A DNA stretch of 64,000 nucleotides from Candidatus Bathyarchaeia archaeon (GTDB taxonomy: Archaea; Thermoproteota; Bathyarchaeia; Bathyarchaeales; Bathycorpusculaceae): contig JAVZLM010000001.1 in NCBI GenBank assembly GCA_038883775.1, positions 64,001-128,000 of the forward strand, written 5' to 3'. Shown here in pieces: positions 1-64,000 of this stretch. Position numbers and translations under genes: made by a program. Position 1 is the stretch's first letter; the number at the start of each line of letters is the position of its first letter. The notes under the pieces were generated by a model. That model was not told where the DNA came from, ran no database searches, and saw nothing but the letters and a program-made list of their open reading frames with translations.

Positions 1-940
1 CCGTTAAAGAAGCTACGGGTTCTTTCATTTCTGATGTTATATACGCCCAGCACAAGTTCGGCGAATTGTGGGCTGCGCCAATCCTTCCATGAGTGTCGAT
101 GGCAATTAGCCCCATACTGTTGTATGTGGATGTTATTCTTTTGTTGACAAGGTTTATTGCCATTTCAGCAGCCTCCTGCGCCGTTTTCCCATTCTCCATA
201 TAATTGCAAGCTGTCTTCGCCAAAACAAGCCTTATTGCAATTTCGCCTACGCCGGTGGCTGAGCATGCCCCAGCATGATTATCCGCATAATTGCCGCATC
301 CAATCAGTGGAGAATCGCCAATTCTTCCTGGCAGTTTTAAGGGGAATCCTCCAGTGGATGTTGCAGCCGCTACATTTCCATTTTTGTCTATGGCTACCGC
401 CCCCACGGTTTCAAGCTGAAAAATTTCTGGGTGCTCTTTTATCAGCTCGGCGAGTTTTGGAAGTTCAAATTTTCCATCAAGCAACGCTTTCTTCTGCTGT
501 TCATAATATTTCAACCTAAGTTCAGTCAGCGGATTTCTTCTTTCCAAGTTATAGAGTTTTGCAAGTTTTTCTGCGCCTTCGCCGACTACGAACACGTGGT
601 CCGTTTTTTCCATGACAATCCTTGCTAAACGAACTGGATTCTTGATGTCTTTCAAGAGTCCAGCAGCGCCCGCCTGCAGTGTTTTTCCATCCATTATGGA
701 TGCTTCCATTTCGATTTCCTTCTCTATGTTTAAACTTGAGCCGTAACCCGCATTGAAAACGCCTTCATCTTCCAAGACTGCAACAGCTTCCATGACGCTG
801 TCTAAGGCGGTTCCATCATTTTTCAAAATTTCAAAGCCCTTTTCCGCAGCCTTTTTAACGCCCGCCAAACCAGCTTGGCTTCTTTCCGGCTGCCAAGTTC
901 CAGCTCCTCCATGAACTGCTATGGCAGGTTTTCTTTGCAT
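1..940 (-). CDS. iaaA: Isoaspartyl peptidase/L-asparaginase (Ntn hydrolase), 3' end runs off the window
   Basis: Manual translation from ATG at 940: MQRKPAIAVHGGAG...LETVGAVAIDKNGNVAAATSTGG...GRIGDSP (autocleavage Thr motif); not in ORF track because no stop in window. Confidence 0.9.
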   Translation of the reverse strand, partial: MQRKPAIAVHGGAGTWQPERSQAGLAGVKKAAEKGFEILKNDGTALDSVMEAVAVLEDEGVFNAGYGSSLNIEKEIEMEASIMDGKTLQAGAAGLLKDIKNPVRLARIVMEKTDHVFVVGEGAEKLAKLYNLERRNPLTELRLKYYEQQKKALLDGKFELPKLAELIKEHPEIFQLETVGAVAIDKNGNVAAATSTGGFPLKLPGRIGDSPLIGCGNYADNHAGACSATGVGEIAIRLVLAKTACNYMENGKTAQEAAEMAINLVNKRITSTYNSMGLIAIDTHGRIGAAHNSPNLCWAYITSEMKEPVASLT

Positions 941-1048
941 GATGTTTCGCCTCTTCTTAGTTTTAGATTAGTGAAGTTTCACTGCTAAAATTTAAGCATG
1001 TTGCTTGAAAATTTCAAAACAGATAAATTTGTGAAATAATAATGTATT

Positions 1049-1116
1049 TTGGGATGATGTGAGGCGACGGCTGGGAGCCAAAAGCTGTGAAAAAGCCACT
1101 AACCTGCGCTGACCAA
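1049..1116 (+). ncRNA. Candidate box C/D guide sRNA
   Basis: TTGG/CCAA terminal stem, C box ATGATGT (1054-1060), D box CTGA (1109-1112), degenerate internal D'/C', 68 nt, GC-rich island in an AT-rich intergenic region. Confidence 0.6.
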
Positions 1117-1176
1117 TTATTGAAACGTTAAATTTACCTGAGAACAAATAACAATTAATTAGGCTTTCAAAGAGGG

Positions 1177-1707
1177 GTGGTTATGCTTAGAGATTTTAAC
1201 CTTTTAGCCACCACATCCCGTGGAAATGAGGATGAAGCATGTTCGGAATTGTGGTATTTGCTTGGAGAAGTAGGCGATTCTGCACCTACCGTTGATAAGA
1301 CTGGCGTGGCGGGTTTAATTGCTGCAAAAACTGCTTTTGACCCCTTTGAGGTAATAAGAAAGTTTAGGGGAATCCTCCAAGAACGTCCCTATGAGTTTCG
1401 CTACATTTTAAGAATAATTCCAATTGAAAAGGTTGTCCGCACAGATTTAGGCGAAATCCAACGAGTCGCCACAGAACTCGGCTCAAAAATTGGAAAAAGC
1501 GAAACTTTTCGTGTAACTGTTGAAAAGCGTTTTACAGAAACATCCACCAGAGACATTATCGAGGCAGCTGCGGCAAACATTGAAAGGGAAGTTAACTTAA
1601 ATAATCCAGACAAAATTCTTTTAGTGGAGGTTGTGGGTGGATTAACTGGATTATCCGTAATAAAACCCGATGAGATTTTGGCGATTATGAAGGAAAAAGT
1701 GTTATGA
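1177..1707 (+). CDS. THUMP domain RNA-binding protein (Tan1-like tRNA modification adaptor)
   Basis: TFRVTVEKR...VNLNNPDKILLVEVVG THUMP signature. Confidence 0.85.
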   Translation: MVMLRDFNLLATTSRGNEDEACSELWYLLGEVGDSAPTVDKTGVAGLIAAKTAFDPFEVIRKFRGILQERPYEFRYILRIIPIEKVVRTDLGEIQRVATELGSKIGKSETFRVTVEKRFTETSTRDIIEAAAANIEREVNLNNPDKILLVEVVGGLTGLSVIKPDEILAIMKEKVL

Positions 1708-1708
1708 A

Positions 1709-2275
1709 TTAGCGTTGGGTTGCCAGCAAAGCCATCCTTTCAATTACGAGGCTTGTTAAGGCTTCTTCTAAATCATCATTCTTCATAACCGTTTTAAGTT
1801 CTAATTCTAAGATTCCAAAGGTTTTTCTGATAAGCTCAATTTTTCTTTTTGATAAGTCAAGAACCGACTCATCCTCTTTTGCATTAACATGTTTTGAAAC
1901 CATTTGTAATGTTGATTTCACTATGTCGGGTTTTTCTCCAATTATAAAAACCGCCATTTCCGAAGTGTCAGCCTTAATCCCCAAAATTTCCATGGCTTTT
2001 CTAATTTGACGTTGAGCAGAAGCGTAAAGCAGCATTTCCATGGCAAGGCTTTTTGAAATGTTCGTTTTGTTTTTGAATGCCGTTAAGGCGTTTATGGCTG
2101 CAAAGTATAGATGTTGCCATGTTGCAACAAGTTTTGCATCGAAAAATTGAATTTCAACATCTGAAGGCTTTTCCTTGTTTATTACTTTTAAGAATTCTTC
2201 TGCGTTCTCAATTTTGACATTTTTAAAGCCTGTTATTAGAAGGTATTTTCCATATTCTTTTATTTGTTTAAGCAA
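1709..2275 (-). CDS. cgi121: KEOPS complex subunit Cgi121
   Basis: HLYFAAINAL...SKSLAMEMLLYASAQRQIRKAMEILG and terminal VIERMALL. Confidence 0.9.
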   Translation of the reverse strand: MLKQIKEYGKYLLITGFKNVKIENAEEFLKVINKEKPSDVEIQFFDAKLVATWQHLYFAAINALTAFKNKTNISKSLAMEMLLYASAQRQIRKAMEILGIKADTSEMAVFIIGEKPDIVKSTLQMVSKHVNAKEDESVLDLSKRKIELIRKTFGILELELKTVMKNDDLEEALTSLVIERMALLATQR

Positions 2276-2872
2276 TCATTCTTCCCCAACTATTTCCTTC
2301 AAAAACCTGTCAACAAGCTCTTTGGGTATTCCAGCCTTCACAAGTTTTGCAGTCTCATTCTCAAAAGGTTTTCCTTTCTCCTTACATTTTTTAACGATTT
2401 TGTGAACTGTTTCCTTTATCTCCCATGGAAAAACAACCCAACGGCTTGTCTCTTTCTCATAATAGTCTGGCTTAATTATGCTCCAAGGCTTGTAATAAAC
2501 CGTGGCTATTTTAACCTCTTTAGCACCTTGCCCAATAATGTGTTCCTTAACCAACTTTAAACTTTGACCAGTATCCGCAATCTCATCCACAACAAGCACC
2601 TTTTTATCCGCAACATCCACAGAAACGGGCTGCGTTAGGGTTGGCTCGCCCTTTGTTTCCGCCACTCCCAAATAGAATTCGGCTCTAACATTTGCCAAGT
2701 TAGGATTATCCATCAGGTCTGATAGGACTCTGGCTGGGGGCCATCCTCCTCTGGAAACGCCGACGATTATGTCTGGTTTGAAACCGTTTTTTCGAATTTT
2801 ATCCGCCAAATTCAAGAGCATTTTGTATATTTGGTTCCATGTTGGCACTTCAAACTCCAGTTCCGAACTCAA
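2276..2872 (-). CDS. Type I phosphoribosyltransferase (hypoxanthine/guanine PRT-like)
   Basis: IVGVSRGGW and PRPP-binding VLVVDEIADTGQSL; WVVFPWE. Confidence 0.85.
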   Translation of the reverse strand: MSSELEFEVPTWNQIYKMLLNLADKIRKNGFKPDIIVGVSRGGWPPARVLSDLMDNPNLANVRAEFYLGVAETKGEPTLTQPVSVDVADKKVLVVDEIADTGQSLKLVKEHIIGQGAKEVKIATVYYKPWSIIKPDYYEKETSRWVVFPWEIKETVHKIVKKCKEKGKPFENETAKLVKAGIPKELVDRFLKEIVGEE

Positions 2873-2991
2873 GCCTTTTCTCTCCTCTTTGGCGAGTTAA
2901 AATCACGGTTGTTGTTCTGATTTTGGTTAGTTTCTGGTTAAACACATATAAGTCTTCTATTTTGATAGTAAAGGCTAGCTTAAGAGTTAGT

Positions 2992-3933
2992 GTGCTTAAG
3001 GGGGAAGGCGTAACGAAAGAAATAATCGAATGTGTACCAAACTTCAGCACTTCAGACCCTAAAATTGTCGATTTAATCCTTAAAGAAATCAAAGCAACCA
3101 AGAATGCTTTTCTTTTGGACTATACTTTCGACGACTACTATAATCGCTTAGTTGTTTCCTTTGTAGGTGATAAAAAATCAGTGTTTGAAGCTGCTTTGAA
3201 ATCTGCCATAAAAGCCATAGAATTGATTGACATGCGAAAACATAAGGGGCAACATCCAAGAATAGGGGCTGTTGATGTGGTACCCTTCATACCAATAAAA
3301 AACGTTACGATGGAAGATTGTGTTGTTGTTGCGAGGAATTTTGGAAAAACCTTGGCAGAGAAATGTGGTGTTCCCGTTTATCTTTATGGTGAGGCAGCTT
3401 CAAAAAACGAGCGTAGGGATTTGGATTGGATAAGGGAAGGCGAATATGAACGCTTGGCGGAAAATATTGTTAAACCTGAACGCAAACCGGATTTCGGTCC
3501 AGCCAAGCCTCATCCAACTGCTGGCGCAACAATAACAGGCGCAAGGAAAGTTATGGCTGGTTTTAACGTTAACATTGGCACTGCCGATTTGAATGTTGCG
3601 AAGAAGATTGCTAAGGCTTTGCATGCGAAGAAGGGTGGTTTTTCAAATGTTAAAGCCATGGCCGCCTACATTCCAGAGAAAAACATTACTCAGATAGGCA
3701 TGAGCATAAGCGATTTTGAAAAAACTCCACTTTACCGTGTTTTTGAACTGCTTAAAATCGAGGCTGACCGCTATAACGTTCCAATTTTGAGTTCAGAATT
3801 TTGCGGTATGGCGCCATTAAAAGCACTTATTGACATAGCCACATATTATTTGAAAATTGACAACTTAACCGAAAATCGAGTGTTAGAGATAGCCATACAA
3901 AACGCCATTGAGAAAGGCGGTGAATTTGAGTAA
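2992..3933 (+). CDS. ftcd: Glutamate formiminotransferase (FT domain only)
   Basis: IIECVPNFS, IDMRKHKGQHPRIGAVDVVPF, PDFGP..HPTAGAT; start moved to in-frame GTG 2992 (ORF track 2839 overlaps the divergent gene). Confidence 0.9.
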   Translation: MLKGEGVTKEIIECVPNFSTSDPKIVDLILKEIKATKNAFLLDYTFDDYYNRLVVSFVGDKKSVFEAALKSAIKAIELIDMRKHKGQHPRIGAVDVVPFIPIKNVTMEDCVVVARNFGKTLAEKCGVPVYLYGEAASKNERRDLDWIREGEYERLAENIVKPERKPDFGPAKPHPTAGATITGARKVMAGFNVNIGTADLNVAKKIAKALHAKKGGFSNVKAMAAYIPEKNITQIGMSISDFEKTPLYRVFELLKIEADRYNVPILSSEFCGMAPLKALIDIATYYLKIDNLTENRVLEIAIQNAIEKGGEFE

Positions 3934-5245
3934 AACAAAAGCAAAAGCAAGAGAAAAGGTAGACTTGCTTATTGTTAATGCTGATGAGCTTATCACATTG
4001 GCTGGAGCAAGCCAAAAACCATTCGTTGGCAAGCAAATGCGAGAGCTTGGAATAATACACCATGGCGCCTTAGCCGTGAAGGATGGAAGGATAATTGCTG
4101 TTGGAAAAACCGCAGAAGTGACAAAGGCTTTCAAAGCTGAAACCGTAATAAGCGCCCACGGAAAAACTGTTATGCCAGGCTTTGTGGACCCGCATACGCA
4201 TCTTGTTTTTGCAAGTTTTCGTGAAGACGAATTTCAAATGCGAGTGGAAGGCGCCTCTTACATGGAAATTCTAAGCAGTGGCGGTGGCATACTAAAAACT
4301 GTGAGGGAAACCAGAAAAGCAAGTGTTGAAAAGCTTGTGGATTCTGGTCTCAAAAGATTAGATGCTATGTTAGAGTATGGCACCACAACTGTTGAAGCCA
4401 AAAGCGGCTATGGACTAACAACAAAGGATGAATTAAAAATTTTAGAAGCCATAAAACGCATTAACCAACTGCATTGCGTGGATGTTGTTCCAACATTTCT
4501 TGGCGCCCACGCCATCCCACCAGAATATAAGGCTAATCCACATGATTACGTAAACCTAATAGTTGAGGAAACCCTTCCAAAAGTGGCTGAGAAAAAATTA
4601 GCAGAGTTTTGCGACGTTTTTTGCGAAAGGAACGTTTTCAGTTTGGAGCAGAGCAAGCGCATTTTGGTTGTTGGAAAAAATTTTGGTTTAAAGCCTAAAA
4701 TTCACGCTGACGAAATGAGCACTTTGGGCGGAGCCGAACTTGCGGCGGATGTCGGCGCAGTTTCCGCAGACCACTTGCTTTTCTCTTCTGTTGAAGGCTT
4801 AAAAGCCATGGGAAATAAAAACGTAATTGCAGTTTTGCTTCCAGCAGCAGCCTTCAGCTTAATGCTTGGAAAGTATGCAGATGCAAGGTTGATGATTGAT
4901 TTAGGTGTTCCAATAGCCCTAGGCACAGATTTTAACCCAAGCTGTTTGGTTGAGAACATGCAGTTAGTTATAGCCTTTGCCTGTCATTTCATGAAGTTAA
5001 CGTCTGCTGAAGCCTTAACTGCCGCTACAATTAACGCTGCCTACGCCATTGGAAGGGCTAATGAAGTTGGAAGTTTAGAGGTTGGCAAAAAAGCTGACAT
5101 AATCGTTTTAGATGTGCCAAACCACAAGTTTTTGGGCTATCATTTTGGCGTGAACCTTGTTGATAAAGTGATTAAGAATGGCAGAATAGTTATAGATAAG
5201 GAAGCAAGCCAAAGCGATTTCCCAATGATGAGAGAAGAAGAATAA
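3926..5245 (+). CDS. hutI: Imidazolonepropionase
   Basis: PGFVDPHTHLVF, GTTTVEAKSGYGL, KIHADE, GTDFNP; likely TTG start 3926 (ORF 3908). Confidence 0.95.
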   Translation: MSKTKAKAREKVDLLIVNADELITLAGASQKPFVGKQMRELGIIHHGALAVKDGRIIAVGKTAEVTKAFKAETVISAHGKTVMPGFVDPHTHLVFASFREDEFQMRVEGASYMEILSSGGGILKTVRETRKASVEKLVDSGLKRLDAMLEYGTTTVEAKSGYGLTTKDELKILEAIKRINQLHCVDVVPTFLGAHAIPPEYKANPHDYVNLIVEETLPKVAEKKLAEFCDVFCERNVFSLEQSKRILVVGKNFGLKPKIHADEMSTLGGAELAADVGAVSADHLLFSSVEGLKAMGNKNVIAVLLPAAAFSLMLGKYADARLMIDLGVPIALGTDFNPSCLVENMQLVIAFACHFMKLTSAEALTAATINAAYAIGRANEVGSLEVGKKADIIVLDVPNHKFLGYHFGVNLVDKVIKNGRIVIDKEASQSDFPMMREEE

Positions 5246-5302
5246 ATTAGCAACAATTATTAATATTCTCTTCCTTCTCCATTCTATTGGAGACGTGTCC
5301 CT

Positions 5303-6958
5303 TTGAAGGTTGAAAGACCTGTAAAATGTTTGACTGGTCCAGAACTGCATTGTAAAAACTGGCAGATTGAAGGCATACTGCGAATGCTCTATAACGTTGT
5401 GGATCCCGAAGTGGCTAAAGACCCTGAGAAGCTTATTGTTTATGGCGGAACTGGGAGGGCTGCAAGAAGCTGGAAATGTTTCGAGCGTATTGTTGAAACT
5501 TTAATTGAGCTTGAACCCGACGAAACCATGCTTGTTCAAAGCGGCAAACCAGTAGCCGTTTTCAAAACCCATGAGTGGGCGCCCAGAGCCTTAATCGTTA
5601 ATGCCATGCTCGTGCCAAAATGGGCTACATGGGACTATTTTTACGAGTTAGAACAGAAGGGCTTGATTATGTTTGGACAGATGACTGCTGGCTCATGGGC
5701 TTATATTGGCACACAAGGAATACTGCAAGGCACATATGAAACTTTGGCTGCCGTAGCCAAAGAACATTTCGATGGTTCCCTACGTGGAAAACTTGTTTTA
5801 ACTGCTGGTTTGGGCGAAATGGGCGGAGCCCAACCCTTAGCCGTTACAATGAATGATGGCGTTGCATTAGTTGTGGAAATCGACAAGCGAGCCATTGAAA
5901 GAAGGCTTAAACACAAATATTTGGAAATGTGGACTGACGACGTAGACGAAGCAGTAAAACTGGCGTTAGAAGCAAAACGAGACGGAATCCCAAGAAGCAT
6001 AGGCTTATTAGGCAACGCAGCCGAAGTGCACCCGGAACTATTAAAACGGGGAATAATCCCAGACGTTTTAACAGACCAAACTTCAGCCCACGACCCATTA
6101 AACGGCTATTATCCAGCTGGCTTATCCAAGGAAGAGGCGGATGAACTGCGCTTAAACGATCCAAAAGAGTATTTGCGGCTGGCAAGCGAAAGCATGCGCC
6201 TTCAAGTGGAGACCATGGTTAAAATGGTGGAGAAGGGTGCCATAGCCTTCGAATATGGCAACAACCTAAGACAGCAAGCCTACAACGCTGGATTCAAAGA
6301 CGCCTTTGCCTATCCAGGCTTTGTCCAACGCTATATCCGACCAATGTTCTGCGAAGGCAGAGGACCATTCCGTTGGACTTCGCTTGTGGGCAGCCCAGAA
6401 GACATTTACACGCTTGACGATGTTATTTTGAAGGAATTCGCCTACAATAAAGAGTTGTGCCGTTGGATACAAAAGGCAAAAGAACAAGTCAAGTTTCAAG
6501 GATTGCCCGCAAGGGTTTGTTGGCTTGGCTTCGGCGAGAGAGCCCGCTTCGGAAAAATAATGAATGACATGGTTGCGGACGGAAGCCTCAGCGGACCCAT
6601 ATGGATTGGAAGGGACCATCTAGACGGTGGAAGCGTTGCCTCACCAAACCGTGAAACAGAAGGCATGATGGACGGAAGCGACGCAATTGCAGACTGGCCA
6701 ATCCTTAACGCTTTAATTAACGCAGTTGGCGGCGCCACATGGGTTAGCGTTCACCACGGCGGCGGAGTAGGCATAGGCTATAGTATCCATGCTGGCATGT
6801 GTTTGGTGGCTGACGGCACAAAAGAAGCAGAAAAACGCATAACAACAGTCCTAACAACAGACCCTGGAACAGCCATAGTGAGGCATGCGGATGCAGGCTA
6901 TGAGAAAGCAAAGAAGATAGCCAAAGAGAAAGGCATCAAAATGCCCATGCTAAAATAA
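5303..6958 (+). CDS. hutU: Urocanate hydratase
   Basis: [50 protein letters not shown]. Confidence 0.97.
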
Positions 6959-6971
6959 GATGTGAAAGCCT

Positions 6972-7355
6972 TTGAAAAACCAAGTTCAAGGACAAAAACA
7001 TAGTTTAAAGTTTTATTTGCTAATTGCGGTTGTTGTCATTTACTCTTCAGCCATGATAGTTAGAGTTTATGACGCTTATCTTCAAGGAGATGTTTGGTTG
7101 GCGTTTAGTCGCCGTTCTGATGTAGGCTACCCCGTAGCCCACATTCTGGGTCTAATTGCATTAATTATCTTGTTATATGCAACTTTTGGACTTAAAAAGA
7201 AAACTAGGCAATCACGTAATCTTGTGAAAAAATCTAGAGAGGGGCTACCCGTATTGGTTGATTTTTACGCCAAAAATATGAAGAAAAGACAAGAAAAAGA
7301 AGGAGTTGCGTGGTTAAATGTTCTGCTTTCTTCTGTAAATCATGACTATGGATAG
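6972..7355 (+). CDS. Hypothetical small membrane protein (2 TM)
   Basis: Two hydrophobic segments and basic tail; 3' end overlaps the convergent gene. Confidence 0.45.
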   Translation: MKNQVQGQKHSLKFYLLIAVVVIYSSAMIVRVYDAYLQGDVWLAFSRRSDVGYPVAHILGLIALIILLYATFGLKKKTRQSRNLVKKSREGLPVLVDFYAKNMKKRQEKEGVAWLNVLLSSVNHDYG

Positions 7356-8231
7356 TGTTGCTATCATAAAAAGTGAAACGTTAATCAATAATGAAAATTC
7401 TGGAACTATTGGGTAGTTGTCTTGATTGTTTTCAGCTATTACGTATGGGTCATCCCAAAATCCGTCGCTACCAGGCACGTCTTGATTTGGACCACTGTAA
7501 GCATCTCCAACGCCTGGATAACGTTCTTCGTAATCGCTCCAATAGTTGCCGCCTGAAGGATAGCCGTCATCCCAAGCATTTGAAGGATAAACCTCACCTG
7601 ACTCAATTTGTGTTTGGTTGATGTTGTTAATGAAGTAGTTATGGTGAAACTTATTATTTGAAGAGGATGCGCTGAGCCAGACTCCATTGTCGTTATCTGT
7701 TATGTTATTTCCAAACACCTCGTTATCGAAAGTCGTATCGAAATAGATGCCACAAGTATTGTTTGATATGACATTTCCAGAAATGATATTATCCCAAGTC
7801 TCACTGCTCCAAATGCCATAATTGCAATCTGTTATATTACATTCTAAGACTTTGTTATCGTTGGTGCTAATCAAGCCTATGCCAACCTCGCAACCTACTA
7901 TGTTCACATTTCGGATTGTCACGTTAACAGCAACCGTGTAACCTTCTATCTGGAACCCATACCATAACTCAGCTTCGGTGCCGTTAAGCGTAAAACCGGC
8001 CCCATCGATTGTTATGTTGCTTCTCAAAACCACAATAGAATCGTTAATGTCTCCTAAGAAAGTATATGTGACGTTATCTGAACTAAAGATTTTATCTGCG
8101 CCCTCAACAGAACCATCAGCATTAATGTAAATGGTTCCACCACCAGCTTTTGTCCACTGAACCTTAGTTGCTGCAACCAAGGCGCTTATTAGAACAATAA
8201 CCACAAATGTCGGCAATAGAATCTTTTTCAT
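7314..8231 (-). CDS. Secreted right-handed beta-helix (NosD/CASH-like) surface protein with PEF-type C-terminal sorting signal
   Basis: Signal peptide, IYINADGSV, N-rich GI-x-L repeats, WDDGYPSGGNYWSDY, C-terminal VPEF + TM + basic tail. Confidence 0.8.
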   Translation of the reverse strand: MKKILLPTFVVIVLISALVAATKVQWTKAGGGTIYINADGSVEGADKIFSSDNVTYTFLGDINDSIVVLRSNITIDGAGFTLNGTEAELWYGFQIEGYTVAVNVTIRNVNIVGCEVGIGLISTNDNKVLECNITDCNYGIWSSETWDNIISGNVISNNTCGIYFDTTFDNEVFGNNITDNDNGVWLSASSSNNKFHHNYFINNINQTQIESGEVYPSNAWDDGYPSGGNYWSDYEERYPGVGDAYSGPNQDVPGSDGFWDDPYVIAENNQDNYPIVPEFSLLINVSLFMIATLSIVMIYRRKQNI

Positions 8232-8385
8232 ACTACATCGCTCATTATTTTTAACATTTCAGTTTTAAGGCTTGTGGAAACATTCTCTATATTGCCACCA
8301 ACGTAAAATACGTGAAGCGGATTTTGGAGTAGAAAAATAGCTTAACTATCAAAAATAAATGTAAAAAAGGAAAAATTTTGGGTTT

Positions 8386-10041
8386 TTAGTATTCTTCGCC
8401 GCCGTACTCTGATGGTCCTTTAGAGGGTTTCTTCTCCTTGGCTTCTTTTTCCATGCCCTTCGCTGCAATCAAATCATCAATTTTCAATATCATGTTAGCT
8501 GCTTCTGTAGCTGACTTGACCACTTGCTGTTTTACACGCAAAGGCTCAACAACGTTCAGTTCAAGCATGTCTCTAACTTTGCCAGAAAAGACATCCACGC
8601 CGTAGGATGGTGATGTTGCGCTTTCATGTTTGGCTCTTAAAGCAACCATAATGTCAATTGGGTCTAAACCAGCATTTTCAGCCAAAGTCAAAGGAATAGC
8701 CTCAATGGCATCAGCAAAGGCTTCAATAGCTAACTGTTCTCTTCCTCCAACCTTAACCGCATATTCCCTCAAGTGTCTTGCAACATGTGCCTCTGGAGCG
8801 CCGCCGCCAGCAACAATTTTGCCGTCTTCAATGGCGTTTCTCACCACACATAAGGCGTCATGCAGTGAACGTTCAGCCTCGTCTACGACATGTTCTGTTC
8901 CGCCTCTGACAACTATCGTAACAGCTTTCGGATTCTTGCACTCTCGCACATAAACAAGCTTGTCGTCGCCAATCTTGACTTCTTCCACAATTTTTGCTTC
9001 TCCAAGCACATCAGCCGTTAACTCCTTAACGCTTGCCATTATCTTGCCTCCAGTAGCCTTAGCAAGTTTTTCCATGTCGCTGCTGCTGACATTTTTGACT
9101 GCCAGAATGCCTCGTTTTGCCAAGAAGTGCAATGCAACATCGTCTATACCCTTCTCACAGAAGACAACATTAGCGCCTGTCTCGGCAATTTTGTCAACCA
9201 TCTCCTTTAGCATGCGTTCTTCTTCATCTAAAAAGAGTTTCATCTGCTCTGGACTTTCGATGTTTATTTTTGCGTCAAACTCCGTCTTCTCAATCTCAAG
9301 CTTGGCATTAAGCAAAGCAATCTTTGCTTTTGTGACAAGTTTTGGCATTTGTGGGTGGGCAACCTCTTTATCTATAACCATGCCCCTGACAAGCTCTGTT
9401 TCTTCAAGGCTTTTTCCATGCTTTTTCAAAACTTTTATTAAGTCAATATCCGCTTTGAGCTTTCCATCCTTTTCTTCTGTAACCTGCTTAACGGCTTCTA
9501 CTGCCAACTTGGCAAAGTGCTCTTTCGCCACTGTAATGCCTTTGCTTCCCATGGAGGTGATAGCCACATCTATTAAGCGTTCGTCATCCTTAATGCTTAT
9601 GGGAATTGCCATTTTCTCCAAAACTTCTTGGGCTTTTTCGCTGGCTTTCTTGTATCCGTCAATGATGACTGTGGGGTGAATGTTCTGGTCTAGAAGGTTT
9701 TCAGCCTTACTTAGAAGTTCTCCAGCCAAAACCACCGCTGTTGTTGTTCCGTCGCCCACTTCGTTGTCTTGGGCTTTTGCAACTTCAACAAGCATTTTGG
9801 CTGCTGGATGCTGCACGTCAAGCTCCTTCATTATTGTTGCGCCGTCGTTTGTTATTGAAACGTCTCCGAAGCTGCTGACAAGCATCTTATCCATGCCCTT
9901 CGGTCCCAAAGTGGTTTTAATGGTTTCGGCTATTATTTTCGCAGCCATAATGTTGTTTCTTTGCGCTTCCCTTCCCGTTGTTCTTCCAGTTCCTTCCTTC
10001 AACACCAAGACGGGAACGGTTCCTGAAGGTACAGCAGCCAT
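8386..10041 (-). CDS. ths: Thermosome (group II chaperonin) subunit
   Basis: [28 protein letters not shown]. Confidence 0.97.
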
Positions 10042-10122
10042 TTTCCATCACCTCCTCATAAGCCTTTTATGCGTTATGATTGTTAAGCTGAAACAAGCAG
10101 AATTTTACACGAAAAACACTTA

Positions 10123-10136
10123 AATATAAACTTTTC
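10123..10136 (-). promoter_or_regulatory. BRE+TATA promoter of the thermosome gene
   Basis: Minus-strand GAAAAG-TTTATATT about 80 nt upstream of the start; strong SD GAGGAGGTGA before ATG. Confidence 0.55.
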
Positions 10137-10141
10137 TAAGC

Positions 10142-11200
10142 TCATGCTTTAAAAATTTTGTATCCAGCAGCCTTCCTAAGCCTATTCATAACAGCCAAAC
10201 CCAGCCCTTCCATTGGCAAACCCTCGGCAACTATAACATCAACCTTTTCGGAATCGAATTCCCTTAAAAGTCTAAAGAGGTTATTCGCAATTACTGTCAA
10301 GTTTTTTCTGCTTCCAAGAGACTTTACAACATCAGCCCTATAACAGTCAAAGTTTTCGTCCGTTGTAAGAACGCCAACCCGCCTATTCTCTTGTTTATAA
10401 AAATCCACAAGCTCCTTCACTTTACCCACAATTTTTGAGGCTTCCCCCTCCACCAAAACCACTTCAGCGTTTGGAGCATAATGCTTATGTTTTACGCCGG
10501 GCGAACGGGCTTTCTCAATGGCTACTTCCCTATCAGCAATTGCCACTGGATGAAGTTCCACATTGCCTAGAATTTTCTTTAAATCTTCGTAGGGGGTTCC
10601 GCCTGGACGCAAAATTTGTGGAGGCTCAACAGTCATGTCTAAAACTGTTGATTCCACCCCAATACGCGTGAGTCCAGCATCTAAAATTGCGTCTATTCTA
10701 CCGTTAAGATCTTCGAGAACATGCTCTGCAGATGTGGGGCTTGGTTTTCCAGCAAGGTTTGCACTTGGAGCCGCTATTGGACAGTTGCTTTCTCTTAACA
10801 ATGCTAAGGCAACGTTGTGTCTCGGCATTCGAATTGCAATAGTATCCAAACCTGCAACCGTCACGCTTGGCACAACGCTAGAACGTTTAAAAATTAAAGT
10901 TAAGGGTCCAGGCCAAAACCTTCGCATGAGCATGTCAGCTTTTGGCGGAATCTCCTTCACCAGTTTGTATATGTTTTCTATTTTTCCAACATGCACTATT
11001 GGTGGATTATCCAATGGTCTTTTTTTGGCTTCAAACAAAGCTAAAACGGCTTTTGCATTTAATGCGTCTGCCCCCAAACCATAAACTGTTTCTGTTGGAA
11101 AAGCCACCAAACCGCCTTTCTTGATAATGTTGGCTGCCAAACGAATAGCATTATTTTCTGGGTTTTTCGGGTCAACCTTAAACACTAATGTTTTTTTCAT
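10142..11200 (-). CDS. sua5: L-threonylcarbamoyladenylate synthase Sua5/TsaC2
   Basis: VAFPTETVYGLGA, KKRPLDNPPIVH, AAPSANLAG, SPGVKHKHYAP, AVMNRLRKAA. Confidence 0.95.
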   Translation of the reverse strand: MKKTLVFKVDPKNPENNAIRLAANIIKKGGLVAFPTETVYGLGADALNAKAVLALFEAKKRPLDNPPIVHVGKIENIYKLVKEIPPKADMLMRRFWPGPLTLIFKRSSVVPSVTVAGLDTIAIRMPRHNVALALLRESNCPIAAPSANLAGKPSPTSAEHVLEDLNGRIDAILDAGLTRIGVESTVLDMTVEPPQILRPGGTPYEDLKKILGNVELHPVAIADREVAIEKARSPGVKHKHYAPNAEVVLVEGEASKIVGKVKELVDFYKQENRRVGVLTTDENFDCYRADVVKSLGSRKNLTVIANNLFRLLREFDSEKVDVIVAEGLPMEGLGLAVMNRLRKAAGYKIFKA

Positions 11201-11300
11201 TATAGTTCAGCAGCTACCTTTACCATTAGTCAAGTAAGCTTGATTATTTAAACACATTTCAATCTATGGTAGAAAAATAAAGAGGTGCAGCTCGGCAATT

Positions 11301-12197
11301 TTAGGGAGCTTTCGGTTTTCTGGCACCGTAAACTATTATTCCGACACCGATCAGTATCCAGCCTATCCCGAAGAAAATCCATCCGTACGAGTTGTTTAGT
11401 GCAGCATTAGCTTGAATACGTTGTGCATCCGCCAATGAATCATAATAATCTAGCATTGCATCCTCAAAATTTGTTCCTTTTTCGTTCCAGGCGTCAAGAG
11501 CTTCGGTGAAATATTGGTCTGCATTTTGGAAGCATGTCTTCGCATTTTCAAAGTCTCCATTTGTGAAATATTGCCTTCCTATGGTATACTCCATATAAGC
11601 TTTGACGAAAAGAACCTGTGCTTCGGTTGCGTTGATTGCAGAAGGCGGTATTGTTATACTTGTCATAAAGCCTTTGAGCTTATTGTAGAGTTGAAAACTA
11701 TCAAAGTGAGCTTCAGACATAACTGCGAAGTTGCTACCCCTCCAATACCAATCCATTCGTGGAGCTGTATCACCTTCAACGGTATATTCTACATAAACAG
11801 TGTATGAGTGTACCCAGGTTTCAGGAGCAACAGTCAATGGCGGTGTTACATTTCCCACATTGAAAACCTTGACTTCAAGGGGTTCCATCCGAACAGGAGT
11901 GTCAAACGTATAGTTATACCATTTGCCCCAATCAAAATACACTTTTATCGCTGTGATGTTGACAGGCATATTTATGCGTGGTGGCGGAGGAGGAGTTAGA
12001 TAATCGTTGTATATACTTATCGAAATATTCCACCAAGTCTCTGTTTCATAAGCAACAACATTTTGGTGGTAATACAAATCTTCACCTACTGAAGAGTTTA
12101 TCCAAGCGAAATGCTCTATGCTTGCTGTCGCTGTTTTCGTTACAAGTAAAGGTACCAGCAGCAAAAGCAATAGTGAACACAAAATTTTTCTCTTCAT
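11301..12197 (-). CDS. Hypothetical secreted, membrane-anchored protein (beta domain + TPR-like helices + C-terminal TM)
   Basis: Signal peptide MKRKILCSLLLLLL (ATG 12197), C-terminal TM followed by RKPK. Confidence 0.7.
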   Translation of the reverse strand: MKRKILCSLLLLLLVPLLVTKTATASIEHFAWINSSVGEDLYYHQNVVAYETETWWNISISIYNDYLTPPPPPRINMPVNITAIKVYFDWGKWYNYTFDTPVRMEPLEVKVFNVGNVTPPLTVAPETWVHSYTVYVEYTVEGDTAPRMDWYWRGSNFAVMSEAHFDSFQLYNKLKGFMTSITIPPSAINATEAQVLFVKAYMEYTIGRQYFTNGDFENAKTCFQNADQYFTEALDAWNEKGTNFEDAMLDYYDSLADAQRIQANAALNNSYGWIFFGIGWILIGVGIIVYGARKPKAP

Positions 12198-12275
12198 ATT
12201 AATCCCAGCAACGGTTTTATTCCGACTCTGAATATTAAACTTGCGAATTTTCAATAAGAATTGTAGCAGAAAATT

Positions 12276-12773
12276 TTAGACCACATAATAGTCTATAACT
12301 TTTTTCATGCTTTTTGGTGTTGCTTGTCTCATGGCAAGTTGTTTCAGTATTTTTATCACTTGGGGCTGAAAACGTGCTATATCTGTGAGCGAAACCAAAC
12401 CCACGAGACGTTTTCCATCAACAACCGGCAACTTTTTAATTTTCATCTGAAACATGAGCCTTACAGCCTCTTCCAAATCCATGCTGGGTTCAACAACAAC
12501 CAGCGGGCTCGACATAACATCTTTCACTTTTGTTTTGTTTGCATCCCTTGCTTCGGCAACAACCCTCTTTAGCAAGTCTCTTTCCGTTATTATTCCCATG
12601 GCTTTTCCTTTTCTCACGGCAATTAAACAGCCAATTTCAAACTTGTTCATGATTTCTGCTGCTTCTTTCACTGTTGAGTTTTCGTCTATTGTTATTACTT
12701 CTTTGACCATGACGTCCTCAACTTTTAATGATATTCCGCTTTCTTCTTTTTCCTCTTCAGACAATGGAACCAC
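12276..12773 (-). CDS. CBS domain pair protein
   Basis: KVEDVM, GIITERDLL, KKLPVVD..LVGLVSLTDI. Confidence 0.9.
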   Translation of the reverse strand: MVPLSEEEKEESGISLKVEDVMVKEVITIDENSTVKEAAEIMNKFEIGCLIAVRKGKAMGIITERDLLKRVVAEARDANKTKVKDVMSSPLVVVEPSMDLEEAVRLMFQMKIKKLPVVDGKRLVGLVSLTDIARFQPQVIKILKQLAMRQATPKSMKKVIDYYVV

Positions 12774-12807
12774 CGCCCTTTTCTATCTTTAAAATCCAAT
12801 ATATAAG

Positions 12808-14148
12808 TTAATGTGCTAAAAATTTTTGAACAAGCTTCTGAACTTCGCTGCCAACGGGGATTTTTGCTCGCTCAAACTTCTCTTTAGGCTTTGTGAATGG
12901 TCTTGTGGCATCCAACCCCATTTTGCTTGTCAACCCAGTCTCTTGGTCAGCAGAAGAATCCAATGTTGAACCACGAACATTATTCAAAATTATTAAATCT
13001 TCGCTTGCCTGAAAACGCGTTGCCACAGCCCACTCCACATCATTTGGATCAAAAACGTTAATGTCAGAATCCACAACCACAGCATGCTTTAAGCTTGGAT
13101 GGGCAGCAAAAGCAGCCAACAAAGCATTCTTTCCATCCCCATCAAGCTGCTTTTCAATGGATATTATTGCATGAAGCCATCCGCTTCCGCCAACCGAAAG
13201 GTTTACGGCATAAACTTTTGGCACAACTTTTGAAACGGCTTCCCAAATCAAAACTTCATGAGGCAAACCCATCAAGAGTTTATGCTCCGCTCCAGAGGGC
13301 AAAAGCGCTTGGTAGATATACTCTTCCCTATGCATGATATTTAAAACTTCCACAACGGGCTGGCGTCTTTGAATATCGTAAGTTCCAGTTATATCCACAA
13401 AGGGTCCTTCAGCGACTTCCTCTTTTGCAGAAATTTTGCCCTCAATGACTAGTTCTGTGTCTGCGGGCGCATAACCTTCTACATAGTCGCATTCAACTAA
13501 ACGTAAACCATTATCCAATAAGGCATTTGCCACATCAAACTCGTTAACGCCGAAAGGAACGGGGGAAGAAGCAGCCAAAATAACTGCTGGATGAACACCA
13601 ACGGAAATTGCCACCTCCAAATCTTTACCAGAGGCTTTTGCTGTTTGCCATAAACTGTAAAGATGTCTAGGAACCAAACGAATTGCTAAACGTTTCTTAT
13701 CCAAAACTTGAAGGCGATGAACCGAAACATTCTCAACTTTTCCATCAACACTTTTCGCGTAAACAACTGCCGAAGTAATGTATGGACCAGCATCCTTCTC
13801 AAAATGCGTCAAAACAGGAATCTTAGACAAATCTTTCTCAATAATTTCTTTTACTGGTCCGTCTCCGATAACTTTTGGTTTTTTTGGTGAACGCCAAGCT
13901 TCTGTCAATCTTTTATAAAGCCCGTCTTGGTCAACGTTTAGGGCTGTACAAATTCTTTTTCTGGTTCCGCAAACGTTGGCAACAATCCTTGTTTTGTAAT
14001 TTTTTACGTTTTCAAAAATTAAAATCGGACCTTGATTGTCGAAGTTTTTCATTATGAATGGAATTTCAAAGCGAGTTGATACGCTGTCTTTTATATGCAG
14101 TGTTTCCTTTTCTTTTTCCATTTTTTCGAGAAACTCTCGGAGGCTCAT
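12808..14148 (-). CDS. UbiD-family (prFMN-dependent) decarboxylase, possibly anhydromevalonate phosphate decarboxylase
   Basis: DAGPYIT, NVSVHRL, EGPFVDITGTY, VVVDSDIN..D..DVEWA.ATR, GSTLDSS, KMGLDAT. Confidence 0.88.
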   Translation of the reverse strand: MSLREFLEKMEKEKETLHIKDSVSTRFEIPFIMKNFDNQGPILIFENVKNYKTRIVANVCGTRKRICTALNVDQDGLYKRLTEAWRSPKKPKVIGDGPVKEIIEKDLSKIPVLTHFEKDAGPYITSAVVYAKSVDGKVENVSVHRLQVLDKKRLAIRLVPRHLYSLWQTAKASGKDLEVAISVGVHPAVILAASSPVPFGVNEFDVANALLDNGLRLVECDYVEGYAPADTELVIEGKISAKEEVAEGPFVDITGTYDIQRRQPVVEVLNIMHREEYIYQALLPSGAEHKLLMGLPHEVLIWEAVSKVVPKVYAVNLSVGGSGWLHAIISIEKQLDGDGKNALLAAFAAHPSLKHAVVVDSDINVFDPNDVEWAVATRFQASEDLIILNNVRGSTLDSSADQETGLTSKMGLDATRPFTKPKEKFERAKIPVGSEVQKLVQKFLAH

Positions 14149-14516
14149 GTTCCCGCTTTCTCTCCTTCAATTTCTGCTTTGGCAACTTTTTCAATTAGTT
14201 TCATAAAAATTGATTGAGCTTGCATTTCGTTAATTGTTTCAAGGTAAATGGAAACTAAGGCAATTTTCTGTTTTCTCGAGGCAATGTATTCGGCGAACAT
14301 GCGGGCTGAAATTGCATTTTTGTCGCCTAAAAGCACCGACGACGAAACTGGTCCTATCAAATCCCTTGGTTTTGGAACAGCAACTGCCAAAGTTCCAAGC
14401 TTGTCCTCTCTTTCGCTTAGAAGAATTAGGCATGCATTCCGAGTTTCCACATAAACAGCCAAAAAATGGATGTTCTGCTCAATAACTTCTTCTTTAACGA
14501 TTTTTGCACGTTCCAT
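14145..14516 (-). CDS. Proteasome assembly chaperone 4 (PAC4/PSMG4)-like protein
   Basis: EQNIHF...LGTLAVAVP...PVSSSVLLGD...ARMFAEYIASRKQKIALVS parallels the remembered PSMG4 pattern. Confidence 0.6.
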   Translation of the reverse strand: MERAKIVKEEVIEQNIHFLAVYVETRNACLILLSEREDKLGTLAVAVPKPRDLIGPVSSSVLLGDKNAISARMFAEYIASRKQKIALVSIYLETINEMQAQSIFMKLIEKVAKAEIEGEKAGT

Positions 14517-14585
14517 CGCGATTCTCCATTGCTTATTTATAACTTAATAATTCACTATTTATTGTTTTCAAAGGCGAAACACGAA

Positions 14586-15242
14586 ATGAATGAGAATCGT
14601 GCTGGAAAAATCCTTCAAACGCTTCAGAAAACATTCACAATGCCAAAATGGGTTACCTCAAACAGAGATCCCTTTGAAACATTAATTGTTACAATAATTT
14701 CGCAGAACACTGCCGACAGAAACACGGCAAAAGCCTTCGAAAACCTTTCGAGACAATTCAAAATAACGCCCGAAGTGTTGGCGAATGCGGAAATAAGCCA
14801 AATTGAAAGATGCTTGAGAGTTGCTGGCTTATACAGAAACAAAGCCAAAAAAATAAGGCAAATTTCAAAAATAATTCTTGAAGAATTTCATGGCACTTTA
14901 AATCCCATCTTATCGTTGCCCTTCGAAGAAGCAAGAAAAACGCTTCTCAAACTTCCTGGTGTTGGACCTAAAACTGCCGATGTGCTTCTACTTTTTTGTT
15001 CGAAAAAGCCCACAATTCCAGTGGACACTCATGTGAACCGCGTGGCAAAGCGTTTGGGTTTGGCGCCACAAAACGGCGATTATGAAATAGTTCGCCAATC
15101 TCTTCAATCCCTCTATAACCCAAAAGATTATCTTGCAGTTCACATTTTGCTGATTTTGCTTGGCAGAAAATATTGCAGAGCCAGAAACCCCCTTTGTAAG
15201 CATTGCCCAGTAAACACGTATTGCCCTTCGAGGCAATTATAA
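14586..15242 (+). CDS. nth: Endonuclease III (HhH-GPD, 4Fe-4S)
   Basis: LPGVGPKTAD, PVDTHVNRV, C-x6-C-x2-C-x5-C; start at ATG 14586. Confidence 0.93.
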   Translation: MNENRAGKILQTLQKTFTMPKWVTSNRDPFETLIVTIISQNTADRNTAKAFENLSRQFKITPEVLANAEISQIERCLRVAGLYRNKAKKIRQISKIILEEFHGTLNPILSLPFEEARKTLLKLPGVGPKTADVLLLFCSKKPTIPVDTHVNRVAKRLGLAPQNGDYEIVRQSLQSLYNPKDYLAVHILLILLGRKYCRARNPLCKHCPVNTYCPSRQL

Positions 15243-15261
15243 ACGAATTTTTGATTATTGC

Positions 15262-16560
15262 CTAAAGTTTTACGAATGCGACTTCTTCTGTGAAAGCTGG
15301 AGTTTCCTTTAGATTTTTGTCCAGTTTAACCCTTCCTAAGGCAACTGTGGAAATTTTTTCGGAGACTGGGGTGAAAATTTTTAGGGTTTTTCTGCCATAG
15401 TCAATTTCTCTTAGGATGCCTATGCCGAGAAATTTTCTTTCGTTATTGTATAAAGCCAACAGCAAGCCTTCCTCTTCGCCTTTTCGGAAAACCACGACTT
15501 TCTTCCCAAAAGCTTCCTCCAGTTTTTTTATGTTTTCCTCCCTAATCCAACGTCCCACACCAATAACCATGCAAACTTTATCTTTTAGTTCTGCAAAATG
15601 CAATGGTTTCATCCCCAAAAGCTCGTAGGTTTTCTTCGCTTGTCTTGTGTTTTCATGGGATGTGCCCAAGCCGAAGAATTCATTTGCTTCAATTTTTAAC
15701 CAGCTTATTGGGAGTGTTTGCACTTTTGCGTTTTTCAAATATTTTATGTATCCCAGCTCCCGGAGGCTTCTTCTTTTTTCCCTGCTCCTCTGTTTTATGG
15801 TTGGAGGAGATTCCACGACAATTTTCTGGAATCCTTCAAGGCTGTTGAGGATAGGCGTTAACTCATCTTTTTGTTGGATGCAGAAGATTATGTGTGGGTT
15901 AAGCTCTTTTACAAGTTGGACTTTATAGTTTACGGCGTCTTCTCCCTCAATCCAACCGTCTGTGTTGATGACAATAAAGTCTGGATTGCCGTCTAAAATT
16001 TCCCTTTTTAGTGAAGTCACTCCTTCAATTACTTTGTTTATGGCTAGGCTTGGCGAAGTGTAGCCTATGAAAAAGGCGTTTTTTGCTTCCAAGTTAAACA
16101 AGTCGGTTACTGGCTTTGTTAGGAAAGTGTAGGCAACTGTGCAAGGTGGACCAATGTCAGATTGACCTAAATCACCATCTAATATGGCCACTTTCTGTTT
16201 TTCTTGCAATAACCTATTTGTTAAGTATGTGCAGAAACTTGTTTTTCCAGAATCAACCGTTCCCAAAACCATTGCGACAACGGGTTTACTTTGAAAATTC
16301 AGAAGCTGTTCATACGCTTCAGTCCAAGACTGTGGAATAGTGTTTCCATCAACTTCTTCGACGCTTGCATTTTCTCCCAATGAAATTTCAAGGATTATTG
16401 TTTCTTTAGCTGTGAAGGGTAATCTTTTACCTTCACGTATTACAACCTTGCCTCTGCTCTCAACTGTGGAGCCGAAGACTTCCGCAGTTCCTGAAGTGAC
16501 AGTGACGGATGCTGGTCCATCAACGAGCAGAGTTTTCCCCTTCTCAACGGTTTTATTCAT
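15262..16560 (-). CDS. Polynucleotide 5'-hydroxyl kinase, Clp1/Nol9/Grc3 family
   Basis: Walker A GTVDSGKTS, DGDLGQSDIGPP, VINTDGWI, RSREKRRSLRE lid. Confidence 0.9.
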   Translation of the reverse strand: MNKTVEKGKTLLVDGPASVTVTSGTAEVFGSTVESRGKVVIREGKRLPFTAKETIILEISLGENASVEEVDGNTIPQSWTEAYEQLLNFQSKPVVAMVLGTVDSGKTSFCTYLTNRLLQEKQKVAILDGDLGQSDIGPPCTVAYTFLTKPVTDLFNLEAKNAFFIGYTSPSLAINKVIEGVTSLKREILDGNPDFIVINTDGWIEGEDAVNYKVQLVKELNPHIIFCIQQKDELTPILNSLEGFQKIVVESPPTIKQRSREKRRSLRELGYIKYLKNAKVQTLPISWLKIEANEFFGLGTSHENTRQAKKTYELLGMKPLHFAELKDKVCMVIGVGRWIREENIKKLEEAFGKKVVVFRKGEEEGLLLALYNNERKFLGIGILREIDYGRKTLKIFTPVSEKISTVALGRVKLDKNLKETPAFTEEVAFVKL

Positions 16561-17197
16561 TTATTTTCCTCCGTGGAAATTTGCGTCCATTTCTTCCAGC
16601 AATTCTTATGGCCGAGGCTATGTCTCTTAATCCCCTTCTATATCCAACCTCGTTAGGTTTTCGGTCTGTTCCAGTTTCGCTTACGCTTTCTAATGTTATA
16701 TTTGAAGGTAGCATTTTATCCAAAGCTTTTAAAAGCTTCTCCTTATACATTGGAACTCCGTCTCCAACTTTTACTGAAAAAGATGTTGCTTGACTTTTTC
16801 CGAAACTTTTAACAGTGCTTTTTATCTTATTTAAAGTCTCGTTAACGCTAAAGCAATTTCCTGTTTCAATAACATTCCCATCGGCCAAAACTGCTAATCC
16901 AAAAACTTCGCCTGGATCTACACCTATAACTATTTTTTCATAATTCTCTTTTCCTTGAACAAGCTGTAATGCCTCATTTATCAATGCCTCTGGTTCCACG
17001 CCTTCTTGGTAGACCAAGATTTTTTCATGGTTTATAAGGGGTTTCTCTTCTTTGGTTGTTATGACAACCTTAACTTCTATCGGAATGGAATCTTTTGGCG
17101 TTAGACTTAGGAAAGGTACATTTTTCCTTTTCAATTCATTAACAATTAGGTAGTAGGCTTTCCCCGAAACTGTTGCAACCGCAATTTTCGCTTTCAT
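16553..17197 (-). CDS. RNase H-fold (YqgF/RuvC-like) putative nuclease with extra N-terminal domain
   Basis: VIGVDPGEVFGLAV, VSETGT, RDIASAIRIA acidic triad pattern. Confidence 0.65.
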   Translation of the reverse strand: MKAKIAVATVSGKAYYLIVNELKRKNVPFLSLTPKDSIPIEVKVVITTKEEKPLINHEKILVYQEGVEPEALINEALQLVQGKENYEKIVIGVDPGEVFGLAVLADGNVIETGNCFSVNETLNKIKSTVKSFGKSQATSFSVKVGDGVPMYKEKLLKALDKMLPSNITLESVSETGTDRKPNEVGYRRGLRDIASAIRIAGRNGRKFPRRKINE

Positions 17198-17272
17198 ACG
17201 CCTTTCCTGTTTTTATGAAGTTTTGAACACAAAGCAAATTATTAGTTTCGTGGTTTATATTCCTTGATGTGC

Positions 17273-17977
17273 ATGACCTTGCTGCAAAAAATTTCCACGG
17301 GTTGCAGAGGACTTGACAAGTTTCTGGAGGGGGGCATCCCATTTGAAAGTGTTAGCTTAATTTATGGAGAGGCGGAAACTGGAAAAACCACTTTGGCTAC
17401 GCAGTTAGCTGTGAACTGCGCACTTAAGGGTTACAAAACGCTATTTGTGGACTGTGACGGCACTTTCTCGACGCGGCGCCTTTCTCAGATAGCTTCTGAA
17501 AATTTTGAAAGAGTTGCTGAACAAGTAATTTTGATGAGACCAAAAATTTTCCGTGAACAGATGCTAGTGATAGATAAGTTGCCAGAATATATTGCCAAAA
17601 ACTTTGGGCTGGTGGTTGTTGACACGCTCACATCACTTTATCGTGTGGAAATTGCGGAACATCCAAATAAAGCCTTCGAGCTTAACCGCGAATTGAACAG
17701 GCAAATGGCTTTGTTGGCGCAAATTGCCAAAACAAGAAAAATTTCGGTCACAATAACAAGTCAAGTGCGAAGCGTTTTCAATGAGGCTTATGTTAGCATT
17801 GAACCGGTTGCTACCAGAGTCTTAAAATTTTGGGCAGACATAATAATCGCCTTGCGCCCAACCGAAAACCCCCAAGTGATTAGGGCGGTTTTGGAGAAAA
17901 GTCCAAAAGGAAATCAACCACAGACTCTTCAATTAAAAATAGAAGAAACTGGAATCCACGAGTATCCAACTCCTTAA
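17273..17977 (+). CDS. radB: DNA repair protein RadB (RecA-like)
   Basis: ISTGCRGLDKFLEGG, YGEAETGKTT, VVVDTLTSLYR, ITSQV; short with no N-terminal HhH. Confidence 0.85.
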   Translation: MTLLQKISTGCRGLDKFLEGGIPFESVSLIYGEAETGKTTLATQLAVNCALKGYKTLFVDCDGTFSTRRLSQIASENFERVAEQVILMRPKIFREQMLVIDKLPEYIAKNFGLVVVDTLTSLYRVEIAEHPNKAFELNRELNRQMALLAQIAKTRKISVTITSQVRSVFNEAYVSIEPVATRVLKFWADIIIALRPTENPQVIRAVLEKSPKGNQPQTLQLKIEETGIHEYPTP

Positions 17978-17989
17978 TGGTTGTGGAAA

Positions 17990-18484
17990 ATGGATATAAC
18001 ACAACTAATCATCGAGGCATTAAAATTCATATTCCCTGCCTACTGCGCCAACGCCATACCAGTAATCACTGGCGGAGGCTATCCCATCGATTTTGGTAAA
18101 AAGTTTTTTGATGGAAAACCAATTTTTGGAAAAAACAAAACCTTTCGAGGCTTCTTTTCAGGATTAATCGTTGGAACGAGTGTGGGATTATTAGAAAGCA
18201 TTCTTTTCAATTATCCCATACCCTTTGGTTTACTCTTGTCTCTTGGGGCGTTGGTTGGAGATTTAGCTGGCGCCTTCTTAAAAAGGAGGCTTGGAATATC
18301 TCCTGGAGACTTGTTGCCAATCATTGACCAAGTTGACTTTATTATAGGTGCAGTTTTGTTTTCACTTCCACTTTCAATATTGGATTTAAATCTTGCAATA
18401 ATAGTGTTAATTATAACTCCGCCTATACACTTGTTGACAAATTTTACAGCCTACAAGTTAGGTTTAAAAAATAATCCTTGGTAG
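17990..18484 (+). CDS. carS: CDP-archaeol synthase
   Basis: PAYCANAIPV, PIDFG...IFGKNKTFRGF, GDLAGAFLKRRLG, DQVDF. Confidence 0.93.
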   Translation: MDITQLIIEALKFIFPAYCANAIPVITGGGYPIDFGKKFFDGKPIFGKNKTFRGFFSGLIVGTSVGLLESILFNYPIPFGLLLSLGALVGDLAGAFLKRRLGISPGDLLPIIDQVDFIIGAVLFSLPLSILDLNLAIIVLIITPPIHLLTNFTAYKLGLKNNPW

Positions 18485-18490
18485 GGTTTT

Positions 18491-18907
18491 TCATCCAATT
18501 TTTATTTGTATCGTTATTTCTAGGAATATATATGCTATTAATATGAGGCTAAGTCCCATCAAAAACATCATGTAGGCTTGTCTTGGTTTGTAAGCATATT
18601 TTGTGCTTTGATAAACTGTCATTAATCCGCCAACGCCTAATGCATAGAGGATTGTGGCGACTATGCTGTCTGTTATAAATTGCTCTGATAATTGTGGATA
18701 GAGAAAGATGAAACGTCCACCGTAGTAAACTGCCGGGTAGGGCTTCATTATTATGTTGTATAAGCCTCCTCCAAAAAGGAATATAGCAATTGCAATGGCT
18801 AATATTGAGAGGATAAGCGAGGAAGGCTTTGCTGTTGAAATTTTTCGATAAAATCTGTTTAGTGAATAAGAAAGGGATGTGATTTGTCTCTTAACTCTTC
18901 TTGACAT
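18491..18907 (-). CDS. OST3/OST6 family, OSTC(DC2)-like oligosaccharyltransferase accessory subunit
   Basis: 3 TM; FLFGGGLYNIIMKP...QFITDSIV..ILYALGVGGL resembles remembered OSTC FLITGGIIYDVIVEPP...QYIMEGL...GGLG. Confidence 0.65.
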   Translation of the reverse strand: MSRRVKRQITSLSYSLNRFYRKISTAKPSSLILSILAIAIAIFLFGGGLYNIIMKPYPAVYYGGRFIFLYPQLSEQFITDSIVATILYALGVGGLMTVYQSTKYAYKPRQAYMMFLMGLSLILIAYIFLEITIQIKIG

Positions 18908-19124
18908 CTTGTTCTTCACCGCTTTTTATTAGGTATTCCGCCACCTCTCTAGCCCATTCTCCTGTTAACGGATTCTTAACAATCTCACTTAAATACTCTT
19001 TCCAAGAAATTTCTAGAGCTTTCTTCCATAACTCATACTTTTTTGAAATACTCTCATAGGCTTTGGAGTGAAGCTTGCAATAACCATCCTTTTCTGCTTC
19101 TCTACTGCATACTGCGCACTTCAA
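18891..19124 (-). CDS. Small zinc-finger protein (CxxC...CxxH)
   Basis: MKCAVC...GYCKLH; overlaps both topA and the OSTC-like gene. Confidence 0.7.
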   Translation of the reverse strand: MKCAVCSREAEKDGYCKLHSKAYESISKKYELWKKALEISWKEYLSEIVKNPLTGEWAREVAEYLIKSGEEQDVKKS

Positions 19125-21201
19125 GTCTTTTCCTCCTCTCCTCTTTTAATGGACATTGCGGGTTAAAGCAAAGCGTCCAAGGTCTCCTTCCCTTCATTCG
19201 AACTTGAACTATGGGCCAGCCGCATCCCCGACAGTTTTTGCCGAGGGGTCTTATTGTGCCCCTCTGTGGCAGCGGGAATGATGCTTTGCATAATCCTTTG
19301 AAATAGTTTGTGCAGCCGACAAAACGCTTGCCTGTTCTTCGCGAATATAGTGTCATGAGTTTTCCTGTGTTGCAGATTGGGCATATGCCTATGGTTCTTT
19401 CTTCAATTCTTGCTCTTTTTATGGCGTTGCTTAGTTGTTCGCCTATTTCTTCTTCTTTCTCCTTCAACTCTTCTACTACTGGTTTGAGAATTTCAACAGC
19501 ATCTATGAGAACTTCTTCCCTTTTCTCATTGTTCACCTGAATCCTATTCATTTTTTCCTCCAGTTCTCTTGTCAACTTTATTGAAACCACTGTTGGGCAA
19601 TGTTTCTCCAAAACCTCCAGAACTTCGAAACCCAAATCTGTTACAACCATTCTTTCGTCTCGGACATACTTTCTATCATAAAGTGTCTGGATAATATCCG
19701 CCCTTGTCGCTTTCGTCCCAATTTCGGCTTCTTCCATTCTTTTTAGGAGACTGCTTGGGTTATATCTGGGAGGTGGTTTTGTGAATTTGCCTTCTAAAAT
19801 GACTTTTTTGATGTTTATTGTTTGTCCCTCTTTTATTTGGGGTAGAATGACTTCCTCTGACCTTATGTAGGGTTCATAAAAGCGCAGCCAACCTTCTTTG
19901 AGGGTTTGTCTTCCCCTGAGGTAAAATCGATTTCCATTCACGTTTATGTAAACTTTCATGCTTTGTCTTATGGCTGGTTCGTCAAAGACTGCCATAAACC
20001 TGCGGATGACAAGGTCCCAAATGTTTCTTTCCGAAGCGTCTAAAGTTCTTTCAGGCAAGTTTCCTGTTGGATAAATGGCTGGGTGAGCGGGATCTTCTTT
20101 CTTTCCTTCTTTTGGTTTTAACTCCTTTTTTGCTAAGAGTTCAGCTGTAAGTTTTTTGTATTCTGAAACTCTGTTTAAGTTTCTTAAAATTGCCTCATAA
20201 TTTATTGAGGGTGGAAGTTTTTGGCTGCTCGTTCTCGGATAAGAAATTAGGGCGTCCAAATATAATCGTTGAGCAATGTTTGAGGTTCTCATTGGGGTAT
20301 ACCCGAAAAGGCTGTAGGCTTCGCTTTGTAAAGCGCCTAAGTCAAAAGGCGTTGGTGGCATCTGCTGGAACTTTTTGTAGTCTATTTTTTCTATTATGCC
20401 ATCTTTTCCTTTGCAAGCGTCATGTATGGCATTTGCCTCTTTTTTGGTTTCGATAATCTTCTTTTCATATTCAGCTTCAAAAACTGAACCGTCTATTTCA
20501 ACTTCTGCCTTTATGCTCCAATATGGAGTTGGCACGAAACATCTTATGGCTTTTTCGCGGGCCACAAGAAATCTGAGGGTTGGACCTTGCACTCTTCCTG
20601 TGCTTAATGTGGCGTATTTTCCACTCCAATCCTTCGCTGCTATTGTTAAAGCCCTTGTGAGGTTAACACCATACAACCAGTCAACTTCATGTCTTGTGCG
20701 TCCAGCCTCTATTAATGCGAAGTCTAAGCGTGGCAGCAGTTCATTGTAGGATTTTTCCAGTTCTTCTTTTGTTAGTGTTGAATACTTCATGCGTTTTGAT
20801 ATAGCTTCTTTGTTTCCGCAAGCGTATTTTAGTATGCTGTATCCTATTATGCTCCCTTCAATGTCATAATCGCATGCGTCAATAAACGCATCGGCATCTT
20901 TTGCCAATTTTGATATGGTTTCCAGCCATGTTCTGATTTGTTTTGCACCCCTTTCAACAGCGTATCTTGGCACCCATCTGAAATTGAAGATTGGATAGTG
21001 ATTTCTTCCGCCGCTTTCTTCTGCCACCGTGTATAAGTGTCCTATGGCTGGAACAACGATTATCTCTTTATCCCTTTTAGCCACGTAATAGGGTACCCCA
21101 TTATCCTCCATTTTTTTGGCTTTTCCTTGAATGTCAAGAGCTGAGGCTATTCTTTGAGCCGCATCGGGTTTCTCGGTTATAATTAATGTGTAGCTTCCCA
21201 T
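19102..21201 (-). CDS. topA: Type IA DNA topoisomerase (archaeal topo I/III) with C-terminal Zn ribbons
   Basis: TOPRIM IITEKP, ACDYDIEG, STGRVQGPTL, active-site ISYPRT, IGTKATR. Confidence 0.96.
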   Translation of the reverse strand: MGSYTLIITEKPDAAQRIASALDIQGKAKKMEDNGVPYYVAKRDKEIIVVPAIGHLYTVAEESGGRNHYPIFNFRWVPRYAVERGAKQIRTWLETISKLAKDADAFIDACDYDIEGSIIGYSILKYACGNKEAISKRMKYSTLTKEELEKSYNELLPRLDFALIEAGRTRHEVDWLYGVNLTRALTIAAKDWSGKYATLSTGRVQGPTLRFLVAREKAIRCFVPTPYWSIKAEVEIDGSVFEAEYEKKIIETKKEANAIHDACKGKDGIIEKIDYKKFQQMPPTPFDLGALQSEAYSLFGYTPMRTSNIAQRLYLDALISYPRTSSQKLPPSINYEAILRNLNRVSEYKKLTAELLAKKELKPKEGKKEDPAHPAIYPTGNLPERTLDASERNIWDLVIRRFMAVFDEPAIRQSMKVYINVNGNRFYLRGRQTLKEGWLRFYEPYIRSEEVILPQIKEGQTINIKKVILEGKFTKPPPRYNPSSLLKRMEEAEIGTKATRADIIQTLYDRKYVRDERMVVTDLGFEVLEVLEKHCPTVVSIKLTRELEEKMNRIQVNNEKREEVLIDAVEILKPVVEELKEKEEEIGEQLSNAIKRARIEERTIGICPICNTGKLMTLYSRRTGKRFVGCTNYFKGLCKASFPLPQRGTIRPLGKNCRGCGWPIVQVRMKGRRPWTLCFNPQCPLKEERRKRLEVRSMQ

Positions 21202-21312
21202 TTTGGCACAAACCATTTGAGGTCTTGGAAATGCTTTCAGAATTAACTTTATTCTAAGATTAAAAGTTTCTGTGAAATTTAATCAGCAACCAATAAATAT
21301 GCCAGAAACTTA

Positions 21313-21507
21313 TTGCTTTATTATCCTTTGGAGCGTATTAACTTGCCCCAACGCGTTATCTGTCAAGGATGCGGTCATATATTATATGAAGGCGCCGAGC
21401 TTAAACCTCCAGATGAAATTTTGCATCAGTATGGTGGAAAATGTCCAAAATGTGGCAAGAAACTTTCTCTCATACCCATAAACGTTGAAGTAAAACCAAT
21501 AAAATAG
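21313..21507 (+). CDS. Small Zn-ribbon protein
   Basis: CQGCG...KCPKCGKKL; true start may be the downstream TTG. Confidence 0.7.
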   Translation: MLYYPLERINLPQRVICQGCGHILYEGAELKPPDEILHQYGGKCPKCGKKLSLIPINVEVKPIK

Positions 21508-21525
21508 GTTGTTAAGGCGATTTTT

Positions 21526-22671
21526 ATGGATGAAAACCGCAAAACCCAACTTTACGAAATACACAAAAAAACTGCTAAACTGACAGTTTTTGCCGGTTTT
21601 GAAATGCCCCTCTGGTATAAAGGCATAATACAGGAGCATTTGGCTGTCCGCAACAGCGTCGGCGTTTTCGACGTCTCTCATATGGGAAGAATAATGATAA
21701 CGGGCGCTGATGCAGAAAGATTCCTAAACTACGTGATAACAAACGATGTTTCTAAGCTAATGCCTAATAGCGCCCAATACTCAGTAATGTGCAATGAAGA
21801 AGGGGGCATAATAGACGATTTTGTATATTATCGATTGGAAAAAGACAATTTCATGTTTGTCGCTAACGCAGCCAACAGAGAAAAAGACTATAATTGGCTG
21901 ATTAAAAATGCTAAAGGCTTTAATGTTCACATTGAAGAAGTTTCAGACAATGTTGCGATGCTGGCGGTTCAGGGTCCGAACGCTGAAAAAACCCTGCAGA
22001 AAATTTCTCCGGATGATTTAAGCAAGATTGAACGCTTCAAATGCTCCCCTTCGCGCTTAGCAAATGTTGACGTTCTCCTCTCAAGAACAGGATACACAGG
22101 CGAGGATGGATTTGAAGTTTTTATTTGGAACACTCCATTATCTCAGCCAAACAATGCAGTAAAAGTTTGGAATGCCATCCTCGACGCTGGTAAACCCTTC
22201 GGAATTGAACCATGCGGTTTAGGGGCAAGAGATACTTTAAGGCTTGAGGCTGGAATGTGTCTTTATGGAAATGACATTGATGAGAAAACAACTCCTTTGG
22301 AGGCAGCTCTTGGCTTTGTGGTGAAACTTCAAAAGGATAACTTCATGGGAAAAAATGCCTTGTTAAGACAAAAAAGTGAGGGGGTCAAACGAAAGCGTGT
22401 AGGAATCCGCATGGTAGAGCAGGGAATACCTCGACCAAACTTTGAAGTTTACAACAGCGGTAACGATGAAAAAATAGGGTACATAACAAGTGGAACATTT
22501 TCCCCCCTGCTCCAATGCGGCATAGCAATGGCATACATTCAAACATTTCAAGCCCAAGAAGGAAATATCATAAATGTTAAGATTCGAGACAAACTTGTCA
22601 AGGCAAAAATTGTTTCCTTTCCATTTTATGACCCTGAAAAATATGGTTACAAACGAAAAACCACAACATAA
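21526..22671 (+). CDS. gcvT: Glycine cleavage system aminomethyltransferase T
   Basis: FAGFEMPLWY, EHLAVR..VGVFDVSHMG, SRTGYTGEDGFE, GLGARDTLRLEAG. Confidence 0.96.
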   Translation: MDENRKTQLYEIHKKTAKLTVFAGFEMPLWYKGIIQEHLAVRNSVGVFDVSHMGRIMITGADAERFLNYVITNDVSKLMPNSAQYSVMCNEEGGIIDDFVYYRLEKDNFMFVANAANREKDYNWLIKNAKGFNVHIEEVSDNVAMLAVQGPNAEKTLQKISPDDLSKIERFKCSPSRLANVDVLLSRTGYTGEDGFEVFIWNTPLSQPNNAVKVWNAILDAGKPFGIEPCGLGARDTLRLEAGMCLYGNDIDEKTTPLEAALGFVVKLQKDNFMGKNALLRQKSEGVKRKRVGIRMVEQGIPRPNFEVYNSGNDEKIGYITSGTFSPLLQCGIAMAYIQTFQAQEGNIINVKIRDKLVKAKIVSFPFYDPEKYGYKRKTTT

Positions 22672-22781
22672 ACCTCAAGCTTTTAGAAAGACATATAAGA
22701 TTGGCTTACACCATCCTAAACTTTGTTAACCGCAAGGGAAATAAAACACTTCAATAATTGTGTAGAAGAGATGAACTCCAA

Positions 22782-25022
22782 ATGGGGATCAGAGATAAAC
22801 TATCAAAGGAAAATCTTGTTAACAGTTTGAAAAGTTTAGGAAAATTGCGGGTCAAAATAAGTCACGGTTCAATAATGACTTTTTCAGCCTTACTGCTCAT
22901 ACTTTTCATAGCTTTTACCATACGCCTGTTTCCAATGCGCTGGGAAATACAAACGGGAACGATGCATCTTTCAGAGTTTGACCCATACTTCCAGTATCGC
23001 TTCACAGAATACCTGGTAAACAACGGCTTCATCTCCTGGGCTTGGCCGAATCATTGGAATGATACGCAAAGATGGTACCCAAAGGGGATTGATGTTGCAG
23101 CTTTAGGGTTCACAGGGTTACCTATGACAACAGCCATCTTGTATAAGATAGTTTCAGCCTTAGGCGTAAGTATTGATTTGATGAGTTTCTGCGCTTTTAT
23201 GCCGCCCCTAATGGGTATGCTAGCCTCTTTAGCCATCTATTTTTTGGGTAAGGATGTCGGCGGAAAAGTTATGGGGCTATTTGCAGCTCTTTTCTTAGCT
23301 TTAAGTCCTTCTTATATTCAGCGGACATCGCTTGGATTTTTTGATGATGAAATAATTGGAATATTGGCTCTCATTGTTTTTGTATTCATGTTTTTAAGGG
23401 GAATCGAAGAGGATAGACCAGCAAGCTCATCCATTATGTACTCGATTGGCTCAGGATTAGCTTTGGGATATTTCTGTACTGGGTGGGGTGCTGCTTATTA
23501 TCCTCTCGATCTGACAGCGCTCTTCGTGTTTGTTTTGATTTTAATTAGGAGATACACCTCTCGTTTGCTTTGGTCCTTCAGCATAACATTTGGATTGGGA
23601 TTGTTTTTTGCGATAAGTATTCCTAGGCTTACGCCAACATATCTGACTCAAACAGCTATTTTGCCAGTGGCAGGAGTTTTCGCAATTCTTTGCTTCGTTG
23701 AAGTTTTTCGCACTTTAAAATCAGCACGATCAAAAGTTATTTTCTTTATAGCTATCGCAGCAGCTTTTATTGGTGGTTTTGGTCTGCTTTGGCAATACCA
23801 GCGGGGTATAGCGGGAAAGTTTATCTCTGTTATTAATCCATTTACGCGGGAGGCTTCTCCGCTTATAGAGTCTGTGGCTGAACATAGAATTTCAGCTTGG
23901 GGTTCAATATATTATGAATTCGGCATAGGGATAATATTTTTCATTTTGGGTCTGTATTTTATTTTGAGAAACCTTAACAACAAAAACCTATTTCTCTTAA
24001 TTTTTGGTTTAACCTCTCTTTACTTTGCCTGCTCTATGGTGCGATTGTTTGTGCTTATGGCTCCAGCATATAGTCTTGTGGCAGCAACAGGTGTTGTTGG
24101 GATATTGAAGCCATTTAACACTTTATTAAAAGAACCGCCGAAGATTAGCATTAAAAAACACGGTTTAGAGCATGTTGGAAAAGAATTCAGTGGAACAGCC
24201 ATATTTCTAATATTCATTGTGTTAATGACCAACTTTTCATTTCCATCGCCGAGAGTGTACAAGCAATCTTATTCTCCAGTTACCATAACTGCAGGAAGCC
24301 TTCCAATAGCGCCCAATAAGCCAGTGAACGAGTGGCTGGATATGTTAGCGTGGGTTAGAACAAACCTTGAGGCTACAGATGTTGTGGTTAGCTGGTGGGA
24401 TTATGGGTATTGGCTTACGGTGTTAGGCAATGTGACTTCGCTTGCAGACAACGCCACAATAGACACTAGACAGATTGAAAATATAGGCTTTGTATTTATG
24501 GCTAATGAGACACAAGCATTAAAAATGTTAGAGTTATATGATCCAAAACGCACAAAGTACATACTTGTTTTCACAACACTTCTTTTAGGACAGACTGAGG
24601 GACAGAATTATGCTTATTGGGCTGGTTATGGCGATGAGGGAAAATGGATGTGGATGGCAAGAATTTCAGGGAAAGCACGAGATCGCTTTATCGATAAAGG
24701 GTTCATCGACGCAGGAGAAGCTTGGACTGACGAAACAACCTTTGGATACTATAACAGTACTCAGAATAGGTGGATATGGAATGATCGTGGAACAAACTCA
24801 ACAATTTATAAGTTGATGAGTTGGGCAAAGCATCGTTGGTGCGAAACTAATGGTGTGACCGAAATCTCACAAGAAGCACCAGTGCAGCCGCAATATTTCA
24901 AGGAGGTTTTCTTTGCTGGATTATCCCTCTCTGTGAGCGATGCCAGAAACAAATATGGTGGCTTTGTTCCGCTTGTATGTCTCTATGAAATTGATTGGCA
25001 AAAATATTACTCTAGTCAATAA
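22782..25022 (+). CDS. aglB: Oligosaccharyltransferase AglB/STT3
   Basis: EFDPYFQYR, GFFDDE, SVAEH, SWWDYGYW, ADNAT, DEGKWMWMARI; multi-TM. Confidence 0.96.
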   Translation: MGIRDKLSKENLVNSLKSLGKLRVKISHGSIMTFSALLLILFIAFTIRLFPMRWEIQTGTMHLSEFDPYFQYRFTEYLVNNGFISWAWPNHWNDTQRWYPKGIDVAALGFTGLPMTTAILYKIVSALGVSIDLMSFCAFMPPLMGMLASLAIYFLGKDVGGKVMGLFAALFLALSPSYIQRTSLGFFDDEIIGILALIVFVFMFLRGIEEDRPASSSIMYSIGSGLALGYFCTGWGAAYYPLDLTALFVFVLILIRRYTSRLLWSFSITFGLGLFFAISIPRLTPTYLTQTAILPVAGVFAILCFVEVFRTLKSARSKVIFFIAIAAAFIGGFGLLWQYQRGIAGKFISVINPFTREASPLIESVAEHRISAWGSIYYEFGIGIIFFILGLYFILRNLNNKNLFLLIFGLTSLYFACSMVRLFVLMAPAYSLVAATGVVGILKPFNTLLKEPPKISIKKHGLEHVGKEFSGTAIFLIFIVLMTNFSFPSPRVYKQSYSPVTITAGSLPIAPNKPVNEWLDMLAWVRTNLEATDVVVSWWDYGYWLTVLGNVTSLADNATIDTRQIENIGFVFMANETQALKMLELYDPKRTKYILVFTTLLLGQTEGQNYAYWAGYGDEGKWMWMARISGKARDRFIDKGFIDAGEAWTDETTFGYYNSTQNRWIWNDRGTNSTIYKLMSWAKHRWCETNGVTEISQEAPVQPQYFKEVFFAGLSLSVSDARNKYGGFVPLVCLYEIDWQKYYSSQ

Positions 25023-25035
25023 AGGAAGCGATAGT

Positions 25036-25905
25036 TTGTTTCCAAAAGTTCCAGACTACCACAAACCAAACAGGCCTTTAGTTCCAAACGGTTTAGGCGT
25101 AATCTACGTTTTAGCCAGCGTAGCCTACCTATTTGCCTTATACTATTTTAATGAACCTCCAGCATCTAACAACGTTTCTTCAGCATTGACATTGGCTGTT
25201 TGCATTTTATTTGGAGGTTTTATGGGCTTGCTTGATGACTGGATGGATTTACGGTGGCGTTATAAAGCTTTCTTACCTCTCATAGCTTCTATACCGCTTG
25301 TTTCGTTAGCAACACGCCTTGGGCTGCGGACATCCATAACCATTCCAATTTTTGGGCCAGTAAATTTTGGACTTTCATATTATTTTATAATCATTCCACT
25401 AATCGTAACTATAACCACCAACACTGTGAATCAACTTGGCGGACTGAACGGTTTAGAAACAATTCCGCCGGCCATCATTCTAATGATTTTGATGAGTATT
25501 TCAGGGGCGCATGCTGTCCTCTTGTATGTTCCCTTAATAGTTTGGCTTTTGCTATGCTTTTTTAATTTTCAAGGTAAGATCTTTGTTGGAAACATCGGGT
25601 CTTTTGCTGTTGGAATAACATTGGCAGCCTTTGCCATAATCTCTGATTTGAAGTCTGTTTTGCTCATTTCCATTTTACCTTACATTTTTAATTCTTCACT
25701 GATTTTATTGAATTACTTCCTCTTTAGAACTAGGGCGCGGGTCTCCTTTGATGGGGAGAAGCTTTTTTCTGATAATCGGCGAAGCCTTATTACCCTAATT
25801 ACTTATAAGCGACGCTTGACAGAACGGCAAGTGGTTGTGGCAATCTCCCTTTTATTTGTAGCTTCTACTCTGGCTGCTTTGCTGTTTCATTGGCTTTTCT
25901 CGTAG
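25036..25905 (+). CDS. Polyprenyl-phosphate GlcNAc-1-phosphate transferase (AglH/Alg7/MraY superfamily)
   Basis: DYHKP..PLVP, GLLDDW, NTVNQLGGLNGLE, KIFVGNIGS; likely TTG start 25036. Confidence 0.85.
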   Translation: MFPKVPDYHKPNRPLVPNGLGVIYVLASVAYLFALYYFNEPPASNNVSSALTLAVCILFGGFMGLLDDWMDLRWRYKAFLPLIASIPLVSLATRLGLRTSITIPIFGPVNFGLSYYFIIIPLIVTITTNTVNQLGGLNGLETIPPAIILMILMSISGAHAVLLYVPLIVWLLLCFFNFQGKIFVGNIGSFAVGITLAAFAIISDLKSVLLISILPYIFNSSLILLNYFLFRTRARVSFDGEKLFSDNRRSLITLITYKRRLTERQVVVAISLLFVASTLAALLFHWLFS

Positions 25906-26034
25906 CGACTGTGTTGTGTGTATGTTTTGTGACACACAAAAGGCAAAAATCAGTTTTCTGTGAGGCTTACTACGGAGGGTTAGAGAAGCAACTGACTATA
26001 CATTTAATGTGGGGAATCAATTATTTGTCCAACG

Positions 26035-26508
26035 TTGTATGTTCCTAATGCTTCGGTTAAGGTAGAAATAACCAGCCTTGCTGGCGTTCGTTTAGACGTT
26101 AAAAGCATAGCTGAAAGTGTAAATTTTGATGTTAAGGCGAAATTGGAAGAGAAGGAACGCAAAAGCCAAATGGTCATTGTAGATTTCAAACTGTTTTTAA
26201 CAACAAAACCAAGCCTTGTAAAATTTGAAATTGAAGGCATGGCAACCTTAAGCGGAAAGGATGCTGAAATAAACAAAATGTTGGAGGTTGACTCAGAAAC
26301 CAAAGTTCCTTATGTCTTTCAAAGAATTTACCAAACAGCTTTTACAGCCATGTACCTCCTATCCACAATCTTAAATGTGCCACCACCACCTCATGATTTG
26401 CTCTTTTCCCATAAAGAAGGCATTCCAGTCGAAGACGTAACAGTCAAAATAGCCCCAGAAGCTACGGAATCTGTGGAAGTTCAAACTGGAACTGAACAAA
26501 GGGAGTAA
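26035..26508 (+). CDS. Hypothetical protein, SecB-like fold suspected
   Basis: Four alternating beta strands, KFEIEG, then helix and LNVPPPP; acidic tail. Confidence 0.6.
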   Translation: MYVPNASVKVEITSLAGVRLDVKSIAESVNFDVKAKLEEKERKSQMVIVDFKLFLTTKPSLVKFEIEGMATLSGKDAEINKMLEVDSETKVPYVFQRIYQTAFTAMYLLSTILNVPPPPHDLLFSHKEGIPVEDVTVKIAPEATESVEVQTGTEQRE

Positions 26509-26573
26509 TATGGTTCCTTTTTTAATTTGTGTGCTTCAGAAAAATTAATAATTTTAAAAGTTATGGATAAAGT

Positions 26574-26635
26574 GTGGCGGGTGAGTGGGCCTCCACCCGT
26601 TCCGCCATAAAAACCCCGGTGTAGGAGGTGAAAAA
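26574..26635 (+). promoter_or_regulatory. Structured 5' leader / candidate riboswitch upstream of queT
   Basis: Stem TGGCGG(26575-80)/CCGCCA(26602-07), A-rich linker, anti-SD CCTCC(26590-94) complementary to SD GGAGG(26624-28). Confidence 0.5.
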
Positions 26636-27196
26636 TTGAAATTTGACGCTAGAGACATAGCTTTAACAGCAGTTTTTGCAGCTTTATATGCTGTTCTTGT
26701 GGCGATTCAAGGGTTGAGTGCTGCAGCTAGCATCCAACTTCGTTTCGCTGATTGTCTTATTCCATTATCCGCTCTTTTCGGGTGGCCTGCTATTGTAGGG
26801 GTAAGTTTGGGATGTAGTGTTGGCAATGCCGCAACTTCCGCTGCTCTTCCAAACGGTATTTATGATGTCGCTTTTGGACCTATAGCTAATTTGATTGCTG
26901 GTTCTTTGATTTATGTGCTGAGAAATAGACGGCTAGTAGGCTGTGTGATGGGGTCAATGGTTATCGGCGTTTTCGTTGGCAGTTACATTTGGATGATATT
27001 TGGGGCTCCGTCAAACTTTTTTGGCATCGAGTTTCCAGCAGCTTGGCCTATCTGGGTAACAAGTATAGTGAGTATCACTGCAAGCAGTTTAGTGGCAATA
27101 GCAATAATTGGATATGCCCTACTAACAGCCTTAAGCAAACCAAACATCATAGAAGCATTGAAATCAAAGGGACTAAAAGTTGCTGCAGAAAAGTAA
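26636..27196 (+). CDS. queT: QueT-family transporter (ECF S-component)
   Basis: IALTAVFAALY, IQLRFADCL..L, AIVGVSLGC..GN, DVAFG; TTG start 26636 after GGAGGTGA. Confidence 0.85.
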   Translation: MKFDARDIALTAVFAALYAVLVAIQGLSAAASIQLRFADCLIPLSALFGWPAIVGVSLGCSVGNAATSAALPNGIYDVAFGPIANLIAGSLIYVLRNRRLVGCVMGSMVIGVFVGSYIWMIFGAPSNFFGIEFPAAWPIWVTSIVSITASSLVAIAIIGYALLTALSKPNIIEALKSKGLKVAAEK

Positions 27197-27201
27197 GAGA
27201 A

Positions 27202-29883
27202 CTACATGAATCTTTCAAGCTTTGTTAATCCTATTATTTCGTCAAAATCTAAGCCTAATGCATCTAAAACTTGGTCAAAGGTTGAATGAAGATAAGCAAT
27301 ATACTTGTCCACGTCTATCTCATTTTTTGTTGCCAGTTCAACGGGTTTTACGTGGGGTTCTTTGGTGACTTTTACGAAGCTTATTAGGTCGCCTGCTTTA
27401 AGCTCCATTCCACCTTCTTTTAGTATTCTTGCTGCTCTCACGTGTTGGGGTGTTGTTTTTGTGTAGCGTTCTGGTTCTTCTCCTAAAACCACGTTGAAGG
27501 CAAGATCATTCAAGCTTTCCCATTCTCTTCTTTTTAGGCGCATGTAGCAGTCGCGGATGATCTCGCAAATGTCTTTCTTGGCTTTTTCAAAGTCTGCTGG
27601 CGTTTTTACAGTGGCTAGGCGTTCTTTCATTTTATCGAACGCTTTTTTGATGAAGATTGGAATATGCCTTTTCTTACCAGTTAATCCCTTAACGTCAACG
27701 CTGCCGTCTTCCAAAACTCCGAGGTAATTCTTTTTTCTTGAACTGAAAACGGCATATCTATACACTTTATCCACATCTAAGCTCATTTTTAGCGCCTGTT
27801 CTGTCCATTGGGCTAGTTTTTCAATTTGTTCTTTTGATGGATTTTTTAGGAATATGCTGTCTGTATCGCCGTAAAGCACTTGAATGTGGAGTTCTTCTGC
27901 TTGTTTCAGTATTTGAGTTAGCGAGTGTCTTGCGATGGCTGCTGTTGCTTCCGCCACTGGGGGACAGTAAAGGTCAAAGGTTTCGGCTCCGAAAACGCCG
28001 TAACTTGCGTTTAAAATAACTTTTAAGGCTCCTTGGATTATGTTGTACCAGCTTCTTAATTCTGCTGGCAAGGTTTTGTCTTTCGATTTTGGTTTATACC
28101 ATTGAACACGCAAATCCCTAAGCGAGCCTATGAGGAGGCTTTCTAGTGCATGCTTTTTTGTGCAGACCCAGTGGGGTGTGTCTGGGATTATGTTGTTTCG
28201 GCATTCTGGATGTTTGCATAGTATGGATTGGTAGCCGAGATTCCAAACTTTTATTATTGATGGGTATAAGCTTGGGAAATCCATTACTGAAACGTTGAAG
28301 TGGACTCCTGGAACTGGTTCGACAACTATTGCGCCTTTGTATTTTTTACCTTTGATTATGGCTTTTGTGGCTGCTTTTCCTTTTGCGGCAATGATTTCTT
28401 CTGCGTTTGGGATGAGCATGTTTCTTTTTCTATGTTCACGGTGCATGAAGTTTCTTATCCATCTTGAAACTCCTTGGCGGCTCACGTCTTCCATTGGCAT
28501 GCTGCTGATTCTGGCTAAAACCAAAATAAGCTTCATTACCAATTCGTCTTCGAAACTTGCAAGTTTAAAGGTGATTTCCGCATCCCTAAAACAGTATTGT
28601 GCAAGTTCCGTATAGGTTAATTCGCCTAAACTTTTTTCCAGCTTAATCTTTTCCATCCCAATTAAGGCTTTGCCAACATCGTCTAGGGTTACGTCCCGAT
28701 AACGGTTGTTAAAAGCGTAGATTTGGATTGAGCGGTTGAAGAAGAACTTGTAAAGGTCAATGTGCACACCATATTTTAGCAGACAGACACGCCTACCAAC
28801 TTCTATGGGAACTTCATCCCTTTTGAAGCCATGGTTAAGGGCTCTATGAGCCAAATAACGCAGGTCAAAATCATCGCCGTTAAAGGTTATGACGAAGGGA
28901 TAACTCCACAAGGCATCAAAAACAGCCTTTATCAGCTTACTTTCTGAATCAAAATATTCAAGCGTTACATCCGCTGGTAACCGCTCATTTCCTTCGCGAA
29001 TGCCATCCCTTTTTAAGAGTAACACTCTTTTTTGTCCATCAGAACCATAAAGCGAAGCGCAAACAACTGGGTAGGCGGCTTCTCTTGGGTCTGGCATCCT
29101 TGTTGGAACTGGCGTATAAACTTCTATGTCCAGTGCTACGTAAAGAAATTTTGGGGCTGGGTATTCAAGAAGTCTTGCCCACTCTTCAATGTATTGTAAC
29201 TCCTCTTCGGTGGCGCCTTTGAAGATTTCGCGTATGCGCCTAACCATTTTTTCGGCTTCTTCCACTTTTGTTAGAACTAATTCGCCATTTTTAACTTCGT
29301 AAATCATTCCTGGTAGAAGGTTTTTGTCATAAATGTAGGATTGGTAATACTTTATTTTTGATTCCCAAACCTTAATTTGCTCTGGAGATATTGGGGTTTC
29401 CGCCACTGTTGGGAAATCTTCTGGGATTATGTCTCTTATGCAGCCTTTTGGGCGTCCCCCAATAGCTAATGGGTCTTTAGCAACAATCTTTGTTACTTTT
29501 ACAGCCTTATCCAATAAAGGGTCAATTTTGTCCACAATTTCAAAATGGTCAAAGCCTGGATGCTGCATTAAGCGGCTTATTTTCTCCAACTCAAGCGGTG
29601 AAAGATTTGTGAGGCAGTAGGGCTTATGCCCGCTGTTGTCGTACCAAAAATAGATTTTGCCAGAAACTGGCTCGTAAAGTTTGATTAGAGCTTTTCCAGT
29701 TTTCCCATCATATGTGGCAGAAACAAAATGTGAAGGTGGCAAGTTTTCTGGAGCCACTGGCGGATAGGCACGTTTTTGTTTCTCTTTCGTTATGGTTTCC
29801 ATGAAGGGTAGGGCTTCCGCTTCCATTTCCTTCAAAGTTTCGGCTTCTGCTCTCGTAAAATCTTCTAAGCGTTTCTGTGCCAT
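27202..29883 (-). CDS. polB1: Family B DNA polymerase, PolB1 (TACK type)
   Basis: ALDIEV, FNGDDFD, DFPSLYPSII, KVILNASYG, YGDTDS, VKGLTGKK. Confidence 0.96.
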   Translation of the reverse strand: MAQKRLEDFTRAEAETLKEMEAEALPFMETITKEKQKRAYPPVAPENLPPSHFVSATYDGKTGKALIKLYEPVSGKIYFWYDNSGHKPYCLTNLSPLELEKISRLMQHPGFDHFEIVDKIDPLLDKAVKVTKIVAKDPLAIGGRPKGCIRDIIPEDFPTVAETPISPEQIKVWESKIKYYQSYIYDKNLLPGMIYEVKNGELVLTKVEEAEKMVRRIREIFKGATEEELQYIEEWARLLEYPAPKFLYVALDIEVYTPVPTRMPDPREAAYPVVCASLYGSDGQKRVLLLKRDGIREGNERLPADVTLEYFDSESKLIKAVFDALWSYPFVITFNGDDFDLRYLAHRALNHGFKRDEVPIEVGRRVCLLKYGVHIDLYKFFFNRSIQIYAFNNRYRDVTLDDVGKALIGMEKIKLEKSLGELTYTELAQYCFRDAEITFKLASFEDELVMKLILVLARISSMPMEDVSRQGVSRWIRNFMHREHRKRNMLIPNAEEIIAAKGKAATKAIIKGKKYKGAIVVEPVPGVHFNVSVMDFPSLYPSIIKVWNLGYQSILCKHPECRNNIIPDTPHWVCTKKHALESLLIGSLRDLRVQWYKPKSKDKTLPAELRSWYNIIQGALKVILNASYGVFGAETFDLYCPPVAEATAAIARHSLTQILKQAEELHIQVLYGDTDSIFLKNPSKEQIEKLAQWTEQALKMSLDVDKVYRYAVFSSRKKNYLGVLEDGSVDVKGLTGKKRHIPIFIKKAFDKMKERLATVKTPADFEKAKKDICEIIRDCYMRLKRREWESLNDLAFNVVLGEEPERYTKTTPQHVRAARILKEGGMELKAGDLISFVKVTKEPHVKPVELATKNEIDVDKYIAYLHSTFDQVLDALGLDFDEIIGLTKLERFM

Positions 29884-29931
29884 TAAGCCCTTAACCCAAC
29901 TAACCTTATGAGCAGTATAACCTAAAATCTC

Positions 29932-31179
29932 TTACTGCACATTTTCTTCTTTGACAATTTTGATGAAATCCTTGATTGTTAACAATCCCAAGTCACCGAC
30001 TCTATGTTTTCTAACAGATATTTTTCTCGACCGCTTTTCCTTTTCGCCGCAAATTATCATATATGGAATTTTTTGAACTTCTGCTTCCCTAATCTTGTAG
30101 TTGATGGTTGATGGGCTGTTGTCAATTTCTGCTCTTATCCCATGAAGTTGAAGTTTTTGTTGTATGATTTGGGCGTATGGTACTTGTTTGTTGTTTATTG
30201 GTAGTATTTTCGCTTGTGTTGGGGAAAGCCATGTTGGAAGATTTCCACCATAATGCTCTAATAGAATGGCGAAGAACCGTTCTATAGACCCAAGGAGGGC
30301 TCTGTGAATCATTATGACCTCATGTTCTTTTCCATCAGCGCCGGTATAGGTTATGTTGAATCGTTTTGGAAGGTTAAAGTCAAATTGTATTGTGGTGCAT
30401 TGCCACTCTCTCCCCGAAGCGTCAACAATGTTAATGTCAATTTTTGGTCCGTAGAACACGGCTTCTCCTCGCATTTCTTTGTATGCAATCTTTTTCTTTT
30501 TCAAGGCTTCAGCCAAGGCTTTTTGGGCTTTTTCCCAGTTTTCTTCTGAACCCATGTATTTTTCTGGTTCTTTTGGGTTTTTGGTTGAAAGGTAGACTTG
30601 ATATTTGCGGAAACCGAACTTGCGTAACATGTTTCTTGCAAAGTCTATAAGCTTCACTAATTCTTCATCGACTTGTTCTGGAGTGCAGAAGATGTGAGCG
30701 TCGTCTTGTGTGAAACCTCTAACTCGCATTAGTCCATGTAACGTTCCAGAACGTTCATACCTGTATACTGTTCCCCACTCTGCATATCTTATTGGCAAGT
30801 CTTTGTAGCTTCTAGGCTTAGCCTTGTAGATTTGAATGTGGAAGGGACAATTCATGGGCTTGACTACGTAGGGTTCTCCGTCTTTTTCGAAGAGGTACAT
30901 GTTTTGCTCATAATAGTCCATGTGTCCAGAAATGGACCAAAGTTCTCTGCGGGCGATGTGTGGTGTGCAGACAAGTTCGTATCCATTTTTTAAGTGTTCT
31001 TCTTCCCAGAAGTTGCGGATTATTCTGCGGACTGTTGTGCCTTTTGGGTGCCAGAGCACTAAGCCTACGCCTACTTCTTCGTTTATGGAATAGAAATCCA
31101 ATTGTTGACCGAAAATTCGGTGGTCTATGGCGGAAAGCTCTCTTTCTTTTTTCTTATTTTCTAAAATTTTGGTTTTCAC
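29932..31179 (-). CDS. thrS: Threonyl-tRNA synthetase, catalytic + anticodon-binding domains only
   Basis: Starts at DHR; KPMNCPFH, YRYERSG.LHGLMRVRGFTQDDAH, FYGPKID, IHRALLGSIERF; no editing domain. Confidence 0.93.
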   Translation of the reverse strand: MKTKILENKKKERELSAIDHRIFGQQLDFYSINEEVGVGLVLWHPKGTTVRRIIRNFWEEEHLKNGYELVCTPHIARRELWSISGHMDYYEQNMYLFEKDGEPYVVKPMNCPFHIQIYKAKPRSYKDLPIRYAEWGTVYRYERSGTLHGLMRVRGFTQDDAHIFCTPEQVDEELVKLIDFARNMLRKFGFRKYQVYLSTKNPKEPEKYMGSEENWEKAQKALAEALKKKKIAYKEMRGEAVFYGPKIDINIVDASGREWQCTTIQFDFNLPKRFNITYTGADGKEHEVIMIHRALLGSIERFFAILLEHYGGNLPTWLSPTQAKILPINNKQVPYAQIIQQKLQLHGIRAEIDNSPSTINYKIREAEVQKIPYMIICGEKEKRSRKISVRKHRVGDLGLLTIKDFIKIVKEENVQ

Positions 31180-31410
31180 GGGGTTTTTGAGGGGGTTTTC
31201 TGGTTTTAAAACGTGTTTAGAGTTGTGTTTCTAAATACCCCATTTCAAACACCAACCTCATTAATACTCATTCACCTATTTATCCATTATTTTTCCATGT
31301 CTTTTTGGCTTTGAAAACGACCAATACGGACTATCCTCTCTAGTTTTCTGGCTAACTGCGCCTCTAATTTTATTTACATCTCACACATTTGTTATGGATT
31401 TGTGGATAAA

Positions 31411-32763
31411 ATGCTCAAGGAAGCTTGGACGCTGGCTATTGAAAGCCTAAGCTGGATGGAGATGCAAAAATTAAGCGAGCGCCTGGCTTTGGCTAAGACT
31501 GTTAAGCAGTTGGGCATAAGCGACTCTGACGCTGTAAGGCTTGCGCATATGCTTGTTTGCGAAACCGTTAGACGCCGAAACTTTATAGACGCTTTCATAA
31601 ACAATGTTTTGAAGCCCAAATCTATAAGCGAATTTGACTTAGGCGTCCAAGCTTTTTTGAGGCTTTATGTTTACCAAACCCGCATAGCCAAAAACTGGTC
31701 AAAAATTGATGTTAAGGAAGCGGAAAACATAGCAAGCCTCGCCCGCGCCATTCTTGGATGGAAAACTCTGCGAAAAGTGGAACAGTATTTAGGTTTCTTA
31801 CTTATTCAGAAGCCAACATTGATATTTGAAGGTTTAAGCGACGAGGAAAGAATTGGACTTTTAACTTTCCATCCCACGTGGTTCGTAAAATACTGTTTCA
31901 AACTTTTCGGAAGAAAGGAAGCCATAGCGATCTTAGAAGCAAACATGCAGCCCCCGCCCACCTACATAAGACTTAACACTTTAAAAATGGATGAAAACGA
32001 GATTCTAAGCGAACTCGAAAAAGAAGGCATTAAAGTTGAAAAGGTTAAAGAACTCAAGCACACATACAATGTTTTAAGTGCAAAACAACCTTTAACCCGA
32101 ACAAAAAGTTTCAGAGATGGCTTATTTTACATTCAAGACAAAGCAAGCTGTTTCGCAGCCGAAGCCGCAAACCCAAAACCTGGAATGACAGTTTTCGACG
32201 TTTGCGCCGCGCCAGGAGCCAAAACCACCTATTTAGCTCAGCTGATGCAGAACCGTGGCTTAATTTATTCCATAGATTATTCGAGGCGTAGGTTGACTAT
32301 TTGGAAAAATGAAGTAGCCCGCATGGGCGTTAAAATAGCTGTGCCGGTTATGGCTGATGCTTGTAACCCTCTGCCCTTTTCAGTCGAGGCGGATGTTGTG
32401 GTTTTAGACCCGCCATGCACAAGCACAGGCGCCTTTGGAAAATTGCCATCCGCCAAGTGGAGGCTTACAAAACGTTCAATTGAGAAAATGGCTGAGATTC
32501 AGTGGCACATGCTGAACAATTGCGCTGAAAAAGTAGAGCCCAACGGCACATTAATCTATTCTACGTGCAGCATAACAGTGGAAGAAAACGAAATGCTCAT
32601 CGAAAAATTCCTAAAGTGGCATCCAGAATTTTCGCTAGCTGAAATAACGCCGAAAATTGGCTTGCCAGGCTTAAGGGGAATGGAAAAATGCCAGAGGCTT
32701 TATCCATACATCCACCAGTGCAACGGCTTCTTCATAGCAAAACTGTTAAGGAGCAGCACCTAA
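31411..32763 (+). CDS. RsmB/NOL1/NOP2/Sun RNA m5C methyltransferase with NusB-like N-terminal domain
   Basis: QDKAS, DVCAAPGAKT, LDPPCTSTG, YSTCS. Confidence 0.92.
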   Translation: MLKEAWTLAIESLSWMEMQKLSERLALAKTVKQLGISDSDAVRLAHMLVCETVRRRNFIDAFINNVLKPKSISEFDLGVQAFLRLYVYQTRIAKNWSKIDVKEAENIASLARAILGWKTLRKVEQYLGFLLIQKPTLIFEGLSDEERIGLLTFHPTWFVKYCFKLFGRKEAIAILEANMQPPPTYIRLNTLKMDENEILSELEKEGIKVEKVKELKHTYNVLSAKQPLTRTKSFRDGLFYIQDKASCFAAEAANPKPGMTVFDVCAAPGAKTTYLAQLMQNRGLIYSIDYSRRRLTIWKNEVARMGVKIAVPVMADACNPLPFSVEADVVVLDPPCTSTGAFGKLPSAKWRLTKRSIEKMAEIQWHMLNNCAEKVEPNGTLIYSTCSITVEENEMLIEKFLKWHPEFSLAEITPKIGLPGLRGMEKCQRLYPYIHQCNGFFIAKLLRSST

Positions 32764-32776
32764 AGGAATGTAAGAG

Positions 32777-33070
32777 GTGGTCGGCTTGAAAAGCTACAAA
32801 TTAATTGGAAAGGTTGTGAAGGTTCAAGGCGAATGCGTTGCTGGACACCATGTTGGCGAGGAATTCGATTTTACATTATTTTCAGAGGAGAAGGATAAAA
32901 TTCACAGAACACCACAAGTTTGCGGCTTCCTCTACGATGTTCTCTTTCCATATTTGGTTACTTTGCAGTTCGGAGGCTCTTTTCCATGGGAAAAAGATAA
33001 GGACAAATTCACTGTTGGTTGTCCAGACAACTACAAAGTAATTGTTGAAATCAGAAAAGTTGAAAAATAA
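32777..33070 (+). CDS. TIGR04076-like small Cys protein
   Basis: GECVAGHHVGEEF...VCG...LQFGG.FPW...GCPD. Confidence 0.75.
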   Translation: MVGLKSYKLIGKVVKVQGECVAGHHVGEEFDFTLFSEEKDKIHRTPQVCGFLYDVLFPYLVTLQFGGSFPWEKDKDKFTVGCPDNYKVIVEIRKVEK

Positions 33071-33082
33071 CTTGCCTTTTGG

Positions 33083-33997
33083 CTACTTATGCTTTCTTGC
33101 TTTTTCTATTCCACAAAGAACTTCAAATATGACTTTTGCTGCTTGAACTGCTGAAACTCCTCGGTCATAATTTGGCGTCACTTCTACAACATCAAAGCCA
33201 ACAAGGCGTTTGTCGCATATGTCACATAAAATGTCAAGTAAAGTATGCATTTCCAATCCTTCAGGCTCTGGGTTTTGGACTGCTGGCGCATAGGCTGGGT
33301 CAAGCACATCCATATCCACTGATAAGTAGATGCTCTCATATTTTGCCAATTTTTCCTCTAACTTTTTCATTATAGTTTTGCATCCTTCCCTTCTAATTTG
33401 TTGCGTTATGAAAAATTCTATTCCAGCCCTTTTTGCGTAGACAAGTTCTTCTTTGCAGACTGCCCTCGTGCCAACCTCGATTATGGTGGCTGGTTTTACC
33501 TTTTCGTTTATTCTTCGCATAAAAGTCGTGTGAGAAAGCTTCAAGTCCATAAACTCGTCACGTAAATCCAAGTGTGCGTCAAAGCTTACTAATGCTGTTT
33601 TTGAAGCCTTTTTTCCGAGGCCTCTCATGATGCCTAAAGTTATTGTGTGTTCTCCGCCTATGGTTACGGGCGTTTTTCCAGCATCTATGATATCTTTTAT
33701 GACTGTAGCAAGCTTTTCCAAAGTTTTCTCCGTGTCAGTTGATATGTGCAAATCGCCTAAATCATGCAATTTTAAATCTTCCATATCTAAACCAGTGCGA
33801 AAACTGTAAGTTTCAATGTTAAGCGATGCTTGTCTAATGGCGTTTGGTGCAAACCTTGCCCCAGTTCTATACGTGCTTGTAACGTCAAAGGGAACGCCCA
33901 AAACTATGTAGTCTGCCTTTTCAAAAGGTTTTTGGAAACCACTAAAAACGTTTGGTTGTGAAACAAAAAGTTCATGATAACTCATTTTAACACTCAT
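33083..33997 (-). CDS. speB: Agmatinase
   Basis: GGEHTIT, FDAHLDLRD, SVDMDVLDP, DVVEVTP. Confidence 0.93.
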   Translation of the reverse strand: MSVKMSYHELFVSQPNVFSGFQKPFEKADYIVLGVPFDVTSTYRTGARFAPNAIRQASLNIETYSFRTGLDMEDLKLHDLGDLHISTDTEKTLEKLATVIKDIIDAGKTPVTIGGEHTITLGIMRGLGKKASKTALVSFDAHLDLRDEFMDLKLSHTTFMRRINEKVKPATIIEVGTRAVCKEELVYAKRAGIEFFITQQIRREGCKTIMKKLEEKLAKYESIYLSVDMDVLDPAYAPAVQNPEPEGLEMHTLLDILCDICDKRLVGFDVVEVTPNYDRGVSAVQAAKVIFEVLCGIEKARKHK

Positions 33998-34072
33998 CCG
34001 TTTATGAGCCTTATTTTCCTTAAGGAGTTCTAAACACTTTCGCTTGGAATAAGACGTTATTTTGTCGTAGGT

Positions 34073-34420
34073 TCAGTGTTGCTGTAACGTGTTAAGGATT
34101 TGTTGTAAACCCTTGATTTTTCGCCCTTTATAAATTAAGGTTGGCGTCGCGTTAACGCCCTCTAATTTTGCCTTAAGCCGCATAGTTGAGCTCGCAAAAG
34201 TAAGGTCAATAACTTTATAATTTAATCCAGATTTTTCTAAGGCTTCAACAGCCTTTCCATCTTCTTCGTTAAGGATAAAATGTGTTTTTGTTGCTCTGTA
34301 GCCACCACTACACCCGTGATCATGGAGAGGTTTTGTCCACTGGACTTGTTCAATTTTCTCCGACTTTACAAATAGAATTGCTTGTTCTTCCAACAAAACC
34401 CCCAAAATGTTAATAAACAA
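34073..34420 (-). CDS. Hypothetical glutaredoxin/thioredoxin-like fold protein
   Basis: YKVIDL...GVNATPTLIYKGRKIKG (cis-Pro loop pattern); no CxxC. Confidence 0.55.
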   Translation of the reverse strand: MFINILGVLLEEQAILFVKSEKIEQVQWTKPLHDHGCSGGYRATKTHFILNEEDGKAVEALEKSGLNYKVIDLTFASSTMRLKAKLEGVNATPTLIYKGRKIKGLQQILNTLQQH

Positions 34421-34479
34421 AAGTTAAACTTAAGCTTTAAGTGTTTTGTTTCGCAACAAAAAGTTCATTATGACTCATC

Positions 34480-34992
34480 TATTTTCTTTTTCTTTCAGCC
34501 TCATTTTCACAGCTTTAAAAATATAAGATTATAGCTAAAACTGCGGTCAAACTGCAAAATCGGTAGGTAATACTGTAAGAACTATAAGGAAGTAACATGC
34601 CAATGAATAGGTTGCCTGTTAAAGAATAGAATGTGATTCATCTCCTCGTAGAGGAAGGAGTCCAAAAACACTGTAAATAAACGCTAACAAAAGATGTAAA
34701 CATTATTTTCTGAAAGAAGATTTTTGAGAAATCCCAAAGACTGTTAAAACTGTCTACTGCGCTCCTTAGTGGATAAATGATTATGGCTACCAAAACCGCC
34801 AATATTGATGCGCTTAAATAAGTGGAAAAAGCCATGAAGCGGATACCCGTACATGTGAAAATACATGACATAAAAGGTTTCCGAATCTGGTATCACGCTT
34901 GCCACAAGAAGAGTTGGCAAATCAAAATTGCTGATAAGGTTAAGCCAAAAAGAAGTGCTGGACCCAAATGAAAGGGTGTGAAAGGCAATCAC
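34480..34992 (-). pseudogene. Degraded membrane-bound metal-dependent hydrolase (DUF4184/YdjM-like)
   Basis: Motifs FDLPTLLVASVIPD, YPLHGFFH, VFLDSFLYEEMN and GNLFIG fall in different frames; end coordinate approximate. Confidence 0.7.
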
Positions 34993-35066
34993 TTAAGTAA
35001 ATATTATGAGAACATTAAATTTATTAACAATGGCGTCATCCACTTTAGGTTAAAAGGCGGTTATCC

Positions 35067-35423
35067 ATGTCAATTAAGTCTAAACTTAAAATGGAAAACA
35101 TTGGAATTTTTTTAGCCATCGCTTTTTACGCTGTTGCCGGAGTAATATCCTTTATTGTTTTGCCCATAGCTGATTTTCCCCCTCACATTGGCATAATGGG
35201 AATTTTAAGCTTGATAACTGCATATGGACTGTTTAAAAAGCGGGTTTGGGCGGTTTGGCTTGTTGTTATGTTATTCTTTATAGCCACAACATTTTCAGCG
35301 TGCATGCTCTACTTTTATTTTGGAAAAGATCTCATCATTGACATAAGCATGTCTGCCTACTTGATTTTAACATGGATTTTCACAGCGTATGCGGTGGCGA
35401 AAAGAAAGAATTTCGAAAGTTAA
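35067..35423 (+). CDS. Hypothetical membrane protein (4 TM)
   Basis: Four hydrophobic segments. Confidence 0.7.
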   Translation: MSIKSKLKMENIGIFLAIAFYAVAGVISFIVLPIADFPPHIGIMGILSLITAYGLFKKRVWAVWLVVMLFFIATTFSACMLYFYFGKDLIIDISMSAYLILTWIFTAYAVAKRKNFES

Positions 35424-36655
35424 CGCTTTAATAATTGCACTTGCACTTCTTCGCCAGCGTCAACAAACTGTTGTTTTTCGCTTATTTCTACAAAACCGTC
35501 AGCCTTTGCAAGCGTTGTAATAGCTCCAGAAAGCCCTGTTGGAACTGGTTCAGCCACCAGTCTATTTGATTCGTCACGCCTTAACTTGACCATTATGAAT
35601 GTTCTTCTGCCCTTTGCTGGAAACATCCTCATAGCAGCCAAAGCTTTAACCTTTAAAGGTTTTCTCATTTTTCTTCCAGCCATTTGCTGGATTATTGGGC
35701 TTACAATTAAATGAAAAATTAACAGCGCAGAGGTTGGATGTCCAGGAAGGGCGAAAACAATTTTTTCATCGATAAGCGCAACTGTTGTTGGCTTTCCAGG
35801 TTTTGTTGCCATTCCGCAGATTATGACGCCTGGTTTTCCGAGGGAGTTTAATGTTTGCGGAACCACATCCTTAGGTCCAATGGAGACCCCGCCAGAAGTT
35901 ATAACCATGTCCGCGCTGACTAAAGCGTTTTTTAATGTTTTCTGCAATACAGTCACGTCGTCTGGTAAAACGCCAAAATAGACTGGTTTTCCGCCACTTT
36001 CCAGTACGGCTGCGCTTAGGCTGTAAGCGTTTATGTCATAAATTTTTCCTGGAGGAAGTTTTTCGCCCGGTTCTGTTACTTCATTTCCTGTGGAAAGGAC
36101 TGCCACCTTTGGGATGACGTAAACTTTAACCTTGGCTATTCCAATTGAGGCTAAAATGCCTATTTCTCGTGAACCCAAAACTTGTCCAGCTTTTAAAACA
36201 GTTTCGCCTTTTTGTATGTCTGCGCCTGCTTTCATGACATTTTCGTTTTTTGTTACCGCATTGTAAATGTAAAGATTATCGTCTTTGCGTTCTGTTTGTT
36301 CAAACATTAAAACGGCATCTGCGCCTTCTGGTAGAGGTGCGCCTGTTGCGATTTCTGCTGCTGTGCCTTTTTTGACAATTATTTTTGGAAGTTCTCCAAC
36401 ATTTACGGTTCCGCAAATTTTCAGTTTTATTGGCTTGTTTTCTTCTGCGCCGGAGGTGTCCTCTGCTTTTACAGCGTATCCGTCGACTGTTGAGCGATTG
36501 AAGGGCGGAATATCCATTTTTGCGGTTATGTTTTCTGCAAGAACTCTGTTCCAAGCCTCTAAAAGCCGTATTTCCTCAATGCCCAAAGGCTTTGGTTTAA
36601 AATGTTCGCTGATAACCTTTTTTGCCTCTTCCAGCGTTATGAGTTTTCTAAACAT
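35420..36655 (-). CDS. moeA: Molybdopterin molybdotransferase MoeA (paralog 2)
   Basis: PPFNRSTVDGYAV, IATGA, LSTGNE, TSGGVSIG, LPGHPTS; ATG 36655. Confidence 0.93.
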   Translation of the reverse strand: MFRKLITLEEAKKVISEHFKPKPLGIEEIRLLEAWNRVLAENITAKMDIPPFNRSTVDGYAVKAEDTSGAEENKPIKLKICGTVNVGELPKIIVKKGTAAEIATGAPLPEGADAVLMFEQTERKDDNLYIYNAVTKNENVMKAGADIQKGETVLKAGQVLGSREIGILASIGIAKVKVYVIPKVAVLSTGNEVTEPGEKLPPGKIYDINAYSLSAAVLESGGKPVYFGVLPDDVTVLQKTLKNALVSADMVITSGGVSIGPKDVVPQTLNSLGKPGVIICGMATKPGKPTTVALIDEKIVFALPGHPTSALLIFHLIVSPIIQQMAGRKMRKPLKVKALAAMRMFPAKGRRTFIMVKLRRDESNRLVAEPVPTGLSGAITTLAKADGFVEISEKQQFVDAGEEVQVQLLKR

Positions 36656-37898
36656 CTTCATCCACCAAGTCCACATAATCAAATAGGTGTACTGAAACTG
36701 TTTCTCCCTCTTCTAAGCCCTCTCTGTTTTCTGGAACCACAACATACCCATTAGCCCTTGTCATAGTTGAAATTATTCCAGAACCACGAGCGCTCATGGG
36801 TTCTGCGAAAAGTTCGCCATGACGCTGGAAAACATGGACACGCACAAATGTTTTTCTTCCCAAAAATGTGCCGATTCGTCTAGTCATTTTTGCCTTCACC
36901 ACTGGTCTGCGTTCTTCCCGCTTTAGTCCAAGCATCCTGCATATCAACGGTCTAACAAAAACTTCAAATCCAATCATTGCTGCAACAGGATTGCCCGAAA
37001 GAATGATTATTGGCTTTCCATTTGCTATGGCAAGGGCTGTAGGCATGGCTGGACGCATAGCCACTCCATGCACGATAACGCCTGGCTTTCCAATTTTGTT
37101 GACGGCTTCTGGAACAAGGTCTGAGGCTCCAACGCTTGTTCCACCAGTTGTTATAACAGCATCCGCCTTTTCAAGCCCCGCTCTTAATTTCTCAAAGATT
37201 TCATCCGCATCGTCTTTTGCAATTCCTAAATCTATGGGTTCGGCGCCCAACTCGTGGCATAGGTTTGAGAGAACAAGCCTATTTACCTCGAAAATCTGGT
37301 CTTCTTTTGGTTTTTCGCTTATCTCTACAAGCTCGTTTCCAGTGGCTAAAATGGCGATTTTTGGTTTCTCAAAAACCTTAACTTTAACGTTTCCCAAAGC
37401 AGCCAGCAAGCCTAAATGATGAGGTTTTAGACGGATCCCAGCTTTTAATGCCACTTCGCCTTTTGAAATGTCCTCGCCTTTCTTTGAGATGTTTTCGCCA
37501 GGCGTCACTGAAGTCCAAACTTCAATTTCCATGTCAACTTTTTTAGTGTTTTCCAGCATGACAACAGCGTTTGCACCTTTCGGAATCGGGGTTCCAGTCC
37601 AAACTTGTTTTGCTTCTCTATTACCTATCTCGTCTCTATTGGTTATGCGGAGGATTTTTGGCTTAAACTGAGAAGCTTCAACAGTATCTTCAGCCCTAAC
37701 GGCATATCCATCAACGGCGGAGCGGTCAAACCTTGGCAAATCTTCTCTGGCTCTTATATCCTCAGCGAGAACACTGTTCAAAGCTTCATGCAAAGGAACA
37801 ACAACTGTTTTCAAATTTTCAATTTTTAAATTGCTAAAAAACAGTTGTAATGCTTCTTCTATGGTCGTGAGTTTTTGAAATCCCCTCAACCTTACCAA
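36648..37898 (-). CDS. moeA: Molybdopterin molybdotransferase MoeA (paralog 1)
   Basis: PRFDRSAVDGYAV, LATGNEL, TTGGTSVG, LSGNPVAA; likely TTG 37898. Confidence 0.93.
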   Translation of the reverse strand: MVRLRGFQKLTTIEEALQLFFSNLKIENLKTVVVPLHEALNSVLAEDIRAREDLPRFDRSAVDGYAVRAEDTVEASQFKPKILRITNRDEIGNREAKQVWTGTPIPKGANAVVMLENTKKVDMEIEVWTSVTPGENISKKGEDISKGEVALKAGIRLKPHHLGLLAALGNVKVKVFEKPKIAILATGNELVEISEKPKEDQIFEVNRLVLSNLCHELGAEPIDLGIAKDDADEIFEKLRAGLEKADAVITTGGTSVGASDLVPEAVNKIGKPGVIVHGVAMRPAMPTALAIANGKPIIILSGNPVAAMIGFEVFVRPLICRMLGLKREERRPVVKAKMTRRIGTFLGRKTFVRVHVFQRHGELFAEPMSARGSGIISTMTRANGYVVVPENREGLEEGETVSVHLFDYVDLVDEDV

Positions 37899-37954
37899 AA
37901 AGGCACCCATAAACACCATTGCAGAGAATATAAAAAACTTATCTAACAATAACG

Positions 37955-38821
37955 CTATGGTTTTCCGAGCTCTTTTTGGAGAATATCACGCATTTTAATG
38001 GCGTCCAAATCCAGAATTGGGCTTTCGCTTATTATAACTGGGTTCAGTTTGTATTCAGCTATGACTTTTGCAAGCATTTTGAAGTCTGGTCCATAATCAA
38101 CTTCGTCCATTACGTGATGGCATTTTTCACCCTTGTCCGTGAATTCCACCTTTGTGAAGTGGCAATGCATATTTTTGACCGCGTCTGTTCCAAGGCTCTT
38201 TTCAATTTCCTCTACAATTTTGCGAAAATCGTCTATGGTTTTTAAGCGTCCTTTGTCTCGGGCGTGCAAATGCGCCCAATCAATTACTGGTTGAGTTTGT
38301 TCCACTTCTTCACATAAGCTTAAGATATCATCTAGGCTTCCAAACTGGGATGGTTTACCCATGGTTTCTGGCCCAATTTTAACACTCTCTATTCCCAAAT
38401 CTTTCAGCGTTTTAACAGTTTCTCTTATGGCTTCTAAGCAGTTTTTAAAAACTTCATTTTGAGGTTTTTTGCCGTAAAATCCGGGATGAAAAACTACAAT
38501 GTGAGCGTTCATCCATGAGGCTGCGGTTGCGCAGGCGATTAGGCGTTGTTTGCTTGCTTCTATTACATCTTTTCCGCCGCAGAAGTTTATGAAATAAGAG
38601 CCATGCAAACTAAGCCAAACATCCTTTTCTTTTGCTTCTAAACCAAGCTTTTCTGCTTCTTCCCTCTTAATTTGTGGTTTTGCACCCCAGCGAACAGCTT
38701 GGTACTCGAAAGCGTCAAGTCCCTCCTCGCGCAAAAGTCTCGGGACATCTGATAAAGCTGCCTTCATCATTCTGAATGTGGGAGGAACTCCTGCTGGACC
38801 AAATCTGGGGCGGTCAGCCAT
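37955..38821 (-). CDS. nfo: Endonuclease IV (AP endonuclease, TIM barrel)
   Basis: RFGPAG, LSLHGSYFIN, VFHPGFY, PETMGK.SQFG, DWAHLHAR, HCHFT, IISESP. Confidence 0.88.
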   Translation of the reverse strand: MADRPRFGPAGVPPTFRMMKAALSDVPRLLREEGLDAFEYQAVRWGAKPQIKREEAEKLGLEAKEKDVWLSLHGSYFINFCGGKDVIEASKQRLIACATAASWMNAHIVVFHPGFYGKKPQNEVFKNCLEAIRETVKTLKDLGIESVKIGPETMGKPSQFGSLDDILSLCEEVEQTQPVIDWAHLHARDKGRLKTIDDFRKIVEEIEKSLGTDAVKNMHCHFTKVEFTDKGEKCHHVMDEVDYGPDFKMLAKVIAEYKLNPVIISESPILDLDAIKMRDILQKELGKP

Positions 38822-38838
38822 TTAAAACCCTATAAACA

Positions 38839-39666
38839 TTATTTTTTCTTGTACCGATAACCTTTTCGAGAGTATTCTCCATAAATTAAGACTGTTATGG
38901 CGCAAATCCAAGCCGCAGCGTTTTGAAAAGCCAAATATTTTCCAACATTATCTGAATCCGCTAAGGGCTTGATTACGATTCCAAAGTTTAAGACGAAGTT
39001 TCTGAAGGTTGGGGCGGCAGATAATAAGGCATTGTTTACGCCTGAAAAGATTGCGCCGATAGGCGCTAAGGTTTCTGCTGTGCCTTTTACAAAGTTTAGA
39101 AGTGATGGGTTGTTTTTATAGGCATTTGATATTGTTCTGTAAATCAGTTGTGGATAGGCTAAAAGCGAAACTATTAAAACGAATGCTGAAAAAAGCAAGA
39201 AAACGGTTAAGGCGCTTTTTATTGTAGCTCTTGCGAAATGAATTTTCTGCCATATGTACGCTATACTTTTAACACGCAATAATCCGCCCTTTACTTTACC
39301 CAAAAATTTTGTCTCCTTCTTCCTTTTTGTAGGCTGAGTTTTTCCCTTTGCGGTTTCAAGAGGCTTTACGGTAATATGTCTTGTTAAATAAGTCCAACTT
39401 GCGACTAGCGCAATTATAACCGCAATGGGGACTAAATGAAATAGAGGGCTTATAGCAAGCGTTATTGTCCAATCTGTTCCAGGAAATTGGAGGCTAAATT
39501 GTAGGGGGGTTTCGTTAACTCCTAGGTTTATGGCGTAAAGAACAACCACATACTCAAGCAAGGCTGCTATTATTAGAAATAGGATTATGGCGGTTAACCC
39601 CTTTAATGTTGTCCATCGAACCATTAAACGTTTTTGCGGTTTCTTGGTTGACAATGACTTCACCAT
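38839..39666 (-). CDS. Hypothetical membrane protein
   Basis: About 4 TM segments with a Lys-rich loop. Confidence 0.7.
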   Translation of the reverse strand: MVKSLSTKKPQKRLMVRWTTLKGLTAIILFLIIAALLEYVVVLYAINLGVNETPLQFSLQFPGTDWTITLAISPLFHLVPIAVIIALVASWTYLTRHITVKPLETAKGKTQPTKRKKETKFLGKVKGGLLRVKSIAYIWQKIHFARATIKSALTVFLLFSAFVLIVSLLAYPQLIYRTISNAYKNNPSLLNFVKGTAETLAPIGAIFSGVNNALLSAAPTFRNFVLNFGIVIKPLADSDNVGKYLAFQNAAAWICAITVLIYGEYSRKGYRYKKK

Positions 39667-39762
39667 TAGCTTACGCCTTTAATGTTTTAAGTGTTTGAAA
39701 TATTAATGTTCTGATTAAAAAACGTGCTGCTAATAACTGCAAAAAGTTTTTGCGCCTAATTT

Positions 39763-39948
39763 TTATGACAGTGGAAATTCATGTCCACATTTTGGGCATT
39801 TAGCCATTCCGCATTGTACCGAAGAGGGGCATCCCGAACATGCAAAAGCTCTACCATAAGTTATGTTGAAGGCAAAGCCACATTTTGGGCATTTCACCAT
39901 GGATTTTGATTGTGTCTTCATTATTTTCACTTTCTCACAATCAACCAC
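39763..39948 (-). CDS. Cys-rich microprotein (CPxCG repeats)
   Basis: CPKCG...CSGCP....C...CPKCG; 17-nt direct repeat at 39785-39801 and 39878-39894. Confidence 0.7.
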   Translation of the reverse strand: MVDCEKVKIMKTQSKSMVKCPKCGFAFNITYGRAFACSGCPSSVQCGMAKCPKCGHEFPLS

Positions 39949-40084
39949 TCAATGGATTTTTAAAAACCTTTCTTGAGAAGCGTCGCCTTTTTATTCGAAA
40001 ATTTTAACAATACTTGAACGTTAATATTATGGTTTAAGCGTATACACAAGAGTGTTCGCGAGAAGGAGATAGTCTGGGAATAGG

Positions 40085-41062
40085 ATGCAGAAGCCAAATA
40101 AGATTGAACGGATGGAACTTTACAGAGAGCGTAATACGCAAGCTTTTCTAAGTAAATTTTTAAGTGGTGAAATAAGCGAGCTTGAACCCGTTTATGACCC
40201 CAAACTTGGTTATCGTTATCCCCTTGTTGAAACCATTCTTGGTAATGCTTCTGAAGTTGAACCCTTCCTAAACAGACTTTTTGAGGCAGGTATACTCAAC
40301 AAAAGACTTTATGATAAAGTAATTTACTGTCCAAAATGCGACTCTGCAAACATCTCTATCCATTACTGTTGTCCATACTGCAAATCCTTTAACATTCAAA
40401 GAAGCGCTTTAATTGAGCATGTTAAATGTGGTTACATGGATGTGGAGGAAAACTTCAAGAAAGGCAACAAGCTTGTTTGTCCAAAATGCCACGAAGAATT
40501 GAAGAGGTCTGACGTTGATTATAGAAAGGCTGGAACATGGTGCACCTGCAAAGATTGCACTAAAAGCTTCGACATTCCCATAGCCGCCCATTTCTGCAGA
40601 GATTGCCATGCAAATTTCACTTTTGAAGAAGCTGTAATTAAGGATGTTTACGCTTACAGCCTCAACGAAGAGGTGAAGGAAGAGGCAGCTTTAGGCTGGG
40701 TTATAATTTCTCCCATAAGAGAATTTCTCATAGAAAACGGGTTTGAAGTTGAAAGCCCAGCCTTTGTGAAAGGCAAATCTGGAGCAAACCACATGTTTGA
40801 CATTGCAGCCTACTTGAAGGATGAGAAGCATAAAATAACAGTAATTGACATAGCCACATCCACCGAAAACGCCGTTTCAGAGCAACCAATAATTGCCCTT
40901 TTCGCCAAAGTTTTCGATGTTTCCCCAGAAAGCGCCTATTTAATCGCAATTCCAAAACTGAGCGAAAACGGAAAAAAGATGGCAGAGCTATACAATATTA
41001 CGGTGATAGAAGCGAAAAACCAAAAGGAAGCAATAAAAGCCTTAAAAGAAAAAATGCTCTGA
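40085..41062 (+). CDS. TackOD1-type multi-Zn-finger protein with C-terminal restriction-endonuclease-like (Mrr-like) domain
   Basis: CPKC..CCPYC..IEHVKCGY..CPKC..CKDC..CRDC followed by GKSGANHMFD. Confidence 0.7.
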   Translation: MQKPNKIERMELYRERNTQAFLSKFLSGEISELEPVYDPKLGYRYPLVETILGNASEVEPFLNRLFEAGILNKRLYDKVIYCPKCDSANISIHYCCPYCKSFNIQRSALIEHVKCGYMDVEENFKKGNKLVCPKCHEELKRSDVDYRKAGTWCTCKDCTKSFDIPIAAHFCRDCHANFTFEEAVIKDVYAYSLNEEVKEEAALGWVIISPIREFLIENGFEVESPAFVKGKSGANHMFDIAAYLKDEKHKITVIDIATSTENAVSEQPIIALFAKVFDVSPESAYLIAIPKLSENGKKMAELYNITVIEAKNQKEAIKALKEKML

Positions 41063-41065
41063 AAG

Positions 41066-42868
41066 TCAGCCTTTAGTAAAAACGGCTATGTTACCTCTTT
41101 CCGTGACAACTTTCGCAATAAACTCTTCTGGCAAACTAATGTCAACACAAATGTAAATTGCTTCCTCACCAGCATTTACAAACCAATTAGCGTTGTAGCG
41201 TTGATGATTCGTTGTATTAATTATCCATATGGAAACGATGTGCGTTGTTATTGAACCACTGTTCCTTAACTTGAAACTTGCGCCATCTATGACTGCTCTT
41301 ACGGCGAAAAAGTCTATGTCAATTGTTGTCTGGTTGGCATCAAGGCTCACATCACAAAACTTTATTCGCATTGTACAATTGCTGTTGACATAGCTTTGCC
41401 AAGAGTCTGTGAGATTTATTGTGTAATATTCAAAATCTGTTGTTGGTGTAATTTCGCCTATGACATTGTATTGTCCGCTTGTCCAGTTATGCGCATTTAA
41501 CGACCAATTCTCAGACGTGTCATTTGCTCTTAAGCGAATCTGAATTTCGAGCGCGTCTATGTATACAAGAGGATACGTGGACATGTCTAAACTAAATTCT
41601 CCAATAATGCTGAGGGCGTAAGCATCTTGCATTTCAGTTTTCAACTCAATAAAATCCACTTTCAAATCAAACTGTGTATTCGTTGCTTTAACTCCTGTAA
41701 TCTTTAATTTCCAATTTCCAAAGGCATCTCTAAAATATGTTGTATTTGATATGATATTTGCAGTTTTTGTTTCATCTATGTTTGGAGTTGAACTTGAAAT
41801 GTATGATATATAACCGTCACCATCCTCTGGATAATCATTAATATCATAATTGAATAATTGTAACGTCACATTCACATTACCCGTTGTAAAACAACTATCC
41901 ACGGTCCAAATTAATCGGGTCCATAATTCAGTGTTAGATGTTCCAGAAAATTCAGCTTGAACAGTATATTCTATTGGTTTGTCATAACCGCAATAAATGC
42001 TGTACTGATAATTGTTATGTAAGGCGTCGGTTGGGTCGGTTGGTGAGGAATAACTGTTAGAAGTGTCATAATGTCCTTGGTCGGCTGAACCAGTAGTGTA
42101 ATACAATCTAACTTGATTATCTGGTATTATCATTAAAACATATTCGGTATTTGGAGATAATAGCGGAGGGGATGAAAAAGTCGCAGTCCACCATTGAGCA
42201 GCTGTTGTAACTGTCACGGGATTTGTTATTGCTATTATTTTTAGGTCCGTATGCCTTACAATTAAACATTTGACGTTTCTTGTTCCCGCGTTACTTCTAC
42301 AATAGAATGTTATGTTCTTTGCAATTACTGTGTAGTCTGGGGAGGTGAAGACGCTGCCGTACATGCGATTTGCATTGATCAGCGTGGAGCTTGAAACTTG
42401 AGTGTTGCCGAACGTTCCAGTCGTATTTCGTGAAGCATAACTCCTAAAAGTCATGTAAACTCCGTCATCTTCTTGTAAATCTATTATTAAACCAGAAACA
42501 TATTGCGTTGAACCTAATGGATTATATTCAAATGGGTTATAGCTGTAATAAGCTTCTTCCCTAAAAGCTTCATAAACATAATCATCTGTCCACGTGTCCA
42601 TATATGTTCCATTTATCACACTGCCTCTTTCTATCGTGTATGCTGTTTTTGTTGTGAACCATGGAGAGCGTGTAACTCGTGTAACATTGGCTATTCTGAC
42701 GTTTTCTTGCATTCTTTCTAGGTCAAACTGGTTCATTTGGTAACTCCACAAAACCACGTTCGAAACTATGAGCACTATTAGGATTAGGCTTAGCATCACC
42801 ACTATCACATTGCTTACGCCCCTTTTTGCTTGTTTGAATTTTTTAAGGAGCTTTGTAATAGTCTGCAA
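41066..42868 (-). CDS. Large type IV pilin-like adhesin
   Basis: Class III signal KRG/VSNVIVVMLSLILIV, pilin C-terminus KVVTERGN, long beta-rich insert. Confidence 0.8.
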   Translation of the reverse strand: MQTITKLLKKFKQAKRGVSNVIVVMLSLILIVLIVSNVVLWSYQMNQFDLERMQENVRIANVTRVTRSPWFTTKTAYTIERGSVINGTYMDTWTDDYVYEAFREEAYYSYNPFEYNPLGSTQYVSGLIIDLQEDDGVYMTFRSYASRNTTGTFGNTQVSSSTLINANRMYGSVFTSPDYTVIAKNITFYCRSNAGTRNVKCLIVRHTDLKIIAITNPVTVTTAAQWWTATFSSPPLLSPNTEYVLMIIPDNQVRLYYTTGSADQGHYDTSNSYSSPTDPTDALHNNYQYSIYCGYDKPIEYTVQAEFSGTSNTELWTRLIWTVDSCFTTGNVNVTLQLFNYDINDYPEDGDGYISYISSSTPNIDETKTANIISNTTYFRDAFGNWKLKITGVKATNTQFDLKVDFIELKTEMQDAYALSIIGEFSLDMSTYPLVYIDALEIQIRLRANDTSENWSLNAHNWTSGQYNVIGEITPTTDFEYYTINLTDSWQSYVNSNCTMRIKFCDVSLDANQTTIDIDFFAVRAVIDGASFKLRNSGSITTHIVSIWIINTTNHQRYNANWFVNAGEEAIYICVDISLPEEFIAKVVTERGNIAVFTKG

Positions 42869-43265
42869 TATGGGTCCCTCTTGTTGTTACAATGTCTATG
42901 TAGTATAGGCTGTTAGACGTCCAATTGTATGAGATGTTTAGCCATCCATGCTTGCCTATTTCTAAACTGAATGGTTGTGGAGTGAACATTTGTGATGTAT
43001 GGTTAATGTAAACGGCGGAAATGTGAATGGCAACTTTTCCAACATTGCGAAGATAAATTTGAATGTTGTCTGTTGAATTGTTAAACCATAAATCTTCAAT
43101 GATGAAGCGTTCGCTCATTATTTCCCGCATGTTGGTTGTTATGACATATGTTGCTGTTGTTGCGATTGCCATGGCGCCTACAGCCACAACCGTAAGCAGA
43201 AGGTTGCTTAAAACTGGAGTTATAGCCCGTGAATCCGAAAAAAATCTCTTAAATGCTTTACTCAT
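42843..43265 (-). CDS. Archaeal type IV pilin
   Basis: SRA/ITPVLSNLLLTVVAV class III signal; IYLRNVG; IVTTRG. Confidence 0.85.
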   Translation of the reverse strand: MSKAFKRFFSDSRAITPVLSNLLLTVVAVGAMAIATTATYVITTNMREIMSERFIIEDLWFNNSTDNIQIYLRNVGKVAIHISAVYINHTSQMFTPQPFSLEIGKHGWLNISYNWTSNSLYYIDIVTTRGTHIADYYKAP

Positions 43266-43275
43266 TTTCCTTCAC

Positions 43276-44091
43276 CTATAAGAAGAGTTTTAGGGCTATG
43301 TAGCCGAAAAGCATCATGATTATACTGTGTTTTAAGCCAGCGTTTGTTGTTCCTTCTCCCATTTTTCCAGCGACTAATCCGCCGAAGAAGGCTTGGATTG
43401 CGGCTAGGTGGAAGAATATGCGTTGCATTTCTTCTGGTGATGTTACTGTTGCTCCAAGTGTTGGTAAGCCTTCTATGCTTAGGAAAAACGACCTGAAAAG
43501 CAGTATTATTGTGAATATGAAAACGAAGAAAGCCACATAAATTATTGCAATGTATGGTCTCGTTTGGTTTCTTCTCTCCTTATCCAGCAAAAGTGTTGTT
43601 TGAATAAACTTTCCAGTTGGGTCAAAAACCTTTTCCACATGCCCTCCAGAATGGCTTGCCTCGATTATTAATGGCACCGTTCTCCTAACAAGAATTGTGT
43701 TGACGCGTTTTCCCAAAGCCAGCAAAGCCTCTTCAAAAGTCATCCCCCAAGACATTTGATTATTCATCTTTCGCAATTCTGCCGTGAGGGGTCCATAGTT
43801 TCTTTTTGAGGCTTCTTCTAAGGCTTGAGGGAGCGTCATGCCTGTCTCTTGGGCTTGGACTATGCTTCTGAAAAGGTCTGGTAAATGCTCGTCTATTGCC
43901 CTTCTCCACTTATAATCGATATAGTTTAGGATTGTTGGAGGCGAAACAGCAACTATTACAGCGAAAAATACGAATTCATCGAAGGTTCTGCTTCCTCCAA
44001 ACATGATATAAGCGAAAAGGGTTATGGCGAAGGCTACAGAAACCGAGGCAATCCACGCAATTTTTTTGATGCGCTCTTCTATTTTTGGCAT
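43276..44091 (-). CDS. TadC/GspF-family pilus assembly platform protein
   Basis: IDEHLPDLFR...GMTLPQAL...YGPLT.EL; AGKMGEG...GLKH. Confidence 0.9.
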   Translation of the reverse strand: MPKIEERIKKIAWIASVSVAFAITLFAYIMFGGSRTFDEFVFFAVIVAVSPPTILNYIDYKWRRAIDEHLPDLFRSIVQAQETGMTLPQALEEASKRNYGPLTAELRKMNNQMSWGMTFEEALLALGKRVNTILVRRTVPLIIEASHSGGHVEKVFDPTGKFIQTTLLLDKERRNQTRPYIAIIYVAFFVFIFTIILLFRSFFLSIEGLPTLGATVTSPEEMQRIFFHLAAIQAFFGGLVAGKMGEGTTNAGLKHSIIMMLFGYIALKLFL

Positions 44092-44097
44092 TATAAA

Positions 44098-45105
44098 CTA
44101 CCACTTTGGCGATACAGCATCCAATATTATGAGAAACATTATGGAGCCCAGTGGTATCCCAATATAAGTTAGCAAGCTTAGCAGCAGGTTTGGGCTTAAC
44201 ATGCCGAGAAAGCCTCCGCCCATCATCTCCATCACCGCCAACATAATTATGAGAAGTAATGGTCCAGTAACAATCAAAGCCACATAAAACTCTGATAATA
44301 TGGACAGGGTATCCGAAAATTTGCGGAGGCTTATCCTCTTAAGCTTCATGTATTGCCTAGACTTTTCACGGAGATAAGCGGACAAGTTTCCGCCTGAATG
44401 GATTGTTGAAATGAGTCCTTGAAGCATTTCACGAAACCTTTCAGACGAAGTTCGTTTAGATGATTCTTCTAAGGCGGAGATTATGTCCAAGCCAAAAAGT
44501 CCCACATCCCTAACAATGTTTTTGGCTTCTATTGAAACGGTTAATGGTTCGCTAAGGTTTGAAAGGGAATAGAAAATTTTTTCTGGAGAAACCCCGGCTG
44601 TTGTGAGAATCGCCATATACCCCGTGGTGAAGGGCAACTCGTCTTCTAACTCTCTTTTAAGTTTGTCTGCACGATAGACTGGGTATGCATAAAATCCTAT
44701 GATGGAAAATGCACTTGTGAATAGGCTTCCGCCTAAGCCGAAGAGGATTGCTGGTAAGAGTGGAATTTTGAAAAGGAAAAATAGCATTGTTGGAATGAGG
44801 GCTAATGTGAAGAGTGAAGCCAAAATTGTGACAAAAATTGTTAGGCTAACGTATGCCTTAAAATTAACCTTTAACTCTGACCTTTGCAAATTCGAGTCTA
44901 AGTCTCTAAAAAGTGGAAGGAAGCGTCCTATCTTTCCGCCGATAAGTTGATAAGCTAACGTGTGTGTTTCTTTCAACTCAAATTTTTGCCTTTTTGACGC
45001 TTTTTCTAATTCTGTTTTTGAGTGTCTTATTGATGACAGCTTAAAAATTAATTTGAAACGGTCGAAGAATTGTTTGATTTTTTGGTAAGCCTTCGTGTTT
45101 TTCAT
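44098..45105 (-). CDS. TadB/TadC-family pilus assembly membrane protein
   Basis: LEDELPF..GYMAIL..AGVSP; GLDIISAL; SGGNLSAYL. Confidence 0.9.
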   Translation of the reverse strand: MKNTKAYQKIKQFFDRFKLIFKLSSIRHSKTELEKASKRQKFELKETHTLAYQLIGGKIGRFLPLFRDLDSNLQRSELKVNFKAYVSLTIFVTILASLFTLALIPTMLFFLFKIPLLPAILFGLGGSLFTSAFSIIGFYAYPVYRADKLKRELEDELPFTTGYMAILTTAGVSPEKIFYSLSNLSEPLTVSIEAKNIVRDVGLFGLDIISALEESSKRTSSERFREMLQGLISTIHSGGNLSAYLREKSRQYMKLKRISLRKFSDTLSILSEFYVALIVTGPLLLIIMLAVMEMMGGGFLGMLSPNLLLSLLTYIGIPLGSIMFLIILDAVSPKW

Positions 45106-46652
45106 TTCAATCCCACTCTCGCTTTTTGGAAAACCCTGTTTGGATTGGCGTAATATTCTCGAATCACGTTTGAAACATCAATGTAGCGCCTTATGCCCTT
45201 CTTAACCATCCATTCCAGAACGGTTTTTCTGCGCTGCAACTCCTGCCTAATTTCTTCTTCGCTTATGTCCATTTTCTTCATGTGTTTTTCAAGGATGCTG
45301 CTATGTCCAGAAAATATGAACTTGTCCTCTTTTGGGTTCCAGCGGAAGACATCTTCTGTTAATATGTTTTTTGTTTTTGAATTTAACCCTAAAACCTCGC
45401 TTGTTACGCTTGCTCTTCTTGCTGGTTTTCCTTCAATTTCAGTTCTTGTCATAACCATTATGACGTTGGTCATGGCTATGAGTGGTTTTGGAATGTTCAT
45501 CGGTTCGGATTGTAGACGATTTATTGTGGCTTCAACTGATTCTGCGTGGATTGTGCTCATTCCTAAGTGTCCTGTTGCCATGGCTTGAAAAAGCGTGTAG
45601 GCTTCTTCTCCTCGGACTTCGCCTACGATTATGTAGTCTGGTCTTTGTCTGACAGCTGCCTTTAACAAGTCGAAGAGGGTTATTGTGCCGCCTTTTCTGT
45701 CTTCATGTCCAAAACCGAGTCTTACAACTGAGGGTATCCAGTTTTCATGGGGAAGGTTAAGCTCTTGTGTGTCTTCTACGCTTACTATTTTCATTTCTGG
45801 CTTTATGAACATTGATAGGCAATTCAGCATGGTTGTCTTTCCAGAAGCCACACCCCCAGCAACAAGCACCGAAGCCCTATTCTCTATTATATACCACAAG
45901 AAGGCAGCCATTTCCGAAGAAATCGTGTTGAAAGCTATTAAGTCTGAAATAGTTAGGGGGTCAACTCTAAAGCGTCGAATTGTGAACGTTGATCCTCGCC
46001 TTGTCACTTCATTTCCATAAGTTAGTTGAACACGGCTACCGTCTGGAAGGGATGCGTCCAAAATTGGGGATGCTATGGAAATGTTTTTTCCAGCCAAATA
46101 TGCCAAGCGGATTATGAAAGAGTTTAATTCTGCTTCATTTTGGAATATTACGTTTGTCGGTAAAGACTCGTAAAGCCTATGCCAAACATAAATTGGTATG
46201 TTGACGCCATCCGCTGATATGTCCTCAATTAGGTGGTCTTTCATTAATGGGTCTATTTTTCCGTAACCTATGAAATCCCGTGTAAGATAGTATATGAGTT
46301 TGTCTATGGCTTCTTGTGAAACTTTTATCTTATATTTTTTAATTATTTCCCTTGTTTTTTCTTCAAGATATTTTTCTGCCTTCTCTTTGGTTTCTATCTC
46401 CTTTAAGTTTACGTCCAACTCTTCCATCAAAAACGCTTTTATATCTTTTAGAAGCCTTTCCTCCTCTTTTTGAAGGGTTGGTTCTACAACTTCGTAATGG
46501 ATTTTTTGGGTTTCTGGGTCTTTAACTATGGCTGCGTACACATATGGTTCTTTTATTGGGTAGACTTCTCTGAAGACTGTTGGTTTTTTTATTTCCGCCC
46601 CTATGGTTATGGTTGGTTTTGTTTCTTCTATGGTTTTTGGGGCTTTTGGCAT
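45102..46652 (-). CDS. Type IV pilus/secretion ATPase (FlaI/TadA/VirB11 family)
   Basis: GGVASGKTT, VSVEDTQEL, RQRPDYIIVGEVRGEEA, TGHLGMSTIHA. Confidence 0.95.
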   Translation of the reverse strand: MPKAPKTIEETKPTITIGAEIKKPTVFREVYPIKEPYVYAAIVKDPETQKIHYEVVEPTLQKEEERLLKDIKAFLMEELDVNLKEIETKEKAEKYLEEKTREIIKKYKIKVSQEAIDKLIYYLTRDFIGYGKIDPLMKDHLIEDISADGVNIPIYVWHRLYESLPTNVIFQNEAELNSFIIRLAYLAGKNISIASPILDASLPDGSRVQLTYGNEVTRRGSTFTIRRFRVDPLTISDLIAFNTISSEMAAFLWYIIENRASVLVAGGVASGKTTMLNCLSMFIKPEMKIVSVEDTQELNLPHENWIPSVVRLGFGHEDRKGGTITLFDLLKAAVRQRPDYIIVGEVRGEEAYTLFQAMATGHLGMSTIHAESVEATINRLQSEPMNIPKPLIAMTNVIMVMTRTEIEGKPARRASVTSEVLGLNSKTKNILTEDVFRWNPKEDKFIFSGHSSILEKHMKKMDISEEEIRQELQRRKTVLEWMVKKGIRRYIDVSNVIREYYANPNRVFQKARVGLK

Positions 46653-46821
46653 TGGTTTTCACCGTTTGGTTTAGGGTGCGGGGTGTTTTTTCATAAGTAT
46701 AGTGTGTCGTGTGTCTTAATAAGTTATATGCATAACTAATCTTTAGCATGCTTAACACTAACAACCAAAACCCAACTCAACGTTAACAACTTAGCCTCTA
46801 ACTTCTAACTCACAAACCAAC

Positions 46822-46899
46822 TTACTTATATCTCGCCCTTCGTTTCTGGCGCTTCTTCTTCTGTTTCCGCATCCTTTTCTTTTTCCATTTAGCCCTTAT
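46822..46899 (-). CDS. rpl41e: Ribosomal protein eL41 (eS32), 25 aa
   Basis: Manual translation (ATA)RAKWKKKRMRKQKKKRQKRRARYK*; SD-like GGAGAGTG 6 nt upstream; alternative in-frame GTG at 46908. Confidence 0.85.
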   Translation of the reverse strand: MRAKWKKKRMRKQKKKRQKRRARYK

Positions 46900-46925
46900 A
46901 GGCGACACTCTCCATAATTTTAAGT

Positions 46926-47546
46926 CTACTCTATTGTTGCATGTCTACGCTTTAAATCCTCCTCGGTTCTCCCCATCCGATGCATTAACTCCACAATTAA
47001 GCTGTCTAAGAATACCATACAATTGTTTTCGAAGACGCTTCCCAGGGGAGTTAACGGTTCCCTTTCACCCATAATCTGCCTAGCTAAATAATCGTCTTCC
47101 CTTGGCCAGCCCATTTTTGTCCTTCCCTTAACAGTTACGACTAGGTCTGCCATTTGACCCAGTGGGGATTCGGGGAAGGATGTTATGGCGATTACTGTAG
47201 CGCCTATTTCTTTGGCTGCGGTGCTCGCTGTTAAAACCATTTTTGTGGCACCTGTTCCTGAAATGGCTATGAGGAGGTCTCCTTTTTCGGCTGCTGGCGT
47301 TATGGTTTCGCCTAGGAAGTAAACATTAAATCCTAAATTCATTAGGCGTAAGGCGAAGGCTCTGGCGACGAATCCGCTTCTTCCAATGCCTACAATAAAG
47401 ATTTTTTTATCTTTTGCTCCTATAAGAAGCTCTATTAACCGTTCAACTTCTTTCATGTTAAGTTCTTCAATACACCTTTTAATTCCTTCGATTATTTCTT
47501 CCGCCGCTGCCTTGAGCATCTCCAACTTTTTAGCCTCGAAACCCAT
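46926..47546 (-). CDS. hxlB: 6-phospho-3-hexuloisomerase (SIS domain)
   Basis: IFIVGIGRSG..ARAFALRLMNLG, GETITPA, ISGTG.T, PLGSVFE, RHATIE. Confidence 0.93.
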   Translation of the reverse strand: MGFEAKKLEMLKAAAEEIIEGIKRCIEELNMKEVERLIELLIGAKDKKIFIVGIGRSGFVARAFALRLMNLGFNVYFLGETITPAAEKGDLLIAISGTGATKMVLTASTAAKEIGATVIAITSFPESPLGQMADLVVTVKGRTKMGWPREDDYLARQIMGEREPLTPLGSVFENNCMVFLDSLIVELMHRMGRTEEDLKRRHATIE

Positions 47547-47576
47547 TAAATTGCGTCTGTATTAAAAGCCTTATGG

Positions 47577-48365
47577 TTAAATTGTGCCTTTCAAAAGCTG
47601 GTTTAATGATGGAATTGGGACGTATAGGCGTATGAAAATTGCTGTTACCAAAATTCCAATGGTTATGGCTATCAAAATAAAATCGTTTTTATGCATTTTT
47701 AAAACGTAAAGGTTTGTGCGTTTTTTGGTTGCTCCCCAAGCACGGGATTCCATGGCTTCTGCCAACTCGAGGCTTCTTCTGATTGCACTTACAATTAATG
47801 GTATGAGAATTGGAATATAATTCCTAATTCTTTTCAGAAAGTTTCCCCGCTCAAGTTCTAAACCCCTAGCCTTTTGTGCATCCATTATTGTCTGGGCTTC
47901 TTCGGCTAAAACTGGGACAAAACGCACGGCAGTTGTGAAGGCGAAGCAGAACTCGTAGGGCATTCCTGTCTGTTCTAGGGCTAAGCCCAAATGGTCTGGC
48001 GACGTTGTTAAGAAGAAGATTGAGAAAGATTCTATTAAGACTATGAAACGTAATGTTAGGGCAATGGCATTTTCTAGGCTTTCTGCTAATTCACGTCCTC
48101 CAAAATAGGCAACAGCAAAGTTTGTTATGAAAATTATTGTGGCTAAGAATGCGCCTCCACGCATTGAACGAAGCCATTCTCGTTTAACTCCAGCCAAAAC
48201 AACGAAGGGTATCTGTATGATAAAAAGCACAATTAGGGGTATGAGTTCCCAAAAGATTATTGCTATGACAAAAATTGCGAGGACGTAGATGAATTTTATT
48301 CTTGGGTCTAAATTGTGAATGGGCGAATAAACCCTTCTGAATTTTAATCCATCAAAAACGCTCAT
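47577..48365 (-). CDS. ecfT: ECF transporter transmembrane component T
   Basis: LDPRIK, AVRFVP, AQKARG, AMESRAW. Confidence 0.92.
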   Translation of the reverse strand: MSVFDGLKFRRVYSPIHNLDPRIKFIYVLAIFVIAIIFWELIPLIVLFIIQIPFVVLAGVKREWLRSMRGGAFLATIIFITNFAVAYFGGRELAESLENAIALTLRFIVLIESFSIFFLTTSPDHLGLALEQTGMPYEFCFAFTTAVRFVPVLAEEAQTIMDAQKARGLELERGNFLKRIRNYIPILIPLIVSAIRRSLELAEAMESRAWGATKKRTNLYVLKMHKNDFILIAITIGILVTAIFIRLYVPIPSLNQLLKGTI

Positions 48366-49186
48366 TTGATATCGCTCTCAAAAATTTTAAGCAGTATTTC
48401 CCTTGCTTCGTAAACGTCAATGACGTTTCTTGGCAGTTCCAGGCTTGGTATTTGCATGAAAATTTGGGCTATTTGAGGCGGAACTATGGATGCTCGAGTT
48501 AAAACTTCCTCGTTTGTTAGAATCTCTTTTGCTTCGCCGTCTGCAACAATTTTTCCTTCCCGCATTAGAACAACTCTTGGATTGCATTCAGCCACAAACT
48601 CCACATCATGCGTAACAATAATCACAGTTTTTCTCTGCGTTTTCAACTGCAAAATAAACTGTCTAAGCTTCTCTTTTTGTTGATAATCTTGCCCAATTGT
48701 CGGTTCGTCTAATATGAGTATTTTTGGGTTCCAAGCAAGAACCGAGGCAAGGGCTACCCGTTTTCTTTCTCCACCGCTTAGCATGAACGGCGAAGTTTTC
48801 TTGTATTGAGTTAACCCTAAAAGGTTGAGCGCCCATTGGACTCTGCGCTTTATGATTGATTCTTTGAAGCCGAAATTTTTTAATGCGAAGGCTATCTCCT
48901 CTTCCACTGTTTCGCAGAAAAGCTGATGATCTGGATTCTGGAAAACAAAGCCCACTTTTCTGGCTAGGGTTGCCACGCTAACTTTTGTTGTTTCAACATC
49001 ATCCACCAAAACCCTTCCTTTTGTTGGCTTCAGTAATCCATTAAAATGTTTAACGAGGGTTGTTTTTCCAGCGCCGTTCTGCCCCATTATGGCTACGAAT
49101 TCGCCGTTCTTGATTTTTAGGGACACGCCCTTTAATGCTTCTACGCCGTTTGGATATCTAAAATAGACGTCTTCCACTTCAATCAT
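48362..49186 (-). CDS. ecfA2: ECF transporter ATPase A'
   Basis: GQNGAGKTT, FQNPDHQLF, LSGGE, LDEPT. Confidence 0.92.
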   Translation of the reverse strand: MIEVEDVYFRYPNGVEALKGVSLKIKNGEFVAIMGQNGAGKTTLVKHFNGLLKPTKGRVLVDDVETTKVSVATLARKVGFVFQNPDHQLFCETVEEEIAFALKNFGFKESIIKRRVQWALNLLGLTQYKKTSPFMLSGGERKRVALASVLAWNPKILILDEPTIGQDYQQKEKLRQFILQLKTQRKTVIIVTHDVEFVAECNPRVVLMREGKIVADGEAKEILTNEEVLTRASIVPPQIAQIFMQIPSLELPRNVIDVYEAREILLKIFESDIK

Positions 49187-50033
49187 GAACTTTTAAAGCC
49201 TCCTTTAAGAGGTTTGCCATTTCATCAGAAGACAAAGGAATAGTATTGCCAAGCTTTACTCCATCCTTCCTTAGAATGTGGTATAGGCGTGTTGCCTTTG
49301 GAATTCCTATCCCAATAAGGCGAGCTTCTTCAGAACTTAAGATTTTATGGGGTTCGCCGTCCAAAACAACTTTTCCATCATCCATTACAATTATGTGATT
49401 GGTGTATCTTGCTGTCAAATCAAGTCTATGCTCGACAAGCACAACGGTTATTCCAAGCTTCTTATTCAATTCATAAATAACTTCAAAGATTTTCTTTGCA
49501 CTTAACGGGTCAAGGAAAGATGTGGGTTCGTCTAAAACCATAACCTCTGGCTGCATAGCTAATATGGAGGCTATGGCAACACGCTGTTGTTGTCCCCCAG
49601 AAAGTTCATGGGGCGCCCTTTCTCTCAAATCATATATGCCCGTGAGATTCAGCGCCCAATCCACCCTCTTTCTTATTTCTTCTCTTGGCACTCCAAGATT
49701 TTCAAGTCCGAAAGCAACATCCTTCTCCACTGAAAGAGCAAAAAGCTGGTTTTCAGGGTTTTGGAACACAAGCCCCACATGTTTTGCCATTTCATAAATC
49801 GGATTTTTGAGAACGTCTAATCCAGCGACTGTTATTTCTCCCTTTAATTCGCCTTGATAGAAATGGGGAATCAACCCATTGAAGCATCGACAGAGAGTTG
49901 TCTTTCCACAGCCGCTTGGACCAGTTATGAGGGCGAATTCGCCTTTCTCTATTTTTATGGAAACATCACTAATTGACGGTTTTGTTCCGCCCGGATAAGT
50001 GTATGTGAGGTTTTTTGTTTCAATCACTGACAT
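49179..50033 (-). CDS. ecfA1: ECF transporter ATPase A
   Basis: GPSGCGKTT, FQNPENQLF, LSGGQQQR, LDEPT. Confidence 0.92.
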   Translation of the reverse strand: MSVIETKNLTYTYPGGTKPSISDVSIKIEKGEFALITGPSGCGKTTLCRCFNGLIPHFYQGELKGEITVAGLDVLKNPIYEMAKHVGLVFQNPENQLFALSVEKDVAFGLENLGVPREEIRKRVDWALNLTGIYDLRERAPHELSGGQQQRVAIASILAMQPEVMVLDEPTSFLDPLSAKKIFEVIYELNKKLGITVVLVEHRLDLTARYTNHIIVMDDGKVVLDGEPHKILSSEEARLIGIGIPKATRLYHILRKDGVKLGNTIPLSSDEMANLLKEALKVHD

Positions 50034-50112
50034 GCTTGCTGTTCCTACCCATTTGTAAGCGGTATTTTTGGCTCATTTAAGAGTAGCTACTTAAATATGT
50101 TATACTAAAGTG

Positions 50113-51108
50113 CTATGCTGCGTTGGCTAACTTTTCTTTAAGAAGCCTTAAACATCGTTTAAGCCCAGTTTCAATATCTCCAACACCGTTCACGCCGGCG
50201 GCTGTGGAGTGTCCACCTCCCATGCCATGGAGATATTCGCCTAAGGGTTTGGCTATGTCTTTGCCTAAATGTATGCCTGCTTTCTCATGAAACTCGCGAA
50301 CACAGCGTAGGCTTATTTCGAGATTTTCATTTTTTTGTCCTGCCACCACAGCCACATGGGCGCCTAGGTCGATTATGGCTCTTGCTGCTGAAGCTTGGTA
50401 AGCGCTGACATGGGAGAAGGCAATTATCCATTCTCCAACCTTGAAAAGTTTGGCTCTTCTGCACGCTTTCAGTCTTGCAACTCTTTCGGAAAAGTCCATG
50501 GGCAAAGAAAGCAAAGATAATGTTTCTTGTGCGTTTACGCCTGCGTCAATGAGTTCTGCAATTGATTTTAGTGTCGACGAATTGGCTAATACGAAGTGGC
50601 GTGTGTCGAAAGCTATTCCCAAAAACAATGCTTTAGCCTCATTTGCTCCGGGTTTGATGCTCATTTCTTTAAAGAAATTGTATACGATTTCGCATGTGGA
50701 TGATGCTTCTTCATTGCTTATGCAGATTTTTGCCATTTGCTCTGTTTCTGGGTGGGCAGCATGATGGTCGATGACTATGAGAGGCGCCTTTAATGTTTTG
50801 ACTTTTTCAGCTAAATTATTAAGTTGTTGGATTGTGTTTGTGTCAAGCAAAACTATGATGTCTGCTTTTTCAATGTTGGCTTGGGCTTTAACTTCTATGG
50901 GAATATGTTTAAGGAGATGTTTTGATAGGCGGCTTATTCCTTGGGCTGCCACAATTTCAACTTCAACTTTCGGTTTTAAACTTCTTAATAGGCTTGCAAA
51001 GGCGTAGGCTGAGCAGATGGCATCTGGGTCAGCATTATGATGGCATAATAAAACAACAAGTTTGGCATCTATTTCTTCCAGAAGTTTCATTATTTTTGTG
51101 AATGACAC
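50113..51108 (-). CDS. DHH/DHHA1 family phosphoesterase (NrnA-like)
   Basis: HHNADPDA, LLDT, IDHH, GGGHSTAAG. Confidence 0.88.
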   Translation of the reverse strand: MSFTKIMKLLEEIDAKLVVLLCHHNADPDAICSAYAFASLLRSLKPKVEVEIVAAQGISRLSKHLLKHIPIEVKAQANIEKADIIVLLDTNTIQQLNNLAEKVKTLKAPLIVIDHHAAHPETEQMAKICISNEEASSTCEIVYNFFKEMSIKPGANEAKALFLGIAFDTRHFVLANSSTLKSIAELIDAGVNAQETLSLLSLPMDFSERVARLKACRRAKLFKVGEWIIAFSHVSAYQASAARAIIDLGAHVAVVAGQKNENLEISLRCVREFHEKAGIHLGKDIAKPLGEYLHGMGGGHSTAAGVNGVGDIETGLKRCLRLLKEKLANAA

Positions 51109-51401
51109 TTTAACGCCCTCAAATACTTATCAACGGAAGCAAACGCTTCCTTTACAGCTTCTTCCGCAAGTCCTTTCACATCAAAGTTCTTCATCAACGG
51201 CGACAAAACCACATCTATGTCTATTGTCACAGTCACGGGTTTTGTTCCTTCCACCTCAACGCTTATGTTTAGCGTTTCTATTCTTTTTAAGGAAACCTTG
51301 GATGTAACATATTCTCTAGCAGCATTTTCTGCAACAGTGCACAGTTCCTCAATTTGTTCGCTTGTTAACTCTGGTATTCCCAAATCTTCCAAAAGTTCCA
51401 C
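51090..51401 (-). CDS. DUF3194-like conserved archaeal protein
   Basis: GIPELTSEQIEELC..AE.AAR; typical neighbour of prefoldin beta. Confidence 0.7.
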   Translation of the reverse strand: MELLEDLGIPELTSEQIEELCTVAENAAREYVTSKVSLKRIETLNISVEVEGTKPVTVTIDIDVVLSPLMKNFDVKGLAEEAVKEAFASVDKYLRALKCHSQK

Positions 51402-51415
51402 CTAAACGGTTTCTA

Positions 51416-51787
51416 TTAAGGCTGGGATGGGGAAACTGGGCTTAAGTCTTGCTGAAGCTTTGTTTGCAAATCCTTTATTTGGCTGCGTAGGCGTTCTTCC
51501 TGTTTTCCTAAAACCGCCGCTCGAGTGTTAAAAAGCTCTTTCCGCTCATTCAAATCAGCCACCGTTTTGGCTTTTTCAGATTTCACCAAAAGCGAGCCAA
51601 TAGCCTTGTATATAACAGCATCATCACTCATTTTCTCTAATTCGCTCAAGGCTTGTTCAATTTCTGTTAATTCAATCTCCACTTGTTGCTTCTGAACAAG
51701 CACTGACTGGAGTGTTTGCTGAAGCTGCTGAAGCCTTAACAAGCGTTCTTGAACTTGGGGTGGAAGTTTCGAAATTTCGTCACTCAC
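51416..51787 (-). CDS. pfdB: Prefoldin beta subunit
   Basis: LPPQVQ, coiled coil with IYKAIGSLLVK hairpin. Confidence 0.93.
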   Translation of the reverse strand: MSDEISKLPPQVQERLLRLQQLQQTLQSVLVQKQQVEIELTEIEQALSELEKMSDDAVIYKAIGSLLVKSEKAKTVADLNERKELFNTRAAVLGKQEERLRSQIKDLQTKLQQDLSPVSPSQP

Positions 51788-51828
51788 TCTTTATCCTTCC
51801 ATTGCACATCATTAAGCCAAGCTATTAA

Positions 51829-52080
51829 TTAAGCATTTTCCAAAACTTCTAAAACATTCGCCACAGAGTTTATCCACCTTAAAAAAGCATTTAACGTAGC
51901 CCTCAAAGCCACGGTATCCCTAGCTTCAACCCTTAAAACCAAAAAATTTTCTTTACTTTCAATGTTTGCCTTTGAACGGGCGGTAGCTGGCTTTTTAACC
52001 TCTGGCTCCAAAGCCTTAAGGAATATGTCTAAATGCCTTTTTGAGGGAAATTTCAACCGAACAACAGCCTTTGCCTTCAT
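51829..52080 (-). CDS. pcc1: KEOPS complex subunit Pcc1
   Basis: ALEPE...EARDTVALRATLNAFLRW. Confidence 0.9.
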   Translation of the reverse strand: MKAKAVVRLKFPSKRHLDIFLKALEPEVKKPATARSKANIESKENFLVLRVEARDTVALRATLNAFLRWINSVANVLEVLENA

Positions 52081-52083
52081 TTT

Positions 52084-52653
52084 CTAACTCCATACTAAGT
52101 GTGATATCCAAATTTGTGGACCAATTTCAACCATTTCAGGTAGTAGCATGAAAGTGATGATTAAATTTTTTTGTGAACTGGTTTTAACTTGCATTACTGC
52201 ATCGTATCTTCTGTTAACGACTTCTTCTAATGAAAAAATTGGCAATGAGAAAAAGTTTGAAAGCGCCTTTTCAAGTTTCATAATTTCAACACCCTTGTTT
52301 GAAGAGGTTGCCATTGATATTGATTTAATTCTTCTTTCCCTCATCATTTCTCCAGCCAAATCTCTTCGAAATCTTGCATTGCGAATATAGATGGTTGGTG
52401 GAATTCTTTCCAGTCCTTCTGGCTTTGCATGGAAAAACTGTATTTTTCCAAGTCCAAATTTCCATCTTTCAATAATCATAACTTTTTCAGCTTTAAGCTC
52501 CATTGATTTTTCTGCTATTTCTTCCAGGCTTAGTTTGCCACGGTTTATTCGTATAGCAAAGGGGATGTTGTAGCTAATTTCTCTGCAAAGAGTTCTCATG
52601 TTTCTTGTTGGTCTTCTGGAAGTTGTTAACAGCAGAAGCTGCCTTTTAATCAA
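52084..52653 (-). CDS. Brix-domain ribosome biogenesis protein (aImp4)
   Basis: LTTSRRPTRNMRTL, INRGKLSLEE, EIGP. Confidence 0.88.
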   Translation of the reverse strand: MIKRQLLLLTTSRRPTRNMRTLCREISYNIPFAIRINRGKLSLEEIAEKSMELKAEKVMIIERWKFGLGKIQFFHAKPEGLERIPPTIYIRNARFRRDLAGEMMRERRIKSISMATSSNKGVEIMKLEKALSNFFSLPIFSLEEVVNRRYDAVMQVKTSSQKNLIITFMLLPEMVEIGPQIWISHLVWS

Positions 52654-52684
52654 TGTTTAAGTCACTCATAAACTAACAGGCGTA

Positions 52685-52978
52685 TTATTCGGTTTCTTCT
52701 GTTTCCAGCGCTGTCTCTTCTATGGGTACGCCTTTGGCAACTCTTTTCGCAACCGTTCCAAGCTTTGTTGTGGGCGTGTAAGCTCCACCGGTAAAGGTAA
52801 AACCGCATTTTCTACATTTCCAAACACCAACGCTTACCCTTTTAACCCGCGAAAATCCACATTGGGGACAAGCGTGAGGTTTCTTCATTTCCGTGATTAC
52901 TTTTATGTAACGTTTTCTGACTGTGGCGCCGTAACGGGCTCCTAAACCTCGGGTTGGTCCTACCTTTTTTGTTCCCAT
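52685..52978 (-). CDS. rpl37ae: Ribosomal protein L37ae (eL43)
   Basis: TKKVGP..GLGARYG, CPQC...GVWKCRKC..TFTGGAY. Confidence 0.96.
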   Translation of the reverse strand: MGTKKVGPTRGLGARYGATVRKRYIKVITEMKKPHACPQCGFSRVKRVSVGVWKCRKCGFTFTGGAYTPTTKLGTVAKRVAKGVPIEETALETEETE

Positions 52979-52985
52979 AGGGGTT

Positions 52986-53777
52986 TCACCATTTTAGTTT
53001 TTTGCGTATTTCTTCAGCTTTTTCTTTGGCGATGCTCGCTGCTTCTAAAACCTCTTTTGGTGTGAAGTATCCGCTGCCTCCTTTTTGTATTGCGCATATG
53101 TTGCCATCGTCATCTATCGCCATTGAAAGTCTAGCGTCCATCACTTGTTCCTCTTCTAACCATGGGTCTACAACAAGTTTGTCGCTTATTTTTGCAAAAG
53201 TAACCGTTATTGGATGCCTTCTTATTGGAAGCGGAATATATCCAGGCTTAATTTTAATTTCACCCTCTTTAACCTCATAGTTTGGCATTTTCGTGCTGAG
53301 CAAAGCCGCTACAGCAGCAAGAGCTGAAGCGTCTATCAAGTTTCCATCGTGATTAAGTACGTAAACGTCCACGAAAACAACGAAAACCTTCTTTCCAGGC
53401 TCTATGCATAATTTTTCCAAGTCAATAGCTTTAGATTCCCTTATTCCTCTGTCTACGATTCTGGCGAGTTCTATGGAATTTTCGTCTGGAGGTCCAGCCT
53501 CAAAGGTTGGTGAAGCCAAGGGCACCAGTTCAGCGTTTACGGTTAGGACACCTTCGTTTGGCGTGTCAGAGAAGGGTTCGCCTGTTTCAATTTTTGTTCC
53601 AACCATGACCTCTGTTTTTCCAAGCAAAACTCTCGCCGAGCCTTCAGCCTTTTCGATTATTCCCTGTTCCACTTTTATTTCGCGGTAATCAGTTAAACCT
53701 CTGCCATCTAACCGTTTTCCTCTGGAAATTAATTGTGCTATTTGTTTCTGTTTTACGCGGGTAACCATGGCTGACAT
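52986..53777 (-). CDS. rrp42: Exosome complex component Rrp42
   Basis: GKRLDGR, AEGSARV.LG.T, ELARIVDRGIRES, DGNLIDA. Confidence 0.96.
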   Translation of the reverse strand: MSAMVTRVKQKQIAQLISRGKRLDGRGLTDYREIKVEQGIIEKAEGSARVLLGKTEVMVGTKIETGEPFSDTPNEGVLTVNAELVPLASPTFEAGPPDENSIELARIVDRGIRESKAIDLEKLCIEPGKKVFVVFVDVYVLNHDGNLIDASALAAVAALLSTKMPNYEVKEGEIKIKPGYIPLPIRRHPITVTFAKISDKLVVDPWLEEEQVMDARLSMAIDDDGNICAIQKGGSGYFTPKEVLEAASIAKEKAEEIRKKLKW

Positions 53778-54511
53778 TATTCTTCAACCTCCTTTGCGCT
53801 CACATACTTAGATTTTAATGCTTCCTTCTGCAAAGTGTAGATTTTCTTGCAGCCTTCCAATGCCAAGTTAACAGCCTTTTCGAATTCTTCAAGGGTTAAT
53901 ATTCCATCCATCTGAAGCAGCGTTATGGCGTTTAAGTTTGGCATTAAAGCTAAGGGAACATCTGCCGTACCCATTTTGTCTTCTGCATCCATCAAATCCA
54001 AAATTATTGTGTCGTCAATTTTTCCAGCAGAGCAAGCCACAACCAAATCTCGCATGGGAACGCCCGCATCCGCTAATGCTAGGGATGCTGCCACTATGCT
54101 TGCGCATCTTGTGCTTCCGTCAGCCTGCAAAACTTCAATGAAAATGTCTAAGCCCGTTCTCGGGTAATATTCGAGGAAGATTGATGGTTCGAGGGCTTCC
54201 CTTATGACTTTTGAAAGTTCTATTTCCCTTCTTGATGGTGCTGGTGATTTTCTTTCTTGAACGGAGAATGGCGCCATGTGGTAACGACATCTTAGAACCA
54301 TTCTGTCTGGGAGTGCCATATGTTTTGGATGCAGTTCCTTTGGTCCGTAAACTGCGGCTAAAATTTTGTTTTTTCCCTGTTCTATGTAGGCTGAGCCGTC
54401 AGCGTTTGATAATACGCCTACTTCAAGTTTTATTGGTCTCAACTCGTCTGGTTTTCTTCCATCTAATCTTAAACCTTTTTTATCAATTAACTTTTCAGTT
54501 TTTTCACTCAT
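53777..54511 (-). CDS. rrp41: Exosome complex exonuclease Rrp41
   Basis: [31 protein letters not shown]. Confidence 0.96.
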
Positions 54512-55211
54512 TTTTTTCCTTCCTTTTCGCTTTTTCCCCTCTTAACATTTGGGTTATACGGTCTGTTAAACCGCTCGTGTGGGATTCCTCCTCAATTTTA
54601 CGTATCGCCGTCATCGCCAATTCTTCATCTTCAAGAGTTTTTCCAGTGATTAGTATGACTCCGTTAAGTCCGAGGATTATTTGGCAGTTTGTCTCCTTTT
54701 TTATCATGGATATCATTGAGCCCTTTCTACCGATTACCCGTGGAATTTTTGTGGGAGTGATTCTCATTATTTGTCCACGGGTTATCTTTCCCAATCCTGG
54801 CTCGCCAACCGTTAGCTGGGGATCGTGGGCTCTGTCGTAGGCTGTTATTTTCGCCACTATAAGGTCTCCTATATCTAAATACTGGGAAAGCTCGTCTTGT
54901 TGTGGCTTAAAGGGTCTGCTTAGGACATCCGAAGCCCTTAAAATGGCTTGGTAGGGCGCATTTATGTCCACAGTCCAACCATTAAATCCTACTTCAACAA
55001 CTGTTCCTATGACTATGTCTCCAACCCTTGGAATGTAGAAGGCTCTTAAGGCTACCACATTCACTTTCTTATCTTCATATTCCACAATTCCAATACGTGT
55101 GGCGTAGATTTTCTTATCTTCTGCGTATGTGTTTTCTCCAGGGATGTAGTCTCCTTCGGCGATTAAATCTCCTGGAGTTACAAGTTGCCTATTTTCCAAA
55201 AATATTGGCAT
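54504..55211 (-). CDS. rrp4: Exosome RNA-binding cap protein Rrp4
   Basis: [16 protein letters not shown] (S1), [11 protein letters not shown] (KH). Confidence 0.95.
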
Positions 55212-55228
55212 GTTTCACCAAAACCTCG

Positions 55229-55918
55229 TTAAGAGATTATTTTTGCTTCTCCGTTTCCTTTTGTTATCTCTCCAAGTTTTTCTAGGAAAGGTCCATATAA
55301 GCCTGCTGGCATTTCAATGATTCCATACCATGAGCCGTCTGCTCGCCACTCCTCCTTTTTTATTGTTCCGAAGCCCTTTATCGTTCCGTAGGCTCTGGCG
55401 GAGTATTCTGCTGGTATTCGAACGCCAACGGATACTTGTTCCATTTTTAATGGCAAGATTTGTCGAAGCAGTTTAATTATTTCTTTTGCTTGCTCCTCTA
55501 CTGGTTTGAAGGGGTCTATTGGGTAGTGAACTTGTTCCATGGCGTTTTCTATTCGTGTTGGTGGATGGGGCAAGTTTGTTTTGGGGTCAACACATTGTCT
55601 TGATATGAAATCTATTATCTGCCTCCGCTTGTCCTCAATCATTTTTTTGCGCTGTTCCGTTGTCAGCTGTAGTGTTCCCTTTTTCAGTATAATTTCTGCT
55701 ATTTTGAGGGTTTCTGTTGTTCCGAAGGCTTTGCGGAGGCTTTCTTCTGAGACTTTTGTTCCTTTGTTTGCGTCTGAAAATATGGTTTCTGTAACTAAGA
55801 CTTCTGTTATTGCGGTTATTTTTCCCATGCGATAGTCTAACGCCTTTTGAGGCTTTACGAGAATTTCAAAGTGTTCGTTATCTTTTGTTATACGTGCAAC
55901 AGTGTATTTATCGCTCAT
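55229..55918 (-). CDS. Ribosome maturation factor SBDS/Sdo1
   Basis: FEILV.P, IFSDANKG, FGTT, VDPKTNLPHPPTRIE; ATG 55918 (ORF 55936). Confidence 0.95.
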   Translation of the reverse strand: MSDKYTVARITKDNEHFEILVKPQKALDYRMGKITAITEVLVTETIFSDANKGTKVSEESLRKAFGTTETLKIAEIILKKGTLQLTTEQRKKMIEDKRRQIIDFISRQCVDPKTNLPHPPTRIENAMEQVHYPIDPFKPVEEQAKEIIKLLRQILPLKMEQVSVGVRIPAEYSARAYGTIKGFGTIKKEEWRADGSWYGIIEMPAGLYGPFLEKLGEITKGNGEAKIIS

Positions 55919-55925
55919 CACCGTT

Positions 55926-56654
55926 TCACTTGCCAACGCCTAACTTTTTCATATACCCTTCAATTTTTTCGTCGCTTAGCATTTCCATTTTCTTTGTTGC
56001 TGAAGGAATTACTGCAATTTTTATTCTAGGCGGCAGTTGTCTCGCTTCTAAGGCTTTCACTAAACACTTTACAGCCAATTTCTCCGCCTCTTCAAGGCTC
56101 ATTTCTTCTCGGTACTCATCCTTCAATATGGCGAGAACGGTTTCTCTTCCTGCGCCTTGAGCCGTAGCCTTATACCCCCTATATGTGCCACTTGGATGGG
56201 TTCCAAACAAGCGGTTTCCAGTTTTATCAACTCCACCAAAGATTATGGAAACTCCGAAGGGTCTAACGCCAGCATGCTGCGTGTAAAGTTGTTTTATGTC
56301 GCAAATCCTTTTGGTAACAACTTCCGTGTCTATGGGTTCGTCATAGGTTAGCCTATTGCTTTGGGCGTATATGCGGGCTTGGTCTATAAGAATGCGGGCG
56401 TCCGAGCTTAAACCCACAATGGTTGCGCCTATATGCTCATCAACCTTAAAGATTTTCCATGAATATTCAGCCTCTTCAAGAGGTTCAACATTCTCTTCAG
56501 CTCCCAAAACAATTCCTTCAGAACACCTTATCCCCAAAATCGTGGCTCCACGGTTAACCAATTCCATAGCATATTCAACTTGAAAGAGCCTTCCGTCTGG
56601 TGAGAAAACGGTTATGGCACGGTCATAAGCGCCTGGTGCTGCAAACACAGACAT
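55926..56654 (-). CDS. psmA: Proteasome subunit alpha
   Basis: YDRAITVFSPDGRLFQVEYA, RPFGVS. Confidence 0.97.
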   Translation of the reverse strand: MSVFAAPGAYDRAITVFSPDGRLFQVEYAMELVNRGATILGIRCSEGIVLGAEENVEPLEEAEYSWKIFKVDEHIGATIVGLSSDARILIDQARIYAQSNRLTYDEPIDTEVVTKRICDIKQLYTQHAGVRPFGVSIIFGGVDKTGNRLFGTHPSGTYRGYKATAQGAGRETVLAILKDEYREEMSLEEAEKLAVKCLVKALEARQLPPRIKIAVIPSATKKMEMLSDEKIEGYMKKLGVGK

Positions 56655-56844
56655 TTAACATCAACCTCACAACACTTAACACATTTGCAGACTTTCATAT
56701 AACAACTAAACTAAAAACCTTTTCCTATTAAATCTCGCTTTTAGTTTACTCACTTAAAGAAGAATTATAAAACTCAAAACTATATTGACGCCTTCATAAG
56801 AGCTAAAAAGAGTAATAGCATAAAATTTGCAGAGGGGAAATTTG

Positions 56845-57539
56845 ATGAAGTATGAAATAAAATACAAGCCATCTTATTCAATGCTTGTGGTAAATCTAGA
56901 ACCAAACGAAAAGATAGTTGCTGAGTCAGGTGCAATGACATACATGAATCCAAACATTGAAGTCCACACAAGAAAAAGAGAAATAAGTCTCTTAGGCACA
57001 TTAGGTCTAGCGATTTTTGGACGCCAATCCTTCTGGGTAAATGAATACACTGCGAGAAACGGCACTGGAGAAGTTGCATTCGTTTCTGCACCACTAGGTG
57101 ACATTGAAAAACTGGAAATCAAGCCAAATCAAGGCTATATCATACAGAAAGCCGCTTACGTAGCTTCCACAGAAAACGTGGATTTAGACGTTAAATGGGA
57201 AGGCTTCACAAAAGGCTTATTCGGACAAGGCGTGTTCATGATAAAGGTTACAGGCGACGGAATACTATTCATAAACACTTTTGGAGCCATAGACAAACAC
57301 ATCTTACAGCCCGGGCAATCACTGATTGTTGATAATTTTCACCTGGTGCTTTCAGTAGCACATGCAACTACAAAGTCACAAAGTTCGGCGGATTAAAAGA
57401 AACAATCCTTGGAGGAGAAGGTCTAGTAGTAGATATTGAGGGTCCAGGAGAAGTCTATATTCAAACGAAAAATTTGGGCGAGTTTGTCGAGTGGCTTTGG
57501 ACTTTGCTCGAGCCAAGAGTGAGAGCGAGAGCACGCTAA
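56845..57539 (+). pseudogene. TIGR00266/AIM24 family protein with a 1-nt frameshift
   Basis: AESGAM, GEVAF..A..GDI, VDNFHLV, then the -1 frame continues AFSSTCNYKVTKFGGLKETILGGEGLVV..EGPGEVYIQT to TAA 57539. Confidence 0.8.
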
Positions 57540-57655
57540 AAGAAAATATACATTTATGATAGCGCATTATAGCAAGCTGATAAGAAAAGTGAGATTTGCT
57601 CTAGAAACGTTTCCTAAATATTAAGCTTATCCTTAGTGGTTTTCTGCTTCCTTCT

Positions 57656-58045
57656 CTATTTTAAATTCTGTTGCATTTTTTCGCAGCGTTTATACCATAA
57701 TCTCTCATAATCCTTTTGAGATAAAACCCTACTTTTGAGGTCTGCTATCGTATGAATCTTTTCTTTCTTACACCATTTAAGGCATATTTTGTATTCTTCC
57801 CAGTCAAGTTCCTCGTCTTCCCAATAAACTGGGACCTCGGAAAAGCCGTGTAAGAAGGCAGCAAAAGCTCTTGTGTGTCCATCTACGAAGATGATTTCAT
57901 TTCCAAGTTTCTTTATTGGTATGGGTTCCATGGCTTTTGGATTTTTTGGGTCGAAAGTTTTCATTACTTCAGATAGCTTTTCTGTGCTGATGAAGAATTG
58001 GGTTGGTTGTATCTTGTCAAGTTTCATCATAAATGTTTTAGACAT
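57656..58045 (-). CDS. ParB/Srx-like domain hypothetical protein
   Basis: IQPTQ, PIPI, VDGHTRAFAA. Confidence 0.7.
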   Translation of the reverse strand: MSKTFMMKLDKIQPTQFFISTEKLSEVMKTFDPKNPKAMEPIPIKKLGNEIIFVDGHTRAFAAFLHGFSEVPVYWEDEELDWEEYKICLKWCKKEKIHTIADLKSRVLSQKDYERLWYKRCEKMQQNLK

Positions 58046-58073
58046 GAGCAGTTGTTCTTCCCAGTCTAACAGT
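58037..58073. repeat. Imperfect direct repeat, copy B (37 bp)
   Basis: 31/37 identical to 58897-58933. Confidence 0.75.
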
Positions 58074-58075
58074 AT

Positions 58076-58729
58076 TCAATCTCCTTTATATTCTGGAATT
58101 ATGTTTTTGACTATTCTCTCTTCTTCTTTAAGTTCACGCCTTAATTATTGCCAAAATCTTCGCGCTCTTTTTAACCCTTCTATGCCCGTCGCCTTTCCTG
58201 TTTTAGTATAGAAATCTTGTCGTGGACCTTTCTTCCCGCTTGGAATTTCCATCATGTCTTTTACACCCATATTTTCTTCTCTCATAAAGTAGTCAAACAC
58301 TCTTGCCACCCCAATATAGCCTACTGAACACGATAGAACATCCGCATCGTAAACCACTTTTGCCTCGAGGGTTTTCGGTTCTTCTGTTCCTCTAGGCCCG
58401 TGGGCTCGAATACAGTGGATTATCTCGCTGATTTCTCCATCCTTGAAGCCGGCTTTTTTCAGATATTCTGGAGCAATAAAGGCTCCAGCTTCATGATGGT
58501 CGCTTCCCAAGTCTGGATATAATCTGCCAATGTCATGAAGTAACACGCTGGCTAAAACAATCTTCATATTAGCTTTCTCAGACTCGCCAATAATGACAGC
58601 TCTCGCAAGATCGCGAAGTATATGATGCCAATTATGATGAACTAATCCCTTCGTTAAGAAATCCTGTTTAACAAACTTATACAAAGCTTTTAATTCGCTG
58701 AATTGCGAGAGATAATAATCAAGTTTCAT
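58076..58729 (-). pseudogene. HD-domain phosphohydrolase with probable premature TAA at 58145-58147
   Basis: HHNWHHILR, LLHDIGR, AH, YDAD; frame continues after TAA as LRRELKEEERIVKNIIPEYKGD* to 58076. Confidence 0.6.
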
Positions 58730-58896
58730 TCTCTCACTAATTTTTCTATATGCTTTTTACGCTAAAAGATTTTGTGAAATGCTCCGTCTCCCAGTAGAAC
58801 ATCTCCGAATATAAAATTTCTTGTCAACTTTAAATTCCAAATATTTTGTTAAGAAATTTTCCACAAGATAATCACTTATTTGCGAGCCAGAACTGA

Positions 58897-58933
58897 TTTA
58901 GGCATGTGCTGTTATTCTTTCCAGTCTAATAGT
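58897..58933. repeat. Imperfect direct repeat, copy A (37 bp)
   Basis: Spans the DUF438 gene 3' end; 31/37 identical to 58037-58073. Confidence 0.75.
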
Positions 58934-60135
58934 CTTTTTTCTCCTTCAATTTTTTTGATATCCGTTATGTCTTGGGTTACTTCCATTGTTCCCAAATACT
59001 TTCCATTCTTGTCCCTAACAGCAAAATATCTAATGTGTATCAAGCGGTCTTTTACTTGAATCCAGAATTCAGCCAAATCCTTTTTGCCTTCTTTGAATGA
59101 GTCGAGGATGCGGTTTACTATGTGAACGCTTTTTTGTGGATGGCATAACTGAACTTTTCTACCAATAACAGCTTTTGTTCGAACAAAAACTCTTTTTTCA
59201 GCTTTGTTAAAGTATTTGACAGTGTCTTCTTTATCAACAAATGTTATATCAACTGGAAGCGTATCCAACAATGCCTCAATTTCTTCTTTTGTTAGGGTTC
59301 CAGTTTCAAACTGCAGTGTTCCTTCAACTGGTGCTTTTTCTTTTTCTATTTTCTCCATTTCTAGCGCTCCTGTCAAATGCGAAGGTGTAAAGCAGCAGTA
59401 TCCAATTTCATCAAATTCGCTTCTTATCTCTTTCCATTCCTGGCTTGTTATAACCCGCAAGGCTGTTGGAAAAAGGATGTTGTTTTCCTTGAAAAAGTGG
59501 CTTGGAAGAAGACCGTTTAGGGCTTCGGCTATTTCTGCAAGCAATCTTTTAAAATCTTCAAAACCTATGCTGGCATATTTTTCTATTGTTTGGCTGAGCT
59601 TTTTCTTTTCTTCCCTTATCCTATTATGTTCCATCCACATAATTGCTGGGGGTTCAGTAATTCCATGTTTTTCTAAATATGGGAAAAGCACATTTTCTTC
59701 CCTTAAATAATGTTTTTCTGAGTCGCGCAAGTCTGCAGCTATATGCTCCAGATCGTGTATTTCATCAGCAACGTATGTTTTGTCGCTTATTTTTTGAACC
59801 TTGTGTGATATAGCGTTAAGTTTTTCTATGAGTTGGAGCATGATTTTGTGCTCTTCCATGAGAATGTTGATTGGATGGTCTGCGGGAACGGCGAGTTTTT
59901 GCTTTTCGAGTTGTTCTCTGAAAACTGCCATATGCACATCGCATAGTCTTTGTATTTCTTCTCTTGGCATGCCTTCCTTTATGAGTTCTTCTTCAATCTT
60001 TGCAATCTCCAAATAGCTTATGCCTTCCAAAACTTGTCTAAATCTCTCTTTGACTTCTTGAGGCGGCGCTCCCGCGTGCAATTGCCTAATTATTTCTTTT
60101 AACATTTTCTTTTTGTCTTCTGGTATTTCGCTCAT
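58912..60135 (-). CDS. DUF438-hemerythrin-PAS domain protein
   Basis: LCDVH, HPINILMEEH, HYLREENVLFP, MWMEH, KENNILFP; PAS LPVDITFVD...CHPQKS...EVTQDIT. Confidence 0.9.
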   Translation of the reverse strand: MSEIPEDKKKMLKEIIRQLHAGAPPQEVKERFRQVLEGISYLEIAKIEEELIKEGMPREEIQRLCDVHMAVFREQLEKQKLAVPADHPINILMEEHKIMLQLIEKLNAISHKVQKISDKTYVADEIHDLEHIAADLRDSEKHYLREENVLFPYLEKHGITEPPAIMWMEHNRIREEKKKLSQTIEKYASIGFEDFKRLLAEIAEALNGLLPSHFFKENNILFPTALRVITSQEWKEIRSEFDEIGYCCFTPSHLTGALEMEKIEKEKAPVEGTLQFETGTLTKEEIEALLDTLPVDITFVDKEDTVKYFNKAEKRVFVRTKAVIGRKVQLCHPQKSVHIVNRILDSFKEGKKDLAEFWIQVKDRLIHIRYFAVRDKNGKYLGTMEVTQDITDIKKIEGEKRLLDWKE

Positions 60136-61322
60136 GCAGATTCTTCCTTAACTTTCTTGGCAAGCGCTTTTCCAATATCCACTATCTGTTTAATGTCGCT
60201 TTCTGTGGGTGGACCATTAACTTCTAAAGCTCCAACAACTTCCAACTTTGATGAACCCAAAATTTCTTGCACATGCTTTACTGCGCCTCCACTCCAACCA
60301 TAAGAACTTAAGACAACGCCGAATTTTAGTGGTGGATGCAGAGCCTTTACGAGGTAAGAAGCGTAAACTGCTAAAGGATGCGCCCCTCCCAATACTGTTG
60401 GTGCTCCTAAGACTATGGCTTTTGAATCCACCAAATCCTTTGCTATGTCGCCAATGTCTGCTGAGGCTAAGTTGTATAGGGCTATTTCTATGCCTTCGGA
60501 GGCTAGGGTTTCAGTTATTGGTTGAATCATTTTTTCTGTGCTGTTCCACATGGTTGCATAAACGATTATGGCTTTTTGCCTTGTTTCGCCGTTAACCCAC
60601 CTTTTATAAGCGTTTAAAATGCGCTTTGGATTTTTGTGAATTGGTCCATGGCTTGGCGCTATCATCTCAATTTCTAAACTCGCTATTTTTTCTATGGCTT
60701 TTTGTCCCATAACCCTGAAAGGCATCATTATCTCGCCAAAATATTTCTGGGCGTGAACAAGCAAATCTTCCACCTCATCATCAAATAATCCCTTAGCAAT
60801 GTGAGCTCCAAAGAAGTCGCATGGAAACAAAATTTTGTTTTCTTGTGCGTACGTGAACATTGTTTCTGGCCAGTGGAGCATTGGCGCTTCAATAAATTGG
60901 AGGGTTTTGTCGCCCAGGCTTATTTTCTCTTGGTCTTTAACTGCAATTATGCGATTTTCTGGCACTTTGTAGAAGGTTTGAGCCATTTTTGCGCCTTTAA
61001 CGGAAGTTATGAGTTTGGCCTTGCTGTTTATTCCCATTATGTAGGGTATGGCGCCTGCATGGTCTGGTTCTGCATGATTCATTATTACGTAATCAATTTC
61101 GGTTGGGTCTGTGATAAGGCGTATTTTTTCTTCAAGCTCTCTTTCAAAGCCTGGATTAACCGTGTCTATTAAGGCTTTTTTGTCTTTGCCGATTATGAGA
61201 TAAGCGTTGTAAGTTGTTCCTTTTGGGAGTGGAATTAAGGCGTCGAAAAGTTTTCGGTTCCAGTCTCTGACGCCAACCCAGTAAACGCCTTTCGAGACTT
61301 CGTTTATGTTTCTCCAATTCAT
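60132..61322 (-). CDS. fprA: Flavodiiron protein (FprA; O2/NO reductase)
   Basis: GTTYNAYL, NHAEPDHAG, HWPETM, CDFFGAH, PSHG, flavodoxin SSYGWSG. Confidence 0.95.
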   Translation of the reverse strand: MNWRNINEVSKGVYWVGVRDWNRKLFDALIPLPKGTTYNAYLIIGKDKKALIDTVNPGFERELEEKIRLITDPTEIDYVIMNHAEPDHAGAIPYIMGINSKAKLITSVKGAKMAQTFYKVPENRIIAVKDQEKISLGDKTLQFIEAPMLHWPETMFTYAQENKILFPCDFFGAHIAKGLFDDEVEDLLVHAQKYFGEIMMPFRVMGQKAIEKIASLEIEMIAPSHGPIHKNPKRILNAYKRWVNGETRQKAIIVYATMWNSTEKMIQPITETLASEGIEIALYNLASADIGDIAKDLVDSKAIVLGAPTVLGGAHPLAVYASYLVKALHPPLKFGVVLSSYGWSGGAVKHVQEILGSSKLEVVGALEVNGPPTESDIKQIVDIGKALAKKVKEESA

Positions 61323-61344
61323 TTCGAGTTTGTCTCCTTTTTAA

Positions 61345-61360
61345 TATTACAATTGTAATA
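61345..61360. promoter_or_regulatory. Perfect 16-bp palindrome, candidate operator
   Basis: TATTACAATTGTAATA between divergent fprA and HTH regulator genes. Confidence 0.65.
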
Positions 61361-61408
61361 AAGTATATTTATGCATTTCTACACAATACACATAGGAGAC
61401 AACATAAA

Positions 61409-61807
61409 ATGCTAATCCCATGCGAAATAGCAGTAAAATGCCTACTACCGCCAGTCCGCGCCCTAATAGCCAAAACACTAACCACAAAACACAAACTAAC
61501 ACAGAAAGAAGCAGCAAAACTCCTTGGAATAAGCCAACCAGCAATAAGTCTATACGAAAGAAAAATGCGCGGAAAAGCCCTAAACCTAGAAAATGAACCA
61601 GAAATCACCAAGTTAATAGAAAATTTGGCTGATGCTCTCGCTGAAGGCAATTTATGCCATAAAGAATTCATTCAAATGTTCTGCGAAATCTGTAGGACTA
61701 TTCGCGCCGAAGGATTACTATGCCAACTGCACAAAACCTTTGACTCCGCCCTTGACATTGAAAAATGTGAGCTATGCCTAAAAACAAATGCACTGAGATG
61801 CATGTAA
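61409..61807 (+). CDS. Cys-rich XRE-like HTH transcriptional regulator (COG2522-like)
   Basis: IPCE..V..LLP.VRA, LTQKEAAKLLGISQPAISLY, C-x2-C...C..H...C-x2-C. Confidence 0.85.
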   Translation: MLIPCEIAVKCLLPPVRALIAKTLTTKHKLTQKEAAKLLGISQPAISLYERKMRGKALNLENEPEITKLIENLADALAEGNLCHKEFIQMFCEICRTIRAEGLLCQLHKTFDSALDIEKCELCLKTNALRCM

Positions 61808-61871
61808 AATGCTGGCATATCTCATAACGGTCAAAGACAAATCTTTATAGTGTGAATCCTATCCAAAAAGA

Positions 61872-62381
61872 ATGGCGACTAAGATGGGGTATTTGGCTGT
61901 TTGGAAAGTTTTGGAAGAAATGATTTTAGAATTTCGAAAAAGAGGCATCGCAATTCCAGCAGAGGTCATGGATAACTTGAAATCTGCTAGAACAATGATT
62001 AAAATTTTAAGGGCAGACCCCTCTCGCGGAGAAACTATGCAAAAAATTGAGGAATACCTCAGTAACGTGGAATCTTACCTCATATTTGAAGGGCAGAAAA
62101 ATTTTGGAGTTGAATATGTGGATAAATGGCTCAAAAGATTGGATGAAGCCAGCATGCGGGTTCCAGACTTGGAAGAGGAAGAGACAAGGTTTGTTCCTGG
62201 TTTGCCACGGGAGCAACGGTGGATTCGTGTTAAGCCTTCTGCCGAATTGCCTATTGAAAAATTGAAAACATTAGCTAAAGAATCCAACTTATTATGCGAA
62301 CTTCAAAGGGATGGTTATCTGCTTGTTTATGGCGAAGACTCATGTCTAAAAGAGTTTATCAAGAAAATGGCTAAAAAATAA
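61872..62381 (+). CDS. DUF2096-like conserved archaeal protein
   Basis: WKVLEEMI.EFRKRG..IP..V..NLK.AR; F.PG.PR...WIRV. Confidence 0.7.
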   Translation: MATKMGYLAVWKVLEEMILEFRKRGIAIPAEVMDNLKSARTMIKILRADPSRGETMQKIEEYLSNVESYLIFEGQKNFGVEYVDKWLKRLDEASMRVPDLEEEETRFVPGLPREQRWIRVKPSAELPIEKLKTLAKESNLLCELQRDGYLLVYGEDSCLKEFIKKMAKK

Positions 62382-62520
62382 TGTTAGACGCTGGAAAATA
62401 GCGTTAAAAAGTACATAACTGTTAAAGCTTGACGCTGTAACACTTTTATAGAAAAATCATACACAAAGTGTCTATAATAAGATAAGTTCATCTTCCGAGG
62501 AAGGTGAGGGCGTAAACTGA

Positions 62521-64000
62521 ATGCCCTACATTAAAAAAATTGAGCTTAAAGGCTTCAAATCTTTCGGTCCGCAAACCGTTAAAGTAGTGTTAGATAAGGG
62601 TTTCACGGCAATTACGGGTCCAAATGGCAGCGGGAAAACAAACATCGTTGACGCAACTCTATTCGCTTTAGGCGAGTTAAGCACAAGAAGGCTTCGGGCA
62701 GAAAATGCTGCAAAACTGATTTTTCATGGTTCTGAAAAGGCTGGATTAGAAAGGGCGAAAATGGCTAAAGTCATAATCCAATTTGACAATTCTGATGGAC
62801 GCATGCCCGTTGACACCACAACCGTTACCATCGCAAGGGAGGTTTATAGAAACGGACAAAGCGTGTATAGGCTTAACGGAAGAAGAATCTCAAGGGCGCA
62901 CATCCTAGAAATTCTATCTATGGCTGGAATAAGCTCCACAAGCCAAAACATAATCCTACAAGGCACAATAACCCGCTTGACTGATATTTCGCCCATTGAA
63001 CGGAGGAAAATTATTGAGGATTTGGTTGGCATAGCCCAATATGACGCTGAGAAGGCTGAAGCTGAAGAAAAACTTCGAGCGGCAGACATTTCAATAAGCA
63101 CAGCCATGGGCAGAATAGACGAAGTGCAGAAGAGAGTAGATGACCTAGAAAGAGAACGCAACCAACTTTTAAGATACAATTTTCTCCAAGAAGAGATAAA
63201 AAAGTTTGAAACCGTGAAGCTATCGCATGATATGGCACAAATTCAAAAGAAAGTGAAGGAAATTTCCTCCCAAGCTGACAGCGTCCGAAGCAAAGTTGAA
63301 AAATTAAGGGAACTTCGAGAAAAGTATAGGTCAAAGAGAAGAGAAGTTGAGGGTGAATGGCGAAAATTAAGCTCAGAAATCGTTGAAGAAGGCGGTTCGC
63401 AAGTATTAAAGGTTCAGATAAGAATAGGCGAGTTAAAATCAAAACTTACCGAATTAACAACTAAAATAACATCTGGAAAAACAACTTTAGAAGGTTTAAA
63501 ACGGATTAGGGAAAACACTCTCCAGCAGTATGAATCCATCAGAAAAGAAATTCATGCAAATCGCCTCAAAATAAAAAAGCTAAGAACTGAACATGAAGAA
63601 ATTTCCAGTCAAATAGCAGCAAAACAAGCTGAACATGATGCTTTAGCCGCTGAAGCAGCTCAGCTTTGGGAAAATCTTGGAGAAAACAGCAAGAGAATCC
63701 GCGAAATCGAACAACAAATCGCCAATCACAACAAAAAACTCGCCTACTTAAGAACCGAACAAGTAAGGCATCAGACAGCCATCAAAATCCGCACAAGAAG
63801 GCTAAATGACCTAAAAGACCGCAAAGAAAGGTTCACATTAACATTAAGCGAACTTGAGAAATCTTTGGCTGAGCTTGAAAAGGTACAGAAGGAGCAGAAA
63901 ACTCAACTTAAAAATTTGGAGCGGATGCTTGAGCGGAGAATAGCCCAAAAAGAAGCCATAGAAAGGGAAATCGCCGAAGCTGGAAAAATAGCGGATTCCG
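62521..64000 (+). CDS. smc: Chromosome segregation protein SMC, 5' part (runs off the window)
   Basis: Manual translation MPYIKKIELKGFKSFG...ITGPNGSGKTNIVDA...LRAE...IILQG, then long coiled coil. Confidence 0.95.
   Translation, partial: MPYIKKIELKGFKSFGPQTVKVVLDKGFTAITGPNGSGKTNIVDATLFALGELSTRRLRAENAAKLIFHGSEKAGLERAKMAKVIIQFDNSDGRMPVDTTTVTIAREVYRNGQSVYRLNGRRISRAHILEILSMAGISSTSQNIILQGTITRLTDISPIERRKIIEDLVGIAQYDAEKAEAEEKLRAADISISTAMGRIDEVQKRVDDLERERNQLLRYNFLQEEIKKFETVKLSHDMAQIQKKVKEISSQADSVRSKVEKLRELREKYRSKRREVEGEWRKLSSEIVEEGGSQVLKVQIRIGELKSKLTELTTKITSGKTTLEGLKRIRENTLQQYESIRKEIHANRLKIKKLRTEHEEISSQIAAKQAEHDALAAEAAQLWENLGENSKRIREIEQQIANHNKKLAYLRTEQVRHQTAIKIRTRRLNDLKDRKERFTLTLSELEKSLAELEKVQKEQKTQLKNLERMLERRIAQKEAIEREIAEAGKIADS

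Follow-up and report, generated by a model that had tools for sequence, protein, structure and literature searches.

Conserved Shine-Dalgarno-hiding pseudoknots in archaeal queT leaders are probable riboswitches for preQ0

Riboswitches for 7-deazaguanines have been described in three structural classes. The minimal aptamer of preQ1-I (RF00522) comprises approximately 34 nt, with a P2 helix of 3–4 bp and a family loop consensus, and its structures place the ligand pocket at the P1/P2 junction, where a C residue pairs with the ligand. The preQ1-II class, or COG4708/queT motif (RF01054), is built from helices P1–P4 with a hairpin embedded in the 3' loop and, to our knowledge, is confined to Lactobacillales. 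The preQ1-III class (RF02680) spans approximately 100 nt and combines an HLout pseudoknot with a separate hairpin. We know of very few confirmed archaeal riboswitches (TPP, fluoride) and of none that is archaea-specific or tied to archaeosine. According to a published study, bacterial queT genes sit behind preQ1 riboswitches, and archaea insert preQ0 into tRNA for archaeosine (PMC5372724).

We analysed a 64,000-nt stretch of DNA from a member of Bathyarchaeia, referred to here as the window, in which a sequence-only reading had suggested, upstream of queT, a possibly new riboswitch that acts on translation, senses a 7-deazaguanine and uses an anti-Shine-Dalgarno (anti-SD) pseudoknot. This proposal gained support from conservation, covariation and gene association, with the ligand as a prediction. 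The leader is one copy of a very strongly conserved RNA pseudoknot that can hide the SD sequence and most likely represents an undescribed, archaea-specific riboswitch class. We consider it probable that positions 26575–26638 form the 5' leader of the queT mRNA and belong to a widespread archaeal class whose most likely ligand is preQ0 (7-cyano-7-deazaguanine) or a very close 7-deazaguanine. The features of the leader are listed in Table 1.

Table 1 Features of the queT leader in the window, and loci at which the motif precedes a different membrane protein.
Feature	Position	Strand	Basis or remark
Promoter-like element, GAAAAA + TTAATAAT	26539–26552	+	Window sequence
BRE-like purine-rich GAAAAA	26539–26544	+	Directly 5' of the TATA-like box
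TATA-like box TTAATAAT	26545–26552	+	Read by eye; 31 nt 5' of first conserved G of P1
P1 5' strand GGCGG	26576–26580	+	Covariation, 93 sequences; U26575-A26607 an optional extra pair
L1 start GUGA	26581–26584	+	G26581 and U26582 invariant; candidate pocket residues
Hairpin P2	26585–26596	+	GUGG 26585–26588 with CCAC 26593–26596, plus G26583-C26598; buries part of anti-SD
Pseudoknot 5' strand G-CCUCC-A-C-CC	26589–26598	+	RNAduplex pairing; anti-SD CCUCC is 26590–26594
Junction L2 GUU	26599–26601	+	Between pseudoknot strand and P1 3' strand; candidate pocket residues
P1 3' strand CCGCC	26602–26606	+	Covariation counts and RNAalifold
Loop L3, A-rich AUAAAAA then CCCC	26607–26617	+	AAA 26611–26613 and CCC 26615–26617 invariant
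Pseudoknot 3' strand GGUGUAGGAGGU	26618–26629	+	Overlaps Shine-Dalgarno GGAGGUGA
Shine-Dalgarno GGAGGUGA	26624–26631	+	Within part 26618–26631
queT coding sequence	26636–27196	+	TTG start 26636–26638; 186 aa; stop included
Non-QueT membrane protein	L081:220–915, L100:917–1603, L116:223–924, L118:223–924, L204 (first ORF)		After motif

The archaeal motif resembles preQ1-I in having an H-type pseudoknot on a short P1, in its A-rich loop on the 3' side of P1, in a second helix extending into the SD, and in the control of genes for 7-deazaguanine synthesis and transport; its crossing P1 and loop:tail helices covary, and AAA at 26611–26613 is invariant in all 93 aligned sequences. By analogy, we propose that the pocket lies at the P1/P2 junction and contains a C that pairs with the ligand. 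In contrast to preQ1-I, the archaeal core is longer (26576–26629, 54 nt, or approximately 55 nt, versus approximately 34 nt), its pseudoknot helix has 9–11 bp and covers the whole SD instead of the 3–4 bp of the bacterial P2, its long L1 can form a competing hairpin (termed P2 here), and its loops GUGAG, GUU and AAACCCC are unrelated to those of preQ1-I, which is bacterial. Like preQ1-II, the motif lies upstream of QueT (COG4708) genes, hides the SD in a pseudoknot helix and is proposed to act as a translational OFF switch, but it differs in helix layout (P1–P4 with the embedded hairpin in preQ1-II), has no Rfam match and also controls queC, queE and folE. It has in common with preQ1-III the pathway and a ribosome-binding site reached by a pseudoknot-type contact, whereas it again lacks an Rfam match and, at approximately 55 nt, contrasts with the approximately 100 nt, HLout pseudoknot and separate hairpin of that class. 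A cmscan of positions 26400–26800 against Rfam (E ≤ 10) returned three matches, none of them a riboswitch, and 15 diverse copies of the motif yielded none at E ≤ 1; the view that the motif is distinct from preQ1-I was thus borne out, with no match to preQ1-I, -II or -III. No family in Rfam 15 matches the motif, and in the literature searched we found no description of an archaeal queT, queC or preQ0 riboswitch. As judged by these sequence comparisons, the motif is not a member of preQ1-I, preQ1-II or preQ1-III.

The open reading frame 3' of the leader encodes QueT (PF06177, E = 1.3e-21 in a Pfam search). The gene stands alone, with a convergent family-B DNA polymerase gene downstream and an STT3/AglB-like gene, a GT4 gene and a 157-aa open reading frame upstream; the last of these (26035–26508, + strand), directly 5' of the queT promoter, had no Pfam match. 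The parts of the leader named in the sequence-only reading were all recovered. The stem UGGCGG/CCGCCA was accurate to the base (U26575–G26580 with C26602–A26607), CCUCC was located at 26590–26594, UAAAAA at 26608–26613, CCCC at 26614–26617 and the SD at 26624–26631, and the BRE/TATA-like GAAAAA-TTAATAAT could be read before the leader at 26539–26552. The loop enclosed by the stem is GUGAGUGGGCCUCCACCCGUU, and GGUGUA separates CCCC from the SD GGAGGUGA. The fold of the window leader taken alone is within chance (minimum free energy, –25.5 kcal/mol; z = –1.46 relative to shuffled sequences, 24 of 200 of which folded as well or better), and its significance comes from comparison with relatives.

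QueT was detected in 54 of 61 related genomes. The leader is conserved at orthologous loci: the same motif was found 5' of QueT at 28 of 30 loci of relatives, whose QueT proteins are approximately 45–60% identical, and it is also present in other classes. Of the two exceptions, one locus (L007) ends at a contig edge, and at the other (L022) the motif lies farther 5', ahead of the operon's first gene. The consensus reads GGCGGGUGAGUGG..CCUCC(C)ACCCGUUCCGCC, followed by an A-rich stretch, AAACCCCGG, a few bases and (G)GGAGG. Our first covariance model, R1, had its 3' partners one column off, and copies were recovered through sequence conservation; helix partners were paired in 50.3% of cells in the R1 register and in 90.0% when slid by –1. 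The corrected structure, carried by alignment A4, was used for a second model, R2.

With R1, the genome containing the window yielded a single copy of the motif (E = 2e-25), and a class-wide search at E ≤ 0.01 detected it in 95 of 151 sampled genomes. Six of the weakest matches were judged to be false, leaving approximately 92 credible genomes of the 151. One of these six (L130) precedes a 366-aa open reading frame that by eye, with no family search, resembles histidinol dehydrogenase. A phylum-wide search with R2 found the motif in 28 of 151 sampled genomes, of which 15 belong to other classes. When 185,579 species genomes were scanned with a degenerate pattern, at least 120 stretches matched, and among the 80 matches listed most record titles were Bathyarchaeia or Bathyarchaeota. 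R2 scoring of 22 of these 80 loci identified 14 real matches (37.9–75.1 bits), including the complete genome of Candidatus Bathyarchaeum tardum and metagenome-assembled genomes (MAGs) titled Methanomethylicota, Nitrososphaerota/-ia, Nitrosopumilales, Hodarchaeota and Promethearchaeota (54.8–75.1 bits). Eight bacterial pattern matches were attributed to chance, with no R2 match for six and 15–17 bits for two. The motif was found in seven of seven genomes of the class to which the Hodarchaeota- and Promethearchaeota-titled MAGs belong, and it is therefore a trait of that lineage and not contamination. Four copies (L126, L127, L128 and L131) form a divergent sub-type with the tail AAACCCC-AAAA-GGGGG/GGAGGG, in which GG does not follow CCCC; their L2 is CCGCU, and the loop:SD pairing is kept by matching changes.

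Alignment A4 contains 93 copies fitted to a model, which, together with the relatedness of the sequences, inflates the shuffle tests reported here. Sequence conservation is very high and most pairs never vary. Within P1, columns 8 and 52 hold GC in 61 sequences, AU in 19, GU in 6, UA in 2 and other combinations in 5, and columns 12 and 48 (G26580-C26602) hold GC in 77 and CG in 16, with none unpaired; RNAalifold finds P1 unaided on the alignment. The P2 pair at columns 18 and 40 is UA in 67 sequences, GC in 8, CG in 3 and other in 12. For P1 and P2 together, 91.1% of cells are paired and 67 cells are changed on both sides, a result reached by 0 of 500 shuffles, and controls with slid partners gave at most 64.9%. 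For P1 and the pseudoknot, 90.0% of cells are paired and 138 are changed on both sides (0 of 500 shuffles), although part of the latter count reflects a one-column register shift between CCUCC/GGAGG and CCUCCC/GGGAGG rather than independent substitutions. Distinct pseudoknot variants are CCUUCC/GGAAGG, CCCUC/GAGGG, UCCGAC/GUCGGA, GCCCCC/GGGGGC and GCCCUCC/GGAGGGC. Cognate loop/tail duplexes had a mean energy of –14.92 kcal/mol, compared with –13.24 (s.d., 0.21) for permuted partners, and none of 5000 permutations was as low.

In RNAduplex, the whole 3' half of the loop, beyond CCUCC, pairs with the tail: C26598 with G26618, C26597 with G26619, C26596 with G26621, A26595 with U26622, CCUCC with GGAGG, and G26589 with U26629 as a G.U pair. 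The loop thereby forms with GG...GGAGG a pseudoknot helix of 9–11 bp, the duplex energy of which in the window is –13.4 kcal/mol before loop penalties; that of P2 is approximately –6.4 kcal/mol. In the alignment, compensatory changes are present in all three helices, P1, P2 and the pseudoknot, which answers the question of covariation in queT leaders and upholds both the suggested H-type pseudoknot between CCUCC and the SD and the suggested hairpin GUGG/CCAC, our P2. The other suggested hairpin, CGGGUG/CACCCG, was abandoned, given its need for G26580, the covarying partner of C26602 in P1. P2 and the pseudoknot are mutually exclusive because both use positions 26593–26598. P2 is absent or weak in L125, L103, L107 and L120, and the alternation between hairpin and pseudoknot may not be universal. 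Two generic features of riboswitches are present, namely a conserved, structured 5' leader with covariation and an expression platform of alternative folds.

All 93 sequences have the same base at 15 positions, and ten of these (G26581, U26582, G26599, U26601, AAA 26611–26613 and CCC 26615–26617) are in unpaired stretches of the helix models and surround the P1/pseudoknot junction. In L2, G26599 and U26601 are each found in all 93 sequences and U26600 in 88, and RNAalifold pairs G26581 with U26601 (GU in 93 of 93). Neither mutual information on the alignment nor inspection by eye (GUGGG, GGGU) revealed a partner for the invariant CCCC, which can pair with the SD in the minimum free energy fold of the single sequence. 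Pairing of CCCC with G26579–G26581 is unlikely, since variants in which G26580 is replaced by C keep CCCC, and GUGAG/GUU was judged by eye not to be a K-turn because tandem G.A pairs are absent.

Conserved unpaired bases and SD occlusion would also suit an operator at which a translational repressor of the 7-deazaguanine regulon binds the leader with no small molecule involved, and validated archaeal riboswitches are rare. We regard such a protein operator as improbable: no conserved regulator gene lies beside the motif at the loci read, the motif is the same in distant classes whereas proteins there have diverged to 25–60% identity, and the covariation of two exclusive helices is what a self-contained switch typically shows. 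An RNA thermometer, or a constitutive damper of translation that needs no ligand, appears very unlikely. The SD is paired both in the minimum free energy fold and in the pseudoknot, and the nearest DNA matches of the window are hot-spring metagenomes, as might be expected for a thermometer; yet the motif is present in hot-spring MAGs as well as in MAGs whose names suggest non-thermal sources (SPRUCE, bog_991 and Candidatus Bathycorpusculum grumuli, the habitats of which, beyond their titles, we presume). Such a device would have no need of ten invariant bases in unpaired stretches, and it would leave the strict tie to one pathway unexplained.

Conservation in the alignment of 93 sequences begins abruptly at 26576. 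For 62 of 92 copies, a crude consensus score placed the start of the best TATA-like 8-mer 28–37 nt 5' of the first conserved G in P1; in the window this score chose a neighbouring AT-rich 8-mer at –23, and TTAATAAT at –31 was read by eye. Given that the TATA-like box lies at a conserved distance and that an archaeal TATA box is usually located approximately 26 nt before the transcript start, we infer from this spacing that the transcript starts within a few bases of P1. Among the sequencing runs matching the window, our search found no RNA run; two runs labelled as metatranscriptomic are probably DNA and match as contigs only. In four hot-spring metagenome runs, summed contig depth over 26572–26639 jumps 10- to 100-fold at the motif, and many contigs in these runs stop matching at 26575. 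This jump likely reflects many community members with a near-identical motif and differing flanks and is not evidence for a start site.

A GTG codon at 26585 opens a frame that continues into queT (203 aa), and the conservation might accordingly be that of an NH2-terminal peptide. The distance from P1 to the start codon, however, falls in frames 0, 1 and 2 in 32, 22 and 30 of 84 cases, respectively, the loop and L3 differ in length by 1–6 nt among copies, and nucleotide conservation far exceeds that of the protein. The SD is moreover kept with a start codon 4–9 nt downstream, and two close relatives, L002 and L003, have ATG where the window has TTG at 26636. The leader is not coding, and we give translation from GTG 26585 next to no weight. 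In L040, L064, L072 and L123, the motif and SD are intact, yet no ATG, GTG or TTG opens the QueT frame where expected, which points to the use of a non-canonical start codon, to a frameshift or to an error in the assembly.

Downstream open reading frames matched QueT in 83 of 88 cases and other ECF S-component families in four more, the 88 being those of at least 100 aa, with ten rows lacking such a frame and three false matches left out. QueC was detected in 40 of 151 class genomes, and in 29 of these 40 the motif is followed on the same strand, 0.3–2.5 kb downstream, by queC, usually in the order motif, queT-like gene, queC. In three MAGs (L169, L162 and L224), the motif is directly 5' of QueE-like radical-SAM genes, the best NCBIfam matches of which are QueE families (E = 1e-25 to 1e-35, under the equivalog cut-offs); in L169 it precedes queE-queC. 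One Nitrososphaerota MAG (G331) carries three copies, one of them before a QueE-like gene that is followed by a gene for GTP cyclohydrolase I (E = 1.9e-34). Of the credible copies that were examined, none precedes an unrelated gene. The genes behind the motif, queT, queC, queE and folE, thus bear out the proposed link to 7-deazaguanine metabolism, and association with one pathway is a further generic feature of riboswitches.

Several further observations concern these loci. In G331, the motif-led queE-like gene and folE are followed on the same strand by a gene for DHBP synthase (Pfam) and a lumazine-synthase-like open reading frame identified by eye (L267, G331:C1:20734–23953); GTP is the common precursor behind the queE-like/folE and riboflavin genes of this locus. 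At five loci (Table 1), the motif precedes a membrane protein of 229–234 aa instead of QueT, with a conserved FIGGPGFITLEIV. Those of L118 and L100 had no Pfam match and that of L118 no NCBIfam match, and these proteins may constitute an unrecognised family of 7-deazaguanine transporters. QueT itself falls into two subfamilies, the window type of 170–190 aa (QLRIADCLIPL) and a shorter type of 157–161 aa (LQFRVAGVLRPAI), represented at L014/L164 (G052), L022/L077 (G060), L046, L065, L068 and other loci. The shorter type is the usual one between motif and queC, and Candidatus Bathyarchaeum tardum has both, in the order motif, short queT, queC, long queT.

The genome containing the window is 91% complete and encodes a TGT-family enzyme (551-aa open reading frame, E = 6e-85, C7:21090–22061). 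In this assembly, the search for QueC gave only four weak PP-loop fragments and no convincing QueC, and QueD/PTPS was not found. Because TGT is present and neither QueC nor QueD was found, the organism probably depends on imported preQ0 and appears to be a QueT-reliant preQ0 auxotroph. TGT and queT are likewise kept in many genomes in which no queC was found.

We favour preQ0 as the most likely ligand because archaea insert it into tRNA as the free base and because the controlled genes make or import it. The same architecture might instead recognise another compound, such as preQ1 or queuine scavenged from bacteria, CDG, archaeosine base or a plain purine such as guanine, which we consider possible but doubtful. 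Known preQ1 aptamers bind preQ0 as well, and the gene association marks the whole 7-deazaguanine pathway rather than one compound; preQ0, preQ1, CDG and other purines are not separable from sequence. The study cited above gives bacterial QueT as predicted to carry preQ1, whereas the free base put into archaeal tRNA is preQ0 and not preQ1 (PMC5372724). The motif also controls queC, the product of which is preQ0, together with queE and folE upstream in the pathway, and end-product feedback on these genes would therefore point to preQ0.

In the mechanism that we propose for a preQ0 switch, P2 (GUGG/CCAC) would hold the anti-SD when ligand is absent, so that the SD is free and queT is translated, presumably the ON state. 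Ligand bound at the P1/pseudoknot junction would stabilise the pseudoknot and bury the SD, and translation would be turned off; CCUCC-A-C-CC would pair with GG-U-G-U-A-GGAGG(U) and cover the whole SD. The putative pocket would be drawn from G26581, U26582, G26599, U26601, AAA 26611–26613 and CCC 26615–26617, with one invariant C recognising the ligand's guanine-like face by base pairing, in the manner of preQ1-I, and the A-rich tract and CCCC of L3 presumably lying along the groove of P1 and closing the pocket. The ligand-bound state would stop synthesis of the transporter and, in other genomes, that of the products of queC, queE and folE. This reading leaves the control of the distal queC in queT-queC operons by a translational switch unexplained.

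On balance, though with little room to spare, we lean toward a broader interpretation: that the motif adds a fourth structural class to the 7-deazaguanine riboswitches, the first to be restricted to Archaea, and is tuned to preQ0 rather than preQ1. It would occur in Bathyarchaeia, Nitrososphaeria, Methanomethylicia and the small class with the Hodarchaeota- and Promethearchaeota-titled MAGs, and would govern the whole preQ0 supply (folE, queE, queC and queT) through alternation between hairpin and pseudoknot right at the 5' end of the mRNA. Copies in the complete genome from an enrichment culture of Candidatus Bathyarchaeum tardum (CP122380) make tests feasible. If this interpretation is true, a preQ0 aptamer of approximately 55 nt would add a new fold to the best-studied family of small aptamers and could serve as a ligand-controlled expression tool for archaea. 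It would also mean that H-type pseudoknots are used convergently in two domains of life, and the motif would provide a genomic marker of preQ0 salvage versus synthesis in uncultured Bathyarchaeia and their relatives.
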